A stretch of DNA of 62,590 bases, the filler included, from Sanchytrium tribonematis (taxonomy: Eukaryota): the NCBI GenBank assembly GCA_018985235.1. It is 7 parts of 7 records of this genome, joined end to end, with 100 filler letters (N's around TTAATTAATTAA, not from the genome) between each part and the next. Parts side by side here need not be neighbours in the genome. Positions count along the whole stretch, not along the records: positions 53,792 to 62,590 come from JADGIG010000358.1; 6 more parts are not named here. One strand, written 5' to 3'. The position numbers and the translations under genes were made by a program. Below are positions 1-62,590 of this stretch, one piece after another. The first letter of the stretch is position 1. Every line of letters begins with the position of its first letter. Under the pieces are notes generated by a model. The model was not told where the DNA came from, made no database searches, and worked only from the letters and a program-made list of their open reading frames with translations.

Positions 1-179
1 CCAAGATAGTACAAATGAATAGCTATATTTTCACCAACCTCAATCTTTAACTCAAAGTCGCCAAATTTATGTTCAATTGAATCATCAATTTCTAGATCAA
101 CTTTGTGTATCTTATCGAATGAAAATATGTTTTCTTGTTGATTTAAGTCTGCCAATACTTGATCAAAAGGATTTTCCAT
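1..179 (-). CDS. Hypothetical protein, 5' fragment (runs off window edge)
   Basis: ATG at 179, open frame MENPFDQVLADLNQQENIF... to the edge; no family recognised. Confidence 0.4.
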   Translation of the reverse strand, partial: MENPFDQVLADLNQQENIFSFDKIHKVDLEIDDSIEHKFGDFELKIEVGENIAIHLYYL

Positions 180-514
180 TACACGGAGATTTGCCAAATT
201 GATTCATGAGCAGGGTCCATAGATTATCCTTTGGCATCAATATGATCAAGATATTTAGGAACGGCTTGGCATTAAAGACATTCTTTAATTTACATCATCA
301 ATATATCAACAAACTTATACCAAGGTGATCTTTTTTTCCCATTCAATGCCAGCTTGTACTCGAACAGTCATCAATATAAAGGCATATGGGTATTTCAGTC
401 GTTAAAACCAAAATCTGTGTCATTTAAAATTCCTTGGCTCTTGTATATGTTATCCAATCAGAGATTGGCAAACATCAAGTTAATTACAGAAAAATCAGAT
501 TTGTCACTTTCAAT

Positions 515-1804
515 ATGCTGTTGACATCTGTCTGCTCCAGCTACAATGCTCATAAATATTCGATATTAAAAGAACTAAATATAGTGGACAACGCCCTTGT
601 CATTAACGATCTAAAAATCAATCTGCTTCCAAGTATATATGGGGATGGTTATTATACTGGTCATATTGAAAATCAGCCAGAATCAATGGTCTCTCTAGCC
701 AATATTGAAAAAAAATTGTATTATGGAATGATTATGAATTCGACTGATAGTTGGCATTTAGAAGTGTTAAATAGTGAGATGATTTTTTACAATGGGGAAG
801 ATTATATTGGAAACTACTCAACAGTTTGCTCTCAAGGGAAGCAACTAAGCTGGTCCATTAAAAAGATGCAAAAGAGACATGCAAATTTACAAAAAAGACA
901 AGTAAGTAACACATTTTATCAATGTACCATGTCTCTTTATGCTGAACTCAGTTTTATAGATTTAATGGGAAGTTCTGCTCAAAAACAAATGGTAGCTGGT
1001 CTACAAATTGCGAGTCAGGTCTATGAATCAATTTTTAATGTTCAACTGATACCCCAAAAAACTACTTTATTAAATGCAAAATATGGCATCAGCAGTGAAA
1101 CCACCATAGAAGGATTCTTAAATACAGCTGCAAATGAATTGGCGCAGCATAAATACGGTAATGATGACCCAAATTCATATTGTTTGACTCATATATTTAC
1201 AAACAAAGACTTTGGAAGCACACTAGGCTTGGCTTTTAAAGGAGGGGGAGGTGGAAATCAGGTTGGTGGAATCTGCGATGGTAAAATAAGTGGATCTAGT
1301 CAGGCTTTAAATGTAGGAGTCAGTACGGCTTATTTTGGTGCCGATCAACAAGTTTTGAACCAAATACCCTGGATTACAACGGTTATACATGAAATTGGTC
1401 ACAATTTTGGAGCAAGCCACGACGATGACACTCCGTGTAAGTCAGATAATCCAACGATCATGCAAGCTGTTGTAAATTCAGGAATTTCGACGATCCCAGA
1501 TTTTACCAGTTGTTCGAGAAATGATATTAGCGCGAATATGGCAACCAAGACTTGTTTTAAAAAGGCTAGTAGGTTTGTCGGTAAAGACACCACGCAACTT
1601 AGAGCCCAAATCTCTCAGCAACTGGCTACAGAAAATGCAGCGCAACTCAATCCAAGTGATATTCGAACTAGCAACATCACCGGTGGAATTGTCACTAATG
1701 ATACCAGTAAGTCCAAACTTAAATTAAACAACCCCATAAGTGGTGCTTCGCTTGTCGATTTCTCCTATTATGGAATATATATATTTGTGTTATTAATATA
1801 TTAG
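515..1804 (+). CDS. Reprolysin/ADAM-type (M12B) zinc metalloprotease with hydrophobic C-terminal tail
   Basis: HEIGHNFGASHD zinc motif, Met-turn (TIMQ), CLTHIFT..DF..TLGLA motif, prodomain-like N-terminus; first ATG at 515. Confidence 0.85.
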   Translation: MLLTSVCSSYNAHKYSILKELNIVDNALVINDLKINLLPSIYGDGYYTGHIENQPESMVSLANIEKKLYYGMIMNSTDSWHLEVLNSEMIFYNGEDYIGNYSTVCSQGKQLSWSIKKMQKRHANLQKRQVSNTFYQCTMSLYAELSFIDLMGSSAQKQMVAGLQIASQVYESIFNVQLIPQKTTLLNAKYGISSETTIEGFLNTAANELAQHKYGNDDPNSYCLTHIFTNKDFGSTLGLAFKGGGGGNQVGGICDGKISGSSQALNVGVSTAYFGADQQVLNQIPWITTVIHEIGHNFGASHDDDTPCKSDNPTIMQAVVNSGISTIPDFTSCSRNDISANMATKTCFKKASRFVGKDTTQLRAQISQQLATENAAQLNPSDIRTSNITGGIVTNDTSKSKLKLNNPISGASLVDFSYYGIYIFVLLIY

Positions 1805-1864
1805 ATGTTGTGTTAAGCGAAGTTTTTGGTGGTACTATTGTTGACAAATAGATCATAAATTTCA

Positions 1865-1937
1865 GGGGAATTAGCTCAATTGGTAGAGTGCTTGCTTAGC
1901 GTGCATGAGGTAGGGGGATCGAAACCCCCATTCTCCA
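1865..1937 (+). tRNA. tRNA-Ala (AGC)
   Basis: GGGGAAT/ATTCTCC acceptor stem, TAGCTCAATTGGTAGAG D-arm, anticodon loop TTAGCGT, GATCGAA T-loop typical of eukaryotic Ala tRNA, downstream TTTT. Confidence 0.95.
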
Positions 1938-2023
1938 TTTTAGTTCATTGGCGAAATTTATTACCGTACTTTTGCTGCGCAATATCTACTGAGATCCATT
2001 AATAAAATGATTTATTTACAAAA

Positions 2024-2813
2024 CTAGCCACTTCCGCTAACATTATCTACCACAGATCCAGCATTTGTTGGCTGTTGTACACTGTTTAATTTAGAACCTG
2101 TAGTCAATCTTCCACTAGAATCCACCTTGGGATTCAAAAAAGCTGATATGGAAGCGCCTATTATTGCTAACAAGAGCAAAACCATTAAAGCCATTATAAC
2201 TTTATCGGTGGCTAACCTTCTAAGTAAATTATTATTACCTAACATAAGCTCTCACCTGCATCTCTGCTCTTTTAAGATTAGACTCCACTTGGTCTAAGTT
2301 TCTATCAATTTGCCGAATTTGATCGGTCTGTTGTTTAAGTACATTGGATGTTTCTTGACCGACTGCGAGCGTATTGTTAATAATTTGTTTTGATCGTAAT
2401 GCAGATTCCTTTGACTCTTTCTGGACTTCTAGGGCGTGTGTTGTTAGTTCCTTAGCAGTCAAATCTTCCATTTTTTTATTCTCTACCACAGCCACGGTCG
2501 GCTGTCCATTTCCGGCTTGCTGTTGTTGAGCAGTTGTCATCCATTGAATATCACTGTCAAATTTTCCAAGCTGAGCCGAAAACTCTTTCTCTCTATCCAG
2601 ATACAACCCTTGCTCATTTGTGCTTAGCTCCTTAATTTCTATGACGTATCCTTTTAAAAGGTGTCTAGTTTTTTGAAGTGATGTTTTGATTGCATCTGTA
2701 GCTGTTTTTTTAGCAGGTCCACTTAATTTACCAGCAGATTCTATTTTCTTCTGTATTTCTGCAATATTTTCTTTGATTTCGGTCTCATAGTCTTCCAAAT
2801 CTTCCTTTCCCAT
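2024..2813 (-). CDS. NPSN-type Qb-SNARE, 2 exons (2813-2239, 2219-2024)
   Basis: Habc-like N-terminus and SNARE coil; removing the 19-nt intron gives ...AYVRRLATDKVIM followed by a TM helix, as in NPSN SNAREs. Confidence 0.8.
2220..2238 (-). other. 19-nt spliceosomal intron GTAATAATAATTTACTTAG
   Basis: Joins ORF 2235-2813 to ORF 2024-2245 in frame and restores the SNARE-TM junction. Confidence 0.9.
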
Positions 2814-3211
2814 ATTCGATATACTTGAAACGCTTGGCCTTTTGAAGACAATTTACTGAATCAGGTATAATTAATGAGAAAGAGATGATAGATATTAAAT
2901 TAAATGTCCAGAATTCAAAATGCACACAATATTTAAATATTATTCAGTTTTTACAACTGCAAGACCTTCACTGAGCTGCAATAATAAGTAATTTATTTTG
3001 ATCAATGCTATTTATAAAGCAAGCTATTTAAAGATTTGAAATAGGAAAAACAAATTATTGAGTTACACTTTTAGTTTTTGTGAAAAATTTATTACAATTG
3101 TGGTATTTTATTTTAGATCGCGATCCAAATCAGAGATCGAGCACGAAGTCGTAACCTGTGATACTCACACGAGTCCTTTTTTAATCCGCGTCGGTGGCTT
3201 GTTTTAGATTT

Positions 3212-3914
3212 ATGAGATTTCAAGAAAACCAAATCGCACCATCATCACCATCACAAGCGAAACCGTTTCTTAATCCCAAGGAAGAGATTTTATATATAGG
3301 TAGTGCGAAAGAGAAGATAGGAATCAATGATCGCGAGCGTGTCATTGCTCTGAGCGATGTTGGAAGATTTTTAATTATGCAGAGCGAAGAAGCTAAAAGA
3401 CATTCTAATACAAGCAGTATTTGCTCATCTTTGAGATCTTCATTTGCGTCGGGAGGAAACAGAAATAGAGGCTCAAGTATGAATCACCACCAACACGAAG
3501 TATTAGTGGAGTCACCACGACCTAGAGACAAAAAAAGACATAGACCCAGAAGTACCAGTTCAAAACCACTTATTAGACTGGTGAAAAATCATAACGATGA
3601 TTATATCATGGAGCATAACATTATTAAGGGCGAATCTGAAGGTATTACAGAATCGAATACAAAGAAAAAAAGTTATATGGTTATTCAAAATGTATTGTTG
3701 ATTTATTTAGGCAGAACGGGCTCAAAATGGCTCTAATTCATTGCCAGAGTCACTTGAATTACTAGGCACAATTGTTGTTGACTACCTCTGCGATATAACC
3801 ACTGTTGGAGATACACTTTGTATTCGCAGAGAGGACCAACGATTCAAATTTCACAGTTTACCAACACAACAATGGTATGACCGATTGATCATGATGAAAA
3901 ACCTTAACAAATAA
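3212..3914 (+). CDS. Split PH-like domain protein (PDK1 C-terminal PH-like), paralog A, 2 exons
   Basis: KPFL...EEILYIG..KEKIG...RERVIALSDVGRF; after the 19-nt intron the frame continues AERAQ...LELLGTIVVD...QQWYDRLIMMKNLNK*; colinear with paralog B. Confidence 0.65.
3692..3710 (+). other. 19-nt intron GTATTGTTGATTTATTTAG
   Basis: Same position (after SYMVIQN) as the intron in the adjacent paralog; restores a homologous 3' exon. Confidence 0.9.
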
Positions 3915-4058
3915 AATAAGTTCTCGGCCTTGCAAACAATTTTGATAATAGATATCCCTTTGTTCAAACCTCGTAAAATTATCAATTAATTCTAAAAGAT
4001 GAGCTACTGAAGATTTGATACAGGTGAATTAAAATACTGGAATGGCGGTGGCTTCAAT

Positions 4059-4806
4059 ATGAAATTTCAAGAAAATAAAATCTCACCACATTCACCATCT
4101 CAAACACGACCATTTTTACAGTTTGACGAGGAGATATTATACATTGGATCTGCCAAAGAAATCCAAGGTTTACAAGAATTTGAGAGGTACCTGGCTTTAA
4201 CCGATATTGGAAGAATGTTAGTTCTACAAAATTGTGAAGTAATGAGTCGGCGATCATCAAATTCAGCGAGTTTATCTTCGTCTCTTAGATCCTCTTTCGC
4301 ATCCGCAAAAAATAGAGTTCGAAGCTCTAGTTTTACTCAAAAAACCTACGAGAACATTAATGTTGAATCTCCTCAAGAGAAGCCGCACACTCCCATTTCC
4401 ACTCCAAATAAGGAAGGAAAAAGATCCAGAGCACAGAGTATGGGGAAAACGTTTTTAAAAATTGTTAAAAGCGATGAAAATGTGAATCTTTTAGACAAGG
4501 CAGCTCATCAAATTGAAAAAGGAGAGGAAGAACTCTTCACCACCACGAATACAAAAACCAAGAGTTACATGGTAATTCAAAACGTAAAACCAATTAATTT
4601 AGAATGTTTCTGATACATCGGCATCCACCTCTTTACCTTCTTCATTAGAGCTTGTTGATACCATGACAATTGATGCACTTTGTGACATTGTGGTAGAAAA
4701 CGATTGCCTGAAAATTAAGAGATTTGAACAAAGTTTCCAATTCTCAGAACTACCTGCAGGTGAATGGCATGATAGACTCACCATGATGCAGAGTTTAAGT
4801 AAATAA
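4059..4806 (+). CDS. Split PH-like domain protein, paralog B, 2 exons
   Basis: Tandem paralog of 3212-3914 (EEILYIGSAKE, SSLRSSFAS, KSYMVIQN shared); exon 2 ends GEWHDRLTMMQSLSK*. Confidence 0.65.
4584..4602 (+). other. 19-nt intron GTAAAACCAATTAATTTAG
   Basis: Same position as 3692-3710; length conserved although the internal sequence differs. Confidence 0.9.
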
Positions 4807-4825
4807 CTTGTTTCAGGCCAATTAA

Positions 4826-5047
4826 ATGTCAGCTACTCAACAAGATTTTCGATTGTATTTGGAAAAAAATGGGTTTGTAGATGGAATTGTGAAAGCATTG
4901 ATTCAACTTTATGATGAACAGCAGAAGCCAGAGGATGTAAATTCATTCATTGCAAAGCAATTAAGTTCAGAACACAAAGTCCTTCAAGATAGAGTGACAG
5001 CCTTGGAAAAACTATTGAAAGATAACAATATCGAAATTCCAAAGTGA
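4826..5047 (+). CDS. MYCBP: c-Myc-binding protein (MYCBP/AMY-1/FAP174-like)
   Basis: FRLYLEKNG.VD..VKALIQLYDE..KPED...FI signature plus short coiled coil. Confidence 0.85.
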   Translation: MSATQQDFRLYLEKNGFVDGIVKALIQLYDEQQKPEDVNSFIAKQLSSEHKVLQDRVTALEKLLKDNNIEIPK

Positions 5048-5176
5048 ATTAATAAATTTATCCATTTGTAAGATTAAATCGCCGTCTTTCTAGAATAAAT
5101 TTTTTGTAAACCAATCAGTTGAGAAAAAAATGGAATTCAATCTCGCCAATAACATTAGAACACTCCTTGTCTGATA

Positions 5177-7625
5177 ATGTTTGTTGCTAAGCGCAATGGA
5201 AGACAGGAAAGAGTATTCTTTGACAAGATTACTTCTAGATTGAGCAAATTGTGTTACGGGTTGAGTCCTTTAGTTGATCCTGTTATCATAACCCAAAAAG
5301 TTATTCAAGGAATATATAATGGTATCACAACTGTAGAGTTGGACAACTTAGCTGCAGAAACAGCCGCGTATTTGACAATCAAACACCCAGACTATGCTAT
5401 TTTGGCTGCTAGAATTGCTATTAGTAATTTACACAAGGAAACTGTCAAGTCATTCTCAGAAACCATGGACAAGCTTTATAATTATCACCACCCAAAGACG
5501 GGAAAACATTCTCCAAAATTGGATAAGGAAGTTTATGATATAATTATGGCTAACAAGGACGTATTGGATGCCTCAATTATCCATGAAAAAGATTATCACT
5601 TTAATTTCTTTGGATTTAAGACATTAGAAAGAAGTTACTTGTTAAGAGAAAACAATAGAGTCATCGAGAGACCTCAGCATCTTCTCATGCGTGTTAGTGT
5701 CGGAATTCACAAGCACGATATTGAGAAAGTACTAGAGACATACAATCTCCTTAGTGATAAATATTTTACCCATGCCTCTCCAACATTATTTAACTCTGGA
5801 ACTCCAAATCCTCAATTGAGTAGTTGCTTTTTAGTAGAGATGAAAAGTGACAGCATTGAAGGCATCTACGACACTTTGAAAACTTGTGCATTGATCTCCA
5901 AGACAGCTGGTGGAATTGGTCTCAATGTTCACTGCATTAGATCAACTGGTAGTTACATTGCAGGTACAAATGGCCACTCAAATGGATTAGTTCCTATGTT
6001 GCGCGTTTACAACAATACTGCAAGATATGTTGACCAAGGTGGCAACAAAAGACCAGGTGCTTTTGCTATTTATATTGAGCCATGGCATGCAGATATCTCA
6101 GACTTTTTGGATCTGAGAAAAAATCATGGAAAGGAAGAGCAGAGAGCAAGAGATTTGTTTTATGCTTTGTGGATTCCAGATCTCTTTATGAAGAGAGTAG
6201 AAAATGATGAAATGTGGTCATTGTTCTGCCCAAATGAAGCTCCTGGACTGTACAACACTCACGGTGACGAATTTGAAGCTTTATATACAAAATACGAGTC
6301 TGAAAAACGTTATAGACGTCAAGTTAAAGCTCAAAAATTGTGGTTTAGTATTTTAGACTCACAAATGGAAACTGGTACTCCTTACATGCTTTACAAAGAT
6401 GCATGTAACAAAAAAAGTAATCAACAAAATCTTGGAACCATCAAATGTTCCAATTTGTGTACAGAAATCGTGGAATACACCGCACCTGACGAAGTAGCTG
6501 TGTGCAATTTAGCAAGTTTATCCCTACCAAGATTTGTGAAAGAGTCTGAAGGCAAGAAATATTACGATTTTAAGCATCTTCATGAAGTTACCCAAGTAGT
6601 CACTAGAAATTTGAACAAAATTATCGATGTAAATTATTATCCTGTTGAAGAAGCTAGGAATTCTAACATGAGACACAGACCTATTGGCGTTGGTGTTCAA
6701 GGATTGGCTGATGTTTTCATGTTGCTTCGTTATCCATTTGATAGTGAACAATCTCGTGAACTGAATCGCAAGATTTTTGAAACAATATATCATGCTGCTT
6801 TAACCGCTAGTGTGGAATTAGCTAAAGAAGAAGGCACTTATAGTACCTATGAAGGATCTCCGGTTAGTCAGGGTAAATTACAATATGACTTGTGGGGAGT
6901 AACGCCATCAGATTTATGGGATTGGGCATCTTTGAAGGCTCAAATCAAAGATTATGGAATAAGAAATTCCCTTCTTGTTGCACCTATGCCTACTGCTAGT
7001 ACTTCTCAAATATTAGGCAACAACGAATGTTTTGAACCTTACACCAGCAATATTTACACAAGAAGAGTTCTTAGTGGAGAATTTCAAATTGTAAACCCAC
7101 ACATGTTAAGAGATTTGGTAGATTTGGGGTTGTGGAATGACCAATTGAAGCAAATGATTATTGCTGATAGTGGAAGTATACAGAATGTGGAATGCATTCC
7201 ACAGGAGCTTAAAAACTTGTACAAAACTGTTTGGGAGATTCCGCAAGTAATTTTAATTGACATAGAGATGTATCATAGACATGGCTGCAGATCGAGGTGC
7301 ATACATTGATCAAAGTCAGAGTATGAATGTATTTATTGCACAACCAGATTACAAAAAGCTTTCTAGTATGCACTTTTATGGTTGGAAACGAGGATTAAAA
7401 ACTGGAATGTACTATTTACGTACAAAGCCTGCAGCAGACGCTATAAAATTCACAGTTGACAACGAACTTATGAAACAAAGACAAGGCTGGAAACCAGACA
7501 CTCCGCTTCTCGGAAAAAGCGTAACAATTGATAAAGATGAAACTGATAGTGCAAAAGATTTAGAGGAAGAAATTTTGGCATGTAGCATTGAAAATGGAGA
7601 AGCCTGCATGATGTGCAGTGGATAA
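5177..7625 (+). CDS. RNR1: Ribonucleoside-diphosphate reductase large subunit, 2 exons
   Basis: ATP-cone, [15 protein letters not shown] and C-terminal CMMCSG; the intron restores [16 protein letters not shown]. Confidence 0.98.
7247..7265 (+). other. 19-nt intron GTAATTTTAATTGACATAG
   Basis: Its removal repairs a frameshift in a highly conserved stretch of RNR1. Confidence 0.95.
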
Positions 7626-7665
7626 TAAATCAATTTATTATAGTCACTTATTCAGCAACTTAAAT

Positions 7666-8889
7666 TTAGGGTCGATTTAATCTGCTATACGCCAGTATTT
7701 GTCTCCTACAATAAGGGCAATCTGCAGTTCCAGACTGAGCTAGTAGAATTCTACAGTCGTTGCACATAATGAAGCAATTACATGGTCTTAAAACAATAGA
7801 CCTTGCATTTGAATAACAAATGATACATGTATCTTGAGTTTGAGGAATACTAGATACCTTTCTAAGATCATACGGTTGGTGGATTTGTGCTAAGGGTTGA
7901 AACTGGTCCTTTACAAGTCCTAGTAATTCTTGTTCGCTAATTAATGACACCATTTCAGTTAAGTCGTTGGAACTTGGTACATAATCAGATTCACTGATTG
8001 ATTTTGAGTTTTCTAAAAAGGCTATTTGAAATGAATAGTATATGCTTTTGATACTTGCAAAAATGGCATTAAGATATGCAAGACCAATGATTTGAATGGA
8101 TTTGTACTCTTTGCTCTCAGGATTATCAAGCGGATTTCTGTTTAAATTGTATTTAGTCGTTATTTGCCATTGATCTTGGAATTGCACATTCATTACATGT
8201 TCTTCTTCAATTCTCAGTCCAATTTTTTTCTCTTCGTCTTTTAAAATTAAAATACTGGCTTTTAAGAGTGCCAAATAAAAGTCATCATGTAAATTTACAT
8301 TGAAGAATTCCAAGCTAGGTATTTCAGAGAGCCAGATGGATATCCTATAAAAAACATAAGAGCTGAAAACCATTATTGTTAACCCTGCTTCGAAATATTT
8401 TTTTGGCTTCGCAATTGCGGGATAATCTGCAAATAAGAAATACAGAATGTCTAAGAGATTAATAAAAGTGCTATAAATTAATCTGAACCTGGAATATCTA
8501 AAGATTCCGATTAGATGCTCCATGACCACCTCTATCATTTTAAAATAAATAAGAATTGGATAATCATTTTTGTGAATAGTCAAAATAAGTGCCAAATCTG
8601 CCAACATAGGATTCGAAAAATGTCCTAATATTGCTTGAAGATATAAATTCAAAACTGATGAAGTACAAATTGCCAAGTATTGATAATAAACATCTAAAAA
8701 CAAACTTCCAAAGATGATGGCAATTCCCATTAGGTGTAAAATGACTCTCTTGAAATAGTTTGTTGCATGACCATATCTTAATCCCATGGTTGTCGCCTTT
8801 TTCAATATTATAGCATATATGATATACACTACAAGATATTGGGATTGATATATCTGTATTAATTGTTCAAAATAAGAGGTGTTTGACAT
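7666..8889 (-). CDS. Multi-pass membrane RING-finger E3 ligase (Asi1/3-like architecture)
   Basis: Hydrophobic N-terminal half; C-terminal CIIC...LRPCNCFIMCNDC...CPYCRR RING. Confidence 0.7.
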   Translation of the reverse strand: MSNTSYFEQLIQIYQSQYLVVYIIYAIILKKATTMGLRYGHATNYFKRVILHLMGIAIIFGSLFLDVYYQYLAICTSSVLNLYLQAILGHFSNPMLADLALILTIHKNDYPILIYFKMIEVVMEHLIGIFRYSRFRLIYSTFINLLDILYFLFADYPAIAKPKKYFEAGLTIMVFSSYVFYRISIWLSEIPSLEFFNVNLHDDFYLALLKASILILKDEEKKIGLRIEEEHVMNVQFQDQWQITTKYNLNRNPLDNPESKEYKSIQIIGLAYLNAIFASIKSIYYSFQIAFLENSKSISESDYVPSSNDLTEMVSLISEQELLGLVKDQFQPLAQIHQPYDLRKVSSIPQTQDTCIICYSNARSIVLRPCNCFIMCNDCRILLAQSGTADCPYCRRQILAYSRLNRP

Positions 8890-8925
8890 ATTTTATTTCA
8901 GGGAGTTAATTGCGAATTCTAAATT

Positions 8926-9025
8926 NNNNNNNNNNNNNNNNNNNNNNNNNNNNNNNNNNNNNNNNNNNNTTAATTAATTAANNNNNNNNNNNNNNNNNNN
9001 NNNNNNNNNNNNNNNNNNNNNNNNN
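8926..9025. other. Artificial contig linker N44-TTAATTAATTAA-N44
   Basis: Six-frame-stop spacer flanked by Ns; identical 100-bp unit occurs six times. Confidence 0.99.
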
Positions 9026-9580
9026 CATTTTAAAAAATTTGGGGGATAAAATGTAAATTCCACCATTGATCCAATTTGAGATATAAGATTCTGGCTTTTC
9101 TGCGTAATGCATAAGCTTGTCATCTTGCATTACCATACAGCCAAATCTTGTACTTACACTTTCTTGAACTTGAGTAGCAAGGATACTAACCAAATGATGT
9201 CTGTGGTTTGCAATCATCTCCTCAATTGGGAAGCTACAGAGTACGTCGGAATGTAACAAACATACATGCTCGGGATTTTCTTTCAATATTTCAGATTGAA
9301 AATGAAGCAATCCACCAGCGGTGCCAAGTCCCTCAGGCTCCATTAGATATTGCAGTTCAATTTTGTATTTAGAGGCTAGTTTTTTGATAGGTTCGTCGAC
9401 TTCTTCGGGGGTATAGAATCCAATAAAGTAAATCTTGTCGAATTTGGTACTTTTAATAATCCATTCGGGAATAGAGTGTCCACCTACTCGAAAGAAAGGC
9501 TTTGGTGAGTTTAAAGATAAAGGTCTAAATCTTGTCCCTTTTGAATGGCCGCCCATTAAACAAACAGCAATTTTTGACAT
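9026..9580 (-). CDS. GMPPA: Mannose-1-phosphate guanylyltransferase alpha-like, 3' truncated
   Basis: GG.SKGTRFRPLSL..PKPFF, LGTAGGL, HYAEKPES..SN.INGGIY. Confidence 0.88.
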
Positions 9581-9719
9581 TTTAATGTGATACAAGGGAT
9601 ACTCATGGGCAAAATATAAATTTTATTGATCAAAATTTAAAGAATTTTTAATGAATCAATAGAATAGAAATTCAAAATGAAAAAATGAAAATAGAATAGA
9701 CAAAGTAAAAACTAGTAAA

Positions 9720-9792
9720 TGCTCCGTCTGAGGTTCGAACTCAGGACCTTCAGATTATGAGACTGACGCTCTACCGACTGAGCCAACGAAGC
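9720..9792 (-). tRNA. tRNA-Met (CAT), elongator type
   Basis: GCTTCGT/ACGGAGC acceptor stem, anticodon loop CTCATAA, GTTCGAA T-loop, G1-C72. Confidence 0.95.
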
Positions 9793-9955
9793 TTATCCTA
9801 CCATGCTTTTAGGGTTTACAAACTAGAATTTAATTAGGTTTTACTACCCACTGAGTTTTACTGCGGTTATTTTGCTTTTGTTGGGCGCCTTTGGTCAGTT
9901 CTGATCTTGATTAAAATCTAATTATATACCACAGAAATAACTTTTCTCCTATTGT

Positions 9956-11518
9956 ATGAATGAACTGGCAGATTCTCTAATACAATACAAAGCAGTATCG
10001 AAACAATCTTTAGACTTAATTAGAAGTAGCGAGGATTGGATTTGTGCTCTTAAAGACATTGATTTGAAAACAATCTTCAAACTTTTGAAAAAATATAAGC
10101 CCTCATCTTCCGTGGACAGTCTTATTCGAAACCAAACTCATTTTTTAAAATATTTGGCTATAACCGTCGCTCTTCCACTAGGGCTCAATTTTATTGCCAC
10201 ATTATATGACTTGACAAGTATGAATATTCAAGAATTTGTTGTAAATATTAATGAGTTACCACTGAAATGCCTATTCACTATCGAAAGTCTCGCTTTAAAT
10301 GCCCTTGAAAATTATTCGGTTGAAGATATTCGATCCATTACATCAATGGACGCTTCATTAAATATGTCAATACTAGGAAGTCTGTACAATGAAAATTTGA
10401 TTTCTGAAGGGAAGAAAGATCAAATTTTGGATCAAAGCAGACTAATTCCTCTTTCGTGGCTTGAAAATGGGCTAGAAATAGATAAATTAAAATATGAATT
10501 AAGGCATTGTGAGAGAGTCATAATGCAGCGGGTAAAGCAAATTCTTACCCATCAATACCCTTATTTGTTTAGCATTGACAGTTTTGAAATTATAACAAAA
10601 AATGAGAATTTCGAACATGATATTGTAAGTTCTTTCGAAAAATCAAGAAAGTATCAAAATTTTTGTTTTGAACAAAATTTAGTGTTTAAAACTGGTAGTC
10701 ACGATGAGCTGGAGTTATCAAATAATTCAACCTTGTACTTATCAGATACTTTGTTTGAGAAAACTTTAGCTCATTTACTTTTTAAATTAATGAGTGATTT
10801 TATAAATGAAATTGGTCCCATTAAAAGAGAAGAGCTAATTGCGAAACCACTTAATTTTTCTAAATTCCAAATGGAAAAATATGATATTAAAACTGCAATT
10901 CAATTAATCATGGTGCTTCAAAGATCGGAATATTTCCTGGAGCTGACTTTAAATATAAATTATGCAAAAATTACAAACGAGGAAGAAATCAAGAGGCGAG
11001 AAAAGTTTTACGTTGACTTTCTTTACATTTTAAATACTTCAGTATTACTCAAAATCATGAGTCGCACTCAGCATCTTTCCGAAAAAGAAATGGGCATTGT
11101 ATCCATTGTAATTTCAAAATATATCAAAAGTTCAAAACGTAGTTTGTTGAATGTTTTAGCTTTTCAGACATTTCCACGATGTTATATCCCTTTTATTACA
11201 TTTTTCTCGAATACAATTCAGATCAACGACGTTGCAAATGATTTACTTTTACAACCTAATGCAGAAAAGGTCAAATTTGCTATAAAGCTATTGGCTTATT
11301 GTAAAAATCCAGCATTCGACTTGTACTTAGACAGACTTTTGGTCCCTGAATTGATTTATCAAGGCCACGATATTCTACAGAATCTTGTGGCTGTTCCTCA
11401 CTCAGATCAATTATCTCGTAAATTGCTTAACGCTTCATATGATAGTATTAAAGCGCATAGCTCAAATCCGCTAAATCCAATTCTCGGATCCGCTTTGGAA
11501 ACATTTATAGACATTTAA
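9956..11518 (+). CDS. Helical protein with Integrator subunit 2 (INTS2)-like C-terminal segment
   Basis: FQTFP..YIPF...DLLLQPNAEKVKFAIKLL resembles the INTS2 segment FQGYP..LLPL...ELIAQP.LEKQIFAIQLL (recalled from memory). Confidence 0.5.
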   Translation: MNELADSLIQYKAVSKQSLDLIRSSEDWICALKDIDLKTIFKLLKKYKPSSSVDSLIRNQTHFLKYLAITVALPLGLNFIATLYDLTSMNIQEFVVNINELPLKCLFTIESLALNALENYSVEDIRSITSMDASLNMSILGSLYNENLISEGKKDQILDQSRLIPLSWLENGLEIDKLKYELRHCERVIMQRVKQILTHQYPYLFSIDSFEIITKNENFEHDIVSSFEKSRKYQNFCFEQNLVFKTGSHDELELSNNSTLYLSDTLFEKTLAHLLFKLMSDFINEIGPIKREELIAKPLNFSKFQMEKYDIKTAIQLIMVLQRSEYFLELTLNINYAKITNEEEIKRREKFYVDFLYILNTSVLLKIMSRTQHLSEKEMGIVSIVISKYIKSSKRSLLNVLAFQTFPRCYIPFITFFSNTIQINDVANDLLLQPNAEKVKFAIKLLAYCKNPAFDLYLDRLLVPELIYQGHDILQNLVAVPHSDQLSRKLLNASYDSIKAHSSNPLNPILGSALETFIDI

Positions 11519-11542
11519 TACGCCAGCATCAAACAAAGGGAC

Positions 11543-12049
11543 ATGAGTAAAAATACCGGTGTCAAAGGCGTTTTGGAAGACTACCGCTTATTTAAGGAAG
11601 AAGAGCGTAAAAATTATTTGTTAGAAGCAGAGATGGCAATCAAACAAAGTAAATCACTTAGTGTTGCTCAAGAAGATTACACTTTCAGCACTAAAAAGGA
11701 AATATACTTCAATCCAAAAGAATTTATTTATGTTGATGATGAACAGTACCTATTTCATGTCGAAAATGATCATAATTATCTGTTTTTAATTATGGACCCA
11801 GAAAATGATCAACAATTTGTTTGTAACATTTTATCTACAATCACCAAGAAATATAACGTACAATGCATTGTTTATAATAGCGAACTGATAGAAGATAAGA
11901 GTGTAACACCAATGTTAATGCGAAACAATGCTTTTTTGCCTTGTTTTTTAAAAAACGATATGCATCAGATTCATGAAAAAGAGGATTTATTGAATATCAT
12001 TGACAACTCAGAGCAGCTCATGTTTCACTACAAAATTCTTTATGACTGA
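11543..12049 (+). CDS. Divergent phosducin-like protein
   Basis: N-terminal NTGVKGVLEDY matches the phosducin TGPKGVI.D motif. Confidence 0.65.
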   Translation: MSKNTGVKGVLEDYRLFKEEERKNYLLEAEMAIKQSKSLSVAQEDYTFSTKKEIYFNPKEFIYVDDEQYLFHVENDHNYLFLIMDPENDQQFVCNILSTITKKYNVQCIVYNSELIEDKSVTPMLMRNNAFLPCFLKNDMHQIHEKEDLLNIIDNSEQLMFHYKILYD

Positions 12050-12075
12050 TCACAATAAAATTTATATCTCATGCT

Positions 12076-12294
12076 ATGGAATTTGAATCTGAATTTCTCC
12101 CTTGTAAAGAAATGTCAAGTTTCCAGCAAACTATAATGGCTTTTGAGGAAAAGGAAAAAGAAGCCAAAGAGAAATGTCATTTGTTCAAAAAGAAATATGA
12201 GGAATGTTATTTAAATAAAGAGCAGGATTCTTATAGGTGTTGGAATATTAGAAAAGATTTGGTCGAGTGTCATCGAAGTATTAAAATGAAATAA
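12076..12294 (+). CDS. Twin CX9C (CHCH) small protein, probably mitochondrial intermembrane space
   Basis: C-HLFKKKYEE-C and C-WNIRKDLVE-C. Confidence 0.7.
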   Translation: MEFESEFLPCKEMSSFQQTIMAFEEKEKEAKEKCHLFKKKYEECYLNKEQDSYRCWNIRKDLVECHRSIKMK

Positions 12295-12303
12295 AAAAAT
12301 TTA

Positions 12304-13584
12304 CTAATCAAACAAATTTTTAGCATATTTGAATATTGAGGGTTTTTGGAATGACTGAGTGACTCGTTCAATACTCATTGATTTTGAGAAAGAAGATGAC
12401 GTAGAAGGCGGCCTTTGATCTTTCAATAAGTCGGTCTTGACTGGATTAGATGGATTAGGAAGTAATTCCTTAAAGGTTGTGACAGGGAAATCAGACTCTG
12501 GATTTTGAGTAACAAATTCGTATTTTGTGAATCCATCCAATTGAACCTCTGCGGGAATGTATGGAAATCTAGATGATTCCGAATTCATTTGAAAGGCCCA
12601 GGGCTGGCTCTCTAATGAAGCAAATTGCGCAGTCTGAGGTAGCTTTACATATTCTCGCACTACGGTTTGTGAGAAATATAACTTAAACAACTCATCGTCT
12701 GTAATATTAGGTAACCAGTTCTGTATTCTTATTTTTAATTTGTTTTGAAATTCTAAAAAGTTCAAAGCAGCATAAAAATCACAGATTGCCATTGCTAATT
12801 TGTTCCACATAGATATTTGTACTCTATTTGAATCAAACACAGAAGTATATTTTATAGAGTTCTTAAGGGACTCGAAAATTTCAGTTTCGATGGAATCTAA
12901 AAGGGTATGTATTGTAGGAAGATCTAATCTCGTGGAGTGTTCTTTTTTCAGGCTTTTGCAGCTATCAAGCAACTTCAGACAATAGGTAGGATCTTTGCTG
13001 GTCAAAGTCCATTTGCCATTAATACTAACGGAGCCTTCAAATACTTCATGTTTCACTTTAATATTTTCACAATACTTATCAACAACATCTACTAGAGAAT
13101 TATTGTCAAAATAACTCTTCCATTCTAACAATGATTGTAAAACTTCCAAACTTAGATCTTTACTTTCGAAGAACGATATTAAAAAAGACCAACATTCATT
13201 CAAATTCCATTTGTTCATGATCATCAAAGAGGCTAAAAGGTCTGTTGTCGGTTGATGCTTAGGGAAAAGCGATAGCTGGATTTTATACTCTTTTTTCAGA
13301 GCTCTCCTCCATAAATTTGCTTTAACACTAATAAGGTAATGCTTGATCCAATACTTTTCGTTTATACATGCATTGACAATAAAATCTAAGTAATTATCTT
13401 TCCGGTGTTGTACAACTTTTGCATCAATAGAAATCCATTCCAATGGCCGGGTCTCTATTGATAGCAGATGCTGGTAATGCTGACTTACAAGTTTTGGTAT
13501 ACTTTCCTTAGCTGATTTTGCTTCATTTTGATGCCATTCTGCTAATTGGTGAATTTCTGAAAGACTGCAATTTTTTAAATTCAT
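12304..13584 (-). CDS. Hypothetical protein with Vps51/COG1-like N-terminal coil
   Basis: AKESIPKLVSQHYQHLL resembles the KEELR.LV..RY.DL motif; 426-aa ORF. Confidence 0.4.
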   Translation of the reverse strand: MNLKNCSLSEIHQLAEWHQNEAKSAKESIPKLVSQHYQHLLSIETRPLEWISIDAKVVQHRKDNYLDFIVNACINEKYWIKHYLISVKANLWRRALKKEYKIQLSLFPKHQPTTDLLASLMIMNKWNLNECWSFLISFFESKDLSLEVLQSLLEWKSYFDNNSLVDVVDKYCENIKVKHEVFEGSVSINGKWTLTSKDPTYCLKLLDSCKSLKKEHSTRLDLPTIHTLLDSIETEIFESLKNSIKYTSVFDSNRVQISMWNKLAMAICDFYAALNFLEFQNKLKIRIQNWLPNITDDELFKLYFSQTVVREYVKLPQTAQFASLESQPWAFQMNSESSRFPYIPAEVQLDGFTKYEFVTQNPESDFPVTTFKELLPNPSNPVKTDLLKDQRPPSTSSSFSKSMSIERVTQSFQKPSIFKYAKNLFD

Positions 13585-13625
13585 ATTTGATACAAAAGGA
13601 GTATTTTGAACAACGAAGAGAAAAT

Positions 13626-14504
13626 TTATTCACTAGGCTTGTAGCCACGACCTCTACCCCTCCCCCTCCCACGGTTACGCTTTTGGTCTCTATCGGAGTG
13701 TCTGTCAGAATCTCCATTTGTCTTGGGTTTCGAATATTTCCTCTTAGAATAGCGTCTCTTCTTATCTTCGCCTTCTACAATTTGCTCCACAGATTCCGGA
13801 CTGCTATTTTCCACGGAGTGACTTACAGCTGGTGATGACGGCGACGATTGTTTGACAAGGCCAGCCCAAGTTGTGGACGTCTTTTTACGCGAAGAATATT
13901 CTGTGTGTTTATCCATCAGAACTTTGGCTTCCACATTAGCAGCGTCTAGCATAGACTGTATTCTTTCAACATTTGGATCGTCTTTTTTCAAACTAGTTGC
14001 TTTTGTAAATGGAGATTCAATTTTAACTTGTCCAATTACCATCATATGATCTTGCCACTGTAAGTGAGGGTTCGTATTAGAAAGTAAATTAAACAGATAA
14101 TAAGAATGAAGGTCTTTTTTACCTTGCTCGACATTCTTTTGCCGAAGCGTCGTTTCTTCTCTATCATCATGAATGTAATTGTTTAACGGTACAAGAGAAC
14201 TAGATGGTTTTTCATCAGTCCAATGATAAAACTCTTTTAATACAGATTGAGTTTTACTCACAGTTTCTTGATATTCTTTGGGTAGGTCTTTTAACTGAAT
14301 CGCTTGTACTTTTTGTAATGGCAAAAGGACAATTTGGGTATGCGGAATGGTGTGAAAACTTATTGGTAAAATTATTTGACACACGCATATTCCATCATGC
14401 ACACTCATTAATTGCGCATATACCGGCTCGGACAACGATCCGATAACGTGTAAAGGTAGACTTGATACATTCAGTTGTAGAAAAGAAAATGGAGGAATGG
14501 TCAT
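13626..14504 (-). CDS. LSM12: LSM12-like protein with RG-rich tail
   Basis: Lsm-like N-terminus, AD domain (LFNLLSNT....WQD..MVIGQVKIESPF), C-terminal RGRGRGRGRG. Confidence 0.7.
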   Translation of the reverse strand: MTIPPFSFLQLNVSSLPLHVIGSLSEPVYAQLMSVHDGICVCQIILPISFHTIPHTQIVLLPLQKVQAIQLKDLPKEYQETVSKTQSVLKEFYHWTDEKPSSSLVPLNNYIHDDREETTLRQKNVEQGKKDLHSYYLFNLLSNTNPHLQWQDHMMVIGQVKIESPFTKATSLKKDDPNVERIQSMLDAANVEAKVLMDKHTEYSSRKKTSTTWAGLVKQSSPSSPAVSHSVENSSPESVEQIVEGEDKKRRYSKRKYSKPKTNGDSDRHSDRDQKRNRGRGRGRGRGYKPSE

Positions 14505-14577
14505 GGCAAATGCAATGTTTTAAACTCTCCTTTTGTTGTTTTTCTGTTAAATTGTATAAAGACCCCGTTTTGGCGCA

Positions 14578-16288
14578 ATGCTTCATGTCCAATTAAACAA
14601 TGAGCAGTCTTTTGAATTGCCTGTTGATAATGGAGTAGTAAGTGCTGCTGCGTTTGGAAAATCAAGCAAGTTGAGGTTGTATGACAAGGCTTTACAAAAC
14701 ACTGTAGTAGCTAAGACTACGATAAGCAATGAATCAAGTTACAGAGGAATACCGATTGATGTGTTATTGCAACAGAGCAGCTACTTAGAAACTAGTTATT
14801 TAATCATTTATGGGGAATTACCATCTAAAAATCAGTTTGAGGCATATAAATCCAATATTTTAAAGCACACTTATGTGCATATAGATTTAAGAAAACAGCT
14901 AGAGACTTTTAGATATAACGCACATCCAACTTCAATGCTAATATCATTATTAGCTGCAACCTCCACTTTGCACCCAGAAAGCAATCCTGCACTTATGGGA
15001 GAAGCGTTATTTAAAACAGGACCACACGAAAATAAGCTTGACTCGTTTGCACTTTCTTCCCAAAAGCAAGGTGTCAGTGAAGGTGAGGCTATCAGAGATT
15101 TTGTTAGAGATAAGCAAGTTTATCGAATGATTGGTAAAATATCTACTTTGGCAGCGGCTGTTTATAGACATCGCTTGGGCAGGCCATATAATGAGCCGAA
15201 ACCAAATGCAGAAACCTATGCAGAGAATTTTTTGTACATGGTCGACAAATTAAATGAACTTGAATTTCAACCAGATGAAATTTTAATCAGCCTAATGGAC
15301 AAATTTTTTATTATCATGGCAGAAGACTCAAATGCTTGTTCTACTGCAGCCATGAGGCATCTAATAAGCTCGGGAGTTGATCCTTATTCTGCTGTTGCCG
15401 GATCCATCGCGACGTTGCTAGGTGAGAGCAAGGCATCAAATGTTTACTATTGGCTTCGATCAAATGTAAAATCGACTGCAGATATTAACAAGGCTGTCGA
15501 AATCTCACTTAAGACGTTACCTTTTGGCTTTAGCATCTCTAAGCCAGATGTAAAAACACAATGGATGGAAAACTTGTCAGAAAAGGTTTATAGTCATCTT
15601 CACAAAAAGAACGACGAAAACATATTTGAGCTATCAAGGAAATTACAAGCATCTCTAGGGTCCAAATTATTTTTAGATTTAGATTATTGGACATTTGTTT
15701 TTCTTTATTTGCTCGGATTTCCATCTGACGTATTTCCAACAATTATAGCTATTCCTAGAGTGACGGGGTTAATGGCTCACGCCTTAGAATCTATTGATGA
15801 CACTGATTACAAGATTTTCAGACCTCGTCAGATTTACACTGGTTATGAACTTCGACATTATCCTATTTCGAAGGAAGAAGCCATGTCAATCCGAAAGCGA
15901 TCTTCTGCATTAGAGCTAGTTAAAGATCAGGATTTTTCCAATGCAGCTAGAAGAAGAACAGCTGCATTTGACCATGTATTACTAGATGATATTAATCTTC
16001 AAATAGAGGAAACAAAAAAAACAATTGCTGAGATGTCCAACTCAATGTCAAAATCTAGTGGTAGGTCTCTGAGCTTTGGTTCCATATTCAAGAAGCCAGA
16101 ACCCATATCTGAAGAGGCCTTGAAAAAGACGAAATCATTGACTGAGGTTTTCCTTGCTAACTTAGAAATTACTGTTAGCTCAAGACGAATTGGACTTGCT
16201 AATGTCAAAGAAAATGGAATTGATTGCGGCTGCTGAAGAATCAGAGCACTATACCGATGCAATGGAAATTAACTTCAATAAAAAGTAA
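14578..16288 (+). CDS. Citrate synthase-fold protein lacking catalytic histidines, with coiled-coil tail, 2 exons
   Basis: YRGIPID, YLETSYLIIYGELP, AIPRVTG.MAH and RPRQIYTG are bacterial/peroxisomal-type CS motifs; intron at 16147-16165. Confidence 0.8.
16147..16165 (+). other. 19-nt intron GTTTTCCTTGCTAACTTAG
   Basis: Contains the classic GCTAAC branch motif; restores coiled-coil ...SLTE-KLLLAQDELDLL. Confidence 0.85.
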
Positions 16289-16303
16289 ATCTCCTATTTT
16301 ACG

Positions 16304-17307
16304 ATGAAAGGAATTGTTTACGAATCACCAAATTGTTTAAAGATTATTGACCAGTTATCCTTCCCCATAAGATCCAATATATTGAAGTAACCACAGTTAA
16401 GCAAGCCTACAAGGCCATTAAAAATATGAACGTGAGAGGCGCTCCTGCAATAGCTATATTTGCTTGTTTGGCTCTATCAGTTCACTTGAATCTTCACTCA
16501 AATGATAGTGAGAATGTTAATTCTTTAATTAATTTATTAAAAGAATCTAGGCCCACAGCAGTTAATCTATTTAATGCTTTGATTGATATTGAACAATTAT
16601 GTAACAATTCACAAAATGTAGCAGTTGAAATACAAAAATACGCTGAGCGTTTGCTCAAAGAAGACGAAGAGATGTGCAGCCTAATCGCTACAAATGGTAC
16701 TTCATGGATTGAGTCTAATGTAATTCAACCAAGTGAAAAAGTCTCTGTTATTACTATTTGCAATACTGGTTCATTAGCTACCGCAGGATGTGGAACGGCA
16801 TTGGGAGTGGTAAAAGATTTGCACAGTCACAATCTTTTAGATATGTGCTATTTTTTGGAAACTCGTCCTTACAATCAAGGCGCTCGATTAACTTCTATTG
16901 AATTGATGAGTGATGGTATCCCTTCAACCATGATATGCGATAGTATGGTTGCATTCTTAATTAAAAATCTTATCTCTAAAAATCAAAAATTAGTTGTAAT
17001 TGTTGGAGCAGATAGAATAACTGAAACTTCTGTGTACAACAAAATAGGTACTCTGGGGCTGAACATCATATCAACTCACTATAAAGTACCATTTTTAGTT
17101 GCTGCTCCCTCTACTACTTTCAGCAAGATATCCAAGACAGAAATTGAAGAGCGACCGCCCGAAGAAATGCTCAGCATAAACGGCCTTTACAATGACAAAG
17201 ACATTGTGAATGTTAAAATTGCTCCAGATGGAGTCACTTGTTGGAATCCTGCCTTCGATGAATTATTACGTAGTCAAGTTTCTTACATAATTACAGAGAA
17301 TTATTAA
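16304..17307 (+). CDS. MRI1: Methylthioribose-1-phosphate isomerase, with a 1-nt frameshift near 16358
   Basis: LKIIDQL / LPHK..Y...AIKNMNVRGAPAIA, RPTAVNL, CNTGSLAT, ETRPYNQGARLT, NPAFD. Confidence 0.92.
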
Positions 17308-17351
17308 TAAATAAAATTGTTTTAAACTACGTGGTTTAAAAAAGGCCAAGA

Positions 17352-17942
17352 ATGCAATTTAGTTCAAATTTAAAAGACTGTCTATTCAATTCAAATAAAA
17401 TTTACTCTGAAAAAGAAATAAAATCAGTGTGCATTAATGCAGTGAAAGTCAGGTCAAGTTTGGAATCTGGAAATTCTGTGGAAATGCAATGCCTCAAAAT
17501 TTTGTTTCCAGAATTATGCTCTTTTAAGCTGTTATTGTTATGTGAATGCGATAAAAGTATTCCAGATCCATTGTCTATGGTTTGGCATTGGAGAATGAAT
17601 TCAAGGCATATGGTGCAAAAAAGGGAAATTAATGCTTTCATGCTATTTAAAATGGATATTTCAAAATTGTTTGACGCTTCCAAATCTATTGGGCAAACAT
17701 CCGATCAAAAGCACATGAATAAGTTCTACAGTAAGTTGTGGAACTTTTTAAAATCTGAAATTGAATTCGAGAAAATTTATCAGTTTTATGTACAATTAAG
17801 CAAAAGAGGCAAGGTCTTGGACCAGAGTTTCATCGAAAAACGATTTCTTGTTTTGGGTGCTGTTAACGCGGTATTGGCAGTTAAGGATTTAGGATTAGTC
17901 GTCAGCGATAAAGAATATCATGATCTAATTGTTCAAATTAGC
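17352..17942 (+). CDS. Hypothetical protein, 3' truncated
   Basis: Open frame from ATG to the linker; no family recognised. Confidence 0.5.
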
Positions 17943-18042
17943 NNNNNNNNNNNNNNNNNNNNNNNNNNNNNNNNNNNNNNNNNNNNTTAATTAATTAANN
18001 NNNNNNNNNNNNNNNNNNNNNNNNNNNNNNNNNNNNNNNNNN
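17943..18042. other. Artificial contig linker
   Basis: N44-TTAATTAATTAA-N44. Confidence 0.99.
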
Positions 18043-19637
18043 ATCTTGTTGATAAAATGAATTCCGCTCTTACATTCTGTTATGTATAGAGAATCGGATA
18101 AAACAAATAGACTAGTTGAGCATGAAGCAAATGTAATAGGAATGGGGCCTAAAGAGATATTTTGAATAATTTTTTGGTTCTCAAAAATATATACTTTTCC
18201 TTCTATAGAACCTACCAGCAGGAAGCTATTATGAATAATTACTGAAGATATACTTTCTGCAATGTGATGCTTCATGGTCCTTTCCTGAAATTTCCCTGTC
18301 ACAAAATGTATTTCGAACTCCGTAGCAACAATGATAGATTCATCATTTGAGCATAGTGCCTGGATGGCGTCATCAAAATCGATAAAAAGTAAAGGAAGCA
18401 TGTTTTCTATAATAAAAATTGACGTTTCTTGAACGATGTAGACATTATTTTGAAAGTGAAGCGAAGCTTGAATGGAACTGCTTTCTTCATATTTTAATTG
18501 TACTTTTGACTCCCGATCTATCATAATAATCATAAATTTTGTAATTTGAATGATATATTTTCCATTACAGAAAGCATTCGAAGTTGGAAACTCTGTGGCA
18601 ATGTTGACTTCTCTTGAAATATCCTTAAATGTGGATACCTCAATTAATCTAGAACCATTCGAAAAACTTAACAATATCATGTCGTCTATTATAAAGGATG
18701 CTAGAATGACTGACTTGGTTTCGATAGTTGTAAAAATATCCTTTCTTTGGTCATAATTCAGTTTAACCAATTGATGGTTCACAATAGCTCGACCTGATGG
18801 ATCATAGCAAGTCATATGTCTTGAGTCCATCTCAACTATAGATAGATTAGACATGTCAATCTGTATACAGGGTGAACATTCTGACCAGCAAAATAATAAG
18901 TTTTCGATAAATTTGCCATAACACCCCGCCGTGAAGGGATGGTAATGAAAGGCCCCACTTTGCTTGTCAAACTCTAACAGATGATTCATTGCGTTAAAAA
19001 TATATATGGAAGACTCACTATTAGCCATTGAAATTGGATTTTTAGTATCGAAGTGCATTGTGTGGATCTCATACTCTTCTAATGAATCCAGCTGGATCTC
19101 ATAAAGGCAATTAGATGATAAAACTAGTAGATAGTCACTTTTGCACACAGAAAAGCACCGGCCTTCTAGATTTATGGATTTTAATAAAGTGTATTGCGAA
19201 TAGCACAATAGCACACTCTGTGCTTGACATTTTACTAAAGCTATAGTAACTGGCTGAGAATCAACTTCTATGGTCAGAATATCAATTATTATCCCATTAA
19301 TTCGGTCGAAATCATCTATTTCTACCTCGGATAATTGATCAAATGCAATTTCTGATAACGTTGCAACTGCCAAGTACTCACCTAATGAGTCCCCATAGAG
19401 GCAAGATTTTGAAATCCCTTTGTATAATTTACCTTCAAAATCGTACAACCCAAGATCACCAAGTATATACTTGTCAATAAATTTTATAGGGTGAAAATTA
19501 CATTCTGTGTAGCTGATTTTTGATCCCGATCGTATTTCCAAATGATCAGTAAATAATATGTACAAGGTGTTACTGATTTTACATACATCCAGACAAGTTG
19601 CTTCCTTGGACAATTTCTGCAAGACTCCTTTAATCAT
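18043..19637 (-). CDS. DDB1/RSE1/CPSF1-family multi-beta-propeller protein, divergent, 3' truncated
   Basis: DMILLSFSNGSRLI...IATEFPT......IIQITK and LLVGSIEGKV match MMS1_N-type propeller segments. Confidence 0.6.
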
Positions 19638-20105
19638 CGATTAAAAGGGGAGATATTGGAGGACAAATATACTAATTAGCAAAATGGAAGGCTGTTAGTT
19701 CTATTATCATTGCAATTCTTTTGTATTTACACAGGGGAGATGTTGAATACTTTTACATTCAAAATAGCTACACAATTAAATTGCTTAAAGATTTATTGAT
19801 CCTACTTTAGTAAAGGAAATCCACATTGTCATAGTCACTTGATTTAAAATAGTAGCACATGACTGATGAGTATCAATCAGAATTTAAGAAAACCCCATTG
19901 GTGTCGCTAAATGAGTGGGCTAAAAGATAACTTGGCACACGCCTTAAATCAATTGGCGGCAATCCGAGAATTTTTTTTATGGTGAACGTTTGCCACCTGA
20001 TCAAAGAATCATTCCAGTGCGATCTCTTTCAATCCAAGTTAGATGTTACTTACAAACAATTTGAAGGAATTTGAAGGTAAAGTTGAATAAATTTTATTTG
20101 AAACA

Positions 20106-22881
20106 ATGCTTCGTTCATTGTTAGTTCTCAAAAGGTCATATATTGAGGCTTCCGATGTATTTGGATACAGGGTTGCTAGAGAATTTAACTTGGCTGATTA
20201 TACCGAGAGTGAACACAACAACAGAGTCAAAAATAGCAATTTGCTAAGACTAGTCTCGGCCTTCCGTCAACATGGCCACAAAGCTGCTAAAATTGATCCC
20301 TTAGATATGACAGCACCCGAAGATGTGAAAGATCTTCATCTTTATAGATACGGATTTGATGAAAAAGACACAACTAAGTTAGACGTAAAAGGAATTTTAC
20401 ATTTAGGTAAGCCAGGTAACCCTTCTCAGGGGCTACCCAAAGCTAGCATTAGAGATATATACAAATATTTAAAATCAATCTATTGCGGGCGTATTGGATA
20501 TGAATTTGCGCATATACCTAATACTTCAGAAAGAAGATGGTTTCAATATATGGTTGAAAGTTTAGAAAAGGCAAAATTTGAAGAAAAAGAAAAACTAAGA
20601 ATTCATAGGATGTTAATTCAAAGTGAAGTTTTTGACCATTTTATGCACAAAAAATTTCCCAATCTAAAGCGCTATGGTCTAGAAGGAGCGGAATCATTTC
20701 TAGTTGCACTCGATTACCTTTTCGAAACTGCTGCATCTTCAGATATTAAGGAAATCATATTATGCACCGCACATCGAGGAAGACTTAACATGCTAGCTGG
20801 TATCCTGAATTTCCCACTTGATGCACTTTTCAGTAAAATTAAGGGAAATTCCGAATTTCCCGAGAAATACAAAGGGTATTATTTGGGTGACGTGATCAGT
20901 CATTTGGCTATTGACACCCGCATCGACCATTACAAAAAGCCTGTAAATGTGTCGCTTCTTCATAATCCTAGTCACTTGGAGGCTGTGAATCCAGTTGCAC
21001 TTGGTAGAACAAGGGGCCGCCAAATGTATATGTTCGAGTCAAAAACGGAGGGAGAGTCTTGTCGACTGGGAGACAAAGCCATGTGTGTACAAGTCCATGG
21101 TGATGCTGCATTTTCTGGTCAGGGAATTATTATGGAATCTTTGGGTGTTTCGAACCTTCCTCATTTCAGCAGTGGTGGATCAGTTCATATCATTGTAAAT
21201 AACCAGATTGGATATACTACACAAGCCGCCAACTATAGAAGCAGTGTCTACTCGAGCGATGTTGGAAAGATGATATCGTGTCCTGTCATACATGTCAACG
21301 GCGATTATCCAGAAGAGGTAGCACTTGCGACAAAAATTGCCTTCGAATATAGAAACAAATTTAGAAAAGATGTGATTCTGGACATAATAAGTTTTCGCAG
21401 ACATGGTCACAATGAGTTGGACGATCCTTCCTTTACTCAGCCAAAGATGTATGAAAAAATAAGGGCTCGAAAAAGTCCACCGATGCTATATGAGGATAAA
21501 TTGCTCAACGAGAAAATTATATCTGAATCAGAGGCTAGTGTAAAACGAAAAGGTATTGAAGATGTTTTAGAAAAGGGTTTTCAGTCGTCGCAACTATATC
21601 AGCCTCAATTTACGATTGGTGATAGTAAATGGAAAAAAATAGCTATACCTACTGAAAATGTCATTTCACCGCAAACAGGAGTCGAAATTTCAATTTTGAA
21701 AAAAGTCGGCTTGCAATCAGTGGCTTGTCCATCAGGGAACATTGTCCACCCCAGATTAAAGAAATTTCATATAGATGAACGAGAAAAAAAAATCAATGCA
21801 AATTTAGGTTTGGATTGGGCAACTGCTGAAGCCATGGCAATTGGTACATTGCTTCTTGAAAAAAACGCAGTCAGAATTAGCGGTCAGGATGTAGGAAGAG
21901 GAACTTTTTCACAAAGGCATTGGATGTTAGTAGACCAGAACACAGAAGCAGTATGGATTCCTCTCAACTTGTTGTCTTCAGAACAAAATTTTTTGGAAGT
22001 TGCTAATAGTAGTCTATCAGAATTTGCCGTGATGGGATTTGAGTTTGGCTTATCTTGGGAAAGTCCAGATAGGCTGTGTATTTGGGAGGCTCAATTTGGT
22101 GATTTTTTTAATGGGGCTCAAATTATTATTGACACATTTATCTCTAGTGGAGAATTGAAATGGTTTAAACAATCGGGTTTAGTGTTGCTTTTACCACACG
22201 GTATGGATGGTACTGGTCCTGAGCACAGTTCTTCAAGAATCGAAAGATTTTTACAAGTATTGCAATCTAATGTAGTTAACAGACGATAAAGTATCCATGT
22301 TGAATCCTTCAAAAAATGATGTTGTAAATATGCATGTTTGTAATGTGACAACTCCCGCTCAATATTTTCATTTATTGAGGAGACAAATGAAAAGAAATTA
22401 TAGAAAGCCTTTAATATTGGCAAGCCCTAAAATATTACTCAGGCATGCAAAATGTACAAGTTTACTCGAAGAAATGGGCCCGGGTACGACTTTTTCACCA
22501 GTTTTAGATGACATTGTACCGAAAGATACCGTTGATACTATTGTATTTTGTTCTGGTAAGATCTATTACGATTTGGTGCAAGAAAGAGAAAAACGCGATA
22601 TGAAAAATTTTGGGTTTATAAGAATCGAAGAATTATGCCCATTTCCTGTCAAAAATATTCAGGCGATGGTATCTCAGTACAAAAATTGCAAAACGATAAA
22701 GTGGGCACAGGAGGAGCATCAAAATCAGGGATGCTGGAATTTTGTTCAGCCTCGCCTAGACTTTACTCTTTCAACTAACGTTATATATGCCGGTAGAGAA
22801 CCCAGTGCATGTCCAGCTACTGGAGTATCTAAATACCACAAGCAGGAAGTAGAGTTAATTTTCAATGAAATCTTTAAATAA
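20106..22881 (+). CDS. DHTKD1: 2-oxoadipate/2-oxoglutarate dehydrogenase E1 (DHTKD1-like), 2 exons
   Basis: KRYGLEGAES, GDVISHL, NPSHLEAVNPVALGRTRGRQ, HGDAAFSGQG, GPEHSSSRIERFLQ. Confidence 0.9.
22257..22275 (+). other. 19-nt intron GTATTGCAATCTAATGTAG
   Basis: Restores the conserved ERFLQ-LTD junction and fuses ORFs 20106-22289 and 22297-22881. Confidence 0.95.
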
Positions 22882-22924
22882 AAAAATTTAAAGCCATTTT
22901 TTTGTTCGCGATTTTTTTGTTAAA

Positions 22925-24190
22925 ATGTCTTCTTTGTTATATCCATCACAAATTAAATCACACCCAGTAGCATCAAGAAAAGTCAAAGTACATGAATCTG
23001 GTGCAATTGCTTGTTTGTCCAATACACTAGTAGTTCTTAAAGCTCCAAGACCAATCTCATTTCAGAAAACTGTCAAAAGCATAGCATGGCATCCTAAACA
23101 GCTTTCTATTTATGCAGGGAACGAAATGGGAGAAGTCACCTTATGGAATCCGACTCATTGGAAAGAAAATCCACAGAAGTACAAACCTCATTCATCAACA
23201 ATTTTATCACTCGATGTAAGTCTAAACTACGATGTTGCCTCTGGAAGTAGCGATAAAAGCATAAAGATCTACAATTGCGATATGCGATATGTTACAACTT
23301 TAAACGGCCACAATAATTGGGTAAGAGAACTTCAGTGGAGAGATCCTTTCACATTGGTATCTGCCAGTGACGATCATACGATAAAGATTTGGGATGTCCG
23401 ATCTAAAAATCATTCTACAATTTCGTTCAAGGGTCACTGCACAGATCTTCAGCTTCATCCCATAGATCAAGTTGTTGGACTAACTCATTCTAGTAATGCC
23501 TCTATCTTTGATTTTAGAACATTAGAAATGATACAGTTGTATCCGCTTGGGTATCAACCTAGGGGTCTGTCATTCAATTCAAGTTACATGACAGTTGCTG
23601 GTCCCTTTTCGTATGAGGTGTTTAATGTTCAAAGTGGTGAGATTAAATTTCATGTTGATGTCGATGAGCAAATTTTCGACGTAGAGTGGAAATTCAACAA
23701 AGCTTACTTTGCGATGGATAAATCGATGCAAGAATGGAATATTCCACTCGAGGACTATCTTGACCTCAACATTTCACCCTTAAATTTAAATGCCGAGGAA
23801 AAAGCTACAACCCCCATCAATCCTCAATTATTACGGCCTAAAAGTCAATTATCTTCAATCAAACAACAACATCCACAGAAGCCAAAAAGTATCAAATCTC
23901 ATGCGGTCAAACAAAATAAAATGCAAGCTGAAAAAATTGGTTTTAAAACAAATTCTAAAATCAAGCCAGCTGCTAAACACAAGTCAAAAGACTCAGTCAG
24001 GAATGCGGAACCGCCTCCAGCAGAAAAGACTGAGCCCAATAAGGCTGAATACATTCTATTGGAGAGGAGTGTAGAGTCACTAACTTCACAAGTTGAAATG
24101 TTAACAAGGACTGTAGACGTGTTGTTGGACAGACTTCAGGTCGTCGAAGGGCGCATTATAGAGGCAGATGAGCAAGTTGATGACGAATAA
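22925..24190 (+). CDS. POC1: POC1 centriolar WD40 protein
   Basis: WD40 repeats (GHNNWVR, SASDDHTIKIWD) plus C-terminal Poc1 coil QVEMLTRTVDVLLDRL. Confidence 0.8.
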   Translation: MSSLLYPSQIKSHPVASRKVKVHESGAIACLSNTLVVLKAPRPISFQKTVKSIAWHPKQLSIYAGNEMGEVTLWNPTHWKENPQKYKPHSSTILSLDVSLNYDVASGSSDKSIKIYNCDMRYVTTLNGHNNWVRELQWRDPFTLVSASDDHTIKIWDVRSKNHSTISFKGHCTDLQLHPIDQVVGLTHSSNASIFDFRTLEMIQLYPLGYQPRGLSFNSSYMTVAGPFSYEVFNVQSGEIKFHVDVDEQIFDVEWKFNKAYFAMDKSMQEWNIPLEDYLDLNISPLNLNAEEKATTPINPQLLRPKSQLSSIKQQHPQKPKSIKSHAVKQNKMQAEKIGFKTNSKIKPAAKHKSKDSVRNAEPPPAEKTEPNKAEYILLERSVESLTSQVEMLTRTVDVLLDRLQVVEGRIIEADEQVDDE

Positions 24191-24192
24191 AT

Positions 24193-24495
24193 TTATTCTT
24201 GCATTTGATCCTCTTCATCATCTGGTTGGGTAAATTGGTCATAAACTGTCTCGGGTAGCAAGTCTTTCATGCAATCTATAGTCGAAAGAACTCGGACAAT
24301 ATCTGAGTCAGTAATGGTTTTTCTATTAGCATTTTCACAAATTTCAGCAGCTTTCATTACAACATATTTTAAATAATATGACAAAACTTGTTGTAAGTAA
24401 ATATTCGTGTTTTTGGTAGTTCTATTGGCATCAGAATGAACAGAAGCAAGGACTTGTTTGACAATTGTATTAATCTGAGATATAGGAAGACTCAT
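24193..24495 (-). CDS. NF-YB/Dpb4-type histone-fold protein
   Basis: LPISQINTIVK...AAEICENANRKTITDSDIVRVL. Confidence 0.75.
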   Translation of the reverse strand: MSLPISQINTIVKQVLASVHSDANRTTKNTNIYLQQVLSYYLKYVVMKAAEICENANRKTITDSDIVRVLSTIDCMKDLLPETVYDQFTQPDDEEDQMQE

Positions 24496-24637
24496 CGTAA
24501 CAAGGAGAATTTGCAATTTCCATTCAAATCTTTAAAACCAGAGCCTTCAAAATAGTCCTCTTTAAGCTTTTTATGAATTGAAAATTATTGTAGTTCACTG
24601 TGTTTACCTTAAGGGGTAATTTCAAACGTCTGTAAAA

Positions 24638-25897
24638 ATGCCAGAGATTTTAACGGAAAGGGAACTCGGATATTATCAGCAATTCGATGATCTTTCCTCC
24701 TTTTCTGACGAATCTGAAAATTCTGAAGATTATAAAGTCGGCGGTTATCATCTAGCATCGCAGCATGACATATTAAATAATCGCTATATAATATTAAAAA
24801 AACTAGGATTTGGCCATTTCTCCATTGTACATCTATGTTATGACAAAATAGGTGACAAATACTGTGCCCTTAAGATTATAAAATCCAGTAAAAATTATAT
24901 TGAAAGTGCTCAAGATGAAATAAAGTTACTAAAACACATCGAGCATGCCAAAACGTCAGGGCATGCGGGATACCATCATGTTATTCACCTATGGAACGAT
25001 TTTGAATTCATAGGACCGCATGGAAGACATCTAGCTTTGTCGTTCGAAGTTAATGGACCCAATCTATTACATTTGATAAGGAGGTACAAACACAAAGGGC
25101 TTCCAACCTATTTGGTTAAACAAATCACATTCCAAGTTCTTTTAGGACTTGATTTTATGCACTCAATTCATTTGATTCACACAGATTTAAAGCCCGAAAA
25201 TGTTCTGATTCAGGTTGATATGCTTGAATTTTGTAAATACTATAGTCTTCCATTTCCACCAGATCTAAATACTCTTGACAAAATTGATATATCGAGTCAA
25301 GAGATTGACAGCAAGTCTTCTCCATTTGTTTTTTCAAAACATTATAGCCCTTATAAATTTGGACACCCTCAAATATTAAAAGTAAAGATAGCAGATCTCG
25401 GTAACGGGTGCTGGGATTTTCATTACTTTACCAACGATATTCAAACTAGACAATACAGAAGTCCAGAAATCATAATTGGTTCTGGTTGGAATGCAAATGT
25501 AGATATTTGGAGTCTGGGATGTATGACATTTGAACTATTAACAGGAGACTTTTTATTTGACCCTCAACCCGGTCGTGGTTATACAAAAGACGATGACCAT
25601 TTGGCTCAAATTTGTGAACTGTTAGGAGGCATACCCTTAGAATTTGCACTATCTGGAAGATTTGCAAATGATTTCTTTACACCCCAGGGAAAGCTACGAA
25701 GAATCAGAAAATTGATGTTCTGGGATCTGTTCAAGGTTCTTTACGAAAAATACCATTTTCCGGTGGAAGAAGCTAAGGGTATCACAGAATTTCTTCTGCC
25801 TATGCTAGCCATCGATCCTAAGCACCGAATATCCGCCAACGAAAGAGTACTCTCAAGATGGTTTGATTCTATTAGAAATGTATCATTTGAGGATTAA
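24638..25897 (+). CDS. SKY1: SR-protein kinase (SRPK/Sky1)
   Basis: EDYKVGGYH, KLGFGHFS, HTDLKPENVL, short spacer, ADLGNGCW, IQTRQYRSPE. Confidence 0.93.
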   Translation: MPEILTERELGYYQQFDDLSSFSDESENSEDYKVGGYHLASQHDILNNRYIILKKLGFGHFSIVHLCYDKIGDKYCALKIIKSSKNYIESAQDEIKLLKHIEHAKTSGHAGYHHVIHLWNDFEFIGPHGRHLALSFEVNGPNLLHLIRRYKHKGLPTYLVKQITFQVLLGLDFMHSIHLIHTDLKPENVLIQVDMLEFCKYYSLPFPPDLNTLDKIDISSQEIDSKSSPFVFSKHYSPYKFGHPQILKVKIADLGNGCWDFHYFTNDIQTRQYRSPEIIIGSGWNANVDIWSLGCMTFELLTGDFLFDPQPGRGYTKDDDHLAQICELLGGIPLEFALSGRFANDFFTPQGKLRRIRKLMFWDLFKVLYEKYHFPVEEAKGITEFLLPMLAIDPKHRISANERVLSRWFDSIRNVSFED

Positions 25898-25984
25898 ATT
25901 TAAGCATAAAATCTTTGAATTTGCAATAAATAATGCGCTATTTTTCAAGGAGAAGATTTCAAACATTTCTGAATTTTTTTCGCA

Positions 25985-26946
25985 ATGGAAAACGATTCCC
26001 TAGAACGAAATAATTCCATACCTTCGTTAAGAAGATCATTTTTTAGCAGGGAAAATCTAGCTGCACCTGGAGATGTGCCACAATTTAGCCAAGATGTAAA
26101 AGATTATGAATTGCAAACTATAATTGGTTATGGAAGTAGCGCAATTGTTTATCAAAGCATTTATCGTCCTTTAAATCGCAAAGTGGCGGTCAAAGAAATT
26201 GATCTCGATTTATTTGAACGAGATCAGATTGGAGAAATGAGAAGGGAAACGCAAGTAATGGCGTTATGTCGTCATCCTAATGTTTTACGAGTTTTTGCAT
26301 CATTTGTATCAGGATCAAAATTATACATAATAACTCCATTGTTGAGTGGTGGGAGTTGTCTTGATATTATGAGGATTGCACATCCAGATGGGTTTGAGGA
26401 AACAACGGTAGCTACGATTTTGAGACAAGTGCTTATGGGTCTCGAGTATCTTCATAAGAATGGACATATACATCGTGATATCAAGGCTGGAAATGTTTTA
26501 ATTGATGATGACGGAACTGTTCTACTAGGAGATTTAGGTGTCACCGCTTCATTGGAAGTCGATAGGAAGCAGTCTAGAAAGACATTTGTGGGGACACCGT
26601 GCTGGATGGCTCCTGAGGTCATGCAGCAGTTGCCTTACGACTTCAAGGCCGATATTTGGTCGTTCGGTATTCTGGCTTTAGAGTTGGCATATGGACAAGC
26701 CCCTTTTGCTAAATATCCTCCCATCAAAATTGTCATGATGGTAATCAACAATGATCCGCCTGTTCTAGACAGAGATTCCACAAAGCACAAATACGGTAAG
26801 CAATTCAAAGAAATGATAGATTTATGCCTTCAGAAAGATCCATCTAGGAGACCAACTGCTGAGAAATTACTTCATCATCATTTTTTTAGGCAATCAAAAA
26901 GGAAGCAGTATTTAGTCAACAATTTAATATCCTTAATTCCTCCAGG
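25985..26946 (+). CDS. STE20-family kinase (OSR1/SPAK/Fray-like), 3' truncated
   Basis: IGYGSSA.V, GGSCLDIM, HIHRDIKAGN, TFVGTPCWMAPEV, APFAKYPP.K. Confidence 0.9.
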
Positions 26947-27046
26947 NNNNNNNNNNNNNNNNNNNNNNNNNNNNNNNNNNNNNNNNNNNNTTAATTAATT
27001 AANNNNNNNNNNNNNNNNNNNNNNNNNNNNNNNNNNNNNNNNNNNN
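26947..27046. other. Artificial contig linker
   Basis: N44-TTAATTAATTAA-N44. Confidence 0.99.
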
Positions 27047-27967
27047 ATTAATGAAATCTCTACATTTAGAGAAGAAGATAGTCCTCTCAAATTTAAAGTG
27101 GCTGTCGTTTGGCCTACACATTCGAATTTGGAACCTGTAATGCTTTGAGCATCCCATTTTAAGGGTGAAATTGTTAAAGACCAGTAATTGGCCAATGATT
27201 TACTGATGATGTTTTCAGCGCTGCCAGAGTCTAGCAAAGCTGTTGTTTGACCATTACCGTTAATTCCAATTGGTAATTGTGGTCTTCCATCAATCACTGC
27301 TACTTGTGATTTCCTGTTTTTAGGGTGCAACTGTGGGTGCAATACCAAGCATTTTTCTTCAGGGTGATTTTTATGCGGGGATTCTTTGAGTCATTTGGGG
27401 GTCCGCTGGAGAATTATTTTTTCGCTTTTGATTGACTTGTTCGGAAAGTAATTTCATATTTTCTTCCGCTCTTTGAGCAGTAGAGAAAGCATCAGACAAA
27501 TTTGACACATTTTGCAAATTTGCAAATGATTGAATATCTTTTAATTTACCATCCAAGAAGAAGTTCATTTGGTCACGCCCACTCAATTTGTCATCTGCAG
27601 AGGGTGTTAGGAAGTTGCAACATTTTACATTTTGTTTAAATCGGTAAAAATAGATATCAACCGATTCTTCTTGCATTTGCTTTAAGCGGCGAAATTTGCC
27701 AAAAAATTTGCGATGTGCATCAGCACCAACAAAAATGTCTTGCAGCTTTTGCACAGCCTCCGTAGCGGACTGATATGGCAAAAATTCAATATAGGTCTGC
27801 AAAGTAACACCACCAAGAGCGCGTTTGAGCTGTACACAACCGATTGACTCTGGATCATCAGTGGTTGCTTCATTTTTCCACTTGCAAGTTGCCATGTGGC
27901 TTTCAAACTCCTTTCTGAAAAACACAAAGTTCTCACTAGGGGTGCCAAAATATTTTTTCATACTCAA
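27047..27967 (-). mobile_element. LTR retrotransposon gag-protease remnant (Ty3/gypsy-like)
   Basis: Gag-like FRRLKQ...ESVD.Y..RF; aspartic protease ALLDSGSAENII; frameshift between the two parts. Confidence 0.8.
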
Positions 27968-28214
27968 CTTATCCTCCTAATTGGGACACGTAAATTTAAC
28001 GTCAGCGTTTTCGTATTTTGATTTCTGAAACATTTGAATTCAAAATGTCGTAACCGGATTTATTGATGTGTCCTTTTATGAACTATGCAAGTACTTCTAA
28101 TAAATATGAATCCAATGGAATCCTCCTTGGGGAATCACGGCTTTCTTGTCCAAAGTGACATTGACCATGTGACATACCGATTTCAAATCAAAACCATCCA
28201 ACCCCAATCTGCCA

Positions 28215-29280
28215 AGTTTAAAATCCATAAATATTGACCATTGTAATATACGCGGAATACAAAACAAAACAGTATTTATTCATGATTATCTCTTAAAATA
28301 TGACATAGATATATTGATATTGCAAGAAACTCAAGTACATAAAAACTTGGAAAACACACCTATTTATAAATACTTCAATAACCGCAGACAAATTGGGAGT
28401 GGACACTACGAGACCGCAATCTGCCTCCACCCCAAATATGATAGAAATTGGATGTCAGTCATTGTACACGACAATATCTGTGTCTGTATTCAACTAAAAG
28501 ACTTTAGAATTTTATCCCTTTATTTACCCAATGATGACAAATTATTTCGCAAATATAAACACCTCTTCAATTCTTCAACAATTATGATGGGTGATATAAA
28601 TAGTCAACTTATTAATCCACGCACCCCGGAAGAATTTGGAGTAAGAGAAGAAATCTATTCATTGCATTTATTGCCAATGCTTCATAATGCCCAATATACC
28701 CACAAAAAAAGCTATTAAAATCCCAGCAACCCAGATAAATAACCTCGGGACATCAACAATCGATTATGTTTTATAAAACTCAAATAAATCACCTTAGAAC
28801 CCATCAACACCATTTTTGACCCAATTGAAAAGGGTATAAGCGATCATGCTATTTTAAGTGCCAGCGTAAATTGTACACAATCACCTGCTTTTACCAAAAC
28901 AATCACGTCGTCGAGTCCATTTACTTTCCAGTGACACCTCCAATTCTTTTCAATTTGCAAATAAACTAGAGGCCAAACTCGTCTTACACTCTTATGAGCT
29001 TGAATACCATCACTATAATTGGGTCGACTCAAACAACCAACATAGAAATTCCATTCCCCTACAACAAAGCCAGTGGTTCGGATGGAATCCATTATAAACA
29101 CTTGAAAAATGGCGTTAAGCATGGCATCAATGGAACTTTGCTGAAGATTCTACTTCAGCTCGTTAACACTATCTTATCAACAGGAATAGTCCCCTTTATT
29201 TTTTAAATATCTAAAATAATCCCGATCTTCAAAAACAAGGGCGATTATCTAAACATCAAATTTTATAGGCCCATTACAAT
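28215..29280 (+). mobile_element. Degenerate LINE: APE endonuclease and start of RT
   Basis: CNIRGI, ILQET, MGDIN, IDYVF, SDH, then KASGSDGI; several stops and frameshifts. Confidence 0.8.
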
Positions 29281-29284
29281 ATCG

Positions 29285-29600
29285 TTTATAAAAAATCAAT
29301 TTCATCAAAAACGCGTCATGTGCACTTGGGATAATTTCATCTAGTAAATTATATGTTGAAACTCTATCACACTTGTCAAATGCACATGAGCAGTCATATT
29401 TCTTAATAACATAGTCATCTCGTTGATCTATGGGAATCCTCTTAATAAATTCATTCATATCAAATGCACAATAGTGGTAGGAAGTACCTGCTTTATACGC
29501 ATATGAGTATTCACTGGTTTGGAAACATGATTTATTCTCTACCAATTTAAATAGATGTCTCAAAAGTCCCATTGGACGTGCTTTTAAAATCTGGGGATTA
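29285..29600 (-). mobile_element. LINE RT fragment of the same family as 57230-59392
   Basis: RPMGLLRHLFKLVE..YAYKAG..KKYDCSCAFD versus RYLGMTSHLKKMME..YGYKKG..KKYDQRAAFD. Confidence 0.8.
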
Positions 29601-29659
29601 TTTTGTAACTTGGGGATTGGTGCAATCAATGTCAAAAGAAGATCATTTGGAATGTTCAA

Positions 29660-31917
29660 ATTAAGCTGCATCAGTAAAAAGAACGATCAAATTCGTCTTG
29701 TTATTGATTGTAGACCTTTAAACAATATTACTATAAAATACAAACTACCAAATGCCGCATATAAACTATTTATTGGCGATGCTACAGTGTGCAATAATCT
29801 TCTCATCTCTTGATTTGATGTCAGGCTATAATCAAATTTGAATCGCAATGGATTCTTTGAAGTATTCTTGTATTGCCCTACCTTGGGGTATTTATCGATT
29901 CAAACAAATGTATTTTGGTCTCACTAATGCATTTTTCACATTTCAATCAATGATGAATTCTCTTCATGGACATTTAAAATTTGTCCTGGTGTACTTGGAC
30001 GATGTTCTGATATTTAGTTAAACACTAGAAAATAACCCTGTTATTTTTATTCAAATTTGGTCAAGATATGCGACTCTTAAAAAAGAATGTTACGCTATTG
30101 TGAGTGCATTAGTTCATCTCCGATACATGCTTTTTGGTACAGAAATGGAATTTCAATAAACTGGATAGCCCGCGTGTGATGCGATGGAAATCCATTATTG
30201 AGAAATTTAACGTCAATATGAGCCCAATCAAAGGCTCTTCAAACAGATCGGATTATATGAGTAGACCTCCTAATGAATCTTTACCAGTATTATCAATTAT
30301 TGCTGTTAATTATCCCTTACAACTAAATTTCCTTAAAAGATGTCAAGATAATGACAAAGATTTTAATATTGTTCTAAAACATATGTTTAAACCCAGCAAT
30401 AAATGGCTTACAAAATATCAAAAATTAATTGCACCAAATGCATACATTCATAAAATTGAAGGCATTGAATTATTATGTCAATCTCGTGAAGATGATTCAA
30501 AACAAATATTAGTACCTCTAATGTAGATAAGATGTTTGGTGGAAGTGTGCTAATTGGGATATCCTCAAATTCCTCACCATCATATTTCTCACTTAAGGAA
30601 ATAGGTGTTTTACTCTGTTGTTGAGGTGTTAGAGTACCATTGTCTCCATTGGAAGTTCTTTGTTTCTCTCCTGTTTCAGTTGATTTTAAATCACTCGCTA
30701 CCATCTAAATGTAGATAAGATCTTTATTGGGAACTTTGGCTCTATTTAAGCAATTAGAACCTTCTAGAAATTCCCTTATCTTTCAATTGATAACACATCC
30801 GTGTTACAGTACCAAATTGTGTTAAACTAAATGTTCTCTCAGGTTATATGAAATTATATTACACCCTTTCAACTTATAATTATTGGCCGTATCTGAAAGA
30901 TGATTGTCAAAAACATACAAATCGTTGCAACACTTGTAAATAAATCAAACCTGTCCATCATGAATATGGCGTGTTTGAAGATCGATTGAATCCTCCAAAA
31001 ATGCCATTTGAACAAATCAGTGTTGATTTAACAGGCCCCTTACACCTTGTGACATAGACGGAATCGAATATATTTATTCACTAAATGTTATTTGCAATTT
31101 TTCAAAATTTGTAATTTTAATACCATTAACATCCTTGACTGCCAAAGAGCTGTGTAATGCATTTGATAAAAAAGGATTGTGTGTTTACACGTTGAGTGAC
31201 AATGGATCTAATTTAACCAGTTTTGAATATCGAGAATTATTGTTATCATATGGAATTAAACAAAGTACCACCAATGTGGCGAACCCACAAGGTATATCAT
31301 TTATTGAGAGAATGTATGGCTCAATGCAAACTATGATGAAACTCGAAGCGGACACTGAATGGGCTCATGCTATATCGTCAATTCAGTGGGCAATTAACTC
31401 TACCTAATATGAACCCCGCGGAAGTGATATTTCACACACCAAAAAATCAGGTTCCACCAAATTATACTGAGATTCCACTACGCCAGCAGAAACAAAGATC
31501 AAAGGATTTAAAACGCAAAAATGAACGTAGAATCAAACACAACTACAAAGTTGGCGATTCAATCTTTCTAAAAAATGAAAAGAGAAAGCATAAATTAGAC
31601 AAACTTTATCTAGAACCGTATCCTATTGTTAAAGTGTTTCCAGAAGCAAATAATATATTAATCTACAAAGATGGTATATTTACGAATAAATTATCGTAAG
31701 GTTATCCCTGAAACTGGAACTACCAATTTTGCCATAAAAAAGAGAAAGGGTAGAATGTCACGAACGTGACACAACAGTACACATCATTACAATAGTTGCA
31801 CAACTGCACAAGATCTACAAAGGATCTGCTCAGTAGTGTAACCTTCTACAACATAAAAGCACACAACGCTTCAATAAATAACTTTCATCTACCTAGGTTA
31901 TGTTAGTGTCGCCTACA
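29660..31917 (+). mobile_element. Degenerate Ty3/gypsy pol (RT, RNase H, integrase) with PPT and 3' LTR
   Basis: RLVIDCRPLN, VYLDDVL (about 29990), RW.....F..IKGSSN..DYMSR, WP.L..C..C zinc finger, SDNGSN and ERM integrase motifs, LY.EPY. Confidence 0.85.
31756..31917 (+). repeat. Putative short 3' LTR (about 162 bp, TG...CA)
   Basis: Follows polypurine tract 31736-31755 directly; starts TGTCA, contains AATAAA; 3' boundary (..CCTACA) is inferred. Confidence 0.55.
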
Positions 31918-31979
31918 TAAATACAGTGCGGGCCACCAAGGCGCTTTAATTTTTGAAAATGGCCTACTTTGTCGCGAAT

Positions 31980-33300
31980 TTAGCTGGGAATATAAAATCC
32001 CATGTATCCTTGCCCTGCTAATTCTACAAGAATATGATCATGTCTAATGGATGGTAAATTAATACTACCATGATGATATTTGTATGGATTCAGTAACAAG
32101 CACATCCCGTAGTGACCATTTGAATTTGTGCCAGGATTGAGTAAATATGATTCAGGAGTGTAAGTCTCTTTTGCAAGTTTGCATTCAGCAATAAACAAAC
32201 AATCTAGTGATGTAGAATCTACTAAAGACAGGCAGTATGCTTCACGTCCCTTTTATCCGTCGCAATTGTAAAATGCGATTTTTAACAATTCAGATGAATC
32301 TACCAGATTAACGCGAGTAATATCCGGGAATATTCGAAAATTGGAATGTAGTGCTGTATTTCGGATTTCTGTATGATGTATAGAGTGATTAGATGTATCA
32401 TTTTCATTATTGGGAGTTACAGTTGCAACATTTTGAGACACTGACTGGGGATTTGCATTCAAATTAGAGAGAATTTCAAATAAATTATTATTGGGGAAGC
32501 CTCCATACAATTTACCAGTGATAAATAACTCATCATTCAGTTTTAATACCGAATCATTTCTTCTCAAAACGTGATTTACGTAAATATTGCAATGGGAATT
32601 TGCAGGTTTGGAAAGAGTTGTAGAATGCCTATTTCTAACGTTTGAGTGTGCTTTGTAGTGATACAAATAGTTGGGTGATGTAACAATTTAACAAAGTAAA
32701 AATAAGGATGCTGATTGGATGGAACTTTATTTAGCTTGAGTGTTTGCCAAAGACATGCATATACAAATGATATTTGCAGTTTACAAAGTATATCAATTAT
32801 AAAGAAAATCAATGAAATATCGAATGTGACAAATGTCGAAAGTGTGGGGAATGTGTAATCTTGAAGATATTTCGACAAATTAGCAACAGAAGCAAATAAA
32901 GTGTGTTTGATTTGTAAATCATTTACTTGAATAACATCACGAGTCACTACATTTGACTTCTGTGTTGGATAAGTCGAAAATGACCTTGTTAATGAATACG
33001 TGTAAGTAATTTCCAATTCTACACAAGAGGGATCCACAAACAATAGTGTTTGATTGGGGTCCATAACGACTCCCTTTTCTTCATATATTTGCCATTGTAG
33101 AATCCACCAATCAAATGTTGACAATTCACTTAGGATCGATTTCCCAATCATTTCTAAAGTAACTGATTCTGGGCAGTTGTCAAGCTGTCTAGTGTGCTCA
33201 CGAGGGAGTCCTTCATCAGAATAAAAAGCTATAGTTCTGATGGCAATTGTTTTGGGTCCTGGATATGGTTTCAACTGTGTTGATTCTTCTGTTAAAACTG
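31980..33300 (-). mobile_element. Degenerate copy of the Ubl-bearing LINE family (Ubl-GG followed by APE start)
   Basis: FVKLL...KLYGG, NLFEIL, AFYNCDG and YGMCL...HDHILV...MGFYIP align to 59710-62283. Confidence 0.8.
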
Positions 33301-34000
33301 GATTTGGTTATGCCAATTGTATCATCAATAATTGTATCTTCTTATGATGCTTAACAACTGGTCTGTCAAATCGAATGTGATAGAATCGGCGTGTCAAATT
33401 CACAATATGCTGGGACTCACGAAATATGTACAATTTGAGTAATGGACCCAAGATGGATGGATCCAATTGTGATTGATTTGGAGATCATTTGTCTCTTTGG
33501 TTGAAATAATTCGATGCTATTAATAGTCAATATATTGGTCTGTGACTAATCAGTAAACTCATTTAAAAACACAAGGATTTGAGAGATGCAACTAGATGAT
33601 GCTTCTCAATGTCATAATTGGATGAGAGGGTCTGATCACATTCCCGAAAAATTAACATCTTAATTTCTCGGTTTGAGTTTGAAAATCATTATTAAAGAGA
33701 TGTAAACGCCTTAAAAGGAAGTAAAACTTCTCTACTCTTTGCACTGGATTATGTCACCATTTTTTAGACCGGTTTTCTAAAGTGGATGGATAAAATCATA
33801 CGTTTCTCTTTTGATATTCGATCTTGCATCATCTTCGTAATCACTGTCACAAAAAGAGTTCATTTTAAGGATTCGACATAGTTTTTTAAGGATTACACGT
33901 GAGAATGGTTTAGCGGACCCGGTACCGGTACTTTTTGACATGGGTTCCGGTTCCTGGGCACCCATTTTGGGAACTCGAAAATAAAACAATTTATTGCCAT

Positions 34001-35892
34001 TTATTGTAGATAATGCATAAAATCGTAAATATTGGATTGAACAGACTGCGTTGTCACGCTTGGAAATGCTTGTTCTATCTTAGATTTTAAATCAGAAATA
34101 TAATTATTGATTGTTGGTACCATATTGGAGTAAATTGGTTGATCAAATGAGTTAATTTTAGCAAGAAATACTGTTCCTGACTCAATTAAATTAATGTATT
34201 TTGATTCATCGTGACCATTTACATCTTCCAATGCACCTTCAATTTCTGGCGTGTAAAATGACTCGTTGTTAACATCATTAAATTCCCCACTGTACTCACC
34301 AAATACAGAGCATTGTATTGCTTCCTGCACTGTTATTTGACTAAACGCTGTTTCAGTTGACAAATTTACAGCATTTTCAATCCTGTCAATTTCATCAATG
34401 TTGGAAATCATCATTCCTAATATAAGAACTAAATTACCACCAAAAAGAGTATGAATGTAATTTAATCCCAATTCTCTATCCATTTCCTCTGTTGATTCAG
34501 TCATTGTTGCTGGTGGATTGGGAGAAATTGGCAAAAATTCAATTGGTGGTAATGGCAAATTGTTTGTGGTGTTGATAAACTGTTGTCTCTGTAGACCCAT
34601 TTATCTAATAATCTAGTGTTAGCAGCCTTTAAAATGGCATTGCTATCTTCATTTATCATTATTTGTTGAATATTTGAAATTTTTGTTGCTTCCGGAAGAC
34701 AAATAGATCTAATCCATGCCCGCATTATCATATTAAAATCAATAGAATCCCAGCTCATGGAAATAAATTTGGCTAATTCAAATGTTGATGGAGATGAGCA
34801 TTGGATAGAATCAAACAATGCATTTTTCAATAATTCATTTTCATTTGTAGTAATAATTTCACTAAATCCTTCTCGTGTTAAAATACCCAGCGCCTCTGAT
34901 TCTAGTGCCTTCATATGATCATTAATATACATTTTGCGATATTTACACTTCAAAGAATAGAATAAAACTGCATCAAGGGGTTGAAATTGTGATGTCGAAT
35001 TTGATGGCAAAAATGCAATTTTGATTCTATTCAAGCTGGAGAGAAAAGATAGACTCATAACGTGTGCACTGTAATTATCCACAATTAACAATAAATTTGG
35101 CAGAACTTTGGGATGACCATCAATGTATAGCAAAATTTGTTCGAATAATAAGGAATTCATCCAGCCCTTATTAGAATTACCACGAATGCAATTACAACTA
35201 TGCATTTGCTGATAGCAGTGCTTTCCATTTGCAATTTTGTTAATCCATTCCCACAATGCTTGCTTACGTCGCATATCATGTGGTTGCATCGCAGAGCCAA
35301 TGAAAGCAATTGGCAATTTGTCACCATTAGCAAATACAGTACCAACAAGTGATACTCTTTTATTTGAACTTGCACGTCCATGGACTTCATCACCAATAAA
35401 TCCAATTGTCATCGTGCCTAAAATCTCATAAAAAAGTGCGGATTCATCCAAATGTAGCAGTCTATCTGCTGTATAGGAATCATAATCTGGCACCTGCTCT
35501 CTTAGATATTCTAATACATCATTACGTTGTACACTAACACCAGCACTAGTTCCACTTGCAGAGCGATATTTTAAGCCATTTCTTCTAAAAAAGGATTCTC
35601 TGAAATCTTGTAAATATGTAAATGGTTTTGAGGGATATATAATATCTGCTAATAAACATTCATTTCTAATATCTAATTCAATTTGAAGCGCGTGCCGGCA
35701 AAATTGGGCAGAGTTTTCCAAAATTCCTAGATTATTTACACTTTTAATAAGCAATAAAAGGGCTTTTTCAAGTTTGCAATACATTGGTGTTCTTTGGTGA
35801 CCAGCAAATCCACTCAAACGAATGTCAGATGGCAATAAATGCTTTTCAATTCTAGTTTTGGGATTGGATTTGACAGTTAAAACCCCAATTTT
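34001..35892 (-). mobile_element. pogo/Tigger-like (DDE_1) transposase, 5' truncated, frameshifted near 34600
   Basis: LDESALF, KGWMNS..F, LLIVDNYSAH, FLPSNSTSQFQPLD. Confidence 0.88.
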
Positions 35893-35992
35893 NNNNNNNN
35901 NNNNNNNNNNNNNNNNNNNNNNNNNNNNNNNNNNNNTTAATTAATTAANNNNNNNNNNNNNNNNNNNNNNNNNNNNNNNNNNNNNNNNNNNN
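35893..35992. other. Artificial contig linker
   Basis: N44-TTAATTAATTAA-N44. Confidence 0.99.
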
Positions 35993-36612
35993 TATTCATT
36001 TTGAAATATTTGTAAACTTAAATCCATCAAATGGTTTGCAGTTGATTGATCTGCCGTATCACTGGTGTCTATAATCGAAGAATTTGAACTGACACTACGT
36101 CTTCTCAAGGACATATTTGATCTTGTAGAAGCGGATCTTCTTAATTGTAATTCATAATTAATAATCTCCGGCTCGTTCACATTTTTAAAACTTAAAAATG
36201 GTTCGGAGTCACTGTCACTTGAATCGCTATATACGTCAAATGTCTCAACAGATGAATTTCTATGTAGTGAGACTGGTTGTAGTCCAGGGGGTATTACAGG
36301 TTTAGGCAAATTACGAAAGCATTCAGTGCATGCACGTACTGGCCCATTAAAGCCAAATTGTGTTCCGGGTATATGCAAAGTGCAAGAATGGCAATAAATT
36401 TTACCGCAAAGCCGACAGTGGTGCTTTCTTCTAAATGCTGTAAATTGTATATTGCAACCAAAACAGTTGTCTATCAAGTCATCTCGAATCCAAAACGATT
36501 TATCTTCTTCCTGCTTAAACAATATGTCCCGAATAGATTCTTGGTTGTCACGCTTTTCTTTCAGTATTTTAACTTTCGAAAGCAGATCCCTAACAGATAA
36601 TTTTCTGTTCAT
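35993..36612 (-). CDS. FAB1: FYVE-domain protein, probably the Fab1/PIKfyve N-terminus, truncated
   Basis: FWIRD....C..C...FTAFRRKHHCRLCGKIYC..C, VRAC..C; H-L..L..Q helix that precedes the CCT-like domain in Fab1. Confidence 0.7.
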
Positions 36613-36685
36613 AAATTAATTAAATTAGTTTCAAAAAAGCAATGAAGCAACTCCACAAATGTAAAAAGTATTAAATTAATAGTAT

Positions 36686-36931
36686 TTACTGAGTTAATTG
36701 AGAAATGTTGTCGAGGACGCTCAAAAACCAAAATGGTAAGTAGGTGACAGTGGAATATAACGTCAAACTCGTTCCCATAACAAAAAGTGTATTAAATATG
36801 ACTGCTTCCCAAAATTCCAACATGTAAACGCTTAAAATAATTGAGTATTTGAAGTAAACTCTAGAGAAAAAACCTTTTCTAGGCGGATTGGCTTTTGTGA
36901 TAGGAAGAGGACGAGAATTAACTTGTTTCAT
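36686..36931 (-). CDS. Serine palmitoyltransferase small subunit (ssSPT-like)
   Basis: YFKY.....VYMLEFWE..IFN plus TM segment. Confidence 0.8.
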   Translation of the reverse strand: MKQVNSRPLPITKANPPRKGFFSRVYFKYSIILSVYMLEFWEAVIFNTLFVMGTSLTLYSTVTYLPFWFLSVLDNISQLTQ

Positions 36932-37226
36932 AATCGAACGATACACTTCAAAATTTATTATTTGCAAGCAGGCCTAATTGCATTTGATTGAATCTCACCG
37001 GACTAGGAATTCGACTTTCGACCAAAATATTAGTGATTATTTATTCAAGCTTACTACGATAATCTAACGTATATATTCACAGCTTTAAACTTGAGGAGAA
37101 GATTTTGTGCTTAGAGCGATCGAGGCCATAGTTTCCCATTAATTTTCGCTGAGTTTCAATATTCTTGAAATTAAATTTTTAATTAAGCGAGTTCTCCTTT
37201 AAACAGCTTGGATATTTGATTTACTC

Positions 37227-37682
37227 ATGGAGAACTCAGATCACATCACTTGGAAAGAATTTATTCACCACTTGAGCAACAGATTGACTTATAGTCAACA
37301 CTATGCCAAATTTTATATTGGTTTAATGATTTTATCATTTTCAACATTGTTGTTTCGATGTGGACCAGTACTCTATATCATTGAGTCATTTTTGACAGTC
37401 TCCCTCCTACTTGAAGTTGTTTTGCGTATTTTAACGATGGGAATTGATTTCTTTTCTGATCTTCTGAATGTCTTGGATTTATTTGTTTTACTTTCTGTGG
37501 TCTTGGTAGGAATGCATTGTGAAACTAAAGAGGATATTTTGTTTATAATAAGATGCGGAGTACAAGCCATTAGGGTTATGGTATTGGTAAGAAAACAAAA
37601 TCGGAGAGTTCAACATATAGTTCTTCCAATTTCAGATCAAGATGTTTTGGATTATAATGATTATAGAAGTTTATTAAAATAA
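37227..37682 (+). CDS. Stand-alone voltage-sensor-like (ion transport S1-S4) membrane protein
   Basis: LEVVLRILTMG..FF....NVLD, S4-like IR....IR.....RK. Confidence 0.6.
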   Translation: MENSDHITWKEFIHHLSNRLTYSQHYAKFYIGLMILSFSTLLFRCGPVLYIIESFLTVSLLLEVVLRILTMGIDFFSDLLNVLDLFVLLSVVLVGMHCETKEDILFIIRCGVQAIRVMVLVRKQNRRVQHIVLPISDQDVLDYNDYRSLLK

Positions 37683-37683
37683 C

Positions 37684-38181
37684 TTAAATATGTTCCTGGT
37701 CTCTTAAGTATTCGCCAAGATCAGCCTGATTAATTACAACCGTTTTAGTTGGATCTGTGCTTAAACTTACAATTATTCCAAACCCAGCATCTACACCCTC
37801 TGAACAGATTACAACTCCATCTCCCACTTGTATGTCATCACTCATCTTTAAAATAGATCTTCTTAATACAGATTGTCCATACATTACTCCCATTCCTTTT
37901 ACTGTTACCTTTCTTGCGTATTTGGTTAAAACATGTAAGCATCCAATAGTCAAATGAATATGTTGATTGTGTGTGATTTTTGCAATATAGATGCCACAGT
38001 GAACAAGAGATTTACGTGGTACAGTACTGCAATGCTTATCGACATGATTTGGAACCATGTAAATTTTGTTTCGCTGCAGCCTAAATACATATTCTTTCAC
38101 CAGTTCGGGCAAATGATTCTTAATAAATTTGTGAAGCTTCTCGAATAGCTGCTTTGATTCACTTTCTGTTAAATTTCTCAT
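37684..38181 (-). CDS. NIP7: 60S ribosome biogenesis factor Nip7
   Basis: MRNLTESE...LFEKL.KFI, FRL, PUA domain, QADLGEYLRDQ. Confidence 0.92.
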   Translation of the reverse strand: MRNLTESESKQLFEKLHKFIKNHLPELVKEYVFRLQRNKIYMVPNHVDKHCSTVPRKSLVHCGIYIAKITHNQHIHLTIGCLHVLTKYARKVTVKGMGVMYGQSVLRRSILKMSDDIQVGDGVVICSEGVDAGFGIIVSLSTDPTKTVVINQADLGEYLRDQEHI

Positions 38182-38335
38182 AATAAATTGTGCAAGTTTC
38201 GAGGAGGATTCCCTACTTTTGATATATTGGCCTACAAATTGAATAAATGAAATTGTATCAATTTAGCATGATAACTATCTTATGAAAATAGAACCTTGAC
38301 CCATAGTCATGTAAACTAATTTTTTTTGAAACCAA

Positions 38336-39958
38336 ATGTCATTTTATTTCCCACAAAGAGAAGTCGGGCTATACAAAGATACAACCATATCATTATTAAA
38401 ATTTGTAGATATGGAATCTGCGGTGAATGGGATTGGTTCATTCCAATCTTTTGTTCGCAATTGTTTGCAAGATTTATTTATTTTAATGGCTGATGGTCAC
38501 GATCTCAAAGTGAATGAGCAGCTAAATATGTTATACCCATTAAAAGTTCCTTTGGTTTTATTATCTGAGATTTGTGAGACGATTATCAGCAGTGATTCAA
38601 ATTATCGCAAATCAAAGCGATTGGAAATCATGGATAACGCCTTTTTAAAAGATGATCAGAGACAAAAAATATTAAAAAGTCTTGATTTCAAAGGAATTGT
38701 ACTTCCAAATGATGTTCTTTTAAAAATTATAAAAGCCAAATCCGCATTGCAGATTGACAACAAATTAATCCAACATATTTTAAGTCACATTTCTAAACCA
38801 CTATTGAATGATATTAAAAATTGGATGAAGTTTGGATGTAACGACTTACCCAGTTTGGCCTTGGACTGGGCTCAAGATAAATTGCAATTTGTTTGCAAAT
38901 ACACCAAATATACAAATAGGAATGAATTTTGGTTTCAATATATTGATGAAAACTTTGTGATTTCTCCAGAAATATTTTCAAAATATCTTTGCAATGATAA
39001 GCAGGCGAAATATGAAATCAATAATTGCATTTCTCGGATATATTTAAAGTCAAATGAAATATTGATCAAAGAAATTATGAAAGAAGGGTTATTGGACTGG
39101 CTCGTGGCTAAGAAATATTACTTTCTATTACTTCCAAGTGATTCTATTGAGTGGTTTATAGCAATGGCTTACAATGAGCTTAGTCAAGACGAAAGAGAAT
39201 GTTCCACTTCTCGTTTACAATCTTTATATGAATCTTGCCACCGTCTGCTTTTTAATTATCCAACTGTCAAAAAGAGAAGCCGCGCAAGAGGATACATGAT
39301 TGAGCAAACCAATTTGACACCATCCAAAACTTTAATTCAAACTGAAAGTATGAAAAAGAGATTAATGAGTCATTCACTTTTAGATTTGTTACGACTTGAA
39401 TATCCATTGGGAAATTTAATCAAATTGATTAATGATGAATCTATCGAGCAGTGTTATAGAAATCTCTTTGAATTTCAATGGCTGCTTCGGGTTACCTTAT
39501 ATGAGTTGAAACAATGTCGAAAATTGCAAGTTGATAAGACGGTAACGGCTCAATTAAATTATATGAATCATGTGATTCGTACTATAGCTTCCTATAGCGG
39601 AGAGATATTAGAAAATCACTGGGGCAAAATGTTTACAGGATTAAAAGAGGCGCAAGAAATTAGTGATATGAAAACTGCACATCAAAAACATATGATCACA
39701 ATGTGTGAAGACTGTTTTTTGCCTGCAAATGATGTAGTGATTGTTTTAGATCTTATGCGCTCCACAAGAGAATTTTCTTTATTTTTACAAAAAAATCACC
39801 CAGATTTATTATCAAGTTTAAAAAAATGGAATCAAGTATTAGCACAGTTTAAATTATGGATCAAAACACAATGTCAATCCAACGATTCAGATTGGACATT
39901 TAAAGTCAATGGCTTACTAAACCGATTGGATTTCAATGGATTTTTCGAATCCCAATAA
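38336..39958 (+). CDS. Gamma-tubulin complex component (GCP2/Spc97-like), reduced
   Basis: KYYFLL..SD....F...A..EL......RLQSL, terminal LLNRLDFNGF. Confidence 0.75.
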   Translation: MSFYFPQREVGLYKDTTISLLKFVDMESAVNGIGSFQSFVRNCLQDLFILMADGHDLKVNEQLNMLYPLKVPLVLLSEICETIISSDSNYRKSKRLEIMDNAFLKDDQRQKILKSLDFKGIVLPNDVLLKIIKAKSALQIDNKLIQHILSHISKPLLNDIKNWMKFGCNDLPSLALDWAQDKLQFVCKYTKYTNRNEFWFQYIDENFVISPEIFSKYLCNDKQAKYEINNCISRIYLKSNEILIKEIMKEGLLDWLVAKKYYFLLLPSDSIEWFIAMAYNELSQDERECSTSRLQSLYESCHRLLFNYPTVKKRSRARGYMIEQTNLTPSKTLIQTESMKKRLMSHSLLDLLRLEYPLGNLIKLINDESIEQCYRNLFEFQWLLRVTLYELKQCRKLQVDKTVTAQLNYMNHVIRTIASYSGEILENHWGKMFTGLKEAQEISDMKTAHQKHMITMCEDCFLPANDVVIVLDLMRSTREFSLFLQKNHPDLLSSLKKWNQVLAQFKLWIKTQCQSNDSDWTFKVNGLLNRLDFNGFFESQ

Positions 39959-39981
39959 AAAATTTGATATTTGAAACACTT

Positions 39982-41542
39982 ATGATGAGCAGTAGAGAAA
40001 AGAAAGCGAAGTTAGATCAAAAGCTACGCAAAAGAGTTTCTTTAGAACTTAACAAACAATCAGCTATATCCACACTTCTCAGCCTCAACAAATACCAGAG
40101 CAGTGGTGAATTTACAGGAAAAGTAGTAAGTTTAGAACAAGCCTCTGCATTACCTATGAAGCCATCAACACCGTTGCCAATTGCAGCTAAACATATGCTA
40201 AGCATGGGTGCTTCTTGCATATTAGTTGTTGAAGATTCAAAAATACTAGGAATCGCAACAGACAAGGATATTAGTTTAAGGGGGCTCATCAACGGAAAAG
40301 ATGTTCAGAGTGTTTTATTGAGTGACATTATGACACCAAATCCTATAACTGTGCATCCATTAACAGATGCTGAAAATGCACTAAATTTGATGACTTCAAA
40401 GAAATTCAGACATTTGCCAGTTGTTCAAGATGATGGCACTGTGGTTGGTATTTTAGACATTATATCACTCCTACAGACTAGTTTGGATGCTTTAGACTCT
40501 TCATTCAATGATGGAGTGTCTGATGCTTTGGAAAATGCTTTAAGTAGTGTAAGGCAAGATAATATGAAAAAGTATTTTATTTTTATATAGATATCTAGAT
40601 ACAGTCAGAAAAAGATGCTGTGTGCCTGCTATCAAAGAGGTTCTGGACAAGAAATATGAAGGTTCACAAGTTGATATTCCTTGTGTCTCTTTGAGGGATA
40701 GTGTTGTAGTCGCAGTACAGAAAATGAGACTTTATAACAGCACTGCTGTGCTAGTTACAAGTCAACCCACATCAGGATTTTTTAACAAATCCTATTTAAA
40801 AGGAATTTTAACTACTAAAGATATCCTTTCAAGGGTTCTTGCCACAGGGCTGAACCCAGAAACTACCTCTATTGTTAGAATTATGACACCAGATCCTGAC
40901 AGACTCAGTGCCCAATCTTCTGTTAAAGATGTTTTAACTTTGATGAGAGAACGAAAATACCTTCATATGCCTGTTGAGGATGGGGATTCCATTTTTGGTT
41001 TGGTTGATGTGTTGGAGCTAACTCACTTTGTTCTAGATCGGCTTAATGGTATGGGTACCTTGGAAGAAATGGGTGTTTTCCAAAACCTTGGCCATATTGA
41101 TACTTTAATTCCGAGCGATTCTGTATCAAATAATGCATCTCCTGCTCCAAAAACTGCTAGAAGTATTCTTAGCGAGAGTGACTCTCAGGTTTTAAATGTT
41201 TTGAGTTTCAAGTTCTCTACGCCTGCTGGGATGGTTAGAATCAAAGCTGATCGTCTCGCCATGCTTCAGAAATTAATACACTCCAAATTGGGAACTGAAA
41301 AGTTTCAAATTTATTATCAGGATGAAGATGAAGACCTTGTAGTCATGGAATCTGAAGAGGACTTTGAATCTGCTAGAACTTTGGCTGTACTCATGAAATG
41401 GTCGAGTATAAAAATCATCGTCAAGATTGATGATCAACAATTATATCCTCGTGAAAGCAAATTGAAGCAATATCAACTACCAATTGTTGCTGTAGCCAGC
41501 GCCGTTGTTGCAATTACCCTTTTTAAATTCATATCCAAATAA
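39982..41542 (+). CDS. CBS-CBS-PB1 protein with C-terminal TM (Mug70-like), 2 exons
   Basis: GIATDKDI, IMTPNP, FRHLPVV, second CBS pair, PB1 YQDEDEDLV, C-terminal hydrophobic anchor. Confidence 0.88.
40572..40590 (+). other. 19-nt intron GTATTTTATTTTTATATAG
   Basis: Fuses ORFs 39964-40590 and 40622-41542 in frame (NMKK-YLDTVRK). Confidence 0.9.
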
Positions 41543-41544
41543 AA

Positions 41545-42465
41545 TTAGTATTTTTGTAGTTTTTGCAGATTGAATATCACACTTTTTAACGCACTATTTT
41601 CAATCGCCTGAGTATCAAGATCTGTCATACATGATCCCAATTTAATTAGTTGGTTAGAAGACTTCAATATTTCCAAATTCCTAACATCTAACTTTGTTGA
41701 TTTGTTTGCATATTTCATTTCAATTTTGAATTTTGGAGTTTTCCCATATATCCAATCAAAAGAAGATAATTCACTTACATATTCCTCTACTTCAGGATGA
41801 CTGAATTGACTTTCATTAAGTTCTGTGCTATCTTCCAACTCATCAAGTCTCTCGGGGTACCTGTTTTTACAATAGTTTACAATAGTCTCGACAATTTTGT
41901 CAGTTGAAATGGATATATTGGCAACGGACATCGGTACAGACGTTTTTGCAGAACTGTCAATTCCTAACTCGGGCGCGTTTATAGCTTTTCTCAGATAATC
42001 TAAATTAGATTGACACAATAAAGTGCCATGATGATAACAACGCTGAGACGTCAACTTGAAGGCGGATCCAGAAATTTTTTTAATAGATTTTCCAATTTCA
42101 ATTTGCAAATCATGCCTTTCACTTATCTTAGTCGCAAGCCCAATAGTTTCTAATGCACCTTTCAGTAATTCGACCCCCTTTACTCTTGAAAACTCGTCTT
42201 TGGGAGTCATTAATGAATAATTGAGGTTACCTAGATCATGGTATACAGTCCCACCACCACTATATCTTCTTAAAAGTGGTATATTGTTATCAATTAAATA
42301 ATTAACATTACATTCTACAAAAGGATTCTGGTTCCTGCCAATGACCACACAAGGCTCATTAATATATATTAGAAGTACCCGCTTTGATTTTTCAGATTTA
42401 AAAATAAAGTTTTCCATTGCTAGATTATAAAATGGATTAGTAATTCTAGAAATGTAAATTCTCAT
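41545..42465 (-). CDS. Lipoate-protein ligase A / lipoyltransferase
   Basis: NLAME, VVIGRNQNP, RRYSGGGTVYHDLGN, KKISGSA, HHGTLL. Confidence 0.92.
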   Translation of the reverse strand: MRIYISRITNPFYNLAMENFIFKSEKSKRVLLIYINEPCVVIGRNQNPFVECNVNYLIDNNIPLLRRYSGGGTVYHDLGNLNYSLMTPKDEFSRVKGVELLKGALETIGLATKISERHDLQIEIGKSIKKISGSAFKLTSQRCYHHGTLLCQSNLDYLRKAINAPELGIDSSAKTSVPMSVANISISTDKIVETIVNYCKNRYPERLDELEDSTELNESQFSHPEVEEYVSELSSFDWIYGKTPKFKIEMKYANKSTKLDVRNLEILKSSNQLIKLGSCMTDLDTQAIENSALKSVIFNLQKLQKY

Positions 42466-42473
42466 AAAAAAAA
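42466..42473 (-). terminator. Pol III oligo-T terminator of the SRP RNA
   Basis: T8 run directly after the SRP 3' stem. Confidence 0.75.
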
Positions 42474-42734
42474 GAGAGTTGCTGTGTGTTGTTTCTTCTT
42501 ACATCCCCGGCTTTTCCTCAGTGTCAATGCCCCAGGCTCGAACTTACGCTGCTCAGTTGTCCTGCCTCACGCTGTCCGCCCGATTTATGCTGGTTTTGAC
42601 CCCGATTACTCGAAGCCATGGCCAACACCTGATGCCCACTTCAGCCAGTTCACGAGGAAGTGAAGCCACACAACGCGGGGTACCAACTCAGCCTAACGTC
42701 AGACTGTAACAATTGGCCGACGAAACCAACCAGC
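42474..42734 (-). ncRNA. SRP RNA (7SL)
   Basis: GC-rich island; helix 8 GCGTG-AGG-CAG-GACAA-CTG-AGCAG-CGT; helix 6 GGCTTCGA-GTAA-TCGGGGTC; Alu domain with TGTTA (UGUNR) and CGTC/GACG loop complementarity; 5'/3' pairing GAGTTG/CAACTC; ends at a T8 run. Confidence 0.88.
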
Positions 42735-42911
42735 TATAGGTACCAGGAGATTTCTCAAATTTTTCATTAAATAGTGATATGAGGATTTTCAGACTAAAGC
42801 CAGAAACTTGTGACCGACCTTAAAACTTGTGGAATGAATTTATTGCGAATTTTGACAACTCCAAATAACACTTCAATTTATAATCTAATGTGCAAACTGA
42901 TTTGTGATTTG

Positions 42912-43478
42912 TTAATAGTTCATGGCTCTTTTGTATTTACCTTCCTCTTCCGACGTTAATTTATCTTTATCCCATACTGCGCTGTCACTCCTATCAATGA
43001 CACTTTTTGGCAAACTGTCAAACATTTTTTGCATTGTAACAACTGGGTTCAGCTTTCCAAATACCCTTTCTGGATCTACATACTCCTGTTCATACAGCAT
43101 TTGCTTAACGTTTGGGGACTTGGCCCATTCCAAAGTTCTTGGCGGACTTCCTCCAGTGTAATCAGAATCATCAGGAAACGCTTTATAGAGTATACTTGGT
43201 GTTTTAAAACTGCTCTCTTTTTTCTTTGGCATTGGGGTACTTGTTATGAACGAATTGCCATTAAGAAACTTCATTGGTGACTCTTCCACTTTCTTCTTAC
43301 CCAATCCAACCATTTTTTGCATCAGGTCTTCGTACATACTTTTGTCCGGTTTGAGCTTTTGTAAAATAATATCGTAGAATTCTTTTGGTAGAGACGGAAG
43401 GTCTACCAGTTCCCCAGTCTGTTCCTCAAATGCTATTACCTGCTGAACGAATTCAAGCAACTCTTCAAACCAATTCAT
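42912..43478 (-). CDS. INCENP: Miniature INCENP (IN-box)
   Basis: EWAKSP.V...L.EQ...DPE.VFG and RSDSAVW..D.LT.EE Aurora-binding IN-box. Confidence 0.8.
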   Translation of the reverse strand: MNWFEELLEFVQQVIAFEEQTGELVDLPSLPKEFYDIILQKLKPDKSMYEDLMQKMVGLGKKKVEESPMKFLNGNSFITSTPMPKKKESSFKTPSILYKAFPDDSDYTGGSPPRTLEWAKSPNVKQMLYEQEYVDPERVFGKLNPVVTMQKMFDSLPKSVIDRSDSAVWDKDKLTSEEEGKYKRAMNY

Positions 43479-43657
43479 TTTTGGTTTTGTGTTTCAGGAA
43501 GAATTTGCACATTGCAACTTATCCAGACAATCCGTTTATTATTACGATTAATATATTTAATGACCCCAAGAACACGAATTCGCATTGTCCCATAAAAAAC
43601 TTGTAAACTTTTAGATTTTTTTTAAATGAAGAATTGTCAAATTAAGTTATTATACAT

Positions 43658-44491
43658 CTATTTATAAAAGAGTAGAAACCCGCGTTTTTGAAATCCGCCT
43701 ATCTGTTCATTTAGCTCCAGAGTTTCGTATCTGGTAAATCCTACTTTAGAAATAAGAATTTCGGGTATGTCAGAAGGCTCAATTTCAAGCTCTAGAAATC
43801 TTTTATAGTTAATAGGATGCAATTTTCTCCAATATGAATCTTCGTTGTGTAACTCTAAAACAAACATTCCATTTTCTTGCAATAAATTATAAGCCTTTTT
43901 TAAGAAACTGATAAGTCCTTTATCGTGATGTTCCAAGTGGATCCATTTGACAACAGACAAGCATAGAATGACACCAAATTTTTGATTTATGGTGTATTTG
44001 AGAACATCTGCGTGCTCAAATTGCATCTTATTATTTAAAAGCAAATATTCTCTACCTTTTCTTGTCAATTTCTGACTCAAAGAAGCAGGCAATTTGTAAT
44101 GGTTTTCAATGATTGACTTTGCTAGCCTATCTCTTGCGCACTTGACAAGATGTGTATCAATATCAATGCCCATATAAAATTGAAATTTGGTTTTCATAAA
44201 AATATCATTCCCTATTTTTCCAGAATGACAGCCGATATCTAAAATAACTTTTTCATCAAGTAAGTGCTTCAATGTTTCTATTCTATCATCCTCATATCTA
44301 TAATCGTAATAATCTCTATAATTGCCGAATTGTGTAAAATTTTCATCACTAACATCCTCCATTACATTCAGCAAGTCATCAATTGGGTATTTGTTTTTCA
44401 ATTTATATAATATTAATCCATTTCTGAGTTCTGGTCTTGAAGTTAAAAGATTTTTGTTTTCGTCCACAATTTTCTTAATCTCATTTTGCAT
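43658..44491 (-). CDS. BIN3: Bin3/MePCE-type RNA methylphosphate capping enzyme
   Basis: FGNYRDYY.YR, ILDIGCHSG, ILCLSVVKWIHL..HD.GL. Confidence 0.88.
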   Translation of the reverse strand: MQNEIKKIVDENKNLLTSRPELRNGLILYKLKNKYPIDDLLNVMEDVSDENFTQFGNYRDYYDYRYEDDRIETLKHLLDEKVILDIGCHSGKIGNDIFMKTKFQFYMGIDIDTHLVKCARDRLAKSIIENHYKLPASLSQKLTRKGREYLLLNNKMQFEHADVLKYTINQKFGVILCLSVVKWIHLEHHDKGLISFLKKAYNLLQENGMFVLELHNEDSYWRKLHPINYKRFLELEIEPSDIPEILISKVGFTRYETLELNEQIGGFQKRGFLLFYK

Positions 44492-44638
44492 CAAGGAGCT
44501 ATTACGTCGTATAACTCACCACCCAGTATTAAAATTCTTCAATTTATCTGTCATAGATTATTTCATTTTGCACATAAATCTATTTTAAGATCACGTTAAA
44601 ACCATAAAACGATCATTTTAAGAATTTCCCTTGTAACA

Positions 44639-44792
44639 ATGACCACGATACATCTGCCTCTTAAGAGTGATCATGATGTCCGTCCTTTGTTTATATGTCC
44701 AAATACCCACCAAATTTACTTAGAAGCCTTCTCGCCATTGGCACAGCAAACCATGGATTTTTTAATTGCAATTTCGGAACCCATCTCTCGAC
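44639..44792 (+). CDS. SSL2: TFIIH helicase XPB N-terminus, truncated
   Basis: LKSDH..RPL......[10 protein letters not shown]....[12 protein letters not shown]. Confidence 0.88.
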
Positions 44793-44892
44793 NNNNNNNN
44801 NNNNNNNNNNNNNNNNNNNNNNNNNNNNNNNNNNNNTTAATTAATTAANNNNNNNNNNNNNNNNNNNNNNNNNNNNNNNNNNNNNNNNNNNN
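44793..44892. other. Artificial contig linker
   Basis: N44-TTAATTAATTAA-N44. Confidence 0.99.
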
Positions 44893-46317
44893 AGGCTTTC
44901 TCTTCTTTGCAAAAACTTTCTTAACATTTTTTGATACTTTTGAAGCTCTTGATTTAGTGAGTTGGACACCTAAGTAAGCGTAATTGGTTATAGCCTCTGC
45001 GTCTTGGTATGGTATATTGGCGTGCTCTAATAGTTTTTTTCTATCCTCGTCTTTTATTCCACTTTTAAAAAATATATATAACATCATAATTATTAATTTA
45101 TCGTCAACACGAATGGTCTCTTCGTCCAAAATTTCGACGATATCCCCAATAATATTTTTCAAACTACTACCGTCCGAACTCTCGCCCGTTGCCAGATTTT
45201 GTTCGACTTTAGCAATAATGTCAAGCTTGCGCTTTGAATAATATTCTAGACAATCTTGCGCCAGTGTGATGTGAATCGCATATCTTTCCTTCAACTCTTG
45301 AAATTGTGGAAGATCTTGAAGAACCTTTTTTAAGTCATTCACAGAAATATCCTGATTGACATCTCGATTCCCCATTGCCTGGGAAGCAGCCTTGTTCTGA
45401 CTTAAAAAGTTCTTAAATTCTGCATCAATAGTTACAGAAACTTCAGCAATATGTTTGTGTCTTAATATAGGCCAAAGGTTATCAGATTCTTCTGGCATTG
45501 TTTCTTTTTCTTGGCCGTCACCACCCTTAAAAAGAAACTTCTGGTTTCGTTTCGGCAGAAGATCGTGCATCATTGCCTCATATGTGAATTCATGTAACAA
45601 AGGTGCACAAGGATCAAAACTTCTATCATATATTAAAACAGTGGACGTCGTGGCAGCATTTTTAAATTCATCATCAGATCTTCTTAATTTATCAAGCTCC
45701 TGTTGCAATGCAATGGCAAATCTGTTGGTCTTTGAGGATGAATTTTCTCCATAATATCTAATACAGGGATATTCACCCAAAGTGTAGCACACCCCTGCAA
45801 ATCTTTGGGCTGCCAACGCTATATCGTAATTAGCGATGCTCGCATTGCCTGTTGGAGAGTATAAGTGATACATCATATTTGGCATATTCAAATTAAATGT
45901 AAAACTATCCACAGGAGTGAAGTCAAAATATAAATCTACCAATTTTTTTATGTATTTGCTAGCGTTAGAATTTTTGATTTCTTCAAACAACTCATCGCTC
46001 AATGGAGACGAAAAGTAAACGTATGCCGCACTGTATAATTTTGGTTTTCCTTGTGGCCAGTCATATATAAAGCGTTTGACTGATTCTGGACATGGAGAAA
46101 GAAAATAAATCCCATCTTGATTTTGATATGGTTGCCTACGCTTAAGCAAAGACTCGATAACTGTAACATTTTCAGCCAAAATGTCGTACATAGACAACGA
46201 ATTGTTTAATAACTTGACCGTAAGAGGATCAACAACCAATGTTCGCAGCATGTTTTCGGTCGGTTGCAACAGATCTTTTTTAATTTTTGATTTTATCACA
46301 TCCCTCAAATTTGTCAT
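44893..46317 (-). CDS. SEC1: Sec1/Munc18 protein, 3' truncated
   Basis: LVVD, LGEYPCIRY, DRSFD..APLLHEFTY.AM..DLL, LRHKHIA, VEQNLATG. Confidence 0.93.
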
Positions 46318-46359
46318 AATTAAGTAACAATAATGTTTCAATTTTTAAAGGGATAGGTT

Positions 46360-46653
46360 TCAAATTTCATTTATTGGCTTCGCAAATCCGGACCTTATCA
46401 GGTCTTCTATTTCATCAGTGTATTTCTCATTATGGATACCTACTGATCTTCCCATGCATGCCTCGGTCAATTCAAAAGATACTGGCTTCATTGGTGGACA
46501 AGATTTAATTCTGTTTTCTCGCATTTGCAACAGAGGTCTTAGAATTTTCTCTTCGTCTCTAGTGCATTCTTCTGGAACATTGAGAAGATAAAGAAACCTA
46601 TTTCGTTGGGCAAGAAGTGCATTTCGAAAATTGTGCTCTTGCTTCGAATCCAT
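46360..46653 (-). CDS. Hypothetical small protein
   Basis: 97-codon ORF filling the space between SEC1 and IQUB. Confidence 0.45.
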   Translation of the reverse strand: MDSKQEHNFRNALLAQRNRFLYLLNVPEECTRDEEKILRPLLQMRENRIKSCPPMKPVSFELTEACMGRSVGIHNEKYTDEIEDLIRSGFAKPINEI

Positions 46654-46688
46654 GAGTTTCACTCTGAAATTTCTTTTTTGTTAAGGCC

Positions 46689-47582
46689 ATGGCACAGGTA
46701 GGACCTCTACTTGTTATAAATGACCAAGAATATTTTAATGGGTGTGCACAAACAACCACCACAAATAATTTCCCAAATTCTGTTAGCAAAACTTGCGAAT
46801 GTAAACCATCCATTCCAAAATATTCTCAAACTAAAAAAAATTGTGCTGTTCAAACAACAAAGTTTTGTCAATCAGTTGGGCAGAAAAAGCTTGTTCGACC
46901 CTACATAATGACCGATGATTTCTTTCGCAATCAATTTGCATTAAAAATACAAAGTTGGTGGCGCAAACAGCTCTCCATTAAAAAATTCTTTGTTGTCTTG
47001 CAGCTCTGGAATAGTTTTTTGTCTGAACAGGAAGCGAAAAAAAATCAAGACAGGTATCACGAATTGAAAAGCTGGCAGGAAGAAAGAATGAGAAGCTTAT
47101 ATCCTCATACAAAAGCACAGCTAGCTTACTGGAACAAAGAACTTCAAATTTGGAAAAGTAAAAAAATTTCAGAGATTCAAGAATCTGACACTGAAAAAGA
47201 AAAGATCAGAAAAAGACTAGAAATATTGGAGGGCGAAACTAATATATATAAAGAATTGTTTCATAGGATGCACTGCTATCACAAACTTCGAAAGGTAGAA
47301 AAGAGAAAAGAATTTTTAGTTATAAATTCGAAACCTTTAGCATATAGTGTCCCAACAGACACCCAAAGGACTGTTCAAGCAAGGCAATTTTTGGAAGAAT
47401 ACTCTAGTATCCTGGTTAAAGATGAAAAGGCGATCAGTAAGTTAAAAGAACATACCAACTTACAAATTAAACTATTGGCTAAAAGAGAAGCAGAATTTAA
47501 GGAAAGAAATTTGAGTACCAGAGGTATCTTGCAGAGATTGAATTATGCATACTTCAAATATGCCGAGGCTGGAATTCAATAA
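46689..47582 (+). CDS. IQUB: IQUB/FAP253-like protein, reduced
   Basis: AVQT...Y.MTDD, IQ motif KIQSWWRK, R..YP.TK....W..EL..WK. Confidence 0.6.
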   Translation: MAQVGPLLVINDQEYFNGCAQTTTTNNFPNSVSKTCECKPSIPKYSQTKKNCAVQTTKFCQSVGQKKLVRPYIMTDDFFRNQFALKIQSWWRKQLSIKKFFVVLQLWNSFLSEQEAKKNQDRYHELKSWQEERMRSLYPHTKAQLAYWNKELQIWKSKKISEIQESDTEKEKIRKRLEILEGETNIYKELFHRMHCYHKLRKVEKRKEFLVINSKPLAYSVPTDTQRTVQARQFLEEYSSILVKDEKAISKLKEHTNLQIKLLAKREAEFKERNLSTRGILQRLNYAYFKYAEAGIQ

Positions 47583-47611
47583 ATAAAGACTTATGCGTTT
47601 CTCCATCAAAC

Positions 47612-47971
47612 ATGACCAATCGAGATTTCTCAATTTTGCGTGAAAATTTTCCGACTCCTGTTATTCAACGTATCGTGGAAAATTCTACAGACAAATCAAT
47701 TGAATTAGAAGCATTGCTACTATTGAATAAAAGTGCAATATTTTTTCTGGGAGAATTGGTGGCAGAAAGTGAGGGCGCAAAAGAAGAAGAAATGGCAAAA
47801 ACCCTCAAAAATTGGGGATTTGAAGATTTTGATGACAAGGCCAAAAAATCGATACAGGCGCCAATACAAAAAACAAGTATACCCTCAATGCAAATCCCAG
47901 GGGCAGCGGCTGATTCCGAAAGCGCAATGCAACGAAAGTTGATGGGTTTACTTCAAAAAAAATTTCACTGA
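47612..47971 (+). CDS. Histone-fold protein (CHRAC/Dpb3/Dpb4-like)
   Basis: FP.PVIQRIV......I..EA..LL.KSA.FFL.EL. Confidence 0.6.
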   Translation: MTNRDFSILRENFPTPVIQRIVENSTDKSIELEALLLLNKSAIFFLGELVAESEGAKEEEMAKTLKNWGFEDFDDKAKKSIQAPIQKTSIPSMQIPGAAADSESAMQRKLMGLLQKKFH

Positions 47972-48001
47972 GTCATACAATATTTAAATTTAGTAAAGCC
48001 A

Positions 48002-48586
48002 CTAGAATTTTGGGCATTCCCTAAGCATCACTGATAATCTTCTTGGGTCTCTTGTGAATACTTCACCATCTTCATCGTGTTTGGACAGTCTTGGGATTGA
48101 ATGTTTCCAAAGGAATCTAGCTTCAGCTTGCAATATCAATAAGGATCTTTGCCTTATTGGGACAACAATTTTTTGATCTTCATTTATAAATATCATTTTT
48201 ACGTCACAACCCATAGATAAAATCACAACAGTGTCCCCAAATACATTCGCATCTACATGAGGCATTATTCCTTGACCAATTTTATATTCATTCACCATTA
48301 TTGAATTCATTCTTTTAAAAGTGGGATTGTTTGATTTTATTTTTTGTGCTATCAGGTTTATACTTGGTGGTATGTCAAGATTGGAAATAATTTTTCTTGT
48401 GGAGAAACAAAAGAGTTTGCCATACATTTGGAATCGCCTTCTCAATTGACTATTTATATTGCACAGCGGAATGCCGTTGCCATACCAATTTTGTTCATCA
48501 ATATAATTCATAAACAATCGTTCTTCGTGCTCAGTGATAACATTTTCAAAAATTGAAAGCCCATTTGGTTTTTCAAAATGTGACAT
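48002..48586 (-). CDS. AlkB-family 2OG-Fe(II) dioxygenase
   Basis: VNEY..GQGI.PHVD, WKHSI, RRLSV.LR. Confidence 0.88.
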   Translation of the reverse strand: MSHFEKPNGLSIFENVITEHEERLFMNYIDEQNWYGNGIPLCNINSQLRRRFQMYGKLFCFSTRKIISNLDIPPSINLIAQKIKSNNPTFKRMNSIMVNEYKIGQGIMPHVDANVFGDTVVILSMGCDVKMIFINEDQKIVVPIRQRSLLILQAEARFLWKHSIPRLSKHDEDGEVFTRDPRRLSVMLRECPKF

Positions 48587-48636
48587 CCTTAATTTTATAA
48601 ATTAAATTTGTCAAGAAAAAACATAGTAAAGACATT

Positions 48637-48822
48637 TTATTTTCCTAGTACAGCAATTGAATCTCCTCTAATAAAGTACGCATCCATAACAACATTGTCA
48701 ACTTTAGCGTCTTTCAGTATGCAATTAGATAATTGATCTATTGCCACAAGTTGTCCTTGTATTAATTTTTTATCTATAGTTATAATTTTTACATCAGAAT
48801 TTACTAAAATATGAATGTCCAT
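48637..48822 (-). CDS. LSM8: U6-associated Sm-like protein Lsm8, minimal
   Basis: V.IIT.D...IQG.L...DQ..N.IL and YFIRGDSIAVLG. Confidence 0.75.
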   Translation of the reverse strand: MDIHILVNSDVKIITIDKKLIQGQLVAIDQLSNCILKDAKVDNVVMDAYFIRGDSIAVLGK

Positions 48823-48982
48823 AATATTAGAAATTCCAAGGGGTTGACTGATTGATGATTATACAAGAAATTCAAACAATTTGTACCTTAAAAAATACTC
48901 TAGCAACTACAAACGCGTCGTCAAAAACGTTACCAGATTTGCCAATGGGGTGTGAAATTTATTTTTGCAATTTTTTTCAAAC

Positions 48983-51038
48983 ATGGATCGTTTCTTGGCG
49001 GATTGCAAACAAAAAAATGGACAATCTTATCTTGAGCTTTGCGCACAGCCCGTGATCAACGTCGATATGCATGATATCAGGGATTATGACCAAGACCTGT
49101 ACGAAAAGTGTAATACCCAGCCAATTCATGTAATCAATATGCTGCAAGAAGAAATCTTTAAAGCAAGAGGTGCTGCTAAAACTGATTTTAGAAGTGATGT
49201 GAATTGTCCTGATCAGATGAAGTACGATTTTGAAGTGCATTTAATCAATAGTGATGCGAAGAATATCAGAATTCTTGAATGTGACGCGAAACAGGTGGGC
49301 AAGCACGTTCAAGTAAGCGGAATTATCACCAGATGCTCTCAAGTGCAGCCTAAAATTCTAGTTAATGTATACATGTGCAATGTTTGTCAATATGAACATT
49401 ATCAACCATTTTATTCGGAACAACCAACATTTACTATGCCGTCTTTGTGTCAAGGTAAATGTAAAGACCAAAAATTGAAAAGCGTGATTGAATGGCAGCC
49501 TAGACTAACAAAATACTGTAGTTTCCAGACCTTGAAAATCCAGGAACAGTCCCATTTGGTGCCTCAGGGCCATGTTCCTAAAACTTTGACGGTTCATTGC
49601 CACGGATCTCTTACAAATACTTGTACTCCGGGTGACTTGATCACATGCCAAGGTCCGTTGATGCCAATTCATGAAAGTGGATTTATGAAGAATGGACTGC
49701 TTTGCACACTATATTTACATGCCATGAACATTCAGAAGCAACAAACCACTATTGACATTGCTGGTGTTGAGAAAGAATTGGAAGACTTGTCTCAATCTCA
49801 TGATGTTTATACAAGACTAGCATCTAGTATTTGTCCTGAGATTTATGGGAATCTTGATGTTAAAAAGGTTTTACTCTTGTCACTTGTTGGTGCTCCTGAT
49901 ATTATTCAAAATGGATTACATATACGTGGAAATGTTCACGTCTGCCTCATGGGATGTCCTGGTATTGCAAAATCACAATTACTTAAATATATTTCAAACA
50001 CTGCGGAAAAGGCTGTATATACTACAGGAAAAGGAAGCAGTGGAGTTGGTTTGACTGCCGCTGTTGTAAGAGACCCTGCTACAAAGCAATTGGTCTTAGA
50101 AGGTGGCGCATTGGTACTAGCTGACACTGGTATTTGTTGTTTAGATGAATTTGATAAAATGGAGGATAATGATAAAACTGCCATTCACGAAATTATGGAA
50201 CAACAAACACTAAGTATTAGCAAGGCAGGTATTGTCACAACATTAAATGCCAGAACATCAATCCTGGCAGCAGCTAATCCAGTTTATGGTAGATATAACC
50301 CAAATGTACCTGCTCATAAGAATGTGAACTTGCCTGCTGCTTTAATAAGCAGATTCGATATAGTCTATATCCTCGTCGATACTCCTGACTTGGATTCAGA
50401 CATTGCTCTTGGTGAATATGTGTCTCATGTGCACCAACATGGAACTCACCCAGATCTTGGATTTACCCCATTAAGTGCACAAGCCATTCGAGAATATGTC
50501 AAGAAAGCCAAACAATTCACCCCGATTTTATCTCGAGAGGTGGCTGATCATATAGTTGATATTTATGTTGGTTTGAGAAGCCAAGAGAGATCTACATTGC
50601 GGACGTTGAAAAAAGATCAAATTCAACATTCAACTCCGAGGACTCTTGTGAGTTTGATCCGGTTGAGTATGGCCCTAGCTAGATTGAGATTCAGCGAAAT
50701 TGTTGAACTCACTGATGTTAATGAAGCAGTGAGACTTGTTCAAGCTTCACAACAAGCTATTATAGATCCAAGTAAAAGACAAGCAGCTATTTCAGATAAG
50801 GTGGAGCATATATATGGAATGATTAAAGAGCTTTATCAGGTTAAAAAAGCCACACAAGAAGATGACCAAGGTAATTTTAATTTATTAAGAAATTTGGGTA
50901 AATATTGAGGAATTGAAAAGACATGCTGCTTTGCATGGAATGACAAACGAAGAGGTTGACAACACGATTGGTGAATATACTGATATGGATGTTCTGATGA
51001 AAAATGAAGAAGGGACTGCCATACAATTTGTAGAATAA
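48983..51038 (+). CDS. MCM7: DNA replication licensing factor MCM7, 2 exons
   Basis: GHVPKTL, LASSICPEIYG..DVKK.LLL.LVG, LVLEGGALVLAD.GICCLDEFDKM, AAANP.YGRYNP, LPAAL.SRFD; winged-helix tail in exon 2. Confidence 0.93.
50871..50889 (+). other. 19-nt intron GTAATTTTAATTTATTAAG
   Basis: Opens a winged-helix-like tail (EIWVNIEELKRH..HGMT.EEVD.TI.EY..MDV); AAG acceptor. Confidence 0.88.
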
Positions 51039-51074
51039 ATTTACGTTATATTTTGACTTTTTCTTTTTGAAACT

Positions 51075-52026
51075 ATGGATGCATATATTATCAAAAGCAT
51101 AATTGGCACAGGAAGTTTTGCAAAAATATATAAAGCGCAGCGTAAAAAAGACCAGCGTTACTTTGCGATAAAGGAAATTTATTTTAGATCATTGAAAAAA
51201 AATGAGAAAAAGCAAATTGTAAATGAGGTTAATATCATGCGCGAATGCCAATCTGCATACTTGATAAGATATATACAGCGAGAGGTGAATCAAGAAAACG
51301 GACTACTATGGATTGTAATGGAATTTTGTCGAGGCGGTGACTTGCATAGATTCTTAAACCAAACAACCGAAATGATTCCTGAGGATATGGTATGGATTTA
51401 CATCTCACAAATTAATGAGGGATTGAGATACCTGCATGAAAAGCAAATTATACACAGAGACATTAAACCTCATAACATACTTTTTGTTGACGAAACTAAA
51501 ATAAGGCTCAAATTGGCTGACTTTGGTTTATCAACCTGGAATCAAAATTTTGCAAATACCTATGCTGGTAGCCCGTATTATATGTGTCCTGAAATGGTCC
51601 AGTCTCTCCCTTACGACGAGAAGGCGGATCAGTGGTCACTTGGATGTTTGTCATATCAATTAACTTGCAGAATGCCACCCTTTGATGCAGAGCATTATAA
51701 CGAGCTAAAGGAAAAAATTCTTTATGCCCCTGTACCAGATCTACTTCACCAATATTCACCTTTATTGCATGAATTTATAAACGTGCTTTTAAACAAAAGC
51801 CCATTGGATCGTCCTAGCTCATTACAAACTGCGCAACACTTTCGCATACAACTAGCATTATACGACTTAAAATTAAGATACATGTAATTTAGGTTTATTT
51901 AGTGAATTGCAACTTAACGAGCGTGAGGCAGCTTTGGAAAAACGAGAACTTGATTTCTCAAAACGGAAAGGAAGAAAGCGTCTTCGTTCATGTGAAAGTT
52001 CACCCATAAGAACCGGAAACGCATGA
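51075..52026 (+). CDS. NIMA-related (NEK) kinase, 2 exons
   Basis: IGTGSF, KEI.F...EKKQIVNEVNIM, MEFCRGGDL, HRDIKP.N, YDEKAD.WSLGC; exon 2 is the coil LNEREAALEKRE. Confidence 0.88.
51884..51902 (+). other. 19-nt intron GTAATTTAGGTTTATTTAG
   Basis: Removes the premature stop and opens a NIMA-like coiled-coil tail. Confidence 0.85.
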
Positions 52027-52045
52027 ATTTTTTTGCCTAATTGAA

Positions 52046-53691
52046 TTATTTATATAAATTTTTGTAGATATAAATGAGTTTATACCAATGCATCTCTTCT
52101 GCAGTTAAACAATAATCACAGTTTATCTTACTAAAATCATAAGAACCGGCGACCCCACTAATTTGTATCATTTGTAAATCTATCAATGGAATATTAATTT
52201 CTTTTCCAAAAATTAGTTTTTCCATTTGTGCTTTCAAGTCATCCAATTTCACTTTTTTGGATACTTTTTGGAATTGAAAATTTCTCTTCAACAGGACAGG
52301 CGTTGATTTATAGTCTTCGAGTTCTTGATTTGATTTGTCTTGCCAAAAAGAAATTTTAGCATTAAATTTTCCCAATGCATCTTTTATTGCATCTTCTTCA
52401 ATTGATTCTTGATTTTTAGAGCTTGTAGTGGACTGACTGGGAGGCGGGGTCGCTAATCCTTTGGGATCAGCAGAGAAACCAATTCCATCGAGGTTGACAA
52501 GATCTTCCAGTTTAGAAACTACTGTTGGTAAAGAATGCCTTTTCCCAATTTCCAAAGCCAAGTATTTTTGGACATTATTTTGGACATCTTCAGACTTGTT
52601 GACATATGCAACAATGCTGTATAGCGAACAAGCTTGTTTAGCGAGTTCATTTTGTAGGCTGTATTCATTCCCAAAGCTTCTAATTGTTTGCACATGATTG
52701 GTATCAATAAATAGACTTCCAGAGAATCCTCCGCTGTTATTTAAGCGCTGTATGTAATATTTTGGCAATTTTTGGTATTTAATTCTGCAATATTTATCAA
52801 CATATTCTAAATAGTCGATATTATTATTTGATTTGAAAGATAACAATTCTTTTGTCTTTGTGTAGGCAATAATGTCATGAGTTATTATGTCAGATGATAA
52901 GTCTTTCCAGTTCGAAACTCGAGTGTAATATTTAAAAAATTTAAATCCCAATTTAACAATTGCTAAGAAATAAAATTTAATATCTTCGAGAAATCCTTCC
53001 AGATGTAGAGTCGCGCTAGGTCTAAATGTGGATGTGTAAGACACATCTCCAACAACCATCGAAAAAGAATGAAGCCTATCACTACCTTCTATCACAGAGA
53101 TAGTCTGTAAATCAAATTCCTGATTGGGAAAATCTTCTTTCACGAAATCTTTCAAATCCATCGCGCATTGTGGCAGACTGTCAACGGACTGGATTTCATA
53201 ATTTTGTTTCCGAGAAAATTTTTGAATAAAATCTCTCATTCTATTTCTTAATTTGACTATGTTTCTATTTTCTACTTTAATAATTTGATTTTTGATAAGA
53301 TGATTTACATAGTAACAAAAGGTTTCGAGGTCATACTTTTTCAGCAATTTATCTATAGAAATATTAATTGAGAATTTTCTTATCAAAGAAAAGGTCAAAT
53401 TGGCAGTTATTTGGTCATAAAACGCATCATTTTCAAAAATATTAATATCCCTTTGAACGAGTTGCTTTGTGTCATTCAAAAATTGGTCCAAAAGTATAGA
53501 ATCTGGTAGGTTTAAATGAAAATTTACAAATCTATCAAGTTTTGCTTCAAAATAAAATAGCCAAATCTTGAATTGAGTATCAATGGTTAAATTTTGGCAC
53601 AAGATTACGAAAATGTTGTGATGCATCTTTCGTATACTGCTGGTGTATTCTTCGTATGATTGATTTTCAATTTCAAGAAATTTGTATTTAG
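52046..53691 (-). CDS. Hypothetical protein with possible dsRBD-like modules, 5' truncated
   Basis: Long ORF; VDKYC......PKY......GGFSGSLFI......ELAKQAC resembles a dsRBD. Confidence 0.45.
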
Positions 53692-53791
53692 NNNNNNNNN
53701 NNNNNNNNNNNNNNNNNNNNNNNNNNNNNNNNNNNTTAATTAATTAANNNNNNNNNNNNNNNNNNNNNNNNNNNNNNNNNNNNNNNNNNNN
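53692..53791. other. Artificial contig linker
   Basis: N44-TTAATTAATTAA-N44. Confidence 0.99.
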
Positions 53792-54880
53792 GAATATGCC
53801 AACACACAAGTACTTCTTCTATTTTGTATTTTACTTGCTTTTACTATTTTTGTAGTGCTTCTCTATTTGTTATTTACTATTTCCTAATATGCTTGTGGCT
53901 TGTATTGCATTTTCTTTTATATTCATCGATATAAAGGTTGATTTGTTATTATCAAGTATCATTTTTTCAGAAATTTATGTCCACGAGTGTATTTTATTTT
54001 TTTTTGAATCTTAGATATTGATGTTTGATTAAGATATTCGCTACGCATTTGAAAATATTCGTTTTTCTGGATTTTCACTTTTTCTTTAACAACCTCATTG
54101 TAATCAAGCAGGATTTTATTTGAAAAAGAAAATCAGATAGTTCAGCTGGAAGACTTGAGTTTTATCCACTGCTTCAGTGGTAGATATTACAATGAAGTTT
54201 TCTAACTGAAGAAATGTGTCTGACACAATAGATTTTTGTTTGTTATCAGACAATGAAGAGATGCATCTTGATAAAGATTGGATTGATAAACATATTTTTT
54301 GAAATTTACAGAATTTTTAGTTTATTTTATGTTAAAATTCAAACTCTTTGGATCAGAGTTCCAATTGTTTGTTTTTAATCTGGATATTTGGGAAGCAGCG
54401 GTAAAGCCTTACAAGAGACGTCAAAATACAGAAGGGAGTGACAAAACAGAGACATTGGGATAGATCCGTTGTTGGAACTTTTTAGCTTGCAATCAGATGA
54501 TCAGGTAAAATTTATTCAATACCCCCATCTGTTTATCTATAAAATGTAACTGTGGAATTGGATAAATCCTGATAAAACATTTGAGTGAATCTTATTACGC
54601 CGTAAGCCGTAATTAAAGATCGCATCATTGATATCACATGGAAGAAAACGTGTAATTTTGTCCAATAAAGTCAATCTCCTGCTTATGTCATTCAATCTCC
54701 GGGTAATATCCTCTTTTTTAACTAAAAAGTATCTGTTATTAATTTCTTCCCATTCCATATTGTCAATTAGATTAACAACAACATTTGTAAGGTAGAGAAA
54801 TAGAAATGAGAAGAAAACAAGAGTCGAAAACTGAAAAAGCAAAATAAATATAGAAGAAGTACTTGTGTGTTGGCATATTC
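53792..54880. repeat. Inverted repeat (31 bp exact: 53792-53822 and 54850-54880)
   Basis: GAATATGCCAACACACAAGTACTTCTTCTAT and its reverse complement. Confidence 0.85.
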
Positions 54881-55378
54881 CACAGATGTATGGATCTCGC
54901 TATAATTTAATAAATATTCAATAATGATACGAAATAGCGAATTCTTGAGGCAATAACCCCAAAAACCCCATATCGACTTTGATAGCAACACCAAAATCAG
55001 AACATCTTGCATTCGATTGTAATATATTTTCATTTTAAAGCAATAAATATGTTATCAAAGATTTATTGGAAGACCCTCATGTAGTTTACAAAATTATTGA
55101 GGCAATTTTGATAAAGATGATAATTGGATAAAAAATTTAACGAAAGAATTTTTATTCAGTATCAAATTGACATTAAGGCAAATTATTTTGTATAATCTTT
55201 CTTCGTGCAAATGCATGTGTTGATCTGATTTAGTTTATGTATTTAAAAGCTGTTTAATCATAATATTAGGTTTGGAAAAATAAATATTCGCAATTTCTCC
55301 CTTGAAACCCCCATGATCATGATACACTCTCTGCAATTTCTGAAGTATATCTCACGCATTCTAGACGTAGTTGACTTA

Positions 55379-55968
55379 TTATGACTTATTTGGAAGATTA
55401 CTAGTGGGTATGCCATGTATTGCGATGTGCTTATCAATTTGATTCAAAGACACCAAACACTTATCCAACTTAGCCGCCATATCCATTCCCGAGAGATTTT
55501 TGTCACCCGCCATATTATCCATGACAATCTCTATCTCCCTCCTATTTTTGAACATAATGTCCCTTTTATCGCGTATATTACTACCATTATGATTTATATT
55601 TGAGATAGCAGGGTCCAATTCAAGCAAATTTTCACAAATAATGTCCAACTGGTCGCAAGGTGGGGTTAATCAAAGTTTACAATCATTTGACGATTTATTG
55701 ATTATAAACCACATAGTAGGAATCAAATCACTATACAAATTAAGCTGTATTACATTGGGAATCAAGTATATATAATGTGCACACATGGCAATCTATTTGT
55801 GACACTATAATTACAGCTACATCCATATAATCCATCTATATTATCAATTATAAATGTAGACTTCTTATATACAACCGTGATAGATCCATCATCATTACTG
55901 AAATGGGATTTGCAGTTGTAATATTTATCCATTTCATTTTTAATCAAATTAGATGCATATGAGGTCAC
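55379..55968 (-). mobile_element. MULE-type transposase remnant (SWIM finger)
   Basis: CSCNYSVTNRLPCVH matches the CxC..PCxH SWIM motif; stops nearby. Confidence 0.6.
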
Positions 55969-55971
55969 AAT

Positions 55972-56763
55972 ATGACAAGAGGAGATTTCGACTTTGAAAA
56001 TTTGTCTCGATTGAGTAACTTTTCACTCATAATAAATCGTTCTTTGGAAACATTGAACTTGCAAACCCATAGTATCTTCCATTTACTAGCGACCCCAAAT
56101 GGAAATAACGAATATTATTCATCTAGGAAGCATACTCGCTTCATTTTAGCAAACGTTCCTCCGGATTTGACTCCTGAAAGCATTATGAGGTATATTCGTG
56201 GTCATTACAAAAGCTGCGGCCATTTATTTGCCGAAATGCAGCAGATATACGACAAAACATTCATTGAAATTATTTGTAAAAAAGTACATTTCCCCCGAAT
56301 CAGCACGATATTTAGTCAGATGAAGACTAAATTTACAAATTTTGATGTGTATGGCATTTCCGAAGTACTCTGGATGGATTTAATTAAGTCATACGATGAT
56401 ATTTTACAATATGAAATTGAAAGACTCAAACAGGCACCTATCGACCTATTTTATAAATTGCAATTATCAAAAAGTAGACATAAAATGAATTCTGTAAGCT
56501 ATGTATATTGTGATAGTACCAAATATCTTCTACAGGGGAAATATTCAACATATTTCTTAAAAAGAAGTATTTATTGGAAATATCTAGAGCTTGAGAGATT
56601 GTGCTCATTAGATTCGTGGTTTTATCATTCACCCTACGATGATATAACCACATATACAACATTCGAGTTACTCATGTTTTTTTTTATTACACGATTTATT
56701 GACTCAAAATCTAAAAGAGCGAACGAAAGAATCTTCCAAATTCACATAAATGTTCTTCTGTAA
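55972..56763 (+). mobile_element. ORF1-like fragment homologous to the N-terminus of the LINE polyprotein at 59710-62283
   Basis: RFIL..., IEII, W, E...L and VSY motifs colinear with RFII..., VELI, W, E...L, VSY. Confidence 0.55.
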
Positions 56764-56810
56764 TGTGATCTACTTGTTTCGATATTTGACTAAGTAAATT
56801 TCCTTCTTTC

Positions 56811-57233
56811 TTGACAATTTCTTCAAGGTATCTGTCAAATCTTAATGATTTCACTATTTATTGTGACAATAAGTCAAGTCTTAGAATTTGTCAAAATATT
56901 TGGGACAATCATGATCCCTCTAAATCGTCTTTTTCTCATATTGTAATGAAGGAATTATATTTACTAAAACAAAAGGGTGTCTCGCTTCAATTTGAGTGGG
57001 TAAAAGGACATGCTGGACATGAATTTAATGAGTTAGCAGATTCCCTGGCTGGTGAAATCAATCCCAGCATTCCAAATTTACGTTTATTTTCTTCCAGCAG
57101 AATTTCCAATAAAAGGCCCACCAGCTTTTGGTATGGTGAAAATCATTTGGACTTTAAGAATTTAAATTCTTTTCAAATGCGAACTTTTACAAAAAATGTT
57201 GCCGCGTTTATGAATACAATGTATTTATTTTAA
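56811..57233 (+). mobile_element. Retrotransposon RNase H fragment
   Basis: YCDNKSS, EWVKGHAG..FNELADSLA. Confidence 0.8.
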
Positions 57234-60200
57234 TGCACAGCCGGGTGTTTATGAGATGGTGCTCTATTTTCTAAATCCCCTAATAAATTCTTTCTTTCTC
57301 TTTCTTTCTCTTTCTTTCTTGGATATTTCTTGCTCACTAATGAAGTAAAATATCTATTTGAATTATCTTGCAATGGCAAATTACATCCAACATCACAAAT
57401 ATCATTTCCACGACAATAATCCTCGTCATTTTCTTCTTTATGCGCATAAACATGTTTCATTTCAACATTTTCAAAATTCCCTTGAATAATCAAATCCAAA
57501 TTGTTTATCTTCCCATAATCACCATTTGATTGATATAATTGAATGGCCTGGATGGCAGACATGCTGTCTGTTAGAATGAGTAAATGTTTAGAATCATCAC
57601 GGCATTTGGTGGCCTCTACAATACAGGCTATTTCACTGCGAGTACTGCTATTAATATTTAAAGTAGTAAAATCATATAAAATGTATGATTTCGTAGCTGG
57701 TTTGAAAATGCAACCAGTTGATTTATCAAGTGTGAAACTGGCATCTGTATACATTATCTCATATAAATTATTATTATAATCACAAATAAATCTATCATTA
57801 TTCATATTATATGGTAGGATTGCCATATCTAGTCCAATTTGAGTGAATGAATTGATTGGAGTGATATTTGATCTATCAACAAATGACGATTCTGCTAGAA
57901 ATTTGAGACCACACTGCTGGATCCAATACTGATTCTTGTAAATATTGCCAGATTTATGCGATTTGTTACATAAATGACAATAATCTAGATTTTGTGGGGG
58001 GATTTGCAATTTTAGTAATTTTTGCAATCTTTTGTATTTGCATGTTCTTTTATGGATGTTTGAGGATGACATGGAGTATTTGACTTTTGGAAATGTCACT
58101 ATCTGGCTAATGGGTTGATTTAATCGTTGAATAGTATGATTTCGATGTCTCGCATGTAAATCATGCCAACGGAAATAGAAATGTTCCATATTGTACAGTT
58201 GATAAATGTAGTCATTTGTCATGGATGATGATGCACCAATATAATCACGCACATCTTTGAGAATAAATGAGTTGATGCGATTTGCAATGGTCTTTTCAGG
58301 GGGAAACAATTTCAATCCCTTTTCAATCAAAGGAAGAACCATTGATTTATAAATTGTCAATAATCCACGCGCATTTAATGCTCCATTGAATACACCAGTT
58401 TGTATATTAAAGTATTTACGAGTATTGGCAGCTTTCAAATTTAAATCAACTTGTTGTTTTCTACTAAATCCATTTTGATTAAATAAAATGCCAAGATAGG
58501 AGTCTTTGGCAGTCAAATATCTTGTCTTACTGTCATTCAAATATAAATTAACTGATTCTAGTCTATTAGTCAATTCTAAATCAAATTCTGCAAAATTGGT
58601 TTCAGGAGCAGCAGCCACCAAATCATCAGAAAACATGGAGAAGAAGTTCTCCCGAGTACGCAAGTCACCCAATAGTCTATCCATTAATAATGCAAACAGC
58701 AACGGCGACAGAACTGATCCTTGTATCACACCCGTGTTTGTTTCACGAGTGGATGAGTAGCAGGGACCAATTCGGAACATGACACGCTGTTTAACAACTA
58801 GATATTTCAATACATAGCAGTCTACTTTGTTGGGAATCAAATCATCCAACATATTACAAATGGCAACTCGTGAGCATGTGTCAAATGCAGCACGTTGGTC
58901 ATATTTCTTTATCTTATACTTGGATCTCTCTGCTTTTGGCAATTGCTTAAGAAATGAATCCAAGTCATACACTGCATCACAATGATTGACACCCTTCTTA
59001 TACCCGTACTGCACGTCAGATGTGCGTAACTCATTGGAGTATCTATTTTGCAGCATTTTCTCCATCATTTTCTTTAGATGACTTGTCATCCCCAAATAAC
59101 GGTACTTATGTATGTCAATTGTTTCAACACCCTTGGGAATGGGGTGCAGAATTGTTGTAATGAATAAATCTGGAATTAAAAGGCATTTTTGAATGGAAAC
59201 AAATAAATCAGTCAACATCTCTAAAAGCAGAGGATCTGCATATTTTACAAGTTCAATAGGTAGCTTGTCACTTCCCGTGGACTTATTCATGGGCATTTTA
59301 CCCAGAGCAGCTTTTATTTCATCCAATGTGAATGGAATGACATCATTTTCAATATTTGAATTTAAGCAATTCCTGGGATACTTCTCTGTCATTCCACTTG
59401 GTATCTACTAGTTTGGTACTATAATCTTCGACACGGGTAAAGTCAAGCATGCTCTTTGGATCAAATTTGTGTTTGCGTGCAAATTTGGTAATTTTTAACA
59501 AATCAGAGGCATTCTGACTATTTTTGAACTTGGAAAGATTATGGAAATGCTCTCTTTTCTCTTTACAGTAAATCTCAAATGGATCTTGACCACTGGTGAA
59601 TAAATTTGCTTGTAACGCATTTTTGAATTTCTCCATGTGTTCTGGAATAATAAATGGTTTTGGTTTTGTATATCCAATTATATCACTTCCACAGTCAATA
59701 AGGCACTTTTCAATGATAAGAAGAGCTTGCTGGTTGATGCGAACTCAAATTTTGGTAAAATTCAGGGGAAATTTGTCTCAAACGAGCTGCCGAGATGCAT
59801 TTGAAATGCTCTCGATTTGGAAACTCAACATTCCCATTAGAATCCTTTATGGACTGGTTAAATTTATATACTTTTAGCTTAGATTCTTTGACAACAATCA
59901 AGTCTTTACTAAAATCATGCAAATCAATTTCTAGACAAATTGATAGATGATCACTGCATGTTTGTGGGAAACAATGCAATTGAGTTCTATAATCAGATGA
60001 GGTAGGTGTTAATGCGTAGTCTAATAATGAACATTGGTCGGAATTATATCGGCAATAAGAGAAATTTGAATTTAAAGGCAAAATGATTTCTAGATTCTTT
60101 GAGTAGATGTAATCAGCAAATGACTGATATTTTGATGTTGGATTATCATGACTGGCACCCACATTTACATCTCCTAAATAAATACAATTACTTCCACCGA

Positions 60201-62283
60201 TTTTATATAAATTATGGAAATATGCCGCTTTATCACGCACATTTGCTGGCAAATACACTCCCATTATACGAAGTGCACCCACTTGAATAAGAATATGATC
60301 AAATCTCTTTGACAACACACGAATATCACCCTTTTTATATTTTAAATGATTTATGGCTAAACACATGCCGTATTGTGAAGTGGGTGTGCAACTTGCTTTG
60401 ACTACAAATGATGCAGGTAGCCAGGATGTGTCTTTTAGCCTTGTTTCAGATACGAAAAAGAGGTCAGGTTCGTATTTCTCTATCTGATTCAAAATAAATG
60501 CTTCTTTATGTTTGATGCCATTGATATTCAAATACGCTGCCTTGAAACCATTTTCAAATTCAAATTGAGGCTCACTGACTTCCTCAAATGATCTTAGATG
60601 CCTGAAGTATAATTTTGACTCGTTTTTGGATCTTGTGAGGGGAACATTCTCTGACAGTTGTTGATTTGAGATTAATGTCTGTTCTGCTAGAATTTCAAAA
60701 GGATTTTGGTGTTTTACATTAGTGGATCCACCAGGTTGATACCCACATATTTGAACTGTATCTTGTGGGAATATTTTAAAATTTGGATTCAATGTTGTTT
60801 TATGATTCAATTGAATTATCCACTTTCTATTACGAATGGATTGTCCTTTAGGCATAACAGTATCACATATATCATGCCATAATAGACTACTGGAATTAAA
60901 TTCTATGCATCTTGTCCCTTGATCTAGAAATTTAAAAAAGAAGCAATAATTTGAAGTAGTGTTTACTGACTTCATTTTAACTGACTTAATAGCTTGAAAT
61001 GCGATGGTACCTTGGAAATCAGTCGTCACAATGCTCACATCATATGAACTTGGATTGTTTTTGATTTCCAGTGGAAGAAAGTGGTTTGCGGATGCATCCA
61101 TTGGAACTGTCATGACCCATTTAGTATCATTGTATTCGCAGAATACTTTGATGTCCTGGACAGATTCATTCACAATAAAAATAGTAGTGTTGGGATTCAC
61201 AATTGCATCTAATTTCTTGCAATTTTTCATATTGTAAACCAGATACTTGAATTGGCGATTTCTGATTGCTTGTTGGAGTGTCAAATTTGGCTTCCAAGTG
61301 TAAATTGTGTATCCTTGACTATCAATCACTTCATACTGGGGTGGTTTGGGTGTTGGATTTGTCTTTTGACGCTTTTGCAATGGAGATTCAATTGTACTGT
61401 TTGCAGGTCTGGGAGTGACTTGATTGGACTGGATTTCACTTGCAGTAGGTCTTAGAGTCTGATGATGATGCTCTAAAGACGCAATCATTTGTTGTGACAC
61501 ACTGGAAGAAGGAGCAACAGATTGATTTGATTGGATGTCATCTGTCTCATTTCTCTCTTCAATAACATTCAAACCAAATGCATTTTCCAACGCAGAAAAA
61601 TCCGTATTTGCCAATTGATCCGAATTAATCATTGGTTGAAAGCGGAATTGATTTGATGCAATCAATTTGTCAATATCCTTGATAATTTGGATTTTAAAGG
61701 CCTTTTGATTGAAACCATTTCCATTTAATTGCTTTAACGCACCCATCCAGCAGTAGCTGACGGTTCCAAAGTATCTTGGTCTAGAGTAAGCTTTTAAATC
61801 GAGTCCTAAACTGATTATTGACTTGCGCAGACCGTGACATTCCTTTTTAAGAAGGATTTTGTTACTTGGGCGCGCTAAAAAACAATTCCATTCTAATTGG
61901 CTATACATGGTAGCCTGTCCAAAGTAGGTTGCCATTTCTTCACTAGTCTGAAATGTTACAAAAGCAGCTTTTAATGCGGGTACTGTCTTTTCTTCCACAA
62001 TTAATTCCACACAGCAATTGTTGTGCGTAAACATACAAATTGGAATAAATTTAAATGCCACTTTCATTTGATTCTTGAATGCCAATTGAATACCTTCTGC
62101 ATTCATGTTGCCTTCATCATTTTCGCGTCCTTTGCGTAATCCAACAATAATAAAGCGCAAATATGACTTGTTTTCTTCATTGTTGATATATTTATCAAAA
62201 AGTTTAATTGTTTTTGGTGAAGGAGCGTGACTGTGATTTTGCTCGAAAGCATCTGCAGTGACTGGGAGATCTCCTTGTGTCAT
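57230..62283 (-). mobile_element. Near full-length non-LTR retrotransposon: ORF1-like, Ubl(GG), APE, RT, Cys-rich motif, RNase H; two frameshifts (about 59740 and 59365)
   Basis: APE (YLNING, SETRL, GDVN, LDY, SDH); RT (KSTGSD, AFD, GVIQGSVLSPLLF, FSDD, YLGI); CHLC; RNase H (YTDAS, SEI, TDS, HVYAH, GND.CD). Confidence 0.9.
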
Positions 62284-62590
62284 AGTTACTCATGTTTGTG
62301 CAATACTTTTTGTGGATGTCAAATTACCTACTTGTCGTACCTTCTAAACCGGTTTCTAGCACCATAACGTACTTTGTTAAGCACCCTCACTGCAAAACAA
62401 TAGTGAAAACTACATCAGTAGGCACCTGGTTCTCTATCGTGAAGAAGGATCTAAATTTGTCCCAATCACAGGATTTAAAATGGAAATACTTTAGAAATGG
62501 GATTTTGCAAATTCGAGACTTTGTTTTGTGTCACAACGACACGAATTTATGTCACTTGGTGGCTCTCCTAATGTGAATCAATTTGAGATT

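Follow-up and report, generated by a model that had tools for sequence, protein, structure and literature searches.

Some APE-type non-LTR retrotransposons carry 2A peptides, among them L1Tc/Ingi and members of the CR1, L2, Rex1, and Crack groups (PMC3708506, PMC3894237, PMC5814959), and passages of one review describe the two products of APE-type elements as not being processed (PMC3894237). How single-ORF LINEs yield separate products is only partly explained. In other systems, ubiquitin inserts in the polyproteins of cytopathic pestiviruses are described as being cut by cellular C-terminal hydrolases (PMC8310069), and captured proteases are described in Helitrons (PMC11417382). Here we report a lineage of LINEs that retains a likely ubiquitin-like unit ending in Gly-Gly (Ubl-GG) before the APE endonuclease. 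The feature is real, and it is wider than a first-pass annotation of the same DNA could see.

The DNA analyzed (the window; 62,590 nucleotides from Sanchytrium tribonematis) consists of seven joined contigs, each of ca. 9 kb, with N spacers between them, and it comes from a eukaryote whose genome is compact and poor in introns, with fungus-like genes and the standard genetic code. One copy of the element, designated A, is near-complete and occupies the minus strand at 56680..62283; it extends from an ATG to a short poly(A) and contains frameshifts near 59730 and 59380. Because A is flanked by a 14-bp target-site duplication (5' copy, 62284..62297; 3' copy, 56666..56679), carries the poly(A) end, lacks terminal repeats, and has a corresponding empty site in two contigs of run X1, it can be identified as a non-LTR retrotransposon. 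Its domains are arranged in the order N-terminal domain, units, APE, reverse transcriptase (RT), and RNase H. The last unit comprises 74 residues (60727..60948, minus strand), with its Gly-Gly end at 60727-60732 and the motif NPFEIL next, at 60705-60688. The APE follows at 59890..60546 (minus strand; end approximate; Exo_endo_phos, E 2e-4, and Exo_endo_phos_2, E 5e-5, both below the curated cut-off), and the RT and RNase H at 57230..59404 (minus strand; RVT_1, E 5e-20; RNase_H, E 1e-5). A database protein, P0002, whose source label is also Sanchytrium tribonematis, has the same layout in an unbroken ORF of 1635 residues, is 44% identical to A over the RT region, and lacks both of the frameshifts found in A. 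Thus, P0002 shows the ancestral single ORF of the family. In A and P0002 alike, the Exo_endo_phos(_2) match lies upstream of RVT_1, and the APE catalytic motifs of the two align, although the Pfam matches to APE fall below the curated cut-off.

Several other features of this region were observed. The first base of element A (62283) is that of its ATG, which abuts the target duplication without a 5' untranslated region, and the first five residues of A are identical to those of P0002. Inside the C-terminal end of A, a fragment of another retroelement with RNase H, truncated at its 5' end, lies in the opposite orientation (56790-57320); the last residues of A resume near 56860-56710 and match the C-terminus of P0002. 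At 53792-54880 lies a 1.1-kb element without a recognized protein, whose 45-bp terminal inverted repeats are 93% identical.

The second copy, B, sits on a different contig from A, as the first-pass annotation had reported. The limits that it gave for the ubiquitin-like unit are exact: on the minus strand, the unit runs from 32704 to 32499, with the Gly-Gly pair at its end occupying 32499-32504. It has 69 residues, with an X at the frame break, versus 74 in A, and the single frame change described earlier lies inside the overlap of two open frames (32687-32579), with the best site near 32592-32593. Upstream, an open frame on the same strand (32705..33307) encodes two more units, without GG, that are homologous to those of A, P0002, and P0007, another relative described below. 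The motif NLFEIL (32469..32486, minus strand) begins five residues past the GG, and the first half of an APE endonuclease occupies 31899..32285 on the minus strand; the motifs named in the first-pass annotation start at 32486 (NLFEIL), 32276 (AFYNCDG), 32111 (YGMCL), and 32042 (HDHILV). B is a dead copy, with two in-frame TAA stops in its APE and a truncation at ca. 31899 by a decayed Gypsy-type RT-RH-integrase fragment, which interrupts it on the plus strand (29700..31898, ends approximate; rve, E 4e-9). Beyond this fragment, an RT remnant of the same family (29282..29683, minus strand; 35% identical to the RT of A), which groups with A and P0002, is probably the continuation of B. Neither a target-site duplication nor a poly(A) was found for B. 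Since B is a pseudogene, its GG records past selection only.

Two explanations for the disrupted frames of B were considered and rejected. A recoded genetic code is ruled out: the two TAA stops face Ile and Asn in A, and the long host ORFs are standard. Assembly error as the cause of the frameshift is unsupported, given a second B-like contig from run X1 for which no indel is listed there. That contig carries nine substitutions and one gap, at 32485; its GG codons are unchanged and its NLFEIL is damaged. Run X1 is possibly the window's own source, and its contigs are therefore not independent of the window. The contig with B consists of nested transposons throughout, including further decayed retroelements at 27371-29280 (a gag-like ORF on the minus strand and an unrelated APE-RT remnant on the plus strand) and, just upstream of B, a pogo-like DNA transposon (33972-35857) that encodes a DDE_1 domain and has terminal inverted repeats of 29 bp.

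A third copy, Y, was detected only after the hypothesis had been set, and it too carries the unit and the GG. Element A is inserted into this member of its own family, which it interrupts. The N-terminal domain of Y lies on the plus strand at 55963..56679 (E 1e-9 with a profile of the A, P0002, and P0007 N-termini), within an ORF (55963-56760) that matches the family N-terminal profile; Y resumes on the plus strand at 62298. This second part has one unit, at 62361..62563 on the plus strand, which matches the A/B/P0002 profile with 18 bits (E 1.6e-7 on one sequence) and contains a frameshift near 62543. The Gly-Gly end (62558-62563) is followed by NQFEI at the window's end (62576-62590, plus strand). 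Y is seen in several variant contigs of run X1, in which ten extra letters occupy the frameshift site; with them, the frame is stop-free and the tail falls in the common register.

Relatives were sought with an exhaustive phmmer search of 1.84 billion representative sequences, which gave 10 matches at E <= 0.001, the query among them. Word-index protein searches returned, in three cases, the query itself, P0002 together with one distant fish protein, and nothing. Locus scans of metagenome and viral contigs gave no relatives among their pattern matches (0/591, 0/185, and 0/47), and tblastn against phages gave none. We count 10 family members: A, B, Y, P0002, P0004, P0005, P0006, P0007, P0008, and P0010. 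This count excludes P0003, which is the outgroup, and P0009, P0011, and P0012, which are weak APE-only matches with ca. 8-32 residues before the APE. A tree of RT sequences resolves two groups, one of A, P0002, and the B remnant (support 96/95) and the other of P0004, P0005, and P0008 (97/99), with P0007 unplaced and one distant outgroup.

The clearest case of a ubiquitin relationship comes from one of the metagenome proteins. The unit of P0005 belongs to the ubiquitin family: it matches a ubiquitin profile (E 1.2e-9), Pfam ubiquitin when searched as a cut-out (E 0.0011), and PDB ubiquitins, with 25 of 78 positions identical to ubiquitin. The domain has LRLVGG at its end, and 25 residues separate this end from the APE asparagine. 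Upstream of the domain, P0005 has an older-looking unit that resembles the GG unit of P0004 (p 0.004, one of 105 pairs; not significant after correction); tentatively, the P0005 ubiquitin may be a renewed capture behind an older unit. The units of the window resemble the P0005 domain in length and in position before the APE. For B, the six ubiquitin identities listed in the first-pass annotation (F4, V5, K6, L8, T12, and I13) agree with a database ubiquitin unit.

Several comparisons bear on whether the window's units have the same fold. The units of A, B, and P0002 each score higher in global alignment with database ubiquitins than all 200 of 200 best-of-100 shuffles, and profile alignments between the units and ubiquitin run end to end over 64-66 columns, with scores matched by 0/100, 1/60, 1/60, and 1/150 column shuffles. 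When the alignment of A and P0002 was compared to ubiquitin in 153 sliding windows, the unit scored 13.2 and the top position elsewhere 13.8. A, B, P0002, and Y went undetected with a ubiquitin profile HMM, and the A/B/P0002 profile did not detect the units of P0004-P0006. Two structure models have mean pLDDT values of 37.9 and 39.7, with the GG unit near 30. The low-confidence P0002 model (five alignment rows, mean pLDDT 39.7) contains three strand-strand-helix-strand repeats, and in a Foldseek search with this model the top nine rows were ubiquitin chains, ISG15, RA, and FERM (best E 0.046). The ubiquitin-like rows from VIA-align on the same low-confidence model fall on the first unit rather than on the GG unit, with Z ca. 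4 (best 4.4), among fibronectin rows. Taken together, these data are suggestive of a shared ubiquitin-like (beta-grasp) fold but support it weakly.

We considered whether the units of the window might not be ubiquitin-like at all, their likeness and GG being chance features of related elements and P0005 having captured ubiquitin independently. The failed searches fit this idea: no ubiquitin-like family was matched by the window's units in Pfam or by window-type units in PDB sequence searches, and Atlas gave no usable match for the window's units. Further, the chance that a GG falls in any given 70-residue stretch is ca. 11%. Nevertheless, the units share their length and the same predicted strand-strand-helix start, the shuffle tests described above go against coincidence, the same tail register occurs in two distant subclades, and Y is an independent copy with both features. 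We therefore regard chance as very improbable.

Aligning the corrected copies A and B, as the first-pass annotation had proposed, gave 19 identical columns of 65 (29%) in the unit, 21 of 129 in the upstream region, and 47 of 126 in the APE. The Ubl parts align end to end, with a global score of 26 versus a shuffle mean of -35; none of 5000 shuffles equaled this score, whether the GG was included or removed, and the local alignment score is weak (p 0.02). The annotation had also described the GG and a downstream N-x-F-E-I-L as persisting together. Only the first half of this statement extends to the family: N-x-F-E-I(-L) is confined to the window copies A, B, and Y and is absent from P0002 and P0004-P0006, and therefore is not part of the family-wide module. 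Motifs of the form N-x-F-x-x-L are also known from other LINE proteins and from Stm1/SERBP1.

In contrast, GG ends the unit in 7 of the 10 members; two are without it (P0007 and P0008), and one is uninformative (P0010, with 42 residues visible). In the metagenome proteins P0004, P0005, and P0006, the GG is in the same register as in P0002, and the diverged units of P0004 and P0006 place their terminal GG 19-20 residues upstream of the APE asparagine. GG occurs in both RT subclades, which are only 28-32% identical to each other in RT, and in GG-bearing members of either one there is no indel between the last strand and the GG. The last 12 residues are gap-free and in register in all six intact tails, with D or S at -12 and hydrophobic residues at -10 and -8; this pattern was drawn after the data had been seen, and it has two unrelated matches in the six frames of the window. 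It is absent from P0003, P0009, P0011, and P0012.

These observations allow a reappraisal of the claim that the shared GG reflects selection on the diglycine site rather than a one-off capture of a host gene. Two diverged copies cannot decide the matter, since a single early capture that was then retained accounts for A, B, Y, and P0002. Nor do A, B, and P0002 alone offer more than modest evidence: the GG is their sole adjacent invariant pair before the APE, but with 9% invariant columns ca. two such pairs are expected. The claim is partly supported, by retention of the GG in most of the family and in both RT subclades. The first-pass annotation had named members lacking the GG as evidence against its claim, and two such members do exist. 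P0007 is an unbroken ORF of 1585 residues that shares its N-terminal domain and two upstream units with A and P0002, and no GG is present in the 499 residues viewed; P0008 has neither unit nor GG in its 95 visible residues. Both have a hydrophobic stretch upstream of the APE (at ca. 385-410 in P0007 and ca. 30-70 in P0008), which could be another separation signal or a frame artifact.

We lean slightly toward the view that the Ubl-GG serves as a cleavage tag, by which a host protease would free the APE-RT from the N-terminal part of the single ORF. In the ORF, an N-terminal domain is followed by one to three likely beta-grasp units, the last of them with a GG end, and then by the APE, RT, and RNase H. 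Cleavage after the GG by a host deubiquitinase or Ubl protease would release the APE-RT-RNase H from an ORF1-like N-terminal product with GG at its C-terminus, a separation that other LINEs achieve with two ORFs or a 2A peptide. Any such cut would depend on a host enzyme, because the elements have no protease domain and no NPG motif, the latter being absent from all eight proteins checked. Judged by domain arrangement, the layout, in which the GG keeps a constant spacing to the last strand and a variable linker leads on to the APE, is that of a precursor cut by a deubiquitinase or Ubl protease. The residue following the GG is never proline (7/7 members), and a non-proline residue at this position fits cleavage, although this is a weak point. 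Ubiquitin-specific proteases normally read the LRLRGG tail and the ubiquitin surface. Five of the six intact tails deviate from LRLRGG, two of them with proline directly before the GG. Such non-canonical tails and the missing GG in P0007 and P0008 are the main doubts about a cleavage tag. Moreover, because P0007 has an unbroken ORF without GG and P0008 shows no unit in its visible residues, the tag would be dispensable in some lineages.

The same doubts would be accommodated if the units were never cut, and instead were beta-grasp interaction or oligomerization domains of an ORF1-like region, with the GG being only a flexible hinge inherited from ubiquitin captured long ago. This would explain the persistence of GG-less upstream units in A, B, P0002, and P0007, and it agrees with the resemblance of the low-confidence model, mostly via its first unit, to tandem ubiquitin, ISG15, and RA domains. 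Yet a hinge could lie at any distance from the last strand, whereas the spacing is the same in all six intact tails, and the linker after the GG varies from 19 to 78 residues to the APE asparagine in the six members with the APE in view. We thus consider an uncut hinge unlikely.

Less likely still is that the Ubl-GG targets the host ubiquitin system, whether as a protease decoy or inhibitor, as a proteasome signal that limits the amount of element protein, or as a released, conjugated modifier. Tandem units with GG on the last one only are reminiscent of ISG15 or polyubiquitin precursors, the P0005 unit is near enough to ubiquitin for recognition, and ubiquitin-system domains are described in other mobile elements (PMC6431247, PMC11417382). 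However, most of the units are probably too diverged for recognition by host E1, and the site directly before the APE is that of processing signals in other elements.

Returning to the cleavage tag, we propose more tentatively that a new LINE lineage splits its polyprotein via a host-cut Ubl tag, a counterpart of 2A that may have been renewed at least once by capture of ubiquitin, in P0005. Placement of a Ubl-GG before the APE makes processing of a LINE polyprotein by host proteases directly testable and, if the proposal is true, would show which of these proteases accept very diverged Ubl tails.

The Ubl-GG before the APE is likely to be new for this class of elements. Among the matches listed in our literature search, which lay outside Repbase Reports and most subscription journals, no paper concerned a Ubl before the APE in non-LTR elements, and the word "ubiquitin" is absent from the searched text of two 2A papers. 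The closest parallels are the 2A-bearing LINEs, whose N-terminal region likewise carries a separation signal ahead of the APE and which are, as described, mostly single-ORF elements. In L1Tc, as here, a single ORF encodes APE, RT, and RNase H, and poly(A) and target duplications are present. The signals themselves differ: 2A is a ribosome-skipping peptide (DxExNPGP), whereas here the candidate is a presumably folded domain that ends in GG and would need a protease. Burro/GYPSM1, which are giant Gypsy-like LTR elements, also have a Ubi2/SUMO-like domain inside a retroelement polyprotein, but they are described as encoding their own protease, and the domain is not beside an APE (PMC6431247); the passages on these elements do not give a diglycine or a processing role for it. 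In ubiquitin-ribosomal protein and algal ubiquitin fusions, ubiquitin-GG similarly heads another protein as a precursor; these are host genes (PMC6332867), and "transpos" and "transcriptase" do not occur in the text searched. Finally, as described for the pestiviruses, an in-frame ubiquitin precedes an enzyme that gains its N-terminus from the hydrolase cut, much as is proposed for the APE. The viral insert, whose cleavage has been tested, is host ubiquitin that an RNA virus acquired recently and that is still near-intact, whereas the candidate retrotransposon tag is old, mostly very diverged, and fixed in its lineage.

Follow-up and report, generated by a model that had tools for sequence, protein, structure and literature searches.

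It has long been asked how LINEs obtain both their RNA-binding and their enzyme parts from a single transcript; the known routes include reinitiation and stop-start overlap as well as 2A skipping. A LINE copy from Sanchytrium tribonematis raises the question again. It lies in a stretch of 62,590 nucleotides, filler included (here called the window), which is gene-dense, has about 35% G+C and carries eukaryotic genes. According to the first-pass annotation of this locus, a ubiquitin-like (Ubl) segment ending in Gly-Gly joins an ORF1-like region to the APE endonuclease, and a host protease might use it to release the enzymes. Is the segment a Ubl domain, is its Gly-Gly kept in relatives, and what would such a domain do for the element?

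The insertion spans 5604 bp on the minus strand (56680..62283), from the A of its start codon to its poly(A). It is flanked by 14-bp direct repeats, one on the 5' side (62284..62297) and one on the 3' side beside the poly(A) run (56666..56679), and empty-site contigs join 56665 to 62284. With APE upstream of RT, a poly(A) end and a target-site duplication, the element is an APE-type non-LTR retrotransposon. The copies read were those in the window and in the contigs of run X1, a run that is possibly the source of the window itself and lends no independent support. An 857-aa ORF (59710..62283, minus strand, like all parts of the copy given below), delineated by translation, Pfam and likeness to the relative P0003, carries an ORF1-like region, three compact domains, a linker and APE. 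The ORF1-like region, the Ubl segment and APE are therefore in one frame, as had been claimed. The N-terminal region (aa 1-200; 61684..62283), whose ORF1-like role we infer from its position, has an RRM-like pattern by eye, no Pfam match and no CCHC knuckle. Compact domain 1 (aa ~315-373; 61165..61341) is 26% identical to P0003 and compact domain 2 (aa ~375-443; 60955..61161), for which the model is of low confidence, is 20% identical; neither has Gly-Gly. The third is the ubiquitin-like segment (aa 446-519; 60727..60948), and it ends in the Gly-Gly (60727..60732) that translation, the lineage alignment and motif counts point to as a candidate cleavage signal. A linker of about 62 aa (60544..60726; 12-67 aa in relatives, from distances in lineage proteins) leads to APE (59914..60543), in which the catalytic motifs N-x-NG, SE, GDxN, LDY and SDH occur in order and Pfam Exo_endo_phos matches aa 584-782 under its curated cut-off (E 5e-5 and 2e-4).

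The remainder of the copy is interrupted. The spacer between APE and RT (59349..59744, matching P0003 819-929) is in a shifted frame, with a first frameshift near 59740, and RT and RNase H (57377..59365; Pfam RVT_1 E 5e-20 and RNase_H E 1e-5; P0003 941-1573) lie past a second near 59390. An assembly error is an unlikely source of frameshift, since one contig spans 59336-60624 without a difference. The last codons of the frame, followed by AATAAA and poly(A) (56680..56850; likeness to the P0003 end by eye), are severed by a nested plus-strand fragment, provisionally placed at 56790-57325. This fragment has a (TTTC)n tail and matches the latter half of the RNase H domain (Pfam E 5e-7), and it interrupts the end of the LINE frame. 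The one-frame polyprotein that had been proposed is thus present up to APE, but RT and RNase H are two frameshifts further on; since the frame ends after APE, the whole polyprotein is found only in relatives such as P0003. The first-pass annotation had also overlooked that the copy is inactive, that two compact domains lie upstream of the segment and that two more pieces of the window bear Gly-Gly.

P0003, also from S. tribonematis, is the nearest relative. It is a single frame of 1635 aa running from the start to RNase H, in which Pfam recognises APE, RT and RNase H. It is 27% identical to the 857-aa ORF over 792 columns and 29% identical to the 74-aa segment, with Gly-Gly at the equal position. 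P0003 is one frame, and the three frames of the window copy align with it in the same order, so the natural product of the family is one polyprotein, ORF1-like front included. P0012 and P0014 are likewise one frame throughout, and ORF1 in a separate frame, a typical and not universal LINE trait, was absent from the window copy, P0003, P0012 and P0014. The family shares the APE-RT-RNase H order, the poly(A) tail and the target duplication with the two-frame APE LINEs that have RNase H (I, Tad, R1 and plant L1), but differs from them in having neither a separate ORF1 nor a CCHC knuckle; LINE ORF1 types are surveyed in the available text of PMC4120745. Both the window copy and P0003 have two compact domains ahead of the Gly-Gly domain. 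Compact domain 1 was the best non-training match of a Gly-Gly-domain profile (iE 0.2) and is possibly a degenerate beta-grasp repeat, as judged from its sequence; that both upstream domains are also beta-grasp is a guess. Since whole-protein BLAST found no internal repeat in P0002 or P0003, the evidence for three beta-grasp repeats is their pattern and a single weak match. A single-sequence model of the three compact domains was poor (pLDDT 37.7). An X1 contig of 92 bases (depth 14), lying on 60704-61398, skips 60746-61347 and one further base (603 in total); the three compact domains are gone from it and the last codons with Gly-Gly are kept, and it may be a decayed copy.

Translation of 60727-60948 (minus strand) reproduced the 74-aa segment as first quoted, with the C-terminal YQPGG, and its distance from APE, given earlier as about 60 residues, agreed with our reading that APE motif I begins about 62 residues past the Gly-Gly. 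The ubiquitin residues F4, K6, L8, T12, E16 and I44 to which it had been matched are all in the segment, but this likeness alone is not significant. F4 and I44 are readable in alignments of the relative P0011 with PDB ubiquitin chains, and K6, L8, T12 and E16 we take to be ubiquitin positions. Searched by itself, the segment had no match in Pfam at E<=5, no relevant match among PDB sequences at E<=10 and no cluster match in the Atlas, where searches gave no usable lead (best 0.76); no curated family (ubiquitin, SUMO, Urm1, ThiS/MoaD) matched the window domain in Pfam or PDB. Of 2000 shuffles, 228 did as well as the segment in global alignment with MoaD and 132 did so with ThiS. MoaD comparisons gave E values of 0.42 and 0.17, which are not significant, and in a profile of 1487 columns the best local MoaD match was at the Gly-Gly end, in register. 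Comparisons of profiles made from whole-protein alignments were dominated by APE and RT, with no ubiquitin-like chains among the best 60 of 152 rows.

The fold was modelled with AlphaFold2 from an alignment of eight related rows, which takes in the ubiquitin-like P0011. The model is a beta-grasp (pLDDT 80.5, pTM 0.65) with strands at 5-11, 15-21, 46-51, 54-56 and 69-75 and a helix at 28-35, in the order strand-strand-helix-strand-strand-strand, and the Gly-Gly follows directly after the last strand. Foldseek with this model gave no match under E 0.001; its list consisted almost wholly of ubiquitin-superfamily chains, with DWNN (TM 0.75), Mth1743, MoaD and preSUMO-3 in the top rows. Mth1743 we take to be ThiS-like. 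In VIA-align, which compared the model with 48,161 chains, DWNN also came first (Z 8.6, rmsd 3.0, 80 aligned), followed by Mth1743 (Z 7.4) and by midnolin and the nuclease-bound domain of Mpe1 (both Z 7.0), with the caution that a Z under 8 can reflect a common arrangement. A Z of at least 5 was reached by 152 chains, and the best 50 of these 152 were beta-grasp domains or fusions with one. ISG15 and FAT10 were among the matches of both programs, and SUMO chains stood among, not above, the other beta-grasp structures. The beta-grasp prediction that had been proposed as a check was thus obtained, and we place the 74-aa segment, by predicted topology, in the ubiquitin superfamily. It is through its relatives and its predicted structure, not through its own sequence likeness, that the candidate domain becomes more than a chance resemblance.

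Relatives were gathered by a profile search of 1.84 billion representatives, which yielded 43 proteins; word-based protein searches returned only the window protein, P0003 and four distant RTs, and scans of metagenome and viral contigs returned no relative. In 27 of the 43, fewer than 25 residues precede APE; these were excluded from the Gly-Gly count, so that 16 were scored. Nine of these were assigned to the lineage by score or RT tree, and the other seven are outside proteins. In the RT tree, built without P0010 and P0015 (which have no RT) and without named-clade references, eight members group together (100/100), and the seven unlabelled RTs from outside the lineage lie apart from them. 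The scored motif was a Gly-Gly no more than 100 residues ahead of APE that is preceded, at a distance of ten residues, by Asp or Ser, a spacing that is equal in E. coli MoaD, ThiS and ubiquitin. It was present in five of the nine lineage matches (the window protein, P0009, P0010, P0011 and P0015) and absent from P0012, P0013, P0014 and P0028, while none of the seven evaluable outside proteins had Gly-Gly there. When P0003 and two further pieces of the window are counted, one of which needs 10 extra contig bases, the motif is found in 8 of 12 lineage sequences. The expectation that the Gly-Gly would be conserved thus holds in register in divergent relatives, but fails as a universal rule in 4 of the 12; since P0012, P0013, P0014 and P0028 do without the motif, not all members require it. 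Among GG-bearing members it lies right past the predicted last strand, with the spacing of known family members, as in a Gly-Gly-terminated Ubl. These members fall in two of the group's three RT-tree subgroups, both separate and fully supported.

Because identity of the domain between members is just about 20-30%, the Gly-Gly has been retained while neighbouring residues drift. It occurs at only 19 of 11,836 positions in ten lineage proteins, and chance estimates were 0.005 for any Gly-Gly and 6e-7 for the spaced motif. These figures ignore kinship and the post hoc choice of motif, and they overstate the case because the members are related and the motif was framed after the first sequences had been seen. 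The four residues ahead of the Gly-Gly are highly variable among members. The residue after it is a proline, which would block ubiquitin-type cleavage, in none of the eight GG-bearing sequences. SUMO has a conserved tail of the Q-x-GG type, and the earlier comparison of the segment with the SUMO terminus did not survive: Q-x-GG is found in only one of the eight, only the Gly-Gly is invariant, Pfam gave no match, and we rejected the SUMO reading. We regard the predicted Ubl whose conserved Gly-Gly joins the front part to the enzymes as a real, lineage-wide feature of these single-frame LINEs.

In P0011 the domain before APE matches ubiquitin itself, with many PDB ubiquitin chains at E values of 0.001-0.004 per single copy; the Pfam ubiquitin match (E 0.073) is below cut-off. 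A family profile built without P0011 listed neither P0011 nor MoaD nor ThiS among its best 30 rows. The Ubl of P0011 sits behind a GG-less compact domain that is weakly like the Gly-Gly domain of its sister P0009 (22%, E 1.4). This arrangement is consistent with capture of a fresh ubiquitin copy at the same spot, where it would have replaced an older domain; the alternative is divergence from one old capture. Among the members without the motif, P0012, P0014 and P0028 have a strongly hydrophobic stretch ending in small residues about 65-75 residues before APE. This signal-peptide-like stretch (19-residue hydropathy 1.6-2.2) also occurs in P0015 and at window positions 62286-62345. It precedes the last compact domain ahead of APE, which in P0012, P0014 and P0028 has no terminal Gly-Gly, and it might offer another means by which the polyprotein is cut or anchored.

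What, then, does the domain do? Given the predicted Ubl fold and a Gly-Gly kept in most relatives, host ubiquitin-cutting enzymes are likely to split the protein, and cleavage of the polyprotein after Gly-Gly by a host ubiquitin or ubiquitin-like protease is in our judgement the likeliest role and a reasonably probable one. The predicted Ubl-GG, in frame between the ORF1-like part and APE, would be the site. Cleavage there would yield two products, one ORF1p-like with Ubl-GG at its end and the other ORF2p-like, made of linker, APE, RT and RNase H, a post-translational separation in place of the two frames of ordinary LINEs or the 2A of some single-frame LINEs. Since Pfam found no protease domain in P0003, P0009 or P0011, an enzyme of the host would have to make the cut. 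Ubiquitin- or SUMO-specific proteases read defined tails before Gly-Gly; because the residues there vary among members, no single protease can be named, and for the same reason the SUMO reading was dropped. Ubiquitin-ribosomal protein fusions and polyubiquitin, which are processed after Ubl-GG, provide a parallel in that another protein follows the Ubl-GG in frame, but there the ubiquitin is N-terminal and invariant, whereas the LINE domain is internal and diverged. Another parallel is that of cytopathogenic pestiviruses, in which, according to the accessible text of PMC8310069, cellular hydrolases cut ubiquitin inserts in the polyprotein and free NS3. In both cases a ubiquitin-fold domain stands in a polyprotein directly before an enzyme, with host cutting there, which for the LINE is our proposal, and BVDV entries were among the fold matches at ranks 8, 35 and 38. 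The viral inserts were captured recently, are close to intact host sequence and occur in single strains, whereas the LINE domain is old, strongly diverged and lineage-wide.

A Ubl need not be cut. Like the Ubl of DWNN/Mpe1, Rad23 or UBX proteins, it could be an integral module through which the polyprotein docks on a host partner or the proteasome, its Gly-Gly being structural or inherited; we consider this unlikely while giving it some weight. The best structural matches were DWNN (Z 8.6) and the nuclease-bound Mpe1 domain (Z 7.0), the tails ahead of the Gly-Gly vary, up to three domains stand in tandem, and members without the Gly-Gly retain compact domains before APE. However, the Gly-Gly ends only the last domain before APE, no other feature of this domain (20-30% identity) is kept as well, and Pfam DWNN did not match. 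The resemblance of our predicted model to DWNN of RBBP6/Mpe1 (2c7h, 6i1d; TM 0.75, Z 8.6) extends to an internal Gly-Gly at the end of the fold, as in human and mouse; in the accessible part of PMC1360078, DWNN is an integral domain, has Gly-Gly in some organisms only, and its conjugation is merely proposed. A search for the term in the available text of PMC4201286 gave nothing relevant. In contrast to DWNN, the segment is 16% identical, has no Pfam DWNN match and no RR, is accompanied by neither zinc knuckle nor RING, and belongs to a mobile element instead of a host gene. Membership in DWNN, which would rest on the structure match, was rejected for want of a Pfam match and the RR motif. Another reading begins with cleavage and goes further: with its C-terminal Gly-Gly exposed, the ORF1-like part would be activated by a host E1 and then either joined to proteins or thiocarboxylated, perhaps to tag the particle of the element or to jam host defence. 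The Gly-Gly is at the structurally proper end of the fold, and tandem domains with one terminal Gly-Gly recall ISG15 and FAT10. Recognition by one E1 seems unlikely given the variable tails and surfaces, and Pfam scans of lineage proteins showed no element-encoded E1, E2 or E3; we hold this reading to be improbable.

Still less probable is that the domain is a decaying passenger from a host mRNA with no role in transposition. Domain capture is frequent in LINEs (in the available text of PMC4120745), one contig is without the domains and four members are without the motif, but the domain has been kept in frame with Gly-Gly in two distinct RT-tree branches, each fully supported, and in three elements of the window alone. 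Finally, the PGG end could act as a 2A-like ribosome-skip signal and not as a protease site, which we think very improbable indeed. The position equals that of LINE 2A peptides and the window copy ends in QPGG; against this, NPGP is absent from all ten lineage proteins scanned, and a proline precedes the Gly-Gly in two of eight sequences. Since the D(V/I)ExNPGP motif was found in none of the ten, a 2A/StopGo identity was rejected. The 2A ribosome-skip peptide is nevertheless the closest described device in LINEs, at the same position. In the available text of Odon et al. (PMC3708506, found by way of PMC11512398), such peptides immediately precede APE in LINEs most of which have a single frame, and they are proposed to yield the front functions separately; L1Tc, Ingi and some CR1/L2/Crack/Rex elements bear them (PMC3708506). 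Like those elements, the present family has a single long frame with a candidate separating signal upstream of APE. Unlike them, with their skip peptide ending in NPGP, it has a predicted folded Ubl with Gly-Gly, no NPGP and a full ORF1-like region in front.

The available text of PMC3708506 makes no mention of ubiquitin, and the word does not occur in the main text, as available, of the LINE surveys PMC4120745 and PMC5203782 or of the sanchytrid genome paper PMC8371127. The claim that a Ubl in a LINE is an undescribed layout thus agrees with the literature searched, in which we found none; Repbase, Dfam, supplements and most subscription journals lay outside its scope.

The two further Gly-Gly-bearing pieces belong to other members of the family in the window. 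One is a decayed member with a frameshifted Ubl ending in Gly-Gly (32499-32504), a linker and an APE remnant (32499..32700, minus strand), recognised by sequence comparison; its RT and APE remnants are in two pieces about 2 kb apart (29282-29683 and 31899-32700, minus strand) with many stops. The other is the plus-strand element that received the LINE insertion in its front part, a related LINE (55972-56665 and 62298-62590, plus strand) that starts at 55972 and is 57% identical to P0015. Its Ubl and Gly-Gly (62322..62563, with Gly-Gly at 62558-62563, plus strand), identified from contigs and P0015 likeness, are out of frame in the window and in one frame in contigs with 10 extra bases at 62543. 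The window LINE, this host element, P0003 and P0015 all start with MT(Q/R)GD, and a 15-base start motif is common to both window elements (62269-62283, minus; 55972-55986, plus). The insertion begins exactly at the start-codon A, with no 5' untranslated part, and another contig also departs at 62283; these LINEs may be leaderless, their promoter or priming signal lying within the first codons. Elsewhere, the window holds a DDE_1 transposase frame (34501-35940, minus strand, E 4e-16) and a short frame in which a SWIM-like Cys/His motif can be made out by eye (55762-56022, minus strand), both being remains of other transposons.

A broader scenario, which we offer tentatively and consider rather doubtful as a whole, is that this LINE lineage dropped two-frame translation and has one polyprotein processed by host proteases. 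Most members would be processed at Ubl-GG, where real ubiquitin would have been captured anew at least once, and GG-less members perhaps by way of the signal-peptide-like stretch; the freed ORF1-Ubl-GG may also be conjugated. If it is, a retrotransposon would be the source of its own protein modifier. The family adds to the ubiquitin superfamily a diverged, element-borne branch of predicted fold that is invisible to Pfam. A Ubl-GG site would be a further route by which LINEs make both parts from one transcript and, because that route would depend on the host ubiquitin system, the host would gain a control point.
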